A DNA stretch of 64,000 nt from Cyanophora paradoxa CCMP329 (Eukaryota > Plantae > Glaucophyta): assembly GCA_004431415.1 (NCBI GenBank), contig QPMI01000569.1, forward strand, positions 62,001 through 126,000, read 5' to 3'. Below, one piece after another: positions 1 to 64,000 of the stretch (position 1 is its first letter; each line of letters starts with the position of its first letter). Made by a program: the position numbers and the translations under genes. The notes under the pieces were generated by a model, which saw nothing but the letters and a program-made list of their open reading frames with translations, had not been told where the DNA came from and did not search any database.

Positions 1-133
1 GATCTGGCTAGCCGGCCGGGAGCTGCCGCCCGACGCAGCCGAGCCGAGCTGCAGCGCATCCTGCGCGCGTGCCAGTGCTAGTCTCCTGCCCGGCCTGAGG
101 CCAGTGGCGGTCGCGCTGACCCTCGCCTCGCAG

Positions 134-2741
134 GCGGCGGCGAGGTGGTGCGCACGGTGAACGTGCTGGACCGGTGCGCTCCGGCCCGCGGCCTCCCGCG
201 CCGGCGCCTCTCGGGGCTCTGACGGCGGCGCAGGAACCCGGACCTGCCGCACATGAGCGTGGCCGTCGTCCGCCGCTCCTTCTCCGAGGCGGTCCCGCAG
301 CGCGGGGCGGGCGGCGGGGAGGCGCCCGAGGCCGACCCCGCGCTCCTGGGCGACACAAGCGTCGAGCCGGCCCCGCCGTCGCCGGCGCCCGGCTCGAAGC
401 GCGGCGAGGGCGGCGGGGGCGACCCGGCGTACGAGGACGACGACTTCGAGAGCCACGACGCCGGCCGCGGCGCCTCGCGCGGGCGGCCGCCGAGGGCGCC
501 CCGCCGGAGCCGGCCCCGGAAGCCGAGGCCGCGGCGGGGGACGAGGCGCCCGAGCCGCCGGAGCAGCCGCCGGCGCCGCCCGAGGCCGCAGCCGCCGCCC
601 CGCGGCGGCCCCTCCGGAGGAGGAGCGCGGGGGAGAGCAGGCGGCGGAACCGGCGCCCGAGCCCGCGCCAGCCGCGGACGCGGCCGAGCCGGAGCCGGAG
701 CCCGAGCCCGCAGCTGAACCGGAGGCGGAGCCCGAGGCGGCGGCCGAGGCACCAGCGCCGGCCGAGGCGGCGCCGGGGCCGAAGCAGAGGCGCCGGAGCC
801 CGAGGCGGAGGCGGCGGAGGAGGAGGAGGAGGCGGCGCCCCCGCCGCCCCCGCCCCCGCCCCGCCGAAGCCGGCGCCGGCCGCGAAGCCGGCGGCGGCGG
901 CCCGCCGGCCCCGCGATGCAGAAGAGCCAGTCCGAGCCGGCCATCCCCCGCGCCCGCCCCGAGACATCCCCTCCCCGGCCTCTCCACGGTGCCTCCCCCC
1001 GCCCCGCGCCCCCGCAGCGCCAGCGCCGGGGCGGGGGCGGGCGGGGCGTGACGGGGCGGCGGCAGGCGGCGTCGCTGCCGCGGGTGGTGACGGCGTCGAC
1101 GGCGTCGCGGGCGAACGCGTCGGGGCGGGGCGGCAGGTCGGCACGCCCGCCCCGGGGCGTACAGCCTCGAAGGACCCAACCGCTGGGCTCCCGCGGCTTC
1201 ACCATGCTCTCCCGCAAGATCCCCACCGCTCCCCCACGACTACAGTCCGCCCCGCCCCGCCCGCCCGCCCCGCCCCGCCCCGCCCCGCCCGCCCCGCCCC
1301 GCCCCGCCCCGCCCCGCCCCGCTGAGCGGGGGCTAGACCCGGTGGGCCCCGGGCGTACAACCCGCCCGTGGAGGTCGGCGAGAAGCGCGGCAACATGTGG
1401 ACCAGCACCAAGGGTCACGCCCTCGCCGTCAAGCGTCCGCCCCGCCCCGCCCCGCCCCGCCCCGCCCCCCCCCCCCCCCCCCCCCCCCCTCTTCGCCGGG
1501 CGCCGCCCCGCCCGGGCCCCGCTGAAGCCGTCGTCCGTGGACGCAGCCTCGCCCGTCCCCGACGTCGGCAAATGTGCGGCCACCGCCCGCCGCTCGCCCC
1601 GCCCCCCGCCCCGCCGGGGCGCGCTGACGGCTCCTCCGCGTGGCAGACAACCCGAGCTTCGAGGCGGTCTCGACGATGCCGTCGCCGCCGCGGCAGCGCT
1701 GGGGCAACGAGCGCCGCCTCAAGCACGGGCCCTCCGGTGCCCCCCGCGCCCCCGCCCGCCCCGCCCCGCCCCGCCCCTTGCCCCCGCCTGACGATCCGAT
1801 GCGCAGCGCCGTACCTTGGGGAGGGGTCCGCCCGCGAGAATCTCGGCACCTTCTCGCCGGGTCGGCGCATCCATGCCCCCGTGCCGCCCCCTCCCCGGGC
1901 CCTCGGCGCCTGACCCCGCCGCGCCCGCGCCCGTGCAGGCCCGGGCATCTACGACCCCAAGTACGAAGCCCAGCTGGTCCGCCCTACCCCTCTCCGCTTC
2001 CTCCCCCCTGCGCTCTCTCGCCCACGTACCCCCGCAGCCCACGGGGAAGACGTGGAAGTTCAGCAAGTCGAAGAACCACGGTATCCCCGGTGCGCGCCTG
2101 TTCCCGCCCCGCAGCGCAGTGCCCCCGCCCTGCTGACCCCGCTCTGCCCCACCCACAGGCATGACCGAGCGCGTGGTGCGCCCGGCCGCTGTAGCCCCCT
2201 ACCGCCCCGCTCCAGCCCCCAGCCAACCCCCCCGGCAACCAACCCCCCCCCCCACCCACCCCCACCCCGCAGATCCAGCGAAACGCGACCCCGGGGCCGG
2301 ACTACCAGCCGCCCATCCTGGGGCGCACCACGCCGGCCTTCAAGGTGCCCCTTGCCCCCGCACCGCCGGCAGCGCCCCCGCCGAGCCTCGTGGCCGCTGC
2401 AGTTCGGGGGCGCGCCGGCGCGGCTGGACGCGATCAAGGACACGCGGAAGGTGCCCTTCATGGGGGGCGAGTTCGCGTCCGCGTTCCTCGGCACCTGCTC
2501 CCCCGCCAAGGTCCCGCATCGCGATCCGACCCGCCCCCGGCCCCGCTCCGCCCCCGCTCGATCCTGAGGGGCTCGCGCGCGCGCGCAGCAATACGACGTG
2601 CGGGACAGCGGGTTCGAGGCGGGGGCGGGGGCCGTGCGGGGGGCGAACCCGCCCCGCCAGAAGTTCGGCAAGGGCGCCCGCTTCTGGAGCGCCCTCGACA
2701 GCCCCTTCCACTCGGGCCTCGCCCCCGCCCCCAAGGGCTGA
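134..2741 (+). CDS. Multi-exon SHIPPO/ODF3 (sperm-tail PG-rich repeat)-like protein; 5' end probably lies outside the window
   Basis: Spliced exons give PG-repeat motifs (PVGPG[A]YNPP, FSPGPGIYDPKY, TPGPDYQPP, SPAKQYDVR) after a Pro/Glu-rich region. The gene ends PAPKG* at TGA 2739-2741. Several single-base frameshifts in G/C runs (e.g. ~1352) look like consensus errors. Confidence 0.55.
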
Positions 2742-4261
2742 GCTGGGGCCCCACCCCGGCCCGGGGCGCCCCGGCTGCCTGCAGACTCCGCCCCGAAGTG
2801 CATTGTAATTGACCGCTTAGATCTCTTTGACCCGAGTCTGTTGGCCGCTTTGCAAATGATGACCTCCTAGGCCTGAATCTGGGGCGGGGGCGGCAACATG
2901 TACAGCTGCGGTACCGGTCGCTGGGGCTTCAAGCTCGTGATCGGTCACTGAGGGGGGCAAGATTTGTCACGTTAACGTTAACGTTTTTGACGTTCATCTA
3001 TTCAACGGGTTACCGTATGGGAGCTAGCATGCATGAATATTATAATTATATATATATAAGTATCGATATCATGGTACTACGGTATAATGATCATAGCATC
3101 GTTAGAACTTGCAATTTAATCGTCGCATCCGATGATCATCACAACCGGTTCCGTCGGATTACCGTTTACGTAGTACCGTCGAATTCGAAATGCGAACTCG
3201 AATACCTAAGTTATTAATTCGAGTTTGCAATTGGTCGACTTCGTTGGCTTCGGATTCTCCGGATCCTTGCAGTGGCCTCGGGCCTGCACATTCTCGATAA
3301 CAATCACAACGCATGTACGTATGCACTCGCGCATCCATGTGTACGCGAAAATTTCGACAATTTCGAGTACTACGGTATTCGAATACATTTAATTTGACAA
3401 GTGCAATAACTAGTTCTCTTGAAGAAGACCGCATCGATATCATCAATGTCGATATTTACAGCACTGTCATCTGCATGCTGCCAGGCTGCATCATGGCATC
3501 TACTTCGAATGCCAGCTGGAGGTCTTGATCCAACTTACATGTACAGATCAGATCTGAAATAAGTGCCTAGAAGCTAAGCACGTGAAGGCTATATATCTTG
3601 TTTTTTAACTAACAACTGTAGGCAGTTTTTAACTGACAACTGTAGGCAGACCTAGAATTCGAAATAACATTAACGTGTGCGCGTTGCGTTGCGCACTCCG
3701 ATCGTATCTGTCGAAATCTACTGGCCCCGGAGCCTTGATTCCGGAGCTGCCCGAAGGCCTAGGCACGCGGACCTGGGCGGGGCTCAGCTCGATTTCCGAA
3801 GTTCTGAAGGAAAAAAGAGTCCGGGGCGTGAGCTCGAGAAACAACGCCGAAGCTACGCTGCGGGATTTACAAGCTGAAGTGGCCACGAAGGCGACTTCGC
3901 ATACTGCAAATACGGTGCATCTCTAAATCAACAATCGAGATGTTGACGCAGTCGCGATCGATGATCAAGTCAAGACATATTGATCACAAAAAAGGAAAAC
4001 CCGAAATGAGCAAATGTGGAACCGATAAGACGATAGGAAATAGAAAGCGTCTCATGGAAACGAAAGGCTCATGCTGAGCTACAAAGGCAAAATGACGAGA
4101 TGAAAGAACTGTCCAACAGTACTAGTCACTGAGTCATGTACACCACAGCACGCTACTGGCTATATATAGGAGACTCGCATGTATATGAAGGCGACCGCGG
4201 CTCTTGTGAGGATGCCGCGGCCGTGAGTGAACCCAACGGTCCGGTTACGCGGGCGTAGGGC

Positions 4262-7200
4262 TTAGTTGGCCTTTCCCTTGTCCTCGTCCTCCGAGGACGA
4301 GTCGGAGTGCTTGGACCCCTTCCCGCTCTTCTTATCTTCGTTGGAAGCACCACCGTTCATCGCCCCCCGGAAATACCTGCAAACGCAGGCGCGCCGACCG
4401 CCGGTCAGAGGGGTGCGGGTGGGCGGACATCGAGCGGGGTACGCGCTTGTGGAGGAAGGCGTTGTCCTTGATGATGACGCGGGGGAACATGCCGAGCAGC
4501 TGCGCCCGCCGCGTCGACTCGTCGTCCTGCGCGCGCCGCCGGTCAGCGGCTTCGATGGCGAGGGCAGAAGATGCGAGGGGCGGGGATGACCAGCTGCTTG
4601 ATCATGGGCCTGCGACCAATCGTCAGCGGCGGCCGGGGGCGATGGATGGCACGGGGGGTACCGGAACATGAAGAGGTACAGGCTCGCGAGCGACACAATG
4701 TTGAAGGCGAGAATGACGCCTGCGGAGAGCGGTCTCGGTGAGCGCAGCGCGCGCGGAAAAGGGCCGCGGCGGGGCCCGAACCCTCGACGACGTAGACGAT
4801 GTCGATGCGGGAAACGCTCTCCTCGACAGTCAGGTCAATGCACTTGCCCAGGCCCACGTCAAGGAACCCAAAGCTGTGCAGAAAATGTTAAATTTGATGA
4901 GCGGAGGCGACGTTGAGCGCCTATGGCCCTTGGGCGCGAACCTCTCCTGAATAAAGGCGTAGGACTTGGAAGTAGCGCGGGAGAGGGTCGAGGCCACCTC
5001 GCAGTTCCGCTCGATGCAGTCCGCCTCCTGCGCGCGCGACGGCGTCAGCGAACGTGCAGCGAGGGCGATGGGTCGAGTCGGATGAAACGCCAACCTTGAG
5101 GATATCGGTGACCTGGCGGTACGGTTTCGCGTCAGGATGGCGCGCTTGCAATTGGGTGCAAAAGAGCAACGGGGTACCTTGTCGAGGAAGACTGCGACGA
5201 GGTTGTCAACGCCGTAGTTGTAGGCGTCCTTCCGCTCCAAAGACAGGGCGTTGCACGCTGCCTGGTTGTCCAGAAGGCACGACGGCATATACCTGCAGGG
5301 CGCCGGTGGGTCGGGGCGGGTTGCGAGGTGGAAGGGTACGCGCACATCAGGTTATCGAGCTTTTGGTAGCGGTTGTTCTGCCCGGGGAGGCCCAGTGTCT
5401 CATTGCCGTACTTGAGGCCCGCTGCGGCATCGCTCGTCAGAAGGAGGCAAGATGTGAAGGCAGATGAGGAGTCGGGGGTACCGTGGATGGATCGCAGTTC
5501 ATACATGCGCGACTCGAGGCGTGATTTCAGTTCCTTGAACGGCATGATCTGGCGCCGGGGCGTGAGGCCTGCGCAGAAACCAGCGCGGGCGACGGAACGC
5601 ACGAGATCGTCGTTGATGAACCTACGGTGACGCCCGAGGCGAACGGGGGCGGGCGTCAGACAGTGTGGGCGAACGGACTCGGGCGGGGCGGGGCGGGGGC
5701 GCACAGCTCGCGGGAGAGGAAGGCGAGCTCGCGGACGACGGCGCGGCGCGTGCCGCCGTACCTGCGCCCCCGTCAGCGGGCGGGGGGGCGGGGCGCGAGG
5801 CGCGGAGCCGGCGCACTTGATCTCCATCGAGGCTGTCTTGCCCTGGTCCATGAAGAAGAAGCAGAGCGCAAAGTTGGCCGACATCACAGCCTGCCGCGCC
5901 CCCGCCGTCAGCGGTGTCGAGCTCGAGGGCGCGAGCGAGCGTGCGGGCCGCGCACAGCGATGATGAGGAACCAGGTGAGGTATTTGCGGGTGAGGGAGGC
6001 GAGGAGGTTGTTGACGGCCGGCTTCGCCATTTCCGCGGCCCGCTTGCGCTTCTTCTCCTTGCGCCGCTCCTTCTCACCCTCGCTCCCGCTGCTCTCCTTG
6101 TCCTCCTCCTTCTTGTCGCCATGGGCCTCGTCGGTCTTCTCGGTCTTGTGGGGCTTGATGGCCGGCTTGGGGACCACGGGCACGAGGGGCATCTCCGGGG
6201 GCGGGGCCCAGAGGTTGGCGCCGCCCAGGATCTCGGCGAGGGGGTCCTTGACAGTCGCGGGGTCGCGCTCGCGGCGGTGGAGGCCCTTGGACGGGCCCTT
6301 TGACAGGTCCTCCTGCACTCCCGGCGTCAGCGTCGCATCGGAAAGACAGGGCTAGGGGTAAGCGGCCGCACGGGATCGAAGACCACCGAGCGGCGGCGCT
6401 CGCGCTCCGCGGGGGGGCTGCCAGCGGGTGCCGCAGCGTGGGCGTGTCCGTGGGAGTGCGAGCGCGAGTGCGACGACCCGCTGAGCGCGCGTGCTCCAGT
6501 CAGTGGGGTGCGTGGCCGGCGGCGAACAGCCGTGTCGGGACGCTCACTTGCGGAGGATGCCACCGATAGAAACGGGCGGCGACAGCATACCAGCAGCAGC
6601 GCGCTTCTCGCGGGTGATGGTGTCGGTGCTCGACGTCTCGCCGTCCGAGACCGAGATCGGCTCCACCTGCCGCCCGCGGTTGGTGTCGTGGGCGCGCGAG
6701 CCGCGCTTGGCAGCATTCAACGTGCCTTGGTGTTGTCATCGGGAGACAGGGGCGAGGCGGAGCCCTGGTCGAGGGACGGCAGGCTCGCGCTCGAGTCGAA
6801 GGAGCCGTCGGGCAGCACGGCGCCCTCCGCAAAGTGGCCCGTCGCGATGACCGCCACCGGCGCCTCCGGCTCCGGCCTGCCCGCCCCCCGTGAGCCTCGC
6901 AGGGGCGGCGGCCGGCGGCCGGCGCACGCGAGGAGGGTCTCGAGCTCGGGGAGGAAGCGGCGCCGGGCTGACGAGGAGCCGGAGCCGGCCGCCGAGCCGC
7001 GCGACGCGGGGCGCGCGTCGCCGGCCTGTGGCGCCGCCGGCGGGACGCCCGGGAGCGCGGCGCCGGCGTGGACGGACGCGTCCTCGAGGAGGGCCGGCTC
7101 CTGGCGGGCCGGCGACGAGGCGCGCCGGCGGGTCAGGTGCTGCAGCGCCACGTGCCGAAGCGCCAGCTGCGAGACGAGGCGATTCGCGGTCAGAGCGCAG

Positions 7201-10200
7201 CCGTAACAAAGCGGGCGGGGAGGCGGGGCGGGCCTGGCCGGGGGCCTCCGAGCCGAGGCGCTGGAGGTTCTCCATGGAGAGGGGCGCCTGGGCCGGCGCC
7301 GACTTGGAGCGCGCCTTGGCCGCCTCGGCCTTCTTCTCCTCTGTCTCCCGCTTGCGGCCGCGCTCGGAGCGCGCTCCGCCCTCGGCCTCGCTCGAGCTGC
7401 GGCGCCGAAGCGTCGGCGCGCCGCACCCGCGCGGGGCGCTGCGCGGAGGCAGCGGGCGGACCTGTCGCCGGAGGCTTCGGGGGCCACGCGCGAACGGGAC
7501 CCGAGGCCCGTCGAGCGCGCCCGCTTCTCCTTCTTTTCCTTCTTCTCCTTCTTCTCGCCGTCCTTGCCCCTGATGAGGCCATCCGAGGTCAGCGGGCGGC
7601 GCTGGGCCGCGTGGGAGAGGGGCGGGGCCGCACTTGCTGCTGCGGGAGCGGTCGGAGTGGGCGCCGCGCTTGCCGGCGGCCTCGGAGCCCGAGCCGCGCT
7701 CCCGGCGCGCGAGCTCGCGGCCCGACGCCTCGTCCTCCGACTGCGACGCGCCCTCGTACTTCTGCGCCTTCTTGCGGCGGTTCTTCTTCTCCGCCTTCAT
7801 CTTCTCCTCCTTCAGGGCGGCGTCCTCCAGGAAGCTGCGCGGGGCGCCCGGCCCCGCCGCCAGGTTCTCCGCCGTCAGGTGTCCCTCTGCGCCCTCGGCG
7901 CCGCTGTGCTCGCCGTCGCCCTCGTGCTCGGCCCCTTCCTTCTTCTTCCCCGCCTCGTCTGCCGCCCCCCGAGCGTCAGCCGAGCCCGCGGAACGGACGA
8001 ATACAACGTCGACACGGCCCAAGGAACACCCCATGATCCAGTAAACTTAAATTTAGAGCATTGCTGGAAGGGCTTTTAGAGCTGCGGGTGCTCTCTAGAA
8101 TGTCGGAATGACAATTACGAGTGGTACGGTAGATGTTTAGGAATTCGACGCGGAGAGCGGAGATAATGGAATGCTTCTGTTATGATGTTTTTTGGCTGGG
8201 CGGGGCGGGGCGCACCGCCGGAGCTCTCCTGGTCCGAGTCCTCAGCGCGGTCGCCCACGAGGCGCACGTGCGCGTAGTGCCGGCTAAGCTTTCGCATCAC
8301 TGTTCCAAGGCGGCGATCAGAAGAAGACAGAGAGACGTTCATGGGCGAAGAGCGAATTCGAACGCACGGGCGCGGGGCATCGCCAGGAGAATGTCGGAGA
8401 CTGCGCGCGCGGTGGCGTCAGGCCGGCGCCTTTGAACGCAGCTGCCGGCAAAGGCGTAGGCACCTCCGCGCTGGTTCTTGCGCACTTTCGCGAAGGCGGG
8501 CTGTCATACCGAAGCGGGCCGCATTAAAAACCAGAAGGTGGACGCAGAATTGCGATTGAATCTTAAGAAGCTTTATACTAGCACTGCAGGGCAGGAGGCC
8601 AGCAATGAATCTGGGCAATGAATGTGGGTTTCGGCACGAGGGCGGTGGTTCGGGATCCGGGTAGTTGCGGGGCGGGCCGGGGTCGCGGGGGCGGGTGTGT
8701 TGAACCATAAGGAGGCCCAGGATGAGGCCCGCAATTGTTGAGATGAACAGAGCTAGCAAAACCCCTAAAATGGATTTGCTGCTGGTGGTGCTAACGTAGG
8801 TCTTGAGTGATGGTCCCCAAATGCGCGAGGGGAGGGCGAGTCAATGACAGCAATCAGCGCACTCTGTGAACTCCGAGAATAAGCGCCGCAGTTGTCCCTA
8901 GAAAGAGAGCCAGCATAGTGCCAGAGTCACGGTGCCCAGGATCGCCTTAGAGCTGTCCGTTTTCACGAACGTCTGCTCGCCGCGAGCGGAGCGCCGCCGT
9001 TAGTCTATCCGTGACGCCTCTCGCAGCGCGGTGTGGGGGGAAAGAGCACAGCGCCTCCTCCTGCCGCAATTACCTCCTCCTGATACGTGTTGGCGGCCCT
9101 CTCCATCGCCTGCTGGAAGCCGTACATGGCTGCGCGCAGCCACGTCAACAAAGAAGCGGATTTCGCAGCGAAAGCCATCGCTCTCGCACCGTTACGAGTG
9201 ACGTAGCGGAAGAGGTCCGACGCGTGCGCGTCCTTCCAGTCTGCACGCGGAGCGGACGCTCAGATTTCGATGCACCGATGGCCAGGGCTCCGTTGGAATC
9301 GTGCGCACCGGCGACGGTGCTGTGGGAGAACTGCCGGGCCTTCGTCGCGAAAAGGTTGCCTCCGTCCTGCGATGGAAGCCGGTAAGATGACGGTTCAACG
9401 GTTCCAATGGTGTGGGGATCCATCGCTGGCGCACCCAGAGCGACGTGTACGTGTCGACGTAGTGCGCCGGCGGGATGCTGACGTATTTCTGCCGATGGCG
9501 CTGTTAGCGCGGAGCGGGTATGCGGATTTTACATCGCGATTCAAACCGCGTACCTGCATATGAACAGTTTGATCGGTCCACATGCCTGCGCGAGGCGAAA
9601 CGATTCACACAAAGCGATCCAGGATGAAGACATGAGTAAGGCTGACGGGTCACGGCCGGGTCGCTTGAGCGTGTCACGCCGTTGATTCCCATGTAAATGG
9701 AACGGAAGGCGTCCAGGAAGGTCTGCACAGAAACGGGCCGGCGGTTAGATTGATAATGGCGCCGATTGAGGCGGCTTTCTGCCTCGTCTTGTGAAAAAAA
9801 CTCGCCTCGGACATGGATGCGAGGGAAGTGACGGTCTCGTCCATCACGGCCTTGTCGTTTTCGCGCGCAGCAAGGTTCAGCGTGCGCGTCTGGTGGCACG
9901 CCCTGCGCGAAATGCGTTGATCATGACGCGCCGCCAAAGCTTTAGCGAGCGCAAGGCAGTGGGAAGGCCGCACTCGAGGATCATGCGGAGCAGTTCAATG
10001 ATGCCCTTGTTGCGCTTGACGGACTGGTCGTAGCCACCGAACAGGTCGCGGATCACCGCTACGGAGGCGTCAGAGGCGGTTTCTGGGTTGCTAAACTCCG
10101 TCATTGTGGGCGGACCGTAGCTGACGGCGGAGAGGGCCATAAGGGCGCCGATGCCAACGACGATGCCGAACTTCAGAATAGTCATCGCAAGGTTCTCCTG

Positions 10201-13200
10201 CTGGATGATCTCTGCGGAAGCGCGTGAGCCCTCGCCGGATTTCAACCGAAACACCCTTTGACCGCACCGAAGTCGCCGTTGCCGGTCTTGCGCTTCGCGG
10301 AGGAAGAGTGGCTGGAGGAACCGATGGATTCCGAGCCCTTGTCCTCGCTGGTGCCCTGGGACGACGTGCCGATGGACGAGCCGCCCCCGCCGCCGTTCGC
10401 GAGGCGCTCACGCATCTCGGCCTAGCGCGGCAGAAGCGTCAGATCTGGCAACATAGACAGAGATATTTAGTGCTGATTGAAGTGGACGGCATTCAACGAG
10501 GATGCCTCGTCCAATTTGTCGATATGATCACGGCTACAGACGCACCTCCTCGATCTCGTCGGCCTTGGCGAACTGGACGGCGGCGGCCTCCGCCTCGTTG
10601 CCGACGTGCAGGAGGAAGGCCGCGTAGGAGCGGATCAGCAGCTTCGAGCGCGGGTACTGCGCTGCGACCGGCGTCAGGCGCCGCGCGGAGAAGCGGGCGA
10701 TCGAGGGGGCAGCTGCAGGAGGCGCACTCAGGAGGCGGCGGTAGCCTTCGTCAGCCTTCGACTTGACCTGAAGATGAACGTGAGACCTGAGAGCAGAAAG
10801 GGGATAGTCTGCAGCTTTGCATACCTGGCGGGTCTCCTCCAGCTTCTTGCCGACGTTGTCGAGGACGGCGGGAAGGAGGACGCGCTTGCGGGCGAGTCCG
10901 CGCCAGAAAGTTCGCACGTGCACCACCGCCTAGCCCGAGCAGCCGCGTTGGCCGCGCGGTGCGAGCCCGCGGAGATCTCAAACTGCGGACCTGGTTGTGG
11001 TGCGCCTGGGTGACCGTCAGGAGCCGCTTGAACTCGAGCATCTGCGGCGCGGGCGGGCGTGAGGGACGAAGTCGAGTGGGGGGGAGGCGGGCCGGGGGCA
11101 CCTTGATGAAGGAGAGGGACTCGCCCCCGGCCGACTGCCCCTGGTTCATCTGCTCCCAGGAGCGGCGGATGGAGGAGAGCCAGAAGCGCTGGTCGAACGG
11201 CGGCTTCCGCTGCCACGCGTCCTTGAGCGCCACCATCGCTGCACCCGTCGCCGCCGTCAGCCGACCGAGAGCCCGTCGCACAGCGCGCGGGGGCCGGTGC
11301 GGCCGCACCGCCGGGGACGTTCTTGCGGTAGCTCTGCAGGAAGCTCGCGTACGTGATCCTGCGGGCGGACAGCGTTACCGTTTGCGACGAAGATAGCGGC
11401 GGATCCACGCCTCGTCGCACCGCACGTAGGCGCTCTGCGAAGGGAAACGTCAGACGAGCTCTCGCGTCTCGCGAAAGTGCGAAAGCCCCCCGCACCTTGG
11501 GGAACTGTTGCATGCCGCGCTTGTAGATGGCTTCTGCCGCGTCAAGTAGAGTGGCGTTCGGGTGGTGCGTCAGCCGCAGGAAGCGAACGGCAACCTGTCG
11601 CACGGGACCGTTATGCGGGCCCGTCGGGCGCGGTGAGCGGCGGCGCACCTCGACCTCCTGCTCAAGCAGGAAGGGCCCTGGCACCCCAGCGCCGGGCTCG
11701 CGCCCATCGCCGTCCTGCGCAGACGTACCTTAGATGCGTCGTCCCAAAAGCATTTGGATGGCACCGACGAGGAAAAGTACCTCATCGCCGTCATAAATAG
11801 CGGCGGCGAGCGGGCCGCCGAGGGTCGAGATCGACTTGGTGACGGTGCGGGCGCGACGAATGAAGGAGCGCGCCACTCCACCGCCGTGCGTGCTCTGTGC
11901 AAGAATCAAAATCGCGAGATTTGTGTAAGATTTGTGGGAAGGGTCGCGGGAAAGAAGGAACTCGCACCTCGGCGAGGTCGGCGGCGGCGGCGGCGGCGGC
12001 CTTCGCCGACGCCTCCTCTTGCGAGATGCCAGCGGCCACGAGCACCGAGGCGTGCGCCGCGGGGATCTTCAGGAACGCCCGCGAGATGCGGTAGTGCCGG
12101 AACTCTGCCGTTGATGGGCGGAGAGACGTCAGACCGAGTGCATTTGCCCTGAGAAAGGACGTGGAAAGGGCACCTGCGACGAGGGCGCCGATGGCGCCGA
12201 GGGGCACGATTGCGACGAGGACGGCAATGGAGGCGGCGTAGCGGCCGTCGTCGGTCGCATTGCGCAGCGCCACAGTCCCCAGCGAGAAAATCGCCGCTCC
12301 CATGAACCTGCCCCACGCCGCCCTGTGAGATCGCGGATCGAACGTGGCAGACGCGCCACTCACAGCCAGGCCATGAAGGTGTTGATCGAGCGGCGGTAGT
12401 AGGGGAGAACGACGGCCGTGTACCCGGCCTGCAGGCCCGCTGCAGCGGCGACCAGCAGACCGACGAAGCTCGGGCTGCAGGATCAGACGCCTCAGTTCGG
12501 ATGCGCCGGGCGGCTGTGCATGCGCGGCGGCGCGCCTGTAGGGCCAGAGGAAGCGGCGGGCGAGCACGAGGACCGTACGGGAGGCGAGGTAGAGCAGGTC
12601 GCCGCGGCCCGTCGGCCCTGCCGCGCCTCAGCCGCGCCGGCGGGGCGGGGCGGGCGCGCGGGGCGCGGATGGCGACTTCGACTCACGGGATTCGAGGTGG
12701 GGCGAGTGGGTCTGCGCGGCCGATGTTGGTGCACGAAAGAAAGGAAGCAGGGGGCAGCGGGCACCTCGTGGTCGTGGAAGACGAGGGACATGAGGAGGCA
12801 GAAGGGCATGAAGACAAGCAGCAGGATGAACGAGATGCCCATCTGCTCGCAGCCGGATGAATATTGGATCCGAACGAGTCACGTGCACGGAGCCGGGCGG
12901 CTCGCCTGGACGATGCTGCTGAGCTCGAGGCAGGTGCCCGAGAAGACGCAGTCGAAGGGGGAGATGAGGATCTCCAGCACCGTAATGTAGAGCGCCTGCA
13001 GCACCGGGCCGCGATCAGACGCGCAGGGCGGAGGCCGCTCAGAGATCGGCGGCGGGGTCGCACCGTCACGAGGATCGTGACGAGGATGCGGAGCGCTTTC
13101 ACCGGAAACATTTGGAAGCGGTCGCGCTACGGGCGAAGCTCTCACTCAACGGAAGTCCGAAGCGGGGAGAGAGAAAAGCTTTAAGGCTCCCGGCCCCTCG

Positions 13201-14316
13201 CACCTTGAAGAGGACCGCGACGTAGATCAGGAGGCCGATGGCGCTCAGCACGGCGATGGCGGCGATGTAGTAGAAAGCGACCATCCACGTGCGGCCCAGC
13301 GCGTTCAGCCGCTGCGGGCAGGGCCGGCCTCAGCGCGGATCCCGAGAGAGGGAGCCGCAGGGGTTCAAACCTTGCTGATCTCAAAGAGGAACGCGAGCCA
13401 GCCTGCGGAGCCGGAGCCAGAGCGATGTCAAGACAGCGCCGAGCTCGAGCCCGCGGCGGCGGGGGGTCGCACCGACGACGTCACGGTGCCAGACGGTGTC
13501 GTCGTAGGCGAGGCCGATGAGCTGGACGAAGTCGAGGAGCGTGAAGAAGAGGAAGACCACGACTCTGCCGGCGGCGGCGGTCAGGCGCGGTGCGAGACGT
13601 GGCGCGGCGCGCTCGCAGGTCGTGTTCGGACGCACCGAGTGGAGAGGCGGGTCTTGGTCTGGGAGTTTCCTGCGGGCCCGGATCATGATAAGTTGCGATT
13701 TCCGCGCTCAGGAGGCGGCGCGAGCGGCGGGGCGAACGGGAGGTCATCGTGAAGAGGGTTCCGAAGAGCGCGTCCTCCTGCGGGCCCCGCGCGCGTGAGA
13801 ACTTCGACTTCGGAGCTCGGCCGGCGCCGGCGCGGCCCCAGCGAGGCCGGCAGCGCGGGCTCGCGCACCGTCTTGCGCTCTTGCAGCCCCTCCATCTCCA
13901 TCACTGCGCGTGCCCGGCGCGCGGGGGAAAGCGATCAAGCCAGAGCTGCCCGAGGGCCGGGACGCGCGCGAGCCGGCCGGCCGCGGCCGGCGCCGCCACG
14001 GCCGGCCGGCCTGCGCGCTGCGCGGTTCGGCAGGCGCACGGAGCTGCGACTCCGTGCCGGTGGCCGCCGAATGGACGGAGCCCGTTTCCAGCTTGTCCGC
14101 CGGCATTGGCACTGCCAGCGCGGGCAGGCCGTTCGCGGACACCGCGCCGGCAGCGCCGTCGCCCGCGGATGTCATGCCGGGATCAGGAACAATCTAAATA
14201 ACGAATCGCGGTTATACGAAGGCGGCTCGGAGCGACGCGCCAGGAGTCGCGGCTCGAGCTCGGCCGCTGCGTTCGGGCGCGCTCACGTATTTGGAGATAG
14301 AACTTCTTCGAGACAT
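4262..14316 (-). CDS. TmcB/TmcC (tiny macrocysts)-like multi-pass membrane protein, copy 1, with many exons
   Basis: Exons give EDALFGTLFTM, VVFLFFTLLDFVQLIG, YITVLEILISPFDC, a TPR-like region (AEAIYKRGMQQFPK, ITYASFLQSY, PFDQRFWL, MLEFKRLL, ADEGYRRLL, QYPRSKLLIRSYAAFLLHV) and a C-terminal LFMFRPMIKQLDDESTRRAQLLGMFP. The start exon MSRRSSISKY is at 14316-14287 and the stop TAA at 4264-4262. Confidence 0.75.
8706..8972 (-). other. Tandem homologous transmembrane exons A (8972-8863, frameshifted) and B (8801-8706) in copy 1
   Basis: Exon B is 96 nt, TYVSTTSSKSILGVLLALFISTIAGLILGLLM. Exon A is 110 nt (96 plus a 14-nt insertion) and reads into TAG. Confidence 0.65.
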
Positions 14317-16395
14317 CTTGGTAGTTGTGCCAAGCAGGCCGACGTCTGCCGGCTTCAGCCGCGCGCGCGACTGGGCTGGTTGGCGCTGATCGATGCGGAA
14401 GCTGGACAATCGAGCGAGCAGTCACTGAGTGCTACTAGTACTTGGTTACTACTAGAATTCGCTGCGGCGCCTTAAGCTTCTCACAGCGCTATCGTGACGA
14501 GCGACGGCGACTAGCAACTTTGGGGTGCGTGCGCATGCGCTATGCGGGTCCGCGCGCACGCTACCGGCGAAGCAAGCATGCGGACCCGTGGCAGGAAGAA
14601 AGCTTCAATAACCTGTACCCGGACTCTATAGACAAGCTGTCGGAGCTTTGATATAATGAAAGTTGAATTATTAAAAATTTGCATGCGCGAGTTGAAGCCG
14701 AGTTCCCGACGACTTCCCGTAAGTTCCCGATCGGCGATCGAAGTTCCCGCGGTGCGTCACCGTTTTCCGATTAGTTGAACGGGCAATTTGCAAATGCATT
14801 TGCACATGCATGATCTACCGGCGTACCGGCGGTACCGCTAGCGCTCGAGGGACTCGGCCAGACGGCCACCCGCTGCGCAGCCTGCGCTACCGGTAGCTTA
14901 GCCTAGCGCTAGCTATAATAATGCTGAGCTAGTATTAGCTGCTAGCTGTACATGTGTATCATGTACCAGCAGGGCTGGCAGGGCAGTACTAGTAGATCAG
15001 GAGCCTAGCCGCTGATCATGAGCTTAGCCGACTCAGACATTTGCATGTACAGTCACTACATATACTAGCTATAGGCTCAGTGGCAGGCGCTGGCTGTGCC
15101 ACGTTAGCAGCACTGTCGCCATAGCGCGGCACCGTGCCGCGGCGACAGTGGCCGCCAGGCCATATGCATGGCGCCGGCGCTGGCGTGGCCCCGGTGTACG
15201 GTATATATATAGCTGCGGCCGCGGCGCGCGGCAGCTGCAGTGCACGTGCGGCCTGGCTGATCCGATGATCATCGGATCACTGAGTCATGAGGTTGGCTCG
15301 AGCTCGGGCTCGCGATCGGGATAGCTGGCAGTGCAGCTCGATGATCCGGCCATCCGATATTCTGCGGACACGTCCGCGACCGGACATATGTAATGATCGG
15401 GTACGCATGCAGCAGTGCTCTCATCGCGGTATATTTACACGCGACGCCGAATTATGAAAAGCAATAATGCTCATTCACCATCACATGCACCGTTCAAAAA
15501 CGGCTGATCATGAGCAGGCTGCATCTAGTTAAAGCTGCCAGCCGAAGAGCACCTCACATGCGATCTGCTGGGAAGCGACCTCACATTTACATATCTGAAA
15601 TACGTGCCTGAAAGCACTATATAGCTATTTGTTTTTAGACCTAAAGCTATCATGATCATAGCTAATAATATAACAGCTGCCTGCAAAAATGACGATACCG
15701 TATGCGTGCAGAAGCATACTCTGATGATCGCATTTATCGAAATCTACTACCCCAGGGGCCTTGATTCCGAATTCGAAGCCGCCCGAAGGCACGCGGATCC
15801 GGACCTGGCCGAGGGGCCGAGGAGCGCTAGAAGTAAAAGAAGTGCGCATGCCGAAGCTAAGCTGCGGAATGTACAAACTGAAGTAGGCAATTGCAAGAAG
15901 GCGATGCCATACTACATAACGCTGACACTGTTGATGTCGACAATCAACAATAAGATGTTGAAAATATGATGGTTGATAAGAATATCCTACTTAGTTCCCG
16001 TCCAACGACCGGTTCGGGATGAGGCGTAGTGCCACAAACGCATTGCACATCACACGTTGGATGATCAAGACGATCACAAAAAAAGCAAATCCGCAAATGC
16101 GAAACCGCGAGGCCACATACAAAGAGATAATACACGATATCAATAGAAGCGCTGGACACTTGCAAATTGAAACCAAAGTGGTCCGATAGAAATGGAAAGG
16201 CTCATGCTGGTCATAAGCACAAAGGCGAAATGACGAGACGAAAGAAAAGTCCGACGTCGACGATCATGTACACCATATATAGCACGTTACTGGCTACAAG
16301 AGAGCTCGCAAGCAAATAAATTTGAAGGCGACCGCGGCTCTTGTGGAGAAGGCGCGGCCGTGAGTGAGCCCAACGGTCCGGTTACGCGGGCGGGC

Positions 16396-19300
16396 TTAGT
16401 TGGCCTTGTCCTCCTCCTCCGAGGACGAGTCGGAGTGCTTGGACCCCTTCCCGCTCTTCTTGTCTTCGTTCGATCCGCCGCCCGCGCCTCCGCGGAAGTA
16501 CCTGCGCCCACAGCCGGCCGCCGGTCAGAGGGGTGCGGGTGGGCGGACAACGGGCGGGGTACGCGCTTGTGGAGGAAGGCGTTGTCCTTGATGATGACGC
16601 GGGGGAACATGCCGAGCAGCTGCGCCCGCCGCGTCGACTCGTCGTCCTGCGCGCGTCGCCGGTGAGCGGCTTCGATGGCGAGGGCCGAAGATGCGAGGGG
16701 CGGGGATGACCAGCTGCTTGATCATGGGCCTGCGACCAATCGTCAGCGGCGGCCGGGGGCGATGGATGGCACGGGGGGTACCGGAACATGAAGAGGTACA
16801 GGCTCGCGAGCGACACCATGTTGAAGGCGAGAATGACGCCTGCGAAGAGCGGTTTCGGTGAGCGCAGAGGGTGCGGAAAGGGGCCGCGGCGGGGCCCGAA
16901 CCCTCGACGACGTAGACGACGTCGATGCGGGAGACGCTCTCCTCGACGGTCAGGTCAATGCACTTGCCCAGGCCCGCGTCAAGGAACCCGAAGCTGTGCG
17001 CAAAATGTTAAATTAGGTGTGCAGGGGCGGCGTTGAGCGCCCATGGTCATTGGGCGCGAACCTCTCCTGAATGAAAGAGTAGGACTTGGAAGTGGCGCGG
17101 GAGAGGGTCGAGGCCACCTCGCAGTTCCGCTCGATGCAGTCCGCCTCCTGCACGCGCGACGTCGTCAGCGAACGTGCAGCGAGGGCGATGGGTCGAGTTG
17201 GGTGAAACGCCAACCTTGAGGATATCGGTAACCTGGCGGCGCCGTCTCGCGTCAGGATGGCGCACTCGGGCGAAAGAGAGAAACGGGGTACCTTGTCGAG
17301 GAAGACTGCGACGAGGTTGTCAACGCCGTAGTTGTAGGCGTCCTTCCGCTCGGGCGACAGGGCGTTGCACGCCGCCTGGTTGTCGAGCAGGCACGACGGC
17401 AGGTACCTGCGAAACACCGGTGGGTCGGGGCGAGGGGTGCGAGGGGGAGGGGTACGCGCACATGAGGTCGTCGAGCTTCTGGTAGCGGTTGTTCTGCCCG
17501 GGGAGGCCCATCGTCTCGTTGCCGTACTTGAGGCCCGCTGCGGAGCCGCTCGTCAGAAGGTGGCAAGATGCTTAGGCAGGCGAGGAGTCGGGGGTACCGT
17601 GGATGGTGCGGAGCTCGAGCATGCGCGCCTCGAGGCGGACCTTGAGCTCCTTGAACGGCATGATCTGGCGCCGGGGCGTGAGGCCCCGCCAAGCAGACTG
17701 CACGGGCAACCGAACGCACGAGATCGTCGTTGATGAACCTACGGTGACGGCCAAGGCGAACGGGGGGCGGGCGTCAGACAGTGTGGGCGAACGGGCTCGG
17801 GCGGGGCGGGGCGGGGGCGCACAGCTCGCGGGAGAGGAAGGCGAGCTCGCGGACGACGGCGCGGCGCGTGCCGCCGTACCTGCGCCCCCGTCAGCCGCCG
17901 CTGCCCGCCGCGCGGCGCGGCGCGGCGCGGGCCGGCGCACTTGATCTCCATCGAGGCCGTCTTGCCCTGGTCCATGAAGAAGAAGCAGAGCGCAAAGTTG
18001 GCCGACATCACAGCCTGCCGCGCCGCCGCCGTCAGCGGTGTCGAGCTCAAGAACGCGAGCGAGCGAGCGTGCGGGCCGCGCACAGCGATGATGAGGAACC
18101 AAGTGAGGTATTTGCGGGTAAGGGAAGAAAGCAAGTTGTTGACGGCCGGCTTCGCCATTTCCGCGGCCCGCTTCCGTTTCTTCTCCTTGCGCCGCTCTTT
18201 CTCACCCTCGCTCCCGCTGCTCTCCTTGTCCTCCTCCTTCTTGTCGCCATGGGCCTCGTCGGTCTTCTCGGTCTTGTGGGGCTTGATGGCCGGCTTGGGA
18301 ACCACGGGCACGAGGGGCATGTCCGGGGGCGGGGCCCACAGGTTGGCGCCGCCCAGGATCTCGGCGAGGGGGTCCTTGACGGTCGCGGGGTCGCGCTCGC
18401 GGCGGTGGAGGCCCTTGGACTCGCCCTTCGACAGGTCCTCCTGCACCGCCGGCGTCAGCGTTGCATCGGAAAGAGCGGCCAAGGGGGTCGGCGGCCGCAC
18501 GGGATCGAAGACCACCGAGCGGCGGCGCTCGCGCTCCGCGGGGGGGCTGCCAGCGGGCGCCGCAGCGTGGGCGTGTCCGTGGGAGTGCGAGCGCGAGTGG
18601 GACGACCCGCTGAGCGCGCGTGCCCCAGTCAGTGGCGCGCGCGGCGGGCGGCGAACAGCCGTGTCGGGACGCTCACTTGCGGAGGATGCCACCGATGGGA
18701 AGGGGCGGCGACACCATGCCAGCAGCAGCGCGCTTCTCGCGCGTGATGGTGTCGGTGCTCGACGTCTCGCCGTCCGAGACCGAGATCGGCTCCACCTGCC
18801 GCCCGCGGTTGGTGTCGTGGGCGCGCGAGCCGCGCTTGGCAGCGTTCAACGTGCCTTGGTGTTGTCATCGGGAGACAGGGGTGAGGCGGAGCCTTGGTCG
18901 AAGGAGGGCAGGTTGGCGGCGCTGCCGCTCGCGCTCGAGTCGAAGGAGCCGTCGGGCAGCACGGCGCCCTCCGCAAAGTGGCCCGTCGCGATGACCGCCA
19001 CCGGCGCCTCCGGCTCCGGCCTGCCCGCCGCCCGTGAGCCTCGCGGGGGCGGCGGGCGGCGGCGTGCGCACGCGAGGAGAGTCTCGAGCTCGGGGAGGAA
19101 GCGGCGCCGGGCCGACGAGGAGCCGGAGCCGGCCGCCGAGCCGCGCGACGCGGGGCGCGCGTCGCCGGCCTCCGCCGCCGCCGGCGGGACGCCCGGAAGC
19201 GAGGCGCCGGCATGGACGGACGCGTCCTCGAGGAGGGCCGGCTCCTGGCGGGCCGGCGAGGCGGCGCGGCGGCGGTGCATTTGCTGCAGCGCCACGTGCC

Positions 19301-22300
19301 GAAGCGCCGCCTGCGAGGAAATGCGAGGTCAGAGCGCAGCCGTGACAAGGCGGGCGGGGAGGCGGGGCGGGCCTGGCCGGGGGCCTCCGAGCCGAGGCGC
19401 TGGAGGTTCTCCATAGAGAGGGGCGCCTGGGCCGGCGCCGACTTGGAGCGCGCCTTGGCCGCCTCGGCCTTCTTCTCCTCTGTCTCCCGCTTGCGGCCGC
19501 GCTCGGAGCGCGCTCCGCCCTCGGCCTCGCTCGAGCTGCGGCGCCGAAGCGTCGGCGCGCCGCACCCGCGCGGGGCGCTGCGCGGAGGCAGCGGGCGGAC
19601 CTGTCGCCGGAGGCTTCGGGGCCACGCGCGAACGGGACCGAGGCCCGTCGAGCGCGCCCGCTTCTCCTTCTTTTCCTTCTTCTCCTTCTTCTCGCCGTCC
19701 TTGCCCCTGATGAGGCCATCCGAGGTCAGCGGGCGGCGCTGGGCCGCGTGGAGAGGGGCGGGGCCGCACTTGCTGCTGCGGGAGCGGTCGGAGTGGGCGC
19801 CGCGCTTGCCGGCGGCCTCGGAGCCCGAGCCGCGCTCCCGGCGCGCGAGCTCGCGGCCCGACGCCTCGTCCTCCGACTGCGACGCGCCCTCGTACTTCTG
19901 CGCCTTCTTGCGGCGGTTCTTCTTCTCCGCCTTCATCTTCTCCTCCTTCAGGGCGGCGTCCTCCAGGAAGCTGCGCGGGGCGCCCGGCCCCGCCGCCAGG
20001 TTCTCCGCCGTCAGGTGTCCCTCTGCGCCCTCTGCGCCGCTGTGCTCGCCGTCGCCCTCGTGCTCGGCCCCTTCCTTTTTCTTCTTCTCCGCCTCGTCTG
20101 CCGCCCCCCGAGCGTCAGCAGACCCCAGGGAAGAACCCATTACAACATAATCCATGATCTATTAGAAGTTCAAACTTTGCTTTCAGGGCTTTGACAGTTT
20201 CGGGGGTTCTCTAGATAGTCCTGGTGTAGCTATAGATTTAGTGTCGGTATGACAATTACGAGTGGTAGATGTTTCGTTGCGGGGAGCGGAGATTCGTCCG
20301 GAACCCAAGTTCCGGGGCCATTTATGCGGCTACTAATGTTTTTGGCTGGGCGGGGCGGGCGCACCGCCGGAGCTCTCCTGGTCCGAGTCCTCAGCGCGGT
20401 CGCCCACCATACGAACGTGCGCGTAGTGCCGGCTCAGCTGCCGCATCACTGCGCCGGCGTCTCAGCCACCGGAAACGCCCGGGGCGCCACGTCGGATCGG
20501 GCTGCGGTCGGCACGCACGGGCGCGGGGCATCGCCAGGAGAATGTCGGAGACTGCGCGCGCGGTGGCGTCAGGCGGGCGCCTTTGGACGCAGCTGCCGGC
20601 ACAGGCGCAGGCACCTCCGCGCTGGTTCTTGCGCACTTTCGCGAAGGCGGGCTGTCGCGCAAGGCGAGACGGATGTCAGAGGTCTAGACCAGGAGACTAG
20701 TATGCTGCATTAAATTTCTAGAGAAAGTGTGGGGAATGGGCCCGCGGCTCTGGTTTCCGACGGGCGGGAGGCAGCAGTTCGGGATCCAGGCAGCCGCGGG
20801 GTTGGGGGGCGGGGGCGGGGGCGGGTGTTTTGAACCATAAGGAGGCCCAGGATGAGGCCCGCGATAGTCGAGATGAACAGAGCTAGCAAAACCCCTAAAA
20901 TGGATTTGCTGCTGGTGGTGCTAACGTAGGTCTTGAGTGATGGTCCCCAAATGCGCGAGGGGAGGGCGAGTCAATGACAGCAATCAGCGCACTCGAAACA
21001 CTCCGAGGATTAAGGAGACGATAGTCCCTAAAAAGAGAGCCAGCAGAGTCCCGAGGATCGCCTTAGAGCTGTCCGTTTTCACGAACGTCTGCTCGCCGCG
21101 AGCGGAGCGCCGCCGTTAGTCTATCCGTGACGCCTCTCGCAGCGCGCGGTGGGGAACGAGCGCAGCGCCTCCTCCCGCCGAAAATTACCTCCTGCTGGTA
21201 CGTGTTGGCGGCCCTCTCCATCGCCTGCTGGAAGCCGTACATGGCTGCGCGCAGCCGCGTCAACAGAGAAGCGGATTTCGCGGCGAAAGCCATCGCTCTC
21301 GCACCGTTGCGAGTGACGTAGCGGAAGAGGTCCGACGCGTGCGCGTCCTTCCAGTCTGCACGCGGAGCGGACGCTCAGAATTTCGATGCAACGATGGCCA
21401 GGGCTCCGTTGGAATCGTGCGCACCGGCGACGGTGCTGTGGGAGAACTGCCGGGCCTTCGTCGCGAAGAGATTTCCGGCGTCCTGCGATGGAATTCGAAA
21501 GCGGTGAGACGACGGTTCCAATGGTGTCGGGATCCATCGCCGACGCACCCAGAGCGACGTGTACGTGTCGACATAGTGCGCCGGCGGGATGCTGACGTAT
21601 TTCTGCCGATAGCAATGGCACCGTTGAGCGCGGAGCGGTTAATAGATTTCACAACGCGTACCTGCATGCGGACGTTCTGGTCGGTCCACATACCTGCGTC
21701 ACCTGCGTGTCATGAAAGATGATAGTGCATGCAAGGCAGGCTGACGGTTGACGGCCGGGTCGTTCGAGCGTGTCACGCCATTGATTCCCATGTAAATGGA
21801 ACGGAAAGCATCCAAGAAGGTCTGCACAGACCCCGGGCCGGCGGTTAGATCGATAATGGTGCCGATTGATGCGGCTTTCTGCCTCGTATCGTAAACTCGC
21901 CTCTGACATAGTAGCAAGGGAAGTGACGGTCTCGTCCATCACGGCTTTGTCGCTTTCGCGCGCGGCAATGTTCAGCGTGCGCGTCTGGTGGCAGGCCCTG
22001 CGCAGTTCGAGTCGGAAATGACATTGATGCCATTAGCGGAGGCGCAAGGCAGTGGGAAGGCCGCACTCGAGGATCATGCGGAGCAGTGCAATCACGCCCT
22101 TGTTGCGCTTGACGGACTGGTCGTAGCCACCGAACAGGTCGCGGATCACCGCTGCGGAGGCGTCAGAGGCGGTTTCTGGGTTGCGAAACTCCGTCGTCGT
22201 GGGCGGACCGTAGCTGACGGCGGAGAGGGCCATAAGGGCGCCGATGCCAATGACGATGCCGAACTTCAGAATAGTCATCGCGCCGTTCTCTTGCTGGATG

Positions 22301-25300
22301 ATCTCTGCGGAAACGCGTGAGCCCTCGCCGGATTTCAACCGAAACACCCTTTGACCGCACCGAAGTCGCCGTTGCCGGTCTTGCGCTTGGCGGAGGAAGA
22401 GTGGCTTGAGGACCCGATGGATTCCGAGGCCTTGTCCTCGCTGGTGCCCTGGGACGACGTGCCAAGGGACGAGCCGCCCCCGCCGCCGTTCGCGAGGCGC
22501 TCACGCATCTCGGCCTAGCGCGGCAGAAGCGTCAGATCTGGCAACATAGATAGAGATCTTTAGTGCTGATTAAAGTGGACGGCATTCAACGAGGATGATG
22601 CCTCGTCCATTTGTCGATATGACCGCGTATGCAGACGCACCTCCTCGATCTCGTCGGCCTTGGCGAACTGGACGGCGGCGGCCTCGGCCTCGTTGCCGAC
22701 GTGCAGTAGGAAGGCCGCGTAGGAGCGTATCAGCAGCTTCGAGCGCGGGTACTGCGCTGCGACCGGCGTCAGGCGCCGCGCGGAGAAGCGGGCGATCGAG
22801 GGGGCAGCTGCGGGAGGCGCACTCAGGAGGCGGCGGTAGCCTTCGTCAGCCTTCGACTTGACCTGAAGATGAACGTGAGACCTGAGAGCAGAAAGGGGAT
22901 AGTCTGCAGTTTTGCATACCTGGCGGACTTCCTCCAGCTTTTTGCCGACGTTGTCGAGGACGGCGGGAAGGAGGACGCGCTTGCGGGCGAGGCCGCGCCA
23001 GAACGCCCGCACGTGCACCACCGCCTGGCCGGGGCAGCCGCGTTGGCCGCGCGGTGCGAGCCCGTGAAGATCCCAAACCGGACCTGGTTGTGGTGCGCCT
23101 GGGTGACCGTCAGGAGCCGCTTGAACTCGAGCATCTGCGGCGCGGCCGGGCGTGAGGGACGAAGTCGAGGGGGAGGCGGGCCGGGGGCACCTTGATGAAG
23201 GAGAGGGACTCGCCCTGGCCGGCCGACTGCCCCTGGTTCATCTGCTCCCACGAGCGGCGGATGGAGGAGAGCCAGAAGCGCTGGTCGAACGGCGGCTTCC
23301 GCTGCCACGCGTCCTTGAGCGCCACCATCGCTGCGCCCGCCGCCGCCGTCAGCCGACCGGGAGCCCGTCGCGCAGCGCGCGGGGGCCGGTGCGGCCGCAC
23401 CGCCGGGGACGTTCTTGCGGTAGCTCTGCAGGAAGCTCGCGTACGTGATCCTGCGGGCGGACAGCGTTACCGTTTGCGATGAATGTAGCGGCGGGTCCAC
23501 GCCTCGTCGCACCGCACGTAGGCGCTCTGCGAAAGGGACACGTCAGACGAGCTCTCGCGTCTCGCGAAAATGCGAAAGCCCTCCGCACCTTGGGGAACTG
23601 CTGCATGCCGCGCTTGTACACGGCCTCGGCCGCGTCGAGCAGCGCCGTGCTCGGGTGGCGCGTCAGCCGCAGGAAGCGAACGGCAACCTGTCGCACGAGT
23701 CAGTCACGCGGGCCCGTCGGGAGCGGGAAAGCGGCGGCGCACCTCGACCTCCTGCTCGAGGAGGAAGGGCCCCTGGCCGCCTGCGCCGGGCTCGCGCCCA
23801 TCGCCGTCGTCGCCGTTGTCGAAGATGGCGGCGGCGAGCGGGCCGCCGAGGGTCGAGATCGACTTGGTGACGGTGCGGGCGCGACGGACGAGGGCCCGCG
23901 CCATGCCACCGCCGTGCGTGCTCTGCGCGCGCAGCGAGATAGTAAGCGAATATACAGGATCAAAAGAGCAAGGGAAAAGGGCCGCGACAAACAAAGTGAG
24001 GATTATTCGCACCTCGGCGAGGTCGGCGGCGGCGGCGGCGGCGGCCTTGGCCGATGCCTCCTCTTGCGAGGAGCCGCCGGCCACCAGCACCGAGGCGTGC
24101 GCCGCGGGGATCTTGAGGAACGCCCGCGAGATGCGGTAGTGCCGGAACTCTGCCGTTGATGGGCGGAGAGACGTCAGACCGAGTGCATTTGCCCTGAGAA
24201 AGGACGTGGAAAGGGCACCTGCGACGAGGGCGCCGATGGCGCCGAGGGGCACGATTGCGACGAGGACGGCAATGGAGGCGGCGTAGCGGCCGTCGTCGGT
24301 CGCATTGCGCAGCGCCACAGTCCCCAGCGAGAAAATCGCCGCTCCCATGAACCTGCCCCACGCCGCCCTGTGAGATCGCGGATCGAACGTGGCAGACGCG
24401 CCACTCACAGCCAGGCCATGAAGGTGTTGATCGAGCGGCGGTAGTAGGGGAGAACGACGGCCGTGTACCCGGCCTGCAGGCCCGCTGCAGCGGCGACCAG
24501 CAGACCGACGAAGCTCGGGCTGCAGGATCAGACGCCTCAGTTCGGATGCGCCGGGCGGCTGTGCATGCGCGGCGGCGCGCCTGTAGGGCCAGAGGAAGTG
24601 GCGGGCGAGCACGAGGACCGTACGGGAGGCGAGGTAGAGCAGGTCGCCGCGGCCGGTCGGCCCTGCCGCGCGTCAGCTGCGCAGGCGGGGCGGGCGCGCG
24701 GGGCGCGGATGCGACTTAGACTCACGAGACTCGAGGTTGGGCGAGTGGGTCTGCGCGGCCGCCTTTGGTGCACGAAAGAAAGGAAGCAGGGGGCAGCGGG
24801 CACCTCGTGGTCGTGGAAGACGAGGGACATGAGGAGGCAGAAGGGCATGAAGATGAGCAGCAGGATGAACGAGATGCCCATCTGCTCGGAGCCGGATGAA
24901 TGTTAGATACGAACGAGGCACGTGCACGGAGCCGGACGGCTCGCCTGGACGATGCTGCTGAGCTCGAGGCAGGTGCCCGAGAAGACGCAGTCGAAGGGGG
25001 AGATGAGGATCTCCAGCACCGTAATGTAGAGCGCCTGCAGCGCCCGGGCCGCGATCAGACGCGCAGGGGGAGGCCGATCAGAGATCGGCGGCGGAGTCGC
25101 ACCGTCACGAGGATCGTGACGAGGATGCGGAGCGCTTTCACCGGAAACATTTGGAAGCGGTCGCGCTACGGGCGAAGCTCTCACTCAACGGAAGTCCGAA
25201 GCGGGTAGAGAGAAAAGCCGCCCGGCCACTCGCACCTTGAAAAGGACCCCGACGTAGATCAGGAGGCCGATAGCGCTCAGCACGGCGATGGCGGCGATGT

Positions 25301-26333
25301 AGTAGAAAGCGACCATCCACGTGCGCCCCAGCGCGTTCAGCCGCTGCGGACAGGACGGCGTTCAAAGCGGAAGGCGAGATCGGGGTCCGCAAGAGCTTGA
25401 ACCTCGGTGATCTCAAAGAGGAACGCGAGCCAGCCTGCGGAGCCGGAGCGATGTCAAGACAACGCCGAGCTCGAGCCCGCGGCGGCGAGGCCACACCGAC
25501 GACGTCACGGTGCCAGACGGTGTCGTCGTAGGCGAGGCCGATGAGCTGGACGAAGTCGAGGAGCGTGAAGAAGAGGAAGACCACGACTCTGCCGGCAGCG
25601 GCGGTCAGGCGCGGTGCGAGACGTGGCGCGGCGCGCTCGCAGGTCGTGTTCGGACGCACCGGGTGGAGAGGCGGCGGTGGGTTTGGGAGTTTCCTGCGGA
25701 CCCGGATCATGATAAGTTGCGATTTCCGCGCTCAGGAGGCGGCGCGAGCGGCGGGGCGAACGGGAGGTCATTGTGAAGAGGGTTCCGAAGAGCGCGTCCT
25801 CCTGCGGGCCCCGCGCGCGTCAGAACTTCGAACTCGGAGCTCGGCCGGGGCCGGCGCCGGCGCGGCCCCAGCGAGGCCGGCAGCGCGGGCTCGCGCACCG
25901 TCTTGCGCTCTTGCAGCCCCTCCATCTCCATCACTGCGCGTGCCCGGCGCGCGGGGGAAAGCGATCAAGCCGGAGCTGCCCGAAGGCCGGGGCGCGCGCG
26001 AGCCGGCCGGCCGCGGCCGGCGCCGCCACGGCCGGCCGGCCTGCGCGCTGCGCGGTTCGGCAGACGCACGGAGCTGCGACTCCGTGCCGGTGGCCGCCGA
26101 ATGGACCGAGCCCGTTTCCAGCTTGTCCGCCGGCATTGGCACTGCCAGCGCGGGCAAGCCGTTCGCGGACACCGCGCCGGCAGCGCCGTCGCCCGAGGAC
26201 GGCATGCCGGGATCAGGAACAATCTAAACAACGAATCGCGGTTATACGAAGGCGGCTCGGAGCGGCACGCGCGGCTAAGGCTTTGAGCTCGCGCGCCGCG
26301 CACGTATTTCGATATGGAACTCCGTCGGGACAT
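16396..26333 (-). CDS. TmcB/TmcC-like multi-pass membrane protein, copy 2 (tandem paralogue)
   Basis: Colinear with copy 1 at an offset of about 12.1 kb, with the same exons. Start exon MSRRSSISKY at 26333-26304; ends SSSEEEDKAN* at TAA 16398-16396. Confidence 0.78.
20836..21088 (-). other. Tandem homologous transmembrane exons A (21088-20993) and B (20931-20836) in copy 2; candidate mutually exclusive exons
   Basis: Both are exactly 96 nt, phase 0-0 and AG/GT flanked: TFVKTDSSKAILGTLLALFLGTIVSLILGVFR versus TYVSTTSSKSILGVLLALFISTIAGLILGLLM. Confidence 0.7.
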
Positions 26334-27058
26334 CTTGGATTCTAGATTCTCTTGCACCGCTGTGCTGGTTGCAGGCCCGATGTCGGCCGGCAAGCCGGCC
26401 TGGTTGTCGGCAGTGGATGGCGCGCGCTCGCTGGCGCTGCGGAGAAGGTTGGCAAACTAGCGCTGCAGCTGGTTTTGCTGTCGCGGTGTCTTGCTTGCTG
26501 TGCTGCTGTTGCTGCTGGGATGTCACTCGTGCCGGCGCTTCGCCAGCACGCTACGAGAACGCGCGCTGACGGGAGGCCCCGAGGCCGCGCTCCCACAGGT
26601 GCTGCCCGGGTATACGTACCCGGGACTTTCCATGTGTAGGAAGTTCCTCCAACTCTCGTACCCCGGCAGTACAAAAAGCCCTTTATCGTCTTTTGCGTCA
26701 TCGAGAACTCGCCTTCAGCGGCTCGTTTTCCATCGCCGACGAAAGCGTCACTTATCCGCAAGCTCATAATCAGCACAAAACGCTAGCTTGCATTACAATG
26801 ATTACAAGTTGCATCTGCACGGGACTGCACAAACAAAACGAACTTCCAGCGCGGCCTCACGTGCGCAAAGACCCGCCGTCTCAGAGTCTGCAGGCTGCAG
26901 CTGCTTGCAATTGTAAGTTTAACATCCTCCTTACGTCGATCGTGCACCGTGCACGTGATCTTGAGTTCCTGACGACGACGTCGACGAGGCTCACGTGGGC
27001 TGGTGACGTGCCACGGTGACTCAGTGACGTAGCGCATCATCTGCTTGGAGTCTATCAG

Positions 27059-27471
27059 CAGGGCTGTCAAAATTTTACCCCCCCAAAATGGACCAGAAAA
27101 TTTTGAGGAATATTCCGGGAACGTTCCCGGAATATTCCACCACACAAAATCCTGGAAAATTCTCAATACCGTGCGTTGCGCACCGCAGACACACGTTCAA
27201 AGCTGCGAAGCACTAAGATAACATCACACTAAGCATTCTGAGAGACAGTATACAGCCTTCTGGAGCTTGGAGACGGAAATGCAAGGCCCCTGGTGGGGTC
27301 AGAAGGGGGGGGAGGGGGCGCAGAAAAGGGATGAAAATGAATAAATAATCATTAAATTATATTCAATTTCCTAAAATTTTCCCCCTGCAAACGGGACGCG
27401 AAAATTTTCCCGAAATTTTCTAAAATATTCCGGGAACGTTCCAGGCTGGAATATTCCGGCTAACAGCCCTG
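27059..27471. mobile_element. Non-autonomous hAT-type MITE (413 bp)
   Basis: TIRs CAGGGCTGTCA / TAACAGCCCTG (1 mismatch). Perfect 8-bp TSD TCTATCAG at 27051-27058 and 27472-27479. AT-rich interior with subterminal GGAATATTCC/GGAACGTTCC palindromes. Confidence 0.9.
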
Positions 27472-27814
27472 TCTATCAGTTGGAGACCAGTACTTTTGCG
27501 CATACTACTAGGCTAGTATACCGGTAACCGGGTACACCTGCGCACTGCGGCCCGCGGGCCGCGGCGGCGCCGGCGCCGGCAGTGCTCGCGCTCGCCCCCC
27601 CGGCCCCAATTGCAAAACTTGAAAAGAAATATGCAGCTGCAGCGCGCGGCCGCGGGACAAGGTCCGGCCCGGCGGCCCGTCCGGGTCACGGGCCTCACGG
27701 CCACGCTGCACGAGAAGCCATGCGCCATGGCCAAATGACCGTCGGACTAGAATTTATAATTAAGCGTGACAACCGAAAGCTCGACCTCACGAGTCACGCT
27801 CCTAGACCTAGGCC

Positions 27815-29476
27815 TCACTGGCGCTTGGCAGACCTGACGGAGAGCCCTATCGGGGGCAGGGTGACGGACGAGGGGGCCACCGCCGGCGCCCCGCGGGCGG
27901 CGGCGACAGCCGGGGCTGCGTTGGGCGCGGGGCCGGAGATGCGGATGCCGGGGGCGATGAGGGGCACGGCGGAGAGGTTCGGGATGGCCTTCTTGGTCTC
28001 CTTCAGGCCGGGCCTCCTGTAGGCGGGGCGCCGGCCGGCGTCCGCCAAGACCACCCCGGGGAGCGCGCCCGGCTCCCCCGCCGGCGACGTCCCGGGGCGC
28101 TGCCCCTGCACCCCCCCGAAGGGGCCGGCGCCCGCGACCGAGCCCGGGCGGGGCGCCGGGCGGGCCCCGATGGCGACGACGGGCGGGCCGGCCCCAGCCG
28201 CCGCAGCCGGCGGGGCGGGGGCGCCGCGGACGGGGTAGGCGATGACGTGGCGGGCGGCGAAGGCGTCGGCGGCGCTCGTGGCGACGGCCATGAACGCGTC
28301 CCGCAGCCGCGCCGTGTCCGGCTTCCCCGCCGAGGGCGCCCCCGCCGGCCCCGGCACCTCCCCCAGCCCCGGCACCCTGCCGGGCCGTGAGCGAGGCGCA
28401 CGCGGCCGCGGGAGGGGGCACGCCGCACTTGGGGCGGCGGCGGCGGCGGCGGCGGGAGCCTGCGAGGCGGAGGGGCGGCGGGCGGAGTTGCCGGCGGCGG
28501 CGCGGGAGGCGGGGCGCGGGTTCGAGTCCGTGGCGGCGCGCTGCCGGCGCTTGCTCTCGGGCACGGGCATGCTCGCTGCGCGGCCGCTCGCTGCGCTGCG
28601 AGAAGCAAAGGGAGGGGGGGAGGGGGCGGGGGGTACGCGGACCGCCGTGCTCGGCGAAGTAGTCGCGGACGGCCTGGCGGGCGGCGCGGACGAGGGCGAC
28701 CGCCACTGGGCCCTCCTCCAGCCGCCTCGGGAAGCCCGGGCCCACCCGCAGCAGCGCCCGCACCAGCGCCCACCCGAACAGCTGCTCGCTCAGCTCCGCG
28801 TACCCCTCCTCCCCCGGCGCCACGCTCGGGCGGCGCGCCCCCGCCCCCACCGCCGACGTGCTGCGCGGCGTCAGCGGGAGGGAGGGGGAGGGCGGGGGGA
28901 ACGGGGGTGCGCGGGGCGCCTGCGGCGGCGGCCGAGGAGGTGCTCGTAGGTGCTCTCGTCGATGAGGCGCGTGGGGGCGATGCCCGGCGCCGCCGACGCG
29001 CCGGGCGAGGGCCCCGGCTTCATCCGCCGCGCCGAGCCGGCGGCCGCGCCCGCCGCGCCGGCGGCGGAGGGGCGGCGGTCGCGGAAAGCGGGGTCCTCGC
29101 GGCGCTTGCGCTCGCGCCAGTGCTGCTGGAGGCGCTCGGCCTGCTTCTGGCGGTACAGGAAGCGCGCCCGCTCCATCATGCTCTTCGTCACCCAGTCCTC
29201 CCCCGCCGCCGCCCTCGCCGTCGCCCCGACCTTCACGTCTGCGCCCCCGCCCCGCCCCCTCAGCCACCCCGCCCCGCCGTCCCGCGCCCCGCCGCCCCGG
29301 GCCCCGGGCTCCCCTCCCGGCGCGCACCCTCGACCTTCTTGAGGACGTAGAGCTTCCTGTCGAGGTCGTAGAAGGAGACGTGGTCGAAGAGGTTCTTCAG
29401 GAAGCCCAGGTACTGCTTCTGCGGGGGGAGGCGCCGCTCACCACTCCATCCCCGCCGGACCCCCAGTCCTACACCG

Positions 29477-29510
<34 letters not shown>

Positions 29511-30898
29511 AACCTTCATGACGTGGTTGGTCCAGACGTCGGCGACCTCGAAGAGGCAGCGCAGGAAGCGGGCCTTGTTCAGCGTCTCGTACCCCATGCT
29601 GCGCCCCCCCGGCGCCTCAGCGGAGCGCTGCCTGTCGGGGGGGAGAGGGCGCGCCTGTCGAGGTCCCAGTCCTGGACGGCGGTCTGGAGGGCGGCGAAGG
29701 GGTCCCACTCCGAGTGCAGCGCCCGGTACATGCACGCGTGGAATTTCTGCCGCCGCGCGCGGGGCGTGAGCGGGGGGGAGGTGGGGGGGGCGGCGCGGGG
29801 CGGGGGAAGCGGGACGGGGCGGCGCGCCTTGTACTTGTCGAACCGCATCTCCTTCCTGTTCCCGCTCTCCGCAATCGCCAGCAGCCAGAACTGCCCGGGG
29901 GGGGGGGGGGGGGGGGGATTCAGGCGGGGGGTAAGGGCGGGGAAGGGGGTGGATGCGGGGGGCACCTTGTTGAGCCAGCGGAGGATCGCCTCGTCGTACC
30001 GCAGCGACTCGCGCACAAGGAGCGCCACGTCGCTGCGCCGAAAGGAGCTCGGGGGGGGGGGGGGGGGGGGGATAGTGCGGGGGGTTCGGTGCGGGGAGCG
30101 CGCCTGTGGAGGTCGGGCTCGTACTTAATGCTCGCGTCGTCCTCGTCACGCTTGGCGTCCGGCGGCCGGCACCGGTCCCCGCGCGACTTCGGCAGCGGCG
30201 GCGCCGCGTGGAAGACCTGCAGAGGGGGAGCCCGCGTGAGCCCCGGGGTAGGAAGGGCTCGGGGGTACGCTGGCTCGCCTGGCGCAGCTCTTCGAGGAAC
30301 CAACCCTGCGATGGGGAAGGGTGAGGGGGTAGGGGGGTAGAGGGGGTAGAGGTGGTGAGAAGGCAGGGGCGGGGGACGGGCACGCGCGCACCCGCTTCTT
30401 CTTGAGCTCATTCTCGCCGCGAAGGGTACCGGAGAAGCTGTGGCGGCGCCTGGGGAACTGGTACGGCTGCGGAGGCGGCTTGGGCCGCCCGCCGTCCCTC
30501 CCGAAGTGGGTCGTCTGCTGCCGCGTGGGGGGGGCCCTGCCCGGGTCCTGCGGCAGCTGCCGCCCCCTCTTATCCACGTCGTAGTCGGCGGCCGCCCAGC
30601 CTGCGCACTCGCATCAGACCGCGCGCGGCGCCCCGCCCCGCCCCGCCCCGGCGCGAGGCGACGGGGCGAACCGTCTAAGAAGTGTCGCTCCTGCGGTGGG
30701 GGGGAGCGGCCCGCGCCGATCAGCTGCGAGCGGGGAGAAGGAACGGGGAGCGGAGCGACGCGCCTTGTGCTTCTGTCTTAGCTCCCACGGCACGACCTTC
30801 CCGTCGCTCGAGGCTTCAAGCGGCTCGGGGCTCGGCTTGGAGCCGACCGTCTTCGAACGATCCAGGGTTGGCTCGGCGCCGGGCGGGGCGAGCGACAT
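27815..30898 (-). CDS. Uncharacterised protein with an EF-hand-like domain and low-complexity tail (paralogue 1)
   Basis: Spliced core: RSDVALLVRESLRYDEAILRWLNK|FWLLA...MRFDKYK|KFHACMYRALHSEWDPFAALQTAVQDWDLDR|...LNKARFLRCLFEVADVWT...|KQYLGFLKNLFDHV. ATG at 30898; ends RSAKRQ*. Confidence 0.65.
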
Positions 30899-31343
30899 CG
30901 TGCAGTTCTATCTCTGAACAAACCGCCGGCTCGCGCCGATCGACACTAAGTCACTAGAGCTAGCTACACGCGTAAAGGCGTGATAAGCTTAACTATCAGC
31001 TGTCGAAGCTCACGTCAGACGGGCGCGGGCCGGGAGCTCCGACTCGGCAAGCCTCGTCGTTGCGGCTAATCGGCACTCACAGCCTCCTCGTTGATGCGCG
31101 GCGTAGCTGCGAATGTTGACAGAGCATACGCTAACTAGTAAGTGACAATCGAGGCGCGCTGACAGCCCGCATTTGTCCGATCGAGGCGGTACCCTGGCAA
31201 GATCCGCGTACCCAGATCCGAAGTCTTAAGTCTTAGGCAAAACGCCGCCCCTCGTGCCTCTGCTGGTGCGGCCGATCGCGGCACGAGCATCGCATTCGGG
31301 AATCTGGGCGATCGCCCGTGGGCGCGTCATCTGCGTCCGGGCG
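30899..31343. promoter_or_regulatory. Putative bidirectional promoter between the EF-hand-like gene and TRM1
   Basis: Short, lower-GC spacer between two head-to-head start codons. No specific element identified. Confidence 0.35.
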
Positions 31344-34300
31344 ATGTCGACCGCGGCCTCCAGCTCCGCGGGGCCCTCCACGGCTCCTGGTGCGTACATC
31401 CGGTGGGGAGCCGATCGCGGCTGCCGCGACCTGCCCCCGCTGAGTTGCTGCTGAACGACCTCCCCGGCAGTGCCGGAGGGCTTCCACGTGATCACGGAGG
31501 GGAAGGCGAGCATCCTCTTCGCCAAAAAGAATGATGTGTTCTACAACAAAGCCCAGGTACGCTGCGCGTTCGGACCGATCGCGAGCGCAATTGCGAGCCG
31601 CTCGCCAGGTCGTGAACCGCGACCTCTCTATCGCATGCATCAAAGTATTCGACGAAATGAGGCGTGAGGCGATCGTCGAGCGCGGTGCGCGCGCCCCGCG
31701 CGCCCTCCCCGCCCAACGCTGGACGGCGCCTGATTCGCCCTGCAGCGCGCCAGCGGCAGGAGGCGAAGGCAGCGCGGGGTGAGCAGCCAGCTCAGCGCCC
31801 CTCCTCCAGCTCGAGACTGATCGCAGGGCAGCGTCGGGCGCCGCTCCCGAGACGGGGCCGAAGGAGGAGGGGGGCGGCTCCTCTGAGGCGGCCGCGCCGG
31901 CGCCGGTGGAGGCCGATCCCGAGGGCGAGCCGATGGCCGAGGATCCGCCGGAGCCGAAGGAGGACCCGGCGGAGGCGGAGCGGGCGAGGCGGGAGGAGGA
32001 GCAGCGCGAGCAGGCGGCCGCCGCCGAGGACGCCGCCGCCGCCGCCGGCGGCACCGCCGAGAGCGTCCCGGGCCTCCGCATCCTCGAGGCCCTCTCCGCG
32101 TCGGGTACGCCGGCCGGCGGAGGAATCGCCGTACCCCCTTCGCCCTGACCGGGACCCCCGCAGGACTGCGCGCGATCCGCTACTGGAAGGAGATCGGCAA
32201 CCTCCGCAAGGTCGTCGCCAACGACCGGGACGCGACCGCCGTGCGCCCGTACCTCTCTGAAACACTTCCCGTGCCCCCCGCCCACCCGCGGCGGCCGGGC
32301 AGGTGGCGGCCATAAGGAGGAATGTGGTCCACAACGGCCTCTGCCCGGACACGCAGGTCGTCCCCAACGTCGGCGACGCGATGTGCGGCCGCACCCCGTA
32401 CCCCGTCGCCTTCGTTGCCCCCGCCCTGACCTCTCCCGCAGCGACGTGATGATGGCGAGCCGGGAGCGCTCCAAGCAGGCGCGGCCCCCCGCCCTCCCCT
32501 CCCCTCGCCCCGCCCCCCTCGCATCGAATCGAATCGAGTCTGAGCTGAGCTTGGCTCGCGGGCAGTTCGAGGTGGTGGACCTGGACCCGTACGGCACGGC
32601 CTCGCCCTTCCTCGACGGCGCCGTCCAGGCCGTCGCCGAGGACGGTGCCCTCCGCGCCCCCGCCCCGCCCCGCCCCGGGCGCGCCGGCGCGGCCCCGACG
32701 CGCGTCTCATGCGCGGCAGGCCTGCTCTGCGTCACCTGCACGGACATGGCGGTCCTCTGCGGGAACCACCCCGAGGCGCGCCCCCGCCCCGCGCCCCGCG
32801 CCGCGCCGGGCTCACGCTGGGGCGGGCAGACGTGCTACGCGAAGTACGGGAGCGTGCCGATCAAGGCCAAGTACGGGCACGAGATGGCCCTCCGCATGGT
32901 CACCTCGGCCGTCCAGTCCGCCGCCATCCGCGCCGGCCGGTCCGCGCGCCCCCGCCCCCGCCCCTCCCACCCCGCCCCGCCCCGCCCCCGCTCACCGACA
33001 GCTGCGGCGCGCAGCTACGCGACGCCGCTGGCGTGCTTCTCGATCGACTTCTACGTGCGCCTCTTCTTCCGCGTCAAGACCTCCCGCCTGGCCTGCGGCG
33101 AGGCCATGACGTGCGCCCGCCCGCCCGGCCTCCGCCCGGCCCCTCGTCCGAGTCGCCGCGCGGCGCCCCGCAGGAAGGTGGGGACCGTGTATCAGTGCAC
33201 GGGCTGCGACGCGTTCCACGTGCAGCCGCTGGGCGTGACGAAGATGACGGGGGCGAGCGGGAGCCACCCGAAGCGGCAGCTGGCGCAGGGCCCGCCGGTG
33301 GACCAGAAGTGCGGGGAGTGCGGGCGGGTCTTCCACGTGGGGGGCCCCATGTGGGTGGGCCCCCTCTACGAGGAGGACTTCGTGCGCCGCCTCCTGGCGC
33401 ACCTGGAGGCGCCCGAGGCGAAGGAGCTCTACGCCGCCAAGGACCGCATCCGGGGCCTCGTGCTGGCGCTCTCGGAGGAAATCCACGACGGGGCGCCCCT
33501 GTACTACTCGGTGAACCAGATCGGCAAGGTCCTCCACTGCCAGGTCCCCGCCCGCTTCAAGCTCAGCAACGCCCTCGAGAGCCTCGGGTACAAGGCGAGC
33601 GGCTCGCACGCCAGCCCGACGGCGCTGAAGACGACGGCGCCGCCCTCGGCCTTCTACAACGTGCTGCGTTGGTGGATCCAGAAGAACCCGACCAAGCCGC
33701 AGGCCGAGGGGACGGTCGCCGCCGCCATCCTCGCCAAGGCGCCCGTCGAGCCCAAGCCGGACTGGCGCTACAAGAAGCCCTTCCAGGTCCAGCCGGCCCA
33801 GCAGAAGCAGAAGAAGGTGCCGCGCTACGTCCAGGCCCCCGAGCCCCACTGGGGGCCCAAGGCCCGCGCCGGCGGCAAGCGGTCCGCCCCCCCGCGCCCC
33901 GCGCCCCGCGCCCCGCGCCCCCCGCCGCCCCGACGCGGCGCGCAGGGCGAGGGAGGAGGGCGAGGCGGCGGAGGCCGGCGCCGGGGGTGGGGCGGAGGGC
34001 GCGAGCGCGGGCGCCGGCGGGGAGAAGCCCGTGCAGAAGTGCAGGAAGAAGGTCTGCCGGAACTTCAAGGTACGGGCGCCCCCCCCGCTTCCCCTGCCCG
34101 GGTTCTGCGGCTAGGTTTAGCGGATCCCCGTTCATAACAAGGTGCCGCGCGTGGCTTCGGCCACCCTCGCGCGATGCCCGGGTTGGACGGGAAGAGAACG
34201 CTCCCCAGCCCAAAGCGACGGCGTTTTCCGGTTGCGCCATCGTCTTGAACGGGAGCGATAGCCATTCCAGTTTTATCCTCCGTTGCCTTAGGAGCTCTCT

Positions 34301-34837
34301 TTTTTCACGCCCGTTCATTCAAGGTGCCGTGCGTGGCTTCGGCCGTTCTCGCGCGTTGCCCGGGTTGAATGGGCAGATAGAAGCCGTCTGCCCAAAGCGG
34401 TGGCGTGTCTGGTGGCGCCCTCGTCTTTACTGTCGGCACATTTTCAAGATGGGAGGGTCTTTTGGGGAGGTTTGATGTCCTCGGTGGGAACCCGGCGGCC
34501 TCGCCCGGGGTCTGCATCGGGGCCTGCCCCTGGGCAGTCGAGTAGTATTCTAGTCTTTCATGTTTCACGGCGCCTGCATCTCGAGTCTGCCTGACGTATC
34601 GCCGCAGGAGAAGGGCGAGTGCTCGTACGGCGACCGGTGCAAGTTCATCCACGACCGGGGCTCGTCGGCTCCCGTGCGTGCCTGCCCGGGCGTGCACACC
34701 GCGCCGCTTCGGACGCCGTCCTGACGCTCGTGCGGCAGCAGGCGAGCGCAGCGGCGAGCGCAGCAACGAGCGCAGCGGCGAGCGCAGCGGCGAGCGCAGA
34801 TGCGGCGAAAGCAGATGCACCGCCGGCGTCTTCTTGA
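31344..34837 (+). CDS. TRM1: tRNA (guanine26-N2,N2)-dimethyltransferase with C-terminal CCCH zinc finger
   Basis: Motifs ITEGKA, VFYNKAQ|VVNRDLSI, RILEALSAS|GLRAIRYWKEI, VVAND, FEVVDLDPYG, GLLCVTCTDMAVLCGN, HEMALR, SIDFYVRLF, CTGC..CGECG, GGPMW, SGSHA, WGPKARA. Zinc finger KKVCRNFK|EKGECSYGDRCKFIH. About 15 introns. Confidence 0.95.
34127..34263 (+). ncRNA. Box H/ACA snoRNA-like unit 1 (in TRM1 intron 34070-34608)
   Basis: Hairpin CCCGTTCA...TGGACGGG with a UUCG loop, H box AGAGAA (34193-34198), second hairpin CGCTCCC...GGGAGCG, and ATA variant box at 34258-34260. Confidence 0.7.
34309..34443 (+). ncRNA. Box H/ACA snoRNA-like unit 2 (in TRM1 intron)
   Basis: Hairpin GCCCGTTCA...TGAATGGGC, H box ATAGAA (34377-34382), second hairpin GCCG...CGGC followed by ACA (34438-34440) and TTT. 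The paralogous pockets are conserved with unit 1. Confidence 0.8.
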
Positions 34838-34976
34838 TGTTGTGTTTTGCAGCCCCATTAGTTGTAGTCCAGGCTATACAGGTCCCTGTGCAGTTTCAAT
34901 TGAAGGTCGTCGCTTGAGTTTCGCCTTTAAGACCTCATTCCCGCAGTAGTTTTTGCAGTTTTTCACACTTTTTTAT

Positions 34977-35113
34977 CCCGTTCATAACAAGGTGCCGCGC
35001 GTGGCTTCGGCCACCCTCGCGCGATGCCCGGGTTGGACGGGAAGAGAACGCTCCCCAGCCCAAAGCGACGGCGTTTTCCGGTTGCGCCATCGTCTTGAAC
35101 GGGAGCGATAGCC
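34977..35113 (+). ncRNA. Duplicate of H/ACA-like unit 1, downstream of the TRM1 stop
   Basis: Identical to 34127-34263 at an offset of +850. Confidence 0.65.
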
Positions 35114-35158
35114 ATTCCAGTTTTATCCTCCGTTGCCTTAGGAGCTCTCTTTTTTCAC

Positions 35159-35293
35159 GCCCGTTCATTCAAGGTGCCGCGCGTGGCTTCGGCCGTTCTC
35201 GCGCGTTGCCCGGGTTGAATGGGCAGATAGAAACCGTCTGCCCAAAGCGGTGGCGTGTCTGGTGGCGCCCTCGTCTTTACTGTCGGCACATTT
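35159..35293 (+). ncRNA. Duplicate of H/ACA-like unit 2, downstream of the TRM1 stop
   Basis: Matches 34309-34443 at +850 with about 2 substitutions. H and ACA boxes are intact. Confidence 0.7.
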
Positions 35294-35771
35294 TCAAGAT
35301 CTGAGGGTCTTTTGGGGCGGCTTGATGTCCTCGGTGAGAACCTGGCCCCGCGGCGGCCTCGCCCTGGGGTCCGCCTGGGGCCTAGGCCTGCCCTTCGCAT
35401 GCACGTACGGGTGCCTTTCCCGTGATCGTATGATAGTAGCTCGAAGCTCGGGGCACTGCCGGGTTGAAGGGCGAGTATTACGGTACTATAGCGGCTAGTT
35501 CGGTACTCTTGACGGTACAGGGAGGGAGCGCGAGGCCTGGGCGAGTTCGGTGGCGGCGCTAGCGCACTCCATCCCACTGACGATCCCAATCGCTGACTGA
35601 TTTCGGCTGGGCATCGCTATGTATACGAACATAAATAACCCACCGTGGCACGTACACTGATCTACTAACTAGGCCTAGGGCTACTCCCGCCGGCCCCCCC
35701 GCCCGGCCGCCGCGGCGGGGCGGCGAGGGGGCCCCCGCGGCGGCGCGCCGGCCTCGGGGCCTGGCGCCCGC

Positions 35772-37549
35772 TCAGAGCTCCTCCCTCTGCTGGGGGGCGG
35801 GCTTGCCGTCGTGCCTCTCGCCGCCCTTGGGGTCCCGCCGCTGCCGGAACTTGCCGGGGCCCTTCTTGGGGCGCCCGGGGGCCCCCTTCTCCGCCGCCGC
35901 CTTCTTCCGCTCCTCCATCTTCTGCTGCCGCATCCGCTCCAGCGTGTCCTTCATCTGCCCGGCCCCCGCCCCGTCGCACGGGTACACCGCGAGGGCGGCG
36001 GGGTGCGGCACCACCTCGTCCTGCAGCTCCGACAGCTTGCCCTTGCGCTTGTACCCCTCCGCAACCTTCGCGAGCGCCTTCTGGTGACTCGGGTTGATCT
36101 TGAGAACCTGCGCGGGGTTCTGGTCACGGCTCCGGGGTACGGGCGGCCCCGCGGGGGGTGCTGGCCTCCTTGAGCGTCTCGAGGGCCTCCTCGGTCTGGT
36201 CGGCCGCCATCTGAGCGCTCCCTAGGGCGTACAGCGCGTCGGAGCTGCCCCTGGATTCGAACCCGCGCGTCGGGCGGCGTTGGCCGGCGGGCGCGCTCGA
36301 GCGCCGGCGGCGCACGGCTCGAGCTCGACGGCCTTCTGGAACGATTCGATCGCGGCGGCCGCTGCGCGCCGGGCCGGTCGGCGGCGGCGGCGGCGGCGGG
36401 GGCGGGGGCACGGCATCGCAACGCCGGGCGGGGGTACGGCGCACTGTCTCCCTTCGCGAGGAGAACGTTCCCGAGGCTGGTGTGGTACTTGGCCTGCGGC
36501 AGGGGTCGGCGGGTGACAGGCAGGGCGAGGGGGGCTCGGAGGGAGGGGAGGGGGGTAGGCGCCTTCTTCGGGCTGATGACGAGGGCGTTGCGGAGCGTCG
36601 CCTCGGACTCGTTGAGCTTGCCGAGGGCCTCCAGCACGTTCGCCAGGCTGTGGTGCGTGTCCGGGTTGCTGCGCCCCTCCCCCCCCCGTCACGCCCGCAG
36701 CAGGGGGGCGGGGGCCCCCAGGGGCGGGGGCCGGGCGGGGCACAAGGGGTCGAGGTCGACGGCCTTCTGGAGGGCCTCGTGCGCGCTCTTCCAGCGGTGC
36801 AGGCGGTGGTACGCCGAGCCCAGCGCCGCAAACGCCGTCGCCTGCACCCGCGGCGTCAGCGGCGCTTCGGGCCGGCCCCGCGCGCGCCCGGCGCCTCGGG
36901 CGGCACCTCCTCCGGGTTCTTCTTGGTCGCCTTCTCGAAGCAGTGCGCCGCCGCCCGGTACTCCCCCTCGTCCAGCATCCGGTTCCCCGCCTTGCTGCGC
37001 TCCGGCCGGTCGGGGGGCGAAGCGCGCGCGCGCGCTCCGAACTCGGAGGGGGGCGTACGCGAGGGTGTCGTAGCTCTCCTCGGCCTCCGGCACCGGGCAC
37101 ACGGCGATCTTGCCTTCCTGCCCCTCCGCGCGCTTCGGCGGCCGCTCCTTGCCGCTCTTGCGGGGCTTCCCAGACGCGTCCATCCGCCCCTTGCGCCCGA
37201 GTTCGCTCAGCTTTTCCTTCGCCGCGCGCTGGATCTTCTCGAACTGCGCCTTCTTGAAGTGCTCCGGGATGCCCTTGGGCCCTCGCTTCAGTGTGCGCCG
37301 GCCCTTGCCGGCGGAACCTTCCGAAGAGCTCCGCGCGTCGCCGGTGGCACCTCCGGCGTCTGCGTTGGCATCCTGCTGCGCTGACTGCTCGCCATTTACA
37401 CTGCCCGAGTCGCCGGACGTGGCAGAGGCCGCAGGTGCGTCGGTAGCTCCCGTCGGCGCGGACGCCGCGTCGTCCGCTTGGATCGTAACCAGCGCAGACA
37501 CGAGAAGCGCCGCTAGGAGCGCCAGAGCCGCCCAGCGGCTGGTGCCCAT
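35772..37549 (-). CDS. Signal-peptide TPR-repeat protein with C-terminal REEL (probable ER-lumen resident)
   Basis: N-terminus MGTSRWAALALLAALLVSALVTIQA. TPR-like exons: AFAALGSAYHRLHRWKSAHEALQKAVDLDP, HSLANVLEALGKLNESEATLRNALVISPK, AKYHTSLGNVLLAKG, ALYALGSAQM. Ends QQREEL*. Confidence 0.8.
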
Positions 37550-37813
37550 CTTTTTTTCCACTTGCAGGGGGTAGTAGATTCTCCGGTGTCCGAGAAGGAG
37601 CCCGCGAAGCAGCCGTGAAGTTCGGTTCGGGGGCTGGAGCCGGCGCGTTCTCCGTCAGCGGAGTTCATAGCGTTGCAGCCAACGTCGCGCCAACTCGCAG
37701 GGCAAACAACGGACCCCGGGGGCTCTTAGCTCCAATTTTGTGGCTTTAGCGTCAGAGGAATCGACCTGCGAAGCAGATAACCCGAGCCGCCCGCGACCCT
37801 CCTCCGAGCCCAG
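37550..37813. promoter_or_regulatory. Putative bidirectional promoter (264 bp) between two secretory-pathway genes
   Basis: Head-to-head start codons at 37549 (-) and 37814 (+). Confidence 0.35.
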
Positions 37814-39817
37814 ATGGCGGCAGCGCACAGGGCGCGGTGCAGAGTGTCGGCTCTGGAGGCGCTAGCATTGGCGGGTGCGAGACGCTTTGTCCGATGGTCA
37901 CGGCCCGCCGCTCAGAGTTCTTGCTCGCTCGCAGTGCTGCTCGTCGCCTGCCTCGCCCTCGGGGCGCATGCGGCGTGCATCCCCTCGACGGGCACGTCGT
38001 CAACGAGCTGCCCGTACCCGCAGTGCGAGAACGGCGGCCCGTCGCGGATCGGTTGGGAGGAGGCGGTGTCGGGCGTGATGCTCTTCGACCCGCCGGCGCA
38101 GTCCCCGCAGCCCGGGGACCTCCGCAACCTCGACTACATCGCGCGGCTCCCCATCGTCCCGCGCGAAGGCGTCTTCCCGACCGAGTTCCGCCTCACCTGG
38201 TGCGCACGCGCGAACCGCGACCGCGCCGCGGCGGCCAGCGGGGGCCGGCCGAGCTGGGCCGACGGGGCGGGGCGGGGCGCAGGAACTTCAACTTCGGGAC
38301 GGACACGGCGTCGCTGGATGTGTACTTCATCGACGACCCGTCGCTGCTGGTCAAGGACGGCGAGGCCTTCCGCCTCACGGACGAGGCGCAGAACTCGGGG
38401 AGCAACCAGATCATCACCCTCCGCGACCGCATGTTCTGCAGCTACGTCACGGGCCCCACCTCCTCCTCCGTGCGCCCCCGCCGCCCCCGGCCCCGCCCCC
38501 GCCGCAGCCGCGGGGCGACCTGACGGGCGGCGCCGGGCGCAGACCTCGTTCGAGCTGCCGATGTCGGCCTTCGACAACTCGGACTACCCGACGATGCAGC
38601 GCCCGCCCTGGTACATGTTCGCCCGCCTCAACGGCGGCACCCGCAGGTCCGCCCCGCCCGCCCGCCCCTGCTGCCGCCCCGCGCCCTGCGTTCGCCTGCC
38701 CGCCCCACCGGCCCCCGCCCGACGCGCCGGGGCAGCGTCTCGGGCGTGGCCAAGGCGCGCGTCCTCGAGGCCTGGTTCCCGAAGCTGACCTCGATCTACG
38801 CCGCGCCGATGGTGCCGGCGGCGCCCGGCTCGCGCGTCTACATCGGGGCGGTCTGCGGCCCCGCGGAGAAGTGGGGCGACGCCGGCTCGAAGCCCGAGCG
38901 CTGCGTGATGGCGTGGGCGGCGGCGGCCGGGGCGGAGCTCGTGGGGGCGAACCTGACGCTCGCCGTCTACGCCGACGCCTTCGTCGACGCCGCCGCCCGG
39001 GCCCTCCGCCCCGGCGTCTCCAACCCGACACCGGAGCGAACGCTCTCCCTCGCCCTCCCGCTCGCCGGCCAGGACCCCGCCGTCTTCCCCGCCTCCTTCC
39101 CCCGCCCGGCGGAGGAGGCGCAGGCCTCCAGGTGGCTCTCCCTCTCCGCCCCGCAGGCCCGCGGGCCCTTCCACGTCTTCGCCCAGTGGGGCCCCGGCGC
39201 CGCCCCCGCCCGGGCCGCCTCCGCGTGCGCTCGCGCCCCGGCACCCTCCCCTCCCCCGGCGCCCGCTAACCCGGGGGCGCGGCCCGGCGGGCAGGACGCC
39301 CCACGTCTACGTCCGCACCCTCTCCAAGTTCCCCAAGCCGACGGCGGCCATCCCGCCCCCGCCGCCGCCGCCGCCGGCGCCGAGCAGCGCGCCGGCGCCG
39401 GCGACGCAGACGCACCTGCAGTCGCAGACGCAGCCGCAGACCTCGCCGTCGGGGACCGACTCGGGCTCCTCGGAGGCGGCCACGTCGGCCTCGAAGCGCG
39501 AGGCGGTCATCGAGAGCGCGCCGGCGGCCTCGTCGTCGGGCGGGGGCGGCGGGGGCGGCCCGAGCACGGGCATGATCGTCGGCATCGTCGTCGGCGTGAT
39601 CGTCGTCGGCGCCGTCCTCGGCGTCTCCGGCGTCGTGCGCGCCCCGCCCCCGCTTCCTCCCCGCCCCGCCCCGCGCCGCCCCGCGCCTCACGCGCCGCCT
39701 CGGGCGCAGGTCTGCTTCCGGCGGCACGTGCTGCAGCGCCGGGACGCCCTGGGCGGCTTCGTCGGGCCCTCGGGCTTCTCCGCCTCCGCCCGCGGCCAGT
39801 CCCAGCTCGCCTTGTAG
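37814..39817 (+). CDS. Uncharacterised type I single-pass membrane protein
   Basis: Hydrophobic leader LAVLLVACLALGAHA, a Cys-containing ectodomain, a Pro/Ser/Thr stalk, TM helix MIVGIVVGVIVVGAVLGVSGV|VCF, and a short RRH.. tail ending SQLAL*. Four GT-AG introns splice in frame. Confidence 0.75.
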
Positions 39818-40486
39818 CCCCCGGCCCGGCCCCCGGCGCCGGCTCGTAGGTAGCCATGTAGCGAAGTTTTACACTATTATGGGCTTAGCAGCGCTAGTCG
39901 ATCGTCATCGCCATTGTCATCGTATACATTTATCGTGGCATGTACTCGAATCTTCTCGAATTTCCTCAGTTTTCGTGAGGAGGGAGGGGCAGGGCCCGGC
40001 AGGCTCTCGGGCAGCAACCGCGGTGGGGTGGGTACGGCCGCGGTACTGCCAGGAGAAGGCAGGCCCGAGGGGCCGGGGGCGGTCAGAGTAATTGCAGAAG
40101 GAACGCGAATTTCGAACGGCATACCGTACGTAGTTAGCTCAGCGGCTATAGCTAGCTATAGATATATATAGAGGCCTATAGCGCTAGCTACTGCAGCTGG
40201 GCTAGACTTTCGTCTGCAGCAGCATGCGCAGCTGCATGGCTTTACATTTCGTCTTGTTCTTCTTCTAGATATCGATCTCGCACATATGCATGCACATGCT
40301 TTCTCGTCTCAGTTCTTACAGTAAGATAAGATTCAATTTCAAAGCTGCACTCGTACAATATATACGCGTACGTTTACGTAAACGTAAACGATTAACAGTG
40401 ATTATACATCAAGATAATTATAATACGTTTACGTTTGCGTTAGTTACGGAAATCTTCGCGCGCAGGGGCAAGCCCGGCGGTTACGA

Positions 40487-43400
40487 TTAGACGCCGAGCA
40501 GGCGCCGCACGCTCAACCAGGAGCTGGAGGAGGCGAACTCGATCCCGTAGCCGAGCTGCAGCGGCACAGCGGGTCAACACGCGCACAGCGCTCTCCCTTC
40601 CGGCACGCTAGTGCTGAAGGCCTCAAGGGGCGATCTTGGGACGACAAGGCGAGGCAAGGTGCGGAGCGGGCGGGCCCCGGCGTGGGGGGAGTGAGGTAGG
40701 GTTTGTGTGTGGGTGTGTGTAGGGAGGGGTGGGGGAGGGTAGGGGGGCCGTTTGCTTTTTGGGGGTCTAGGGGGTGCGGGGGTAGCTAGATAGGGGTGCG
40801 AGGTTGGAGAGGGGTGGCAGGGTTTGGGGAGGAAAGGGGGAAGGGTGGGGGTTGGGAGGAGGAGGAGGGGGGGGAAGGGGGGATGGGGATGGGGTGGGGG
40901 GGGGGGGAGGGGCGCACGGCGAGCAGGGTCTTCAGGGTGGCGTCCACAGAGGCGCGGTCCGACTTCTTCTCCCGCGCGGACATGAGCCCGTCTGCGCCCC
41001 CGGCTCAAGCGCTCCGCGGCGAGGCGGGGCGGGGCGGGGCGGGGCGGGCAGGCGTGGCGGGGGGCGGACATGGCTTCAGCAGCTCGTGCGTCTTCTTGTC
41101 GACGGTCTTCTCGCCCCACACGACGCCCTCCCTCATCTTGGAGACTGCGCCACCGGCACCGCGGGCCGTCAGATATCTCGGGCCGCGGCCGCGCGCGCCC
41201 GGGGCGCCCTCGTCGACGCCGCGCGCGGGCGCACGGGCCCAGCTGTCGTGCACGCTCTCCGCCAGCAGCTCGCGGAGCTCGTAAAGGCTGCCGAGGTCAT
41301 GCGGAGGAGAGGGGTCCCGGCGAGAGATGCGACCTCAGCAACAGAAGACCATATGCATCGACAGAGCGCGCGCTGGCCACGGCCAGACACTGACCTTGGG
41401 TTGAGCGTTCGATGCTCCGCCCCGGGGACCCACTGCAGCCCTCTCAGAAGACAGGCCTGGCGGCGCCAAGGGCAAGCGCCGGACGTGGAAGCAGGTGCGT
41501 CCTCTCACCATGAGCGTGTAGCCACCCGGCAGCAGATCCTTGAATCGTGCGTTCTCAGGATGAGGCTGCAGCGACCTGCTCGCTTTGTCCTCGTCGTTGC
41601 AACTGGACGTCGACGTGCGCGTGATCTTGTAGCCGAGCGCCACGATGATGCGCAGCAGGTAGATCACAATGTTCTGTCACAGCGCGTCAGGCGCGGGTGC
41701 GAAGCCATCGGCCAGCGGCCAGCGGCTTTGCATCGCGATACTCCGAGCGCTGCGCGCTTCTCTACCTTGTCATAGAGCTTGTCTTTCTCCTCCAGCTCCT
41801 TGTACGGGACAAGCTGAAATTGCAGTCAGAACAGGGCTATCGTCATGATCAGGCATTCGGACAAGATGTCGATCTAGAATTCGAACGAGACCGCAGCGCG
41901 GCCAAGCTGAAAGGGAAAGGCATTGCACCAGCGGGTGCTGCTTAGGGCCTTTGCTTTCGTCGTCGTTGCGCGGCCATCCGTACCTGCGAAGAAGACGCGC
42001 GCGCAGCAATCAGTGGACGGCGCTTGCGAGGGACCGCCGGGGCGCGGCTGCGCACCTGTAGCCCCTCTGGAGGCAGCCGAGGCTCCAGCGGTCGTGGATG
42101 ACCTCGCCCAGCAGCTCAATAATGTCCTCGAACGAGAAGGCTGCCGATCGCGACGTGCGAGTGCAAGAGGCCCGCGAATCAGAGCGGCGGCGGAATACGA
42201 GGGCGCGCGCGCGCACCGGGATCTCGGTCGCTGTTCTGGATCTTGTCGATCGATATCCCGCCCCAGGAGGCGACTGGCGAGTACTCCGAGATCGCCGTCT
42301 TTTCGTCCTGCCCGCGATCGCGGCGCAACAGATCTCGATGTCAGCGTTCGCGCGCACGGCAGCCGGCGCACGCCCCGCGGGCCGGGCGGCCGGCGCTGCC
42401 GACGCGGGCTGCTCGGCGGCCATTGCACCAGGGGGTCGAAGCACTCCTGGGGGAAGGAGGCCACGATGCGGACGGCCTCGTGCTTGATGTGGGCGAGCGA
42501 GTGCTGCCCCTGCCTCCCGCTCACGGAGAGGTGCCAGCTGATGACCGCCACCAGCTCGTCGAAGCGGATCGACTCCGAGGAGAGCTGCGCGCGCCCCGCG
42601 AAATCAACAAGACGCGACGGCCGCATGTACATGTGAAGGCCGCTAGCGCTGCTCGAGCTGAAGGCGGCGAGCTCGAGCGCTAGCGCGGCGGGCGCACCGT
42701 GGATGGCTGCCTGGTCTGCACGAAGCTCAGGTCCTGCAAGCACTGCTGCAGCTTGTCCGCCACCTCCAAGATCTAATCGCAACGCGGGCGACGCGCGCGT
42801 GCAACGCGGTCATGATCAGGCCAGAAGCGAGCACGGGCTTGATCGCAGGCCTAGGGCGGGGGACCGGGTCTGGCCCGCACCTCGCTGTACCCGTCCTGGA
42901 GGGCCTTCCTGCCCTCGGCCGTCCTCGGGGCGTGCAGGGGCCTGCTCTCGGCCCGTGCACCCCAGGTCACCCGCCCCTGGCTGCGCACGGAGGCGGCAGC
43001 CGCCCCGGCCGGCGCCGCGGCCTCGCGATCGAGCTCCGCCGGCGCCTGCAGCAGACCGGCGGCGTCAGAGTGCACTCGCGCGCGGGCAGCTAAGCGAAGC
43101 GCACGGGGCCCTCGCGGGCGCCGGCGCCCTCCGCGGGGGCGGGGCCGGACTCGGCGCGGCGCATCGGCTCCTGGAGCTCGCTGCTGCGCATGGCGCGGAG
43201 GAGGAGGTCGAGGTCGACGGCGAGCTCGAGGGCGCGCGCCACTTGGCCCGAGTCCTTGTCGTACTGCGCGGCGCGCGGCTCGAGGCCCGCTGGGCGCAGT
43301 CGGGGGGATGGTTCGGGGGCGAGGGCGCGCGCCTTGGAGAGCTGCTGAAGGGTCGTCTCGAGCCTGAACGCCTCCAGAAACTCTTGCTTCTGCGCGCGGG

Positions 43401-46400
43401 AATCCGAGGCCAGGCGAGCTCGATCACGCGGGCCGCGCCGCGCCGCGCCGCGCGCGGAGCGAGCGCACGTCGCTCTGGCGGTCGCGGGACTTCTTCGCGA
43501 GCCGGCTGACGATCTTCTCGATCTCGTCGTCGTCGAGGATCGGGTCCGGCAGGTCGAGCCGGAACGCGCGCGTGAACCTTCGGGATCGGGACGCGCGCGC
43601 GTCAGCCGCTCGTCGCGGAGCGTGCACAGCCGATGCGCTTGTTTGCAGACCAGCTGAAGCGGGTCGGGGGATCCCCCGCCTGCGGCTCGCCATCCGCTCG
43701 CTGCCCGTCGACCGGGAGTGTCTGCCCTCGCTTGGCGAAGCCCGACACGGGATTGAAGCGACCAGCGCCCATCTCTCGGAGAAGGGAGGCCGACCTGCTC
43801 GGGGACAGATTATAGTTATCTCAGCCGTTTGTGGCGGCGTCAATGCCTTCAAGCTTAAGCTGCTGCAATTGAGAATTCGAAATAGCGCTAGAAACTTAGT
43901 TAAATGTGTTTACCGGCCGAATCGAAAGAAGGAAGGCAAGACAAGCTGAAACAGGACCTGGGCGCGAAAAAGAAATAAGTGTTCGTAATGGAACGAGGGG
44001 GCACATGCACAGGCGACGAGCAGTGGCGAACCCGGGGGTACGCGATGCTCGGCGGGATTCGAAGGCGCATGAGGGGGTGCAGCTGCGGCCGCAAAGGAGT
44101 CCGCGTCCGCTGCTCGTGTGCATTTCACAGAAAACAACGTCCGCGCACCAAAACATTCGCCGGCTCGTCTCGACCCGACTCTTCTCCTCTCGCCTCATTT
44201 TCCTTCGGCTTGCCCAGCACCTGACGCAAATTTAGAAGAGCCCGCGTACACAGTGTCGCGGGCGAAATCTAAGGCTGGACAAAATCTCCTAAACACGCAC
44301 GCGCCGGGCTCCTAAAGCCCTCACGCTGTCCGTCCGAAGCTCTCATGATCAGATCATATGATCCGATCAGACGGCTCAGACATATGAAAAGCGAGCCACT
44401 GGATTCGAACCCGAGTCTCTAAATACGCCGAAGCGAACTGCCGGAATTGAACCCGGGTCTCTACGAACGGCAAATTCTAAGGCTGCAGCCGCCTAAGATT
44501 TCGCCCGCGACAACAGCAATGTCCGTGCGCAACGGAGGAATTGAACGTAAACGTGCCTTGAGAACAACGTAGAAGCCCAGCGGTTTCACCCTCACTTGCA
44601 AGACTTGCGCGAGAAGGCGCTTTTGGCCCACCCCAACAAAACGCTTGAGCCCGTGCCATGCTCGCGCCCTAAGACTTGCCGAGCCCTCCGCAACGGGGTC
44701 GTCCACGTACTGCAGAGGAGAGTTCAGCTCGCGCCGCTGCACGAAGGTTTCGTAAGACCGCGCCTCGAGATACACGACGTCGCCTTGCGTCAGCATCTTG
44801 AAAACAAACCGCTTGAACTCCTCCTCCCCGCTGCGAGTTCGAACGAGAATTTGGTAATTTGGTTTCCTAGAAGTTGCAAGTGCACTGATCGAGGGGGAGA
44901 AGCGCACTGGGCTTCGCCCTCCACGGCGGCCTTGATGACGGTCTGCTGCCGCGGCAAGGCGAGGGCGGACCTGCCCCCGAACCCCGCCTGGCTTCCAACC
45001 TCTTTCCAAGGACCCGGCAGATCGAACTTCAGCTGAGAGCATTAACGACGCGGGGGCCGAGTTTCAATGAATCGATCAACCTCGAACGCAATTTCGAGCT
45101 TTGAGATTCGAACTTCACGTGCACCTGAATTTCGCCCTTTTTACCCGGCTTGATGAGCCGACGCGAGGAGGCATTCGCGTTCGGGCGATCGTTGTCCGAG
45201 GAGCCGAGCGGGGGCGGCTCGGCCTCGGCCGTGCCGGGGGCGCGCAGCACTGCGAAGACGCGGTAGCGGAGGAGGCGTCCGATCATCGCGAGGTTCTCGG
45301 AGCCCGCCCTGCGCGAGCGAGCGGCGCCGGCTCAGTGCTCCGCTCGGACGAGCGTTAACGTAAGCAGGGGGCGCGGCCGCTCGGCACTGGCGCCGGCGAG
45401 GGGCCACAAGCGGGGCGGGCGGGCGCACTGCAGGCTCCGCTCCTCCTCCTCGTGCGAGTCCGCCTCGTCGCACGCGTCCGCGTAGTACTTGTTCTGCATG
45501 CGGGCCGCCGCCGCCGCCGCCGTTGTGCGCGATCAGCCATAGAGCAGTGCGATAGCAAGCAAGGGCGCTGCTAAAAGAGGTCTAGAGATATAGATTGAGG
45601 TTTAGAGCGTGCGCACCAGAATGGCGATGAACATGTTGAAAGCGATCCAGACCTGCGCCCGGGTCATTTCAACGCACGGCCGGCCGCGGGCGGCCGCGGG
45701 CCAGGAAAAATATTCAGTGGGGAGAGTATGGAGGGTAGCTACAGCGCCGGAAGCAAGGGAGCGGCGGATGCGGGGGCAGGTCCAGCTGCAGGGGCCGGGG
45801 GCACGCATACGCACGACGAGGATCATGAACGAGAAGAAGTAGACCATGCCGGCGACCGGGGAGGCGCTGTTGATGTCGTCTGAGGCAGCGCGCAGCCATC
45901 GGCGAGATATACATTCAGATGGCTGAAACTTGGGCTCGAATTCGAAACCGCAGACAGAACCCGCACCGTACTCAAAGTCGCTAAGAGAATTCGAATGAAC
46001 GAGTCAAGGGCGGGCAGTCAGAGAGAATGCGCGAGCGCGCGTGGCCATGGCAAGGCTCGCACCCGCCGAGGAACCGGAAGAGGCTCGCGAACGACGCCGT
46101 GAAGTTGTGGAACTGCGCGCGCGGTTCGCGGCTTCAGAGTCGGCGCCGGCGCGCGGTCGCTGTGTACGTTGGCTCTGCTGGGGCTCCGAGAGTATATTCG
46201 GATCCGGAGTGATCGATTTTTGGAAAGGCGGGGAGCACATGCAACTCACGCGCGGGAGCTGGTAGCCAAAGATAATGTTTCCTGCCGCGCGACAATTAAC
46301 AACGTTAACAGAGCGACCATGCATTCTAGATATGATATTGGGGTGCGCGCGCGAGCGCCGGGGGCACCCATGAACGCGTAGCCGGCGAACATGACGAAGA

Positions 46401-49400
46401 AGCAGGCGACGAACGCCAGGAGGTCCCACCGCGCGAAAAAGAGCGTCCGCCTGGCATGCGCACAGCGTCAGAGATCGGCCGCGGGCCCTGGCCCGCCACG
46501 GGCAGCCCCGGGGCGCGTGCACACCAGATGACGGCGATCCTGCGCTCGAGGGAGAGGAAGAGGAAGGTCCAGATGGCGGTCATGAGGACGTTGATGCCGG
46601 CCAGCTCGGACGCCACCTCGAAGAGGCGCCGCGCCTCCTGGAAGTCGATGTAGCGGCCCCGCGCGTCCACCTCCAGCTGCGCCCCGGCGCGTCGACGTCG
46701 TCCCCGGCCGCGGCCCCGGGCGCGGGCCGGCGCCGCGGGCGGCGGATCGGATCTCGGACCTCCTTCTGGATGCCGCGGCACGTCCTCACGTAGGCCGCCT
46801 GCGGGGCGGCGGTCCGTCGGCGTCCTGGGCCTGGGCAGAAGGCGTGCCGGGGCGGGCAGGGCCGGGGTGGGGCAGGGACGGCGCACGACGTATCCGATCA
46901 TGACGAAGTAGAGGACGACTGCGAACATCTGCGGGGACCGCGGCCGTGGGCGGGCCGAGCTACACGTCTGGATCTGCGGCGGCGGGGCGGCGGGGGCGGG
47001 GGGCGGGCGGGCCTCGAGGAGGTCCCAGAGGCTGCGGAAGAAGTCGTCGAAGGAGGCGTCGGCGGCGAAGAACTTGCGGAAGAAGGACATGTGCAGCACG
47101 CCGTCCCGCCCGATCTGGCCCCGCCCCCGCTCGGGCCCCCGCCTCGCCGGTCGAGAGCGCCGGGATCCTGAGAGCTCGGGAGCGAGCACCTTCGAGATGC
47201 TGTTGAGCCCTGCCGCGCCCGATCGCGACCCAAAGATAACCGCGACGTGCAGAAGTAAGAACGCGGACGCCACGAGCGTGAGCGATGCGGGCAGCACACC
47301 GTACATGGTCACGACAATGCAGAAGAGAATGCTGCGGCGCGAGGACAAGGACAGGTCATGACCATGTTCATGGCGGCGCACGTGCACGCGGGTGCGGTTA
47401 ATTATAAAGTACCACGCACCAGAAGCCGTATGTCGTCTGTGCCAAGCAGCGCATGGACGTCAGAGCTTGGAGCCAGTGAAAAGGACGGCAAAGTCAAAGC
47501 GCGGCTTGGAGCACCGGATTCTCCAGCGTCTCGAGCTTGAGAGTGCGAACGCGATATGAAGGGATCATCGCCCCTGCGCATGCGCCGCGCGCGTGTGATT
47601 GCGCCCCACCGATCGCGCGTGGCTCGCATATGCATGCGGCGCACCAGAGTTCGGCAGCTCGGCGACTGTGCGCGGGCTCTTCAGGTTTCCGGTGGCAATT
47701 GGAGATTGAAGGGGGCGCGGGGCGCACGGAGCTCGAGGACGACGAAGAGGCGGGAGTGGCGGTTGTAGAGCGTCGCGTCCATCGCCACCGCCCGCGTCGA
47801 GTCTGCGCGCGCCGCCCCCGAGCCTCGGAGTCAGACCCCGCGGAAAGCTCGGACCCAGCGCGGGGCGAGGCGGGCATGTGCAGCACCGTCGATCCACTTG
47901 TCCTGCTCGGCGTCGTCGATCTGAACGCCCCGAGCAAATTGGGTCGGCGGCCGGCCGCGGGCGGTGAAGGTGGACGGGGGCGGGCGGGCGCGGGGCTCGC
48001 CTGCCGGAGCGCGGCGGCGGGGTCGCGGCTCAGGACGAGGGTGTGGTGGCCCGAGCCGTAGTCGGGGTAGTACGCCGTGTCGCGGAAGTAGGCCCAGCTC
48101 GAGAGCAGCGGCGAGCCGCTCTCCTGCGCATGCCATGCCGGCCGCCGGCGCACGTGAGCGGCCCGGCGCGGGCGACGGCGGCGCGGCGGCCCATCCAGCG
48201 CCAGCCGGGGCCGGGCTGCACCTCGAAGGTGTACTCGGCGCCGGAGGCGGGCCCGCGGAAGGGCCGGCGGTCGGCGTTGGAGGAGCCGTGGCGCTCGTGG
48301 TACGGGGGGAAGCACGCGCCCTCCGCCCCGAAGAGGGCCGCCAGCAGCGCCGGCGGGCGGCTGCTGCACTCCTCTGCCGGCACCCGCTCCACCCGCACCT
48401 GGAGGGCGAGGGGTGGAGGCTCAGAGGGGGGAGGACCGGGGGGTGAGGGGGTGAGGGGGCTGGGGCGGGGGGGGTGGAGGGGGGGGGGAAGGGGAGGGGG
48501 ACGAAGCCGGGCGCCTGGCGCAGGCGGAGGAGGCCGACGGGGCGGAGGTAGTCGGCGGTGGGGTTCGACCCCGAGGTGTCCAGCAGCAGCGCCGCCGTCC
48601 GCCGCGCGAACCTCAAGAAGTCCTCCCGCTGCCCCCGCCGGCCCCGCACCCCGGCGCCCCGGTCAGCCGGGCGGCTTCGCGTCGGGGGGCCGGGGCGGGC
48701 TCGGGCCCCGGGCGCGCCGTGTTGGAGGCGAGGAAGGCCTCGCGGTCGCTCCCGAGCTGGACGACGTTCAGGAGGCCCCCCGCCCCCACGTACTGCGCCG
48801 CGTGCTCGTGCGCCTGGTCCACCGGCAGGATCTGGGCGGGAGGGGGGGGGGGGCGGGGGTAAGGGGGGTAAAGGCCGATACCAGCGCGCGGCGGCCGCGG
48901 GGGGCCCGGATCTCGAGCGCTGCTGGGGGGCCCGTCCCCGGGGCGGGGGCGCGCGGATCCGGAGGAACGGGGGGCCCGGGCGCACGGTGATGACGAGGCC
49001 GAAGAAGAGGGCGGAGAGGCAGGCGAAGGGGGGCAGGACCTGGTAGAGCAGCTGCCGCCGGTACGTCCGCAGGAAGACCTCCGCCCGCCGCACGTTCAGC
49101 TGCGCCGGCGCCGGCGCGCGCGACGCCGTCAAAACAGCGCCGGCCGGCCGCGGCCCGGGGCAGCCGACGCGCGCGGGCGCCCCGCGTGCCGGGCCGCGAA
49201 CCTTGATGTTGGAGAACTCGCGCGTGATGACCTGTGCGCGCACGCGACGCGGCGGCGGCGTAAGCGGGGCGGGGCGGCGCGCGCGGGCGCCGGTTGACTA
49301 CTGCGGACCTTTTGTGTGTGCTTGAACACGCTCCCCTCCTCCTCCTGCAACGACCCCCTGCGGCCGCCCCCGGCCGCCGGCGCGGGTCGACATCCGTCCT

Positions 49401-49545
49401 TGGCGCCGGCCTCATGATCAGAATCGAACGTTAACTTGACAGCTGCAGCGGGCCCGGGCCCGGCGCCTGAAGCTGCTTGCGCGTAGGCCGGATCCTGCGC
49501 CGCTGAGCCGGCTCGAGCTCCTTCCTCGAGATCACGCGGTGCCAT
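40487..49545 (-). CDS. Polycystin-2/TRPP-like cation channel with two C-terminal RyR repeats (PKDRR-like architecture)
   Basis: PKD channel motifs: GLLRLRQ|VRV..C, WID..TRAV..TLYN, LWDLLE, YIDF, DLLAFVACFFVMFAGYAFM|GNIIFG, FHNFTASF, YFFSFMILV|VWIAFNMFIAIL. RyR repeats: ELLGEVIHDRW...HPL|LVPYKELEEKDK...IVALGYKI and ELLAESVHDSWA..KMREG..WG..KTHELLKP..KKSDRASVDATLKTLLA|LGYGIE. Linker exons can be joined in phase; a single transcript is inferred. Confidence 0.65.
44254..44512. mobile_element. 259-bp MITE with TGT...ACA ends and a 4-bp TSD (Ginger-like ends), inside an intron of the channel gene
   Basis: 22-bp TIRs TGTCGCGGGCGAAATCTAAGGC / GCCTAAGATTTCGCCCGCGACA (1 mismatch). TSD ACAG at 44250-44253 and 44513-44516. 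Confidence 0.8.
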
Positions 49546-50292
49546 CTGCACCTGCGCCCCGCTGGACCCCCCGAGCGCCTGTCAGCTGGCCGTGGCTCGC
49601 CGAACCGATCGCGCGAACTTCAGCTAGCGCGCTGAGGCGCCGGCCGGGCCCGCAGGGCGAGAGCTGCAGACGCCGCAAACCAGAAGCTTCGTCCTTCATC
49701 CAAATGGCGACTCAGCGAAGCGCATCGTCTTCTAGTCTAGGCGCCGGCGGTGCTATGGACGGCCTTCCCGTCATCTTAGAAAAGCAATGCGAATGACGAG
49801 CCGCAGGGCGGATCGCCTCGAAAGGACTCCAAGAGCACATTCGCGTGCTTCTGGGAACATAGCTAGACCCCGAGGAGCCCGCGCTAAGCCAATGCGCGCA
49901 AATGAAACACGAAGTTGCACTCACAGCGGCAGTTGAACTTCCACTCGAGCTCCGGGTTGCGGCTGTCGTTCACTCATCGTGCTGTCGATGCGATCCCGTG
50001 AAGCATCGGCGAGTGGGAGGCTGGGAGCAGCGGCTGGCCGATTCAAGTTGCAATTGCAGCTGCAACTTCTTGTGTCCCCCCTTTCCCCCCCCCCCCCCCT
50101 CTTCGACATCAGCGCGGGCGGTGGTTGTTCGCAAGCGCTGCTTGAAGCGATTGCCTGACGCATTGCCGCGTATACGTATGCCGGCCTTGCATGCCGAGAA
50201 ATCCAGAATTCACCACGATAAATACGAACAACAGAATGCATACGGATCTCAGATCCGGCGGATTTTGAACCACGTGCACTAGCTTCCTGGAT

Positions 50293-53200
50293 CTAGAGGG
50301 GCGGCAGGTCGGCGCCGGGCCGCTGCCAGGGCATGGCCGTCGGCGTGACGGTCGAGCCGAGGCGCAGGGCGCCCCGCGAGCCGCTCCGCACGGGCGCCGC
50401 CCGCGGGTGCAGCTGCGGCGAGGCCGCGGCCGAGGGGGCGGCGGCGGCGGGCAGGGCGGCGGCGGAGGAGGGCGGGGAGAGGGGCCGGCGCCGCTGCTGG
50501 AGCGCCGGGCGAGGCGGACGGCCCCGACGGCGGAGCCGGCGGCCGGGGAGGGCGGCGAGGGCGGCTCCAGCGCGCCAGCGCTCGAGTCGCGCCGGTGCAG
50601 CGTCACCGGCCGCGAGACGGGCACCGCCCCGCCCGGGTCCCCTCGGGCGCGGGGCGGGGCCCGGCGCGCGGCCCGCGCGGAGGGCGAGGGCGGGGCCGAG
50701 GACGCCGCCGCCGCCGGAGGGCTGCCGCACGAGGCGCCGCGGGGGCGAGCGGTCGGCCTGGCGGGAGGAGGCGCGGGGAGGCCGGCGCCGGCGCTGTCGG
50801 AGCGGGCGAGGGCCGAGGCGCGCGCCCCCGCGAGGAGCGCGCCACCGGAGAGGATGGACGAGGCGGAGGCGGAGGGCGCGAGGGCCGGCGCGAGAGAGCC
50901 CGGCGCCCCCCGCGCCCCTCCCCCGCCTGCGCCTGCGCCGGGAGCGCGAAGCCGCGGGCGCCCGCCGCCCCGCCGCCCCGCCAGGGCCCGGGACGGGGGC
51001 GGGTACGACTCCGAGAGGGACGCCTCGGGGGGGGAGAGCGGGTCCAGCCTGGGGCGGGAGGAGGAGCTGGGGGTGGGTACGACGCGCCCGAAGCCGGAGG
51101 AAGGCCCCGGAGGGGAGCCAACCGCGAGGCCTTCGTCGCGCGGGTGAACGTTCCTCAGGGAGTCGCGCGCCAGCAGGGGCGCCGGCGGGGCCAGGCTCCC
51201 CTGCGACCCCGAGGGGCCGAGCCGCGCGCCCGGGCCCCGCGCGGGGCTGTAATCGCGCTCCAGGGGCGGCAGGCCCTCGGCGGGGGCGGGGCCGGGGCGG
51301 GGGCGGGGCCGAGGTGGCCCAGGGCGTCGGGGCCGACGAAGGGGGCCGGCGGGGCGAGGCTCGACTGGGAGGGGAGGAGCCGGGGGGAGGCGGCCCCGGC
51401 TCGGGGAGCGGCCCTCCGCTCTAGCGAGCGCGAGCGGGCGGCGCCGCCGGGGCTTGGCGGCGACTCCCGCGCCGAGCTCGCCCCCCCCGCGGCCCCCGCG
51501 GGAGGTGCCTGGGGCCCGGGGCCCCCCTCGAGGTCGAGGGGGGCGAGGAGGTGGCCCAGGGAGTCGGGGCCCACGAAGGGGACCGGGGGGTCAGGCTCCC
51601 GTGCCGCGGCAGGGCGGCGAGGCGGGGCGGGGGCCCTCCCTCGAGCTCAGCTCCGCCGGCAGAGAGTCGGCGCGGGCCCGCACGGCGCGCTTGGGCGAGG
51701 AAGGCGGCGGCGTGCCCGGCGCAGGCGCCTGCGCCGGGGCGGGCCCGTGGCTGTAGAAGTCGGGCGGGGGGCTAGGGGCCGCGCCGCCGCCGCCGTCGTC
51801 GTCAGCGGAGCGGGAGACGGCGAAGCGGGGGAGCCGGCGGGCGAGCGCGTCGGCGAGCGCGGGCCCGGGAGCGCGGAGGGCACCGAGCCCGAGCGCGCCC
51901 GCGGCGGGCTGCCGAAGGACGAGGGCGAGGGGGCGGCTCGACGAGGCTCGGGCCGGGCGCTGGGCCGTCCTCCGAGACGAGGAGGGCGGGGCGGGGTATG
52001 GGCGAGGAGAGCGACGTCGAGCGGGCGCGGACCTGCCGCTGGGGCGAGGCGGGAACCGCCCTGGGGCGCGCGGCGCGCGTGAGGGAAAGCGAGAGGGAGG
52101 GCGGGGGGCGGGGCGCACGGGCCGGGGTCCGGGGCGTGCCCGGGGGAGAGGGGCGCGTCGGAGCCCGGGCCCGGGTCCGGGGCGCCCTCGGAGACGACGA
52201 GGGAGGGACGGCGGATGAGGGGCGAGAGGGCCCGCCCCGCCCCGTGGCCCCCCGGCGAGGCCGGGCCCAGCGCCGGCAGCGCCCTGCGCCAGGTTAAGGA
52301 GGAGAAGCGGGCGGGGGAGGGGTACGCAAGCTCGCCGGTGCGCGAGGTCGATGATGATGCCGAGGGCGCCACCGGGATTCGAGCCGGCGAGCTGCGGGCT
52401 CCCCGTGGGCGACGCCGCGCGGGGGCGGAGCGGCGGGCCGGCGTCGGAGTCGCTGCCGCGGCGGCGGGCGCCCGGCGGCTCGCGCAGAGCGGGCGGCTCG
52501 AGGGCCGGCTCGCTGGCCCGCCGCCGCGGCTCGGGCCGCCAGTGCGGCAGCCCCAGCGGCGAAAATCGTGCCGGCGCGCCATCGCCCTCCTCCTGCGCCC
52601 CGGGCCGGCCGGCCCCCTCCTCCCCCTCCTCGCCGCCCTCCTTGGCGGGGCCCTCGTCGCCCTCGCGCTGCTCGTCGATCTGGGGCAGCCGCGGGGCGCC
52701 CTCCGCCCCGTGGGCCCCGGAGGCGGCGAGGTCCGCGGCGCCCGCCCGCGGAGCGCGCGACGTCCTCCGCCGCCGCCGCAGCCGCCGCCACCGCCGCCTC
52801 GGCCTCCACCCGCTTCCTCTGCGCTCGGGTCGGATCAGATCTGAGCGGGCCGGATGCGGCGGGATCGGAGGCGGGGCGGGGCGCCTGCTTGCGGACGCGG
52901 GCGGCGCGGTTGGAGACGGAGCGGCGCGCCGCGCGGACGATGGCCGCCGCGTGCCCGCCGTCCTCGAGGCGCGCCGCCAGGCCCGGGCCCAGCGCGCACA
53001 GCGCCCGCACCAGCGCCCAGCCTGCCCGGGTAGGCGGCGGTGAGGATGGGGAAAGGAGGCTGGGGGGCTAGGGGCACCGAAGAGGCCGTCGCGGCGGGGG
53101 CGGGGGCCTGGGCGGGGGCGGGGCCCCCGGCGCCCTCTCCTGGCCGGGCATCGTGCTGGGGTCCGAGTTGCGGCGGGCCCGGCCCCCGCGCTCCGCGATC

Positions 53201-55291
53201 CCCTCCAGGCCCTGCGCTCCCTCCGCTGAGCGCCGGGATCGCGGGGGAGAGGGAGGGGGGCGCGCGCGCCTCGTCGGGGGCGCCCTGCGAGGCGGCGCGG
53301 GCGACGCTCGAGCGCCGAGTCGGCGACTTGCGCCCCTGCCGCCCCTGCCGCCCCCGGGGCCCCGTCAGCAGCGGGGCTGGCGGAGGCGCGAGAGGGCGGG
53401 AAGAGCGCGCGCGGAGGACGCGCCTGGGCGCCGGAGGAGGAGCGGGAGAGGGGGCGGGAGGGGGAGCCGCCCGACGGGCTCCGCTTCACGCTCCGCTGCA
53501 TGAGCCGCTCGTACGCCGAGTTGCTGCCGGACGGATGAGGGGGGAAGGAATGGGGAGGAGCGAGGAGGGGGTACCTGATCATCTCGACGGCGTCGGTGAT
53601 GAGGCGCCGCGGGGGCGCCCACTGGCTCCGGGGTCGGCGGGGGTACAGGGGAGAGCGGGGAAGGGGAGTCGGACCGGCTTGGGGGCCTCGAGGGCGGCCA
53701 CGTAGATCTTGGCGCGCTTCCCCTCCGCGAGCCCCCGGGCCTGGGCGGGGCGGGGCCGGGCCGGGCGCTCGGCGAGGCTCGGGAGGGGTGCGAGGGGTGG
53801 GGCGGGGGGTACCTCGCGCAGCATCTGCTCCGCGCGCCGGCGGCGGCGCTCCATCCTGCGTCGAAAGTTGGAGAGGGGTACTGCGCGTATCAGCCCTCGG
53901 AACGCACGCGTCCTCAGAGCTCATGAGGCCGCCGATGAGCGCCGCGGCGCCGCCCGGCTTGATTTCTGCGAACGGAGGCGCGCTCGGAACCCGGTCTCGC
54001 TCTCGAGGAGGGGGGGGGGTACGCACCCTCGAGGGGCCGGAGGACGTCACGCCCCAAGGCGGCATCGAAGCGCGCGATGGTATCGTAGAGCACGCGGAGG
54101 AATCCCGCGTACTTCGCCTGTACCCCCCTTCCCGTGAGACACAATCGGGGCGCAGGAGGGGTACGGGGGCACCTGGGAGATGCCGAGGGTCCAAACGTCG
54201 ACGATCTCGAAGATGCAGCGGAGGAAGCGGGGGCGGTTAATGAACTCTTGCCCGCCGCTGGGGGTGCGGCGTCAGGGAAGGGGAGGCGCGGCGGGGAAGA
54301 GGCGCGCCTGTCAACGTCCCAGTCCTCGACGGCCGTCTTGAGGGCGTGGAGGGGGTCCCATCTGAGGGGGTACAGGTCAGGGGTACAGCCGTCGAGAGCG
54401 CGCTGGGCGCGGACCGGTCGTTCAGGGCACGGTATACCGCCGCGTGGAATCTCTGCGGAAGGGGTACGTTGATCTCGTGGGGGCGGGGGAGGGGGGTACA
54501 GAAGGGGTCAGGGGGGTCGGGGCGCTGCCTTGTAGCGGTCGAAGTAGAGGACCTCGTCCTCGGGCCCGTCCAGTGCCACGGCCCACATCTTTCCCGTACC
54601 CCGTCAGGAGGGAGGGGTACGCCGATCTCGGACGGGGCGGGGCGGGGGCGCGCCCTGCGGAGGGAGGCGAGGATGTCGGGGTCGAAGCGGAGGCTCTCGC
54701 GCGTCAGGAGCGCAAAGTCGCTGCGCGCGGCTCGGATCGGGGGGTACGCGCGCGGGGGGGCTGGAGTAGTACCCGTGGAGGTCCTCGTCGAAGGCTTCGG
54801 CGGCCGGGGGGGAGCCGGCGGCCGGAGGGGAGGCGCGCGGGTCGGGCGGCGGGGGGGCACGGTACTCGGCCCGCAGGACCTCGATGAACCCCTGCGCGCA
54901 GATCGGATCGAATTCAACGATCCGGGGCGAGGAGGGCCCGGCGCACCGGTCCGCGGGGCCGCCGGGCGGTCGACCCGTGCCAAGAGTTGCGGCGCGGGCG
55001 GAGGCGCGCGCGGGTCATCTCGACGAGGGCAGCCGGCGCGTCATCGCGCTCCAGGATCGCCTCTGGGCGCGCGGCGAGCGTCATGCCGTCCACGGGGCGC
55101 GGGGCCGCCGCCATAGAGGCGGAGAGGCGCTTGGCGCTGCTGGCGGCGATGGAGGTCCTCCGCCCGGGCACCGCGCCCTCGGCGCTCGAGCCGCTTCTGG
55201 AAAGGGACTCGTCGGCATCGACGAGAGGCGGGAGCCTCTCATCGGGGCTGCCTTCGAGCTCCGAGGCCTGGACCGGAAGTGGCTCGGCCAT
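50293..55291 (-). CDS. Uncharacterised protein with an EF-hand-like domain and long Pro/Ser/Ala-rich tail (paralogue 2)
   Basis: Spliced core: RSDFALLTRESLRFDPDILASLRR|MWAVA...YFDRYK|RFHAAVYRALND|RWDPLHALKTAVEDWDVD|..INRPRFLRCIFEIVDVWT..|AKYAGFLRVLYDTI. Ends ADLPPL*. The 3' exon structure is uncertain. Confidence 0.6.
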
Positions 55292-55755
55292 GTTCCCCAA
55301 GCTCGGCCACGGCACGGCTTGAGCGCTGCGGAAACGGTGCTGTACTCTTCAACGACTAAGCCCTGAGGAGCTCCTCCAGCGACACGTAATCCTCTAGATC
55401 TGGGCCCGCGTCATCGCGGCTAGTGCTTCGCCATCCGCCGACTCCGAGAGCATCTGGCTCCTCGGTGACCGCTATCTTAGCGCCGACAGGCTCGTACGCG
55501 CATACAGCAGGCTGCCAGCAAGCTGCCGGCCGGCGAGGAAAGTTTTCGGCAGTATACTTCAAATCCTGGCGGGGTCATTAGAGTGCACGCCCCGCTAGCG
55601 GCCCGCGCGGTCTCATCGACGTCGCTCGCCACCTTCACTTCGCTGAGAATGCATGCGCACATCTACATCGCAGCGCGGCGCGAGATCTACAGGCGGCCGA
55701 CGACAGCCATGAATTCGAACGGCGTCGGCCACGGGCGGCCCAGGCGAGCGGGGCT

Positions 55756-58700
55756 TTAGATGGCAAACTTCGGGCCCTGCTGCCGCCGCGGCTTGTCCGA
55801 CACCGTCCCTGCGCGCCGCGGCGGTCAGGGCGGCCAGACGCAAGGAGGGATTCGACCCGTTCGAATTTGATCCGAGGCGCGGCGCACCGGGCTTCGTGTT
55901 CGCCTCGGGGCAGTCGTTCAGCTCCTTGGGTACCGCGTTCTTGGTCGCGAGCAAAGTCTGCTTGAGGTCGTACCTGCGCGGGGGGTTGAGCCGCGCCGGA
56001 GGCGGAGGCGGGGGAGGGGTACGCACATGATGTCCGTGTCGTTGAGGGTGAGGAGAGAGGTGGCGGTACCCGTCGCGCCGGCGCGACCCGTGCGCCCGAT
56101 GCGGTGCGTGTACGCTGCGCGCCGGGGGCGGTGAGGGCGGGGGCGCCGGGCCGGGCCGGGGAAGGGGGCGCGCACTCTCGATGGACGAGGGCATGTCGTA
56201 GTTGATGACGTGCTTGACGCCCTTGATGTCGATACCACGGCCTGCCGGACCCGCAGATCAGACACCATAGATCAGGAAAGGGGGTAGGGGCGCGCCGGCG
56301 ACGTCGGTCGCGACCAGAACGTCCACGCGGCGCTCCCGGAACGACTGCGGCGCGAGTGAGGGGGGTACGGGCGCTCGCGGGGGTACGCCGGCGGGCGGAC
56401 GTTCAGGGCCTCCTCGCGCTGGTCCTGCATCTTGCCCGAGTGGATGGCGGCCGCCCGCTTCTGCGGGGGCCGTGAGCTCCGGGGGGGGGGGGGGGGGGGT
56501 CCGAGGGAGGGGGTACCCCGGCCTCGTGGTTGACGCCGCGCGCCACGAAGTCCGCCATCTTCTTCGAGCTGCGCGGGGGCACGCGCGCCTCGGGGGTCGC
56601 TCGGGGGCGGCGGGGCTCGGGGGGCGGACCCGACGAAGATCATGATGGGCGGCTCGGCGCGGCGGACGAGCTCGACGAGGCGGTCCCTGGCCGCCCGCGC
56701 GTCAGGGCGCTCGGAACACGGCGGGGGGAACTCGATGGACGGCGCTTTCTCCCGGGGAGAGGGGCGGGCGGGGCGCGGGGCCCGCGCACTTCTTCTGGGC
56801 CTCGGTGACGACCATGACGACCTGCTTGATGCGGTCCACCGCCTGCCCCGGCGTGCCCACTGCACCCCGCACGCCCCCGCGCCCTCAGCGGAGGAGAGGG
56901 AGGGAGGGAGAGAGGGAGGGGGCGGGCCCTGGATGGTGATGGGGTTGCGGAGGTACTTCTTCGCGAGGCGCTCCACTGAGGCCGGCATCGTCGCCTGCGC
57001 CCCCGCCCCGCCCGCCCCGTGAGCGCCAGGGGAAGGGGCGGGGCGGGGCGGGGCGGGCGGACGGAGAACATGAAGGTCTGGCGGTAGATCTTGAGCGACT
57101 CGTCCATCTGCGCGCCGCTCCGCGTGAGCGGCGGCGGGCGAAGAAGGCGAGCCGAGGGGGCGCGCCTCCTCCTCGTTCTCGGGGCGCAGGTTGGAGGCCG
57201 GCATGGCGTCCAGCACGTAGTTCAGCGCCTGCCGCCCCGTTGCTCGCGAGCGGGGCGGGGCGGGGCGGGCGGGGGCGGGGCGGGGCGCGGGGAGGGGGCG
57301 CACGGGCTCGAATCCGAGCTCGAGCATGCGGTCCGCCTCGTCCAGCACCACGTAGTTGCACTGCGGGGCCCCGCCCCTCAGCCCCGCGCCGAGGAGGGGG
57401 GGCCTGCCCCCGCACCTGGTTCAGCACGATGTAGCGCTTCTCGATGCAGTCCGCCATGCGCCCCGCTGCCGCACGCGTCGGCCCCGGCCCGCGCGGGAGG
57501 GAGGGGGCGGGGGATTAGAGGGCGGCCGCACGCGTGGCGATGATGATCTCGACACCATCGCGCATGTCGAAGCCTGCGGCAGGTGAGAGGTGGGAGGGGA
57601 GGGGAGGGGAGGTGGGAGGGGCGGCTGCGGCCCAAGGCGCGCCCTGCTGCTCGATGTTGATGCCGCCGACGATGGAGTAGACGCGGAGGCCCACGGCCTC
57701 CGCGAACTTGCGCGCCTCCTGCGCCCGCCCGCCCCAGTGAGCCGGGCCGGCAGGCCAGAGCGAGGGGGGGGGAGGGGCCGCGCCTCCTCGATCTGCTGCG
57801 CGAGCTCGCGGGTCGGGGCCATCACCACCGCGTACGGGCCCTCCGCCGCGTTCTCCTGCGTCATCTGCCGGCGAACCAAGTCAGGGGGGTGCAGAGGGGG
57901 GGAGAGGAGAAGGGGGGGAGGGGTAGGACGGACCGGGGGGCAGACGGTCTTGATGTACATGAGCATGGGGATGACGAAGGCCGCCGTCTTGCCTGCGGGG
58001 GGGTACGTTGGAGGGGGGGCGCCGTGAAGGGGCGGGGTGGTGCGGGGGGTACCGGAGCCGGTCTCGGCGACGCCGATGATGTCGCGGCGGGAGAGGCCGA
58101 TCGGGATCGCCTGCATCTGGCTGCGGGGCGGGCGGCGAGGCGGCTCAGCCGAGATCCAGCCTCAGAGGACGAGGAAGAAGGGGGGAGCGGGCGGACATGG
58201 GGGTCGGCTTGTCGTACTTGGCCTTGACGGTGATCGCCTCGTGCAGGCTGGGCTGCAGCTGCGCCTCCTCCCAGTTCCGGCTGCGCGGGCGCCAGCGCTC
58301 AGCAGGCGGCGCAGGCGGCGCGGCGCCTGCGAGGGCCCCCGCACATTGGGTTGGCGATGCGGTTGCCGCGGCAGGAGATCTCGTGGTCCTCCCGCATGAT
58401 GCGCCAGTCGCGCTCCGTCATCTCCTCCAGCTGCACGCGAAAGGCGTCGGAAGGGAGACCCCGGCTCTCGGGCGGGGCGGGCGGGGGCGGGGCGGGGGCG
58501 GCGCGGCACCTTCTTCTCGGACCAGTGCTTCTCCTGCTTCAGGCGGCCGCCCACGATGCCGGCCGTCGAGCGGTCCTTCAGGGCCGCCCCCACTTCGGCC
58601 GCCGCCGGCGCCGCCGCCGCCGCCTGCCCCTCCTCCCCGCCCTCGGCGCCCGCCGCCGCCGCCGCCATCTCCTCCTCCAGCTTCTCCTCCTCCGTCTTCT

Positions 58701-60708
58701 CCCGCGCCTGCCCCGTCCCCGGGTTCAGAGGGGCGGGTGCAGGCCGGGAGGGGGTACGCGCCGGGACGTCGTCGCGCTCCTCCGCCTCCTCCTCGAGCCG
58801 CCGCACGATCTCCTCCCGCGTGCTGCGCGGCAGTCGCACCCCGGCGCAAAGGGGAAGGGGGGGGAGGGGAGGGGGGGAGCTGGCGCACAGCGGGCGCTCG
58901 CGCGGGGCGCCCGGGCCGGCAACGATCTCCGCCCCGTCCGGGACGACGTTCGCCCGGGGCGCGGGGCTGCCCCCCCCGTTGTTCACGCCCAGCCACTTCG
59001 ACTGCGGCCAAAATCAGCGACGGGGCGGGCAGGGAGGGGGTATATGGCAAACCTGATCGTTGCGGTCGACGCCGCCGACGTACCCCCGCCCGAAGAGCGG
59101 GCGGAAGGTGCCGGCGCCTTGCCTTCGAACAGAGGGGACGGAGGATAAGCCAGGATCCCGGGGCCGCCGGGGGGGCGGTTGGGGGGTGCAGGGGGGTACG
59201 GGGAACGCACAGGGGAGCCGCCTCCTTCGTCGTGTCGTCCGACGCGTCCCACGTGTCCATCTGGGGGTACGGCGTTGGCTTCGGGGGGACGGGATAAGAT
59301 GCGGCGGGGTACGGGCGCACGCGGGCGAGCTTGAACTTCTCGGAGGGCTTGATGAACTTCTTCTGGTTCTTCTGCATGCCCATGTACTGGGCCTGCGCGG
59401 GGTACGCGATTCAGCGCGAAGAGGCGCGAGGCGGCGGGGGTGGGGGCCGAGGCGGGGGGGCGGGCCTTGATCGCTGCGACCTCCTTTTCCATCTGGGCGC
59501 GCATCTGTGCCGCCTTCCGCTCTGCGGCCGGCGCTGTGAGGCGGAGCGCGCGGGGCCGCCGCGCTGGGTGCGCCGGGCCCCGCCCCGCGCACCCTCCTCC
59601 TGCTGCTTCTTGCGCTCCTCCTCCTTCCGACGCTCCTCCTCCCGGTCACGCCTGCCGTGCCCGCGTCGGCGGGGCACGCGGCAGCCGGCTGGGGAGAACG
59701 GAGAGGGCGTACCCCCGGTCCCGATCCCTGTCGCGGTCCCGTCTGTCGCGGTCCCGCCGCTCGCGGCTCCGAGAACGGTCCCGCCTGCAGCGGAGCGCGC
59801 GTGAGGGGGCGCGGTTGGTGCGGCGGGGCGTGCGCGCGGCGGCGCACCGGTCCCGGTCGCGTCTGTCGCGGTCGTCGCGGGAGCGGTCGCGGTCCCGATC
59901 GTCGCGCCTGTCCCGGTCCCGGCCGCCCCGGTCCCTGCCCGGCCCGCGTCAGCCGCGCGCAAGGGCAGAGGCGGTGCGCCCTAAGCTAAGCGCTCGCGGC
60001 CGACGATCCGGTCGCATACTACTCTGCCCCGCTCGGCTGCGGCTGGCCCCGCGGGCCGAGCCGCGCTGGCCGACCGCACTCCATCGACCCCCCGGCGAAG
60101 CCGGCGCGTCCACGCACCGGTCGCGGTCCCGATCGTCCCGCCTGTCGCGGTCCCTGTCGCGCGCCCTGTCTGCCTCCTTCTTCTCCTCCTCTGCGCGGAG
60201 CGCGTCGGCGCAAGCATATGAAGCAACTCATCGGCGGTCTCCAGGCGGGGGCGCCGCGGCGCCGACTGTGCAGGGCGCCGTCTAGCTAGACTAGAGAGCG
60301 CACCCTCAGTCTTCATGCCGGTTGCCATTTGCGCGACTCGCCGGTCCGAGCCCTGCTGCGCTCGCATCGCCTCCACCTGGGCCGCTCTCCGAGCGAGAGC
60401 CGCCGCCTCACGTTGCTCCTTGGTCATGAACGTCGGCTGCGCTCTTGAGCGTAAGCGCGGGCGGGAGCGCGGGCATCGTCGTGGTCTAGAGGCTTCGCCG
60501 GCCTTGGCCGCGTGCACGGGCTCGCTCGCACCTTGCTGAGCTGCTTCTCTTGCTCAAGCTTCCGCTTCTTGATCTCCTCGAGCGAGAGCGGCTGCGTACA
60601 TCGCATGTCAGGGCGGCGGCGATGGCTCTGGCTCGCATCGATCGAACGCATTCGATCACTCGCCTCATTCCTGCGCTTCGTGCCCCCGTTCTCGGCCTGC
60701 GCCTCCAT
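55756..60708 (-). CDS. DDX23: DEAD-box pre-mRNA splicing helicase PRP28/DDX23
   Basis: [18 protein letters not shown]-rich N-terminus, KPSEKFK, WDASDDT, HWSEKK|[36 protein letters not shown]|[34 protein letters not shown]|[20 protein letters not shown]|[22 protein letters not shown]. Confidence 0.95.
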
Positions 60709-60890
60709 TGTGTCGGCGGAGCTGCAGCTGCCGGACTGCCGGTACCCCCCTCGAGCTCGCCCCGGGTCGCCCGAGTCGCCCCGACTCTCCCGCCTGCAGC
60801 CCGCCACGGCCGTCTGCAGCCCCATCTTGGTCGCTCAAACGAGCCGATTCGATCGCTTCCGTCTCCTGACGAAGCCCTGCGAATTTAGAG
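60709..60890. promoter_or_regulatory. Very short (182 bp) divergent promoter between DDX23 and the PfkB kinase
   Basis: Head-to-head ATGs at 60708 (-) and 60891 (+). Confidence 0.4.
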
Positions 60891-62789
60891 ATGCCGGCGG
60901 GGAAGGCGCACGACGTCGTCGGCATCTGCACGGCCATGGTATTCCGAGCCTTCAGCCGCGAGGACGCCTGGCGGACGCGCCTGGCTGACCGCGGCGCGCA
61001 GGTCGACCTGCAGGCGCGGGCGGAGCCAGAGGAGCTCGCGGCCGCCGGCGTCGAGCTCGACGTCGGCCGCATGCGCGTGGTGCGCGCGCGTTGTGCGTGC
61101 CGCCGCCCGCGCAGCTGCCGATCGCCCCGGGCGGGCCGGCCCCCGGCGCCCGCAGATCGACCTCTTCGAACGCGGGCACGTCCTGGCTGCGCTCGAGGCG
61201 CGCGGGGGCACGACAACCCTCGCCGGCGGCTCCGTCGCCAACGTACGCCCTCGCCGCGCCCGGCGCCCCGCGGCCCGGCTCGCCCAACCCGTCTGACGGT
61301 CGCCCCTTCGCGGCAGTCGATAGCGACCGTGGGGCTCCTCGGTGGGCGCGCGTGCATGGCAGGCGAGCCGTGCCCCTGCGCCTTCCATCTCCCCGTCGAC
61401 GTCGCGCGCCGGACCGACGGGGCGCGCTGCGGCAGGCTGCGTCGCCCCCGACGGTCTCGGGGACTTCTATCTGGCCGAGAGCGCTCGCTTCGGCGTCCGT
61501 TTCGTGAACAACCGTACCCGTGCGCGCAAGCGCGCATCCCGCTGCCGCCGCCCCCGCTCAGCCCCATGCGCGGGGCAGTGGACGGGACGGGGACGTGCGT
61601 CGTGCTCACCCACGGGGACGGCCAGCGGTCCATGGTACCCCCTCCTCTCTCTTCCCCTTCTTGGCCCTTTCTGACTCCCGTCGCTCAGCTCTCGTACCTC
61701 GGAGCAGGTCTCCCCGCCCCGCTCGCTCCTTCCCCCCACCGCCGACCCCCTCCCGCGCGCCCGGCCCCGCAGCCAAGGACGTGTACCCCACCCCCGAGGT
61801 CCTCGCCGCCTGCCGGAACGCGAAGGCTGTCTTCATCGAGGGGTACGGCGTTTCCGATAGCGCGCCGATCCTGCACCGGTACCCCCCTCGACCGCCCGGG
61901 GCCGCAGGTACCTGGCGGACGCGGGGAGCATCCCGGAGGGGGTACGGAGCGGGCTGTACGAGCTGGCGGGGGCGGCGCGCGCGGCGGGCGGGGAGGCGGT
62001 GCTCTCGCTCTCGGACGCCTCGTGCGTGGGGCGCAACGGGCCGGCCTTCCGCCGCTTCCTGGACGAGGGCCTCCTCTCCGGCCTCTTCGCCAACGCCGAG
62101 GAGGTCCGCCCCGCACCCCGCCCCGCGCAGCGCCCGCGGGGGGTACACACGCCCGCCCGCTCGCAGGCGTCGGTGCTGACGGGAGAAAGGGACCCGCGGG
62201 CGGCCACCGACTGGCTCGGGCGGCGATGCCGCGGGGGCGGTGGCGGCGGCGGCTGGGCGGTTGTCACGGACGGCTGCGAGGCGCGCCCGCCCTCGCCCTC
62301 GCCCACGCCCTCGGTTCAACTTCTTGTTGTTCCGCTGATCGGCATGCGCGGCAGGGCGCGTACGTGTGGTCCAACGGGCACACGGAGAGGGTGCGCATGC
62401 GCTCTCCCGCCAGGCTCGCGACCCTGAATGCCAACGGCCCCCGGCCCTGCGGCCGGCCGGCAGGTCCCCGCTGTCGCCTGCCCCGAGCCCCTCGACAGCA
62501 CCGGCGCCGGCGACGCCTACGCGGTGCGCGCCCCTCCCATCCCCTCCTCTCTCTCCCTACCGGCCGCTCGGCTCTTCTGAGGCCGGCGGGGCGCGGGGCG
62601 CGCGCGGGGCGGGGCGGGGCGGGGCAGGGAGCGGTGCTGTACGGGCTCTACTCGGCCGGGTGGTCCCTGCGCGAGGCGGCGGCCTTCGGCGCCTCCCTCG
62701 CCGCCCGCGTCGTCGCCCGCTTCGGCGCCCGCCTGCCCCCGGGCGAGCCCTACGCCCAGGCATGGCGCCCCGGCGGGGGAGGCCTGTAG
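60891..62789 (+). CDS. PfkB/ribokinase-family (adenosine/inosine kinase-like) carbohydrate kinase
   Basis: DVVGICTAM|VD, AGGSVAN|S, G|CVAPDGLGDFY, TGTCVVLTHGDGQRSM|LSYLGA, VFIEG|YL, LSLSD, LFANAEE|A, VVTDG, DSTGAGDAYA|GAVLYGL, AARVVARFGARL. Confidence 0.9.
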   Translation: MPAGKAHDVVGICTAMVFRAFSREDAWRTRLADRGAQVDLQARAEPEELAAAGVELDVGRMRVVRARCACRRPRSCRSPRAGRPPAPADRPLRTRARPGCARGARGHDNPRRRLRRQRTPSPRPAPRGPARPTRLTVAPSRQSIATVGLLGGRACMAGEPCPCAFHLPVDVARRTDGARCGRLRRPRRSRGLLSGRERSLRRPFREQPYPCAQARIPLPPPPLSPMRGAVDGTGTCVVLTHGDGQRSMVPPPLSSPSWPFLTPVAQLSYLGAGLPAPLAPSPHRRPPPARPAPQPRTCTPPPRSSPPAGTRRLSSSRGTAFPIARRSCTGTPLDRPGPQVPGGRGEHPGGGTERAVRAGGGGARGGRGGGALALGRLVRGAQRAGLPPLPGRGPPLRPLRQRRGGPPRTPPRAAPAGGTHARPLAGVGADGRKGPAGGHRLARAAMPRGRWRRRLGGCHGRLRGAPALALAHALGSTSCCSADRHARQGAYVWSNGHTERVRMRSPARLATLNANGPRPCGRPAGPRCRLPRAPRQHRRRRRLRGARPSHPLLSLPTGRSALLRPAGRGARAGRGGAGQGAVLYGLYSAGWSLREAAAFGASLAARVVARFGARLPPGEPYAQAWRPGGGGL

Positions 62790-63509
62790 CTAGACAGTGC
62801 GAACGCAGCGGAAGGGTACTCGCAGTGGAAGCGGTGAGCCTCGTCCCTTGATCATAACTCGAGGTCCCCACGTGAGCCTCGAAATGAAGGCCCCCCCTCG
62901 TTGAAAACGAAGCCACGTGCGAACGGATAGAAGCTCGTGATTGGCGGCGGTTTCCCTGTTGCAGCAAGTTCCGAATTGACGCAAGTTGAACGGCCACCTC
63001 GCGGCAACTTGCAAGCTTAATGAATCCTTATGATTGGCCTCTTCAAGGCGGCTTACCCGGCAGGCCCACTGTCTTCTGCGAACGAAGTGGTCTCGCCGGA
63101 GCTGTCGTGCTCACGCGTCGGCCTTTCTGCTAGCAAGCGCGCCGCCTCGCCGGCAGCAGCAACAGCAGACTTCACGAAGCTTCCAGCGCTCGCAGCAGAC
63201 CAGCGCGCGCGCAAAACAGAGAAGCGGCTCCGTCGCCGCCCCAGAAGCTTCCCGAACCCATCCGCTGCGCGAGCAGCGACAGCGCCTTCCGTTGACGTCG
63301 AGCGGGCCGGCAAGGAGCCGGCCGACATTGTAGAACAGCAAGCGAGCTGCGGCGCAGCTCGCAATCGAAGAAGCGTCGCCGCCTAGAGAGTTCAGACCAG
63401 CTGCCGTTGCGCCTGAGCTTGAGCACGCCGCGCCCGGCCCGGCGGTCATCTATTGTCGTCACCTGGGCCGGCTTGCCGGCCAACAGCGTAGGAGAACCAA
63501 GAATCCAAG

Positions 63510-64000
63510 ATGTCCCGGCGGAGTTCCATCTCGAAATACGTGCGCATGCGCGCGCGTTCAACTTCCGAGCCCGCGCGAGCCGGCGCCGCGCGTGCCGCTC
63601 CGAGCCGCCTTCGTATAACCGCGATTCGTTGTTTAGATTGTTCCTGATCCCGGCATGCCGTCCACGGGCGACGGCGCTGCCGCTGGCGCTGGGCCAGCAG
63701 CGCCATCGCTGTCCGGCGCCATCGCCGCGCCGGCTGCGATGGACAAGCTGGAAACGGGCTCGGTCCATTCGGCGGCCACCGGCACGGAGTCGCAGATCCG
63801 TGCGTCTGCCGAACCGCGCAGCGCGCAGGCCGGCCGGCCGAGGCGGCGCGCGCCTGCCGCGACCGGCCGGCTCGCGCGCGCCCCGGCCTTCGGGCAGCTC
63901 CGGCTTGATCGCTTTCCCCCGCGCGCCGGGCACGCGCAGTGATGGAGATGGAGGGGCTGCAAGAGCGCAAGACGGTGCGCGAGCCTGCGCTGCCGGCCTC
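63510..64000 (+). CDS. 5' end of a third TmcB/TmcC-like paralogue (inverted orientation, runs off the window)
   Basis: ATG at 63510 gives MSRRSSISKY|IVPDPGMPSTGDGAA...DKLETGSVHSAATGTESQ...VMEMEGLQERKT, the reverse-complement homologue of 25870-26340 and 13850-14320. Confidence 0.8.

Follow-up and report, generated by a model that had tools for sequence, protein, structure and literature searches.

The glaucophyte Cyanophora paradoxa (Glaucocystophyceae) carries a gene in which a PKD2-type channel is combined with a C-terminal pair of RyR repeats, and both halves are real and located on the minus strand of the window, i.e., the whole stretch of 64,000 nt that was analysed. Exon-by-exon phase tracking revealed an open frame across 49 exons from the ATG at 49545 to the TAA at 40489-40487, the sole stop, once an intron of 92 nt is removed. 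Most likely this is a single gene, the fully spliced mRNA of which would encode a PKD2 (TRPP)-type cation channel subunit of 1,386 residues with a tandem RyR tail. The ORF comprises, in this order, S1, the polycystin (TOP) domain, S2-S6, a linker of ~550 residues, and, at its C-terminal end, two RyR repeats; the cytosolic tail after S6 is ~790 residues long and closes with the tandem RyR pair. A preliminary description had placed a PKD2-type channel (49545-45450) and two RyR motifs (42140-40487) on one strand, and both were recovered at these positions.

Gene model and channel half

The public gene model tig00021168_g19092.t1 (P0001, 1,391 aa) already joins the channel and RyR halves. With the RNA-guided model it shares 47 of 49 identical exons, and RNA contigs amend it at two exons. 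P0001 as well as the models P0003 and P0005 of two Cyanophora paralogues are gene predictions, not cDNAs. P0001 was used for searches with the joined protein, and the frame continuity of the 1,386-codon model was checked per exon. RNA-like contigs originate from three runs (X1, X2, and X5) of two studies; X9 is a DNA run. The whole coding region and the features of its channel half are as follows.

40487..49545, minus strand: whole coding region, 49 exons, 4,161 nt, 1,386 codons plus stop
49309..49545, minus strand: exon 1 with start codon (MAPRDLEEG...), equal to P0001 residues 1-79, outside the RNA-covered stretch
48986..49099, minus strand: exon for transmembrane helix S1, from a splice/codon dynamic programme, same in P0001, aligning with S1 of the Gloeochaete homologue
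47515..48831, minus strand: polycystin (TOP) domain exons between S1 and S2, Pfam on P0001, single-exon match 0.054
46525..47436, minus strand: S2-S4 exons including the S4 exon 46676-46525, PKD_channel 0.013 on the S4 exon alone
45617..46450, minus strand: exons for S5, pore helix, filter, and S6 (46450-46368, 46281-46250, 46112-46063, 45980-45967, 45879-45815, 45652-45617)
45980-45967, minus strand: 14-nt microexon (DFEY); X1 record 5 holds 13 letters between 45880 and 46063, bin depths agree
45125..45493, minus strand: two post-S6 cytosolic exons (45493-45429, 45308-45125) ending in ...KKGEIQ, X1 record 5 covering 45307-45106, GC3 0.85

Downstream of S5, each of the 30 introns is bounded by GT/GC..AG, and GC3 over the 31 exons that lead from S5 up to the stop is 0.88 compared to an intron GC of 0.65. 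Transcription and splicing were observed for 29 of these 30 introns, which fit RNA contigs of the three runs, and none of the spliced joints occurs in the DNA run X9. This support comprises 15 listed joints, the directly visible joints of the microexon, and for the other introns contig coordinates and depth arithmetic.

Pfam assigned Polycystin_dom, PKD_channel, Ion_trans, and RyR to P0001, and no RIH, MIR, SPRY, or RyR/IP3R channel domain. PKD_channel (PF08016) reached 103.2 bits (E 1.8e-29, cut-off 22.4), and Polycystin_dom (PF20519) matched residues 191-360 (60.7 bits, 1.8e-16), in the stretch that follows the S1 exon and precedes S2. Both matches, and likewise the two RyR matches, exceed the Pfam cut-offs. 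Among solved structures, P0001 matched PKD2/PKD2L1 at ~1e-36 and RyR2 Repeat12 at 6e-27. The phmmer alignment to PKD2L1 375-511 is ungapped over pore helix, filter, and S6 (E 1.8e-19). Judged by the PKD_channel score, the TOP domain between S1 and S2, and the pore alignment, the predicted protein is a member of the TRPP/polycystin-2 family. Similar to PKD2/PKD2L1 (PDB 5z1w, 5t4d, 5k47), it has the S6 motif NMF(I/L)AI besides the TOP domain in this position, and an ungapped alignment spans S4-S6 and the pore (FRFLGGDFEYDDIN vs FRIILGDFDYNAID). The predicted pore filter is GGDFEY; the filter Asp of PKD2L1 is kept, but GGD replaces LGD. Further differences are an S4 without lysines and a tail without a Pfam EF-hand match that bears RyR repeats at its end.

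Stop-to-stop pieces gave no channel match in Pfam and PDB (sequence), as their short exons are buried in translated intron sequence, and tblastn of homologues against the window was drowned by low-complexity GC-rich noise. Single trimmed exons gave sub-threshold but collinear Pfam matches (Polycystin_dom 0.054, PKD_channel 0.013, RyR 4.5e-4, 0.15, and 0.11), and the S4 exon used as query retrieved P0001 at 100% identity.

Linker and RyR-repeat tail

The part of the gene downstream of the channel contains the following features.

42217..45032, minus strand: linker of 14 exons, LKFDLPG... to ...NSDRDP, spliced joints in X1, X2, and X5, absent from X9
44254..44512, no strand assigned: MITE-like interspersed repeat inside intron 44556-44221, with terminal inverted repeats of ~22 nt
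41509..42140, minus strand: RyR repeat 1 (exons 42140-42056, 41983-41929, 41813-41766, 41673-41509), from joints and contig arithmetic
40487..41287, minus strand: RyR repeat 2 and C-terminus (exons 41287-41235, 41144-41070, 40991-40918, 40555-40487), joints 41144/41235 and 40555/40918

The splice path proposed for the linker in the preliminary description mostly matches the RNA contigs, including intron 43913-43795, with the exception of three junction details, which were corrected. The donor predicted after QVLQ is unused, the exon extending by 12 codons to 44557, where a GC donor follows. An intron given as 39 nt in length actually measures 66 nt (44148-44083). Within RyR repeat 1, the region of ambiguous phase at ~41670-41765 resolves into intron 41765-41674 with phase 0. 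The linker motifs HGxExFKRF, FRFxRS, FRLD, EFLxxFRLE, RFDEL, and SFP are kept in the paralogues; a word-index protein search using the linker exons gave no match. The MITE-like repeat reaches a DNA contig depth of 500-1,100 compared to ~29 nearby. A tRNA or SINE origin of this repeat was considered and rejected, as neither ARAGORN nor Rfam returned a match.

On P0001, the RyR profile (PF02026) matched two tandem stretches with 108.8 bits (E 1.6e-31), and already the raw piece with repeat 2 gave 4.5e-4. The RyR match is strong, and the absence of an RyR HMM match, named in the preliminary description as a refuting outcome, did not occur. Repeat 1 aligns with RyR2 879-969, and the two P0001 repeats taken together align with RyR2 879-1059 and 2718-2896. 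In the RNA-supported last exon, ~15 residues follow LGYGIEF before the TAA. According to the rule by which PKDRR subfamilies are separated, with more than 10 (A) or less than 10 (B) residues past the second R domain, the protein is A-like by length, depending on the domain end chosen.

The Repeat12 clamp of animal RyRs binds adenine nucleotides and dantrolene. An AlphaFold model of the tail with the Gloeochaete homologue as first sequence and the Cyanophora protein included in its alignment (pLDDT 83) superimposes on human RyR3 Repeat12 crystals with TM 0.89-0.91 and rmsd 2.0-2.2 A. As judged from this model, the tail shares the clamshell fold of the RyR Repeat12 nucleotide clamp. In common with Repeat12 (human RyR3 848-1055; PDB 6uhe, 6uhh, 9l90) are the tandem pair, the pseudosymmetric clamshell (TM 0.9 for the homologue model), and both cleft tryptophans. 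Unlike Repeat12, the pair is located C-terminally on a six-TM TRP-type channel, not within an RyR of 5,000 residues, and no further RyR/IP3R domain is present. Five residues of Repeat12 contact the nucleotide, two of them Trp and the other three basic (PMC12627627). By alignment, the Cyanophora protein conserves both Trp and the W+15 Arg, whereas two of the five contact residues, and thereby two of the three basic ones, differ: Cys occupies W+4, and Leu stands opposite the Arg of repeat 2. In P0003, P0005, P0006, and P0007, the W+4 position is Lys/Arg.

By analogy to PKD2, four subunits would form the pore, and each of the four C-terminal RyR pairs would fold as a Repeat12-like clamshell beneath the channel. 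These clamshells may represent a regulatory module, most likely an adenine-nucleotide clamp or a docking clamp, which would couple the state of the cell to gating. The flagellar polycystin PKD2 of the flagellated alga Chlamydomonas reinhardtii is likewise of the PKD2 type and has a large extracellular loop; it is not known to carry RyR repeats. A flagellar role of the Cyanophora protein is conceivable.

Relatives of the probable fused channel

PKDRR proteins were described as restricted to oomycetes, with no occurrence in any other cellular organism (Zheng, Doyle Prestwich, Harrison & Mackrill 2020, PMC7399828). The suggestion that such a fusion also occurs outside of this group holds, given the glaucophyte host, the fused public model, the two paralogues, and a transcript of Gloeochaete. 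Both Cyanophora paralogues, P0003 and P0005, show the same channel-plus-RyR architecture. The Gloeochaete wittrockiana transcript of MMETSP0308 (L001), intron-free and 4,886 nt in length, contains a complete ORF (436-3960) encoding the channel and two RyR repeats, and thus the fused ORF is present in the mRNA of a relative. The RyR region of P0003 found P0003 as its sole match in the word-index protein search, an Atlas look-alike search yielded PKD channels of the ordinary kind but not a single fused cluster, and a metagenome scan with the RyR module gave mostly short matches of one repeat length, presumed to be bacterial, as well as one fused oomycete-like contig (L002).

Compared to oomycete PKDRR proteins, e.g., P0007 of Phytophthora fragariae, the predicted Cyanophora protein agrees in its single PKD2-type channel domain, the long tail with two terminal R domains, the length of ~1,300-1,400 residues, and a conserved xRFDE... 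segment right before repeat 1. It differs in the host, a glaucophyte alga, in an identity of ~26-28% with most of the linker unalignable, in the 49 exons of its gene, and in the filter, which is GGD versus AGE in the Phytophthora protein. In a tree of six taxa, built from six fusion proteins with no outgroup PKD2 or RyR-domain sequences, the glaucophyte group stands apart from the oomycete-like group.

Glaucophytes and oomycetes may have joined a PKD2-type channel to an RyR tandem independently, which would make the Cyanophora protein PKDRR-like in function but a member of a separate family; we regard this as a serious possibility, albeit not the favoured one. Consistent with it, the channel core matches Phytophthora PKDRR with 28% identity and 93 bits over S3-S6 only, compared to 129 bits for animal PKD2L1, and most of the linker lacks detectable similarity between both groups. 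On the other hand, domain order and C-terminal repeat pair are identical in both groups, and the Cyanophora profile recovers the Phytophthora protein at 6e-51. Furthermore, the segment of ~70 residues before repeat 1 that includes xRFDE... can be aligned across both groups (hhalign E 1.6e-4, probability 51%) and is part of one continuous BLASTP alignment.

Junction intron and significance of the probable fusion

The channel and tail exons meet at a single intron, and the contigs tile the locus beginning at the pore exon and reaching its 3' end, with splices on both sides of this junction.

45033..45124, minus strand: junction intron, 92 nt, GTGCAC..TCAG, phase 0/0, canonical and in phase, only unspliced in RNA contigs

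The link KKGEIQ|LKFDLPG, as originally proposed, is confirmed at the DNA level as a canonical and in-phase GT..AG intron, but was not seen spliced in RNA: the 45125|45032 splice (GEIQ|LKFDLPG) occurs in no contig of the three RNA assemblies. X1 record 5 enters the intron by 19 nt, X1 record 4 and X5 record 14 enter it from the opposite side by 43 nt and 19 nt, respectively, and X2 record 11, which bridges 45035-45233, passes through unspliced. These unspliced contigs explain the depth of bin 45000-45199 completely in X1 and X5 and within ~0.1 in X2, and therefore no spliced contig is among them, with the qualification that contig assemblies lose minor variants and that coverage is thin here (depth 3-9). 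A loose contig end at 45228 was rejected as an alternative exon and taken as a k-mer common to another transcript; none of ten checked loose ends maps within the window. Neither half showed a transcript start or end of its own, although such ends are beyond what contigs can reveal.

The intron itself has ordinary properties. Donor and acceptor scores (7.3 and 4.6) fall within the values spanned by the other 29 introns, and its sequence is intron-like (codon score -0.27, GC 0.50). Exon 45032-44908, with which the tail begins, has a coding composition solely in the fusion frame (0.41, GC3 0.83, vs -0.22 in the other frames), with a small circularity of these codon scores, as this exon was labelled coding and the junction intron non-coding in training of the codon model. 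The exon lacks an ATG, an in-frame TAA is situated just upstream (45044-45042), and the residues shared with the paralogues (HGxExFKRF) precede the tail's first in-frame Met. Upon retention of the intron the frame stops at the TGA 45031-45029, giving a channel of 708 residues without RyR tail that ends in ...VVNALS. Probably the junction intron is removed slowly or conditionally, and the unspliced RNA would yield the 708-residue channel. A rather unlikely extension of this is that its retention is a regulated switch between products of 708 and 1,386 residues, in a channel-plus-RyR-clamp class that would be old among eukaryotes, shared by Archaeplastida and stramenopiles by descent or ancient transfer, and lost almost everywhere else.

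Just unspliced RNA at 45033-45124 in all three runs, an S4 of the Cyanophora paralogue without basic residues, and the replacement of one clamp lysine by Cys would also fit one transcription unit from which the intron is never removed, with the 708-residue channel as the only product and the RyR-tail exons as an untranslated, decaying remnant of a fusion. This is improbable: the frame is intact over 23 tail exons and 22 spliced introns, GC3 is high compared to intron GC, both RyR repeats score well, and the junction intron has normal splice sites. Moreover, a 3' UTR of 4.5 kb with 22 introns would be a strong target of mRNA decay, yet the contig depth of the tail equals that of the channel. 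Two adjacent, wrongly merged genes, a channel ending near 45029 and an RyR gene with its own promoter starting at the Met of ...FKMLTQG (exon 44830-44764), are more improbable still, since against contig breaks within 45051-45106 in two runs and a one-in-three chance of a phase match over one canonical intron stand X2 record 11 spanning the gap, a channel mRNA that must pass 45029 to reach its stop and therefore would overlap with the second unit, coding composition and conserved residues upstream of this Met, and the presence of both halves within one ORF in the oomycete proteins as well as in the Gloeochaete mRNA.

The ORF and the public model, with the joining splice unseen in RNA, thus support the single Cyanophora gene as a putative member of the PKDRR kind outside of the oomycetes. 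As oomycete-specific proteins, PKDRR channels were proposed as selective fungicide targets (PMC7399828); the exclusivity of the architecture to oomycetes fails because three Cyanophora paralogues and one Gloeochaete protein have it. The RNA-corrected gene model repairs two exons of P0001. Where the RyR repeat module of eukaryotic channels originated can now be addressed by phylogenetic tests, and a small six-TM channel with an RyR clamp might provide a simple model of how this module regulates a pore.

Public gene model and exon structure

When compared alone with 1.84 billion representative proteins, the S4 exon (46676-46525) matches at 100% identity the public gene model P0001 (1,391 aa; EukProt EP00741_Cyanophora_paradoxa_P019782, gene model tig00021168_g19092.t1), by which the host is identified as Cyanophora paradoxa, class Glaucocystophyceae. 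The preliminary description was thus right in regarding the genome as not that of an oomycete, and its start ATG (49545) also gives the first residue of P0001. Since P0001 contains ...KKGEIQLKFDLPGPW..., the fusion of a PKD2-type channel to RyR repeats is also found in a predicted gene that was already public.

The GC content of the window ranges from 58 to 87% in 500-nt steps, and many short open stretches are found on the minus strand of 49545-40487. Upstream of the gene, the region 50500-53500 has a GC content of 82-87% and a strong positive GC skew. Contigs of the RNA-like runs X1, X2, and X5, which come from two studies, and of the DNA run X9 were placed on 40400-46399. Each of the 15 listed joints, with plus-strand ends CT..AC or CT..GC and hence GT/GC..AG on the minus strand, occurs in X1, X2, and X5 and in none of the X9 DNA contigs, and further introns are exact from the contig record coordinates together with bin depths. 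For example, the 510 nt that X1 record 2 has between 42881 and 41673 are the sum of exons of 75, 156, 91, 85, 55, and 48 nt. For the 5' third of the gene, exons were modelled with a small dynamic programme that scores splice sites and codons and for which the RNA-supported exons served as training set. Two small features are relevant to the exon structure:

45980-45967, minus strand: microexon of 14 nt encoding DFEY after the pore filter GGD, seen in an X1 contig as 13 letters flanked by 45880 and 46063
44254-44512: MITE-like interspersed repeat with inverted ends of ~22 nt, within intron 44556-44221

In total, the gene comprises 49 exons with 4,161 nt and 1,386 codons, the sole stop in this frame being TAA at 40489-40487. 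Except for two exons, the new model is identical to P0001 (47 of 49). In the first case, P0001 disagrees with the RNA by a spurious 9-residue exon (FASAYLETR) derived from the MITE-like repeat, the true exon being 44709-44557; in the second, the last donor at 40917 is read through and the true last exon, 40555-40487, which finishes RyR repeat 2 (LGYGIEF...), is missed. The repeat reaches a DNA contig depth of 500-1,100 compared to ~29 in its surroundings, and has no tRNA or Rfam match. Of the 30 introns located 3' of S5, three (44763-44710, 44556-44221, and 43332-43264) have GC..AG ends and all others GT..AG; the commonest donor of the gene is GTGCGC. Introns 44710-44763 (54 nt) and 41145-41234 (90 nt) are divisible by three and free of in-frame stops, and their retention would add 18 and 30 residues, respectively, without truncation.

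The junction intron and the probable unity of the gene

The two halves meet at intron 45124-45033, flanked by the following exons:

45308-45125, minus strand: last exon of the channel half, ending ...KKGEIQ
45032-44908, minus strand: first exon of the tail half, beginning LKFDLPG...

The in-phase splice path KKGEIQ/LKFDLPG of the preliminary description holds at the DNA level, where a 92-nt intron is bounded by GTGCAC..TCAG and has phase 0 at either end, but its spliced form was seen in none of the RNA contigs of X1, X2, and X5, in which coverage is thin and minor variants are lost, so that a splice missing from the contigs does not equal an absent splice. With splice scores of 7.3 and 4.6, the junction intron resembles the other 29 introns, and its composition is intron-like, with a GC content of 0.50 and a codon score of -0.27 (intron range -0.68 to -0.02).

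Starting in the pore exons, X1 record 5 runs 19 nt into the junction intron and ends at 45106; from the tail exons, X1 record 4 and X5 record 14 enter it by 43 and 19 nt, respectively, and X2 record 11 (depth 2.7) spans it unspliced (45035-45233). As these contigs explain the summed depth of bin 45000-45199 exactly for X1 and X5 and nearly for X2, the unspliced form equals or exceeds any spliced form in abundance in all three libraries. Unspliced RNA is generally plentiful there, intron-bearing contigs for 41394-41288, 44556-44221, and 42428-42308 amounting to 30-50% of the spliced depth. In case of retention, TGA 45031-45029 ends the channel frame after 708 residues, the tail frame is closed upstream by TAA 45044-45042, and the first tail-frame ATG occurs only in exon 44830-44764.

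Within an upstream intron, a (GGC)n run at 45494-45616 draws RNA contigs that belong to other transcripts (depth 28-67), with many loose contig ends at 45500-45521; depth there is uninformative on the gene. One contig per RNA run matches as far as 45228, where no AG is present, and continues with more than 255 letters absent from the 64-kb window. We read this tentatively as a k-mer common to another GC-rich transcript.

The channel half and the RyR tail probably constitute one fused gene. Exon 45032-44908 lacks a start codon, and the fusion frame is the sole one in which its composition is coding (GC3 0.83; score 0.41 versus -0.22 in other frames), with the minor circularity that it belonged to the codon-model training set. 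The tail frame stays intact across 22 spliced introns, and GC3 over the 31 exons between S5 and the stop is 0.88, compared to an intron GC of 0.65. The same architecture occurs in the two Cyanophora paralogues P0003 (1,317 aa) and P0005 (1,124 aa). In the alignment, the HGxExFKRFxFxML residues are conserved upstream of the sole candidate internal start, as are the linker motifs throughout, up to the RyR repeats. P0006 (1,174 aa) is encoded by a complete intron-free ORF (436-3960), flanked by UTRs on both sides, on a 4,886-nt contig from JGI sample 3300017104; its partner in the 90% cluster is an MMETSP0308/EukProt protein of the glaucophyte Gloeochaete wittrockiana, and its GC3 of 0.71 is unlike that of Cyanophora. 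Thus, in a relative, a single assembled mRNA holds the TOP domain, the channel, and both RyR repeats. At the locus itself, RNA contigs tile from the pore exons to past the stop codon and give no sign of the separate RyR transcription unit that the preliminary description considered as contrary evidence, although contigs cannot reveal transcript ends.

Domains and proposed working

Pfam analysis of P0001 recovers both the channel (PKD_channel, 1.8e-29) and two RyR domains (1.6e-31), as anticipated, along with Polycystin_dom (1.8e-16) and Ion_trans (6.5e-11); RyR/IP3R channel, RIH, MIR, and SPRY domains gave no Pfam match. In a comparison with solved structures, PKD2L1 and PKD2 are matched by residues 233-613 (~1e-36), whose pore gives an ungapped alignment with PKD2L1 (FRFLGGDFEYDDIN versus FRIILGDFDYNAID). 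Residues 1154-1348 correspond, as a tandem pair, to RyR2 Repeat12 and RyR1 Repeat34 (~6e-27). In S4 (residues 480-492), WTFLFLSLERR stands against KIFKYISFNK of PKD2L1 and RVFKFLRLN of P0003, the basic residues being missing from the P0001 copy only.

For the C-terminal 279 residues of the Gloeochaete protein, an AlphaFold model (pLDDT 83.3, pTM 0.76), built from a five-sequence alignment in which the protein of the present gene is included, superposes on human RyR3 Repeat12 crystals with a TM of 0.89-0.91 and an rmsd of 2.0-2.2 A, the matched structures including ATP-, AMP-PCP-, and dantrolene-bound forms. In the RyR clamshell, adenine nucleotides lie between two Trp, and their phosphates are contacted by three basic residues (PMC12627627). 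Both Trp and one Arg are kept in the protein of the gene, whereas the W+4 Lys is Cys in this paralogue (Lys/Arg in four relatives) and the repeat-2 Arg aligns to Leu. Nucleotide binding is plausible, though for this paralogue the support is only partial. We infer that four subunits form a TRPP-type cation channel, the cytosolic tails of which would end in four clamps that bind a ligand or partner and may modulate gating. A flagellar role might be conjectured by analogy with the PKD2 of algae and animals.

Relation to the oomycete PKDRR proteins

PKDRR proteins, PKD channels with two C-terminal R domains, were said to be encoded by oomycete genomes only (Zheng et al. 2020, PMC7399828). A search with the Cyanophora protein profile recovers a PKDRR of Phytophthora fragariae at 6e-51. 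A tree of six taxa unites the three paralogues of Cyanophora in one clade (99/99) with Gloeochaete as its sister (100/100), and places the oomycete-like pair on the opposite side. This pair consists of Phytophthora PKDRR and a marine metatranscriptome contig (Ga0073952_12043348), of which positions 1-2236 encode pore filter (GDFEYD), S6, linker, and two RyR repeats in one ORF and which may derive from a marine oomycete-like organism.

Evidence on the origin of the two fusions is mixed. In favor of common descent, the ~70 residues preceding repeat 1 (xRFDE...) align between glaucophytes and oomycetes (E 1.6e-4, probability 51% in a linker-only profile comparison), and the BLASTP alignment is continuous from this segment into repeat 1. 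Against it, the channel core matches the oomycete protein (28% identity, 93 bits) no better than animal PKD2L1. We consider common descent somewhat more probable than convergence; the small remainder falls to transfer scenarios, inseparable even by a tree.

In the literature searched, polycystins and RyR-domain proteins are not linked to Cyanophora by any paper. PKDRR as a kind is already known and the fusion is contained in a public, undescribed gene model; the sole locus-specific feature judged worth attention is the apparent retention of intron 45124-45033. That PKDRR proteins are not specific to oomycetes appears to be unpublished in that literature.
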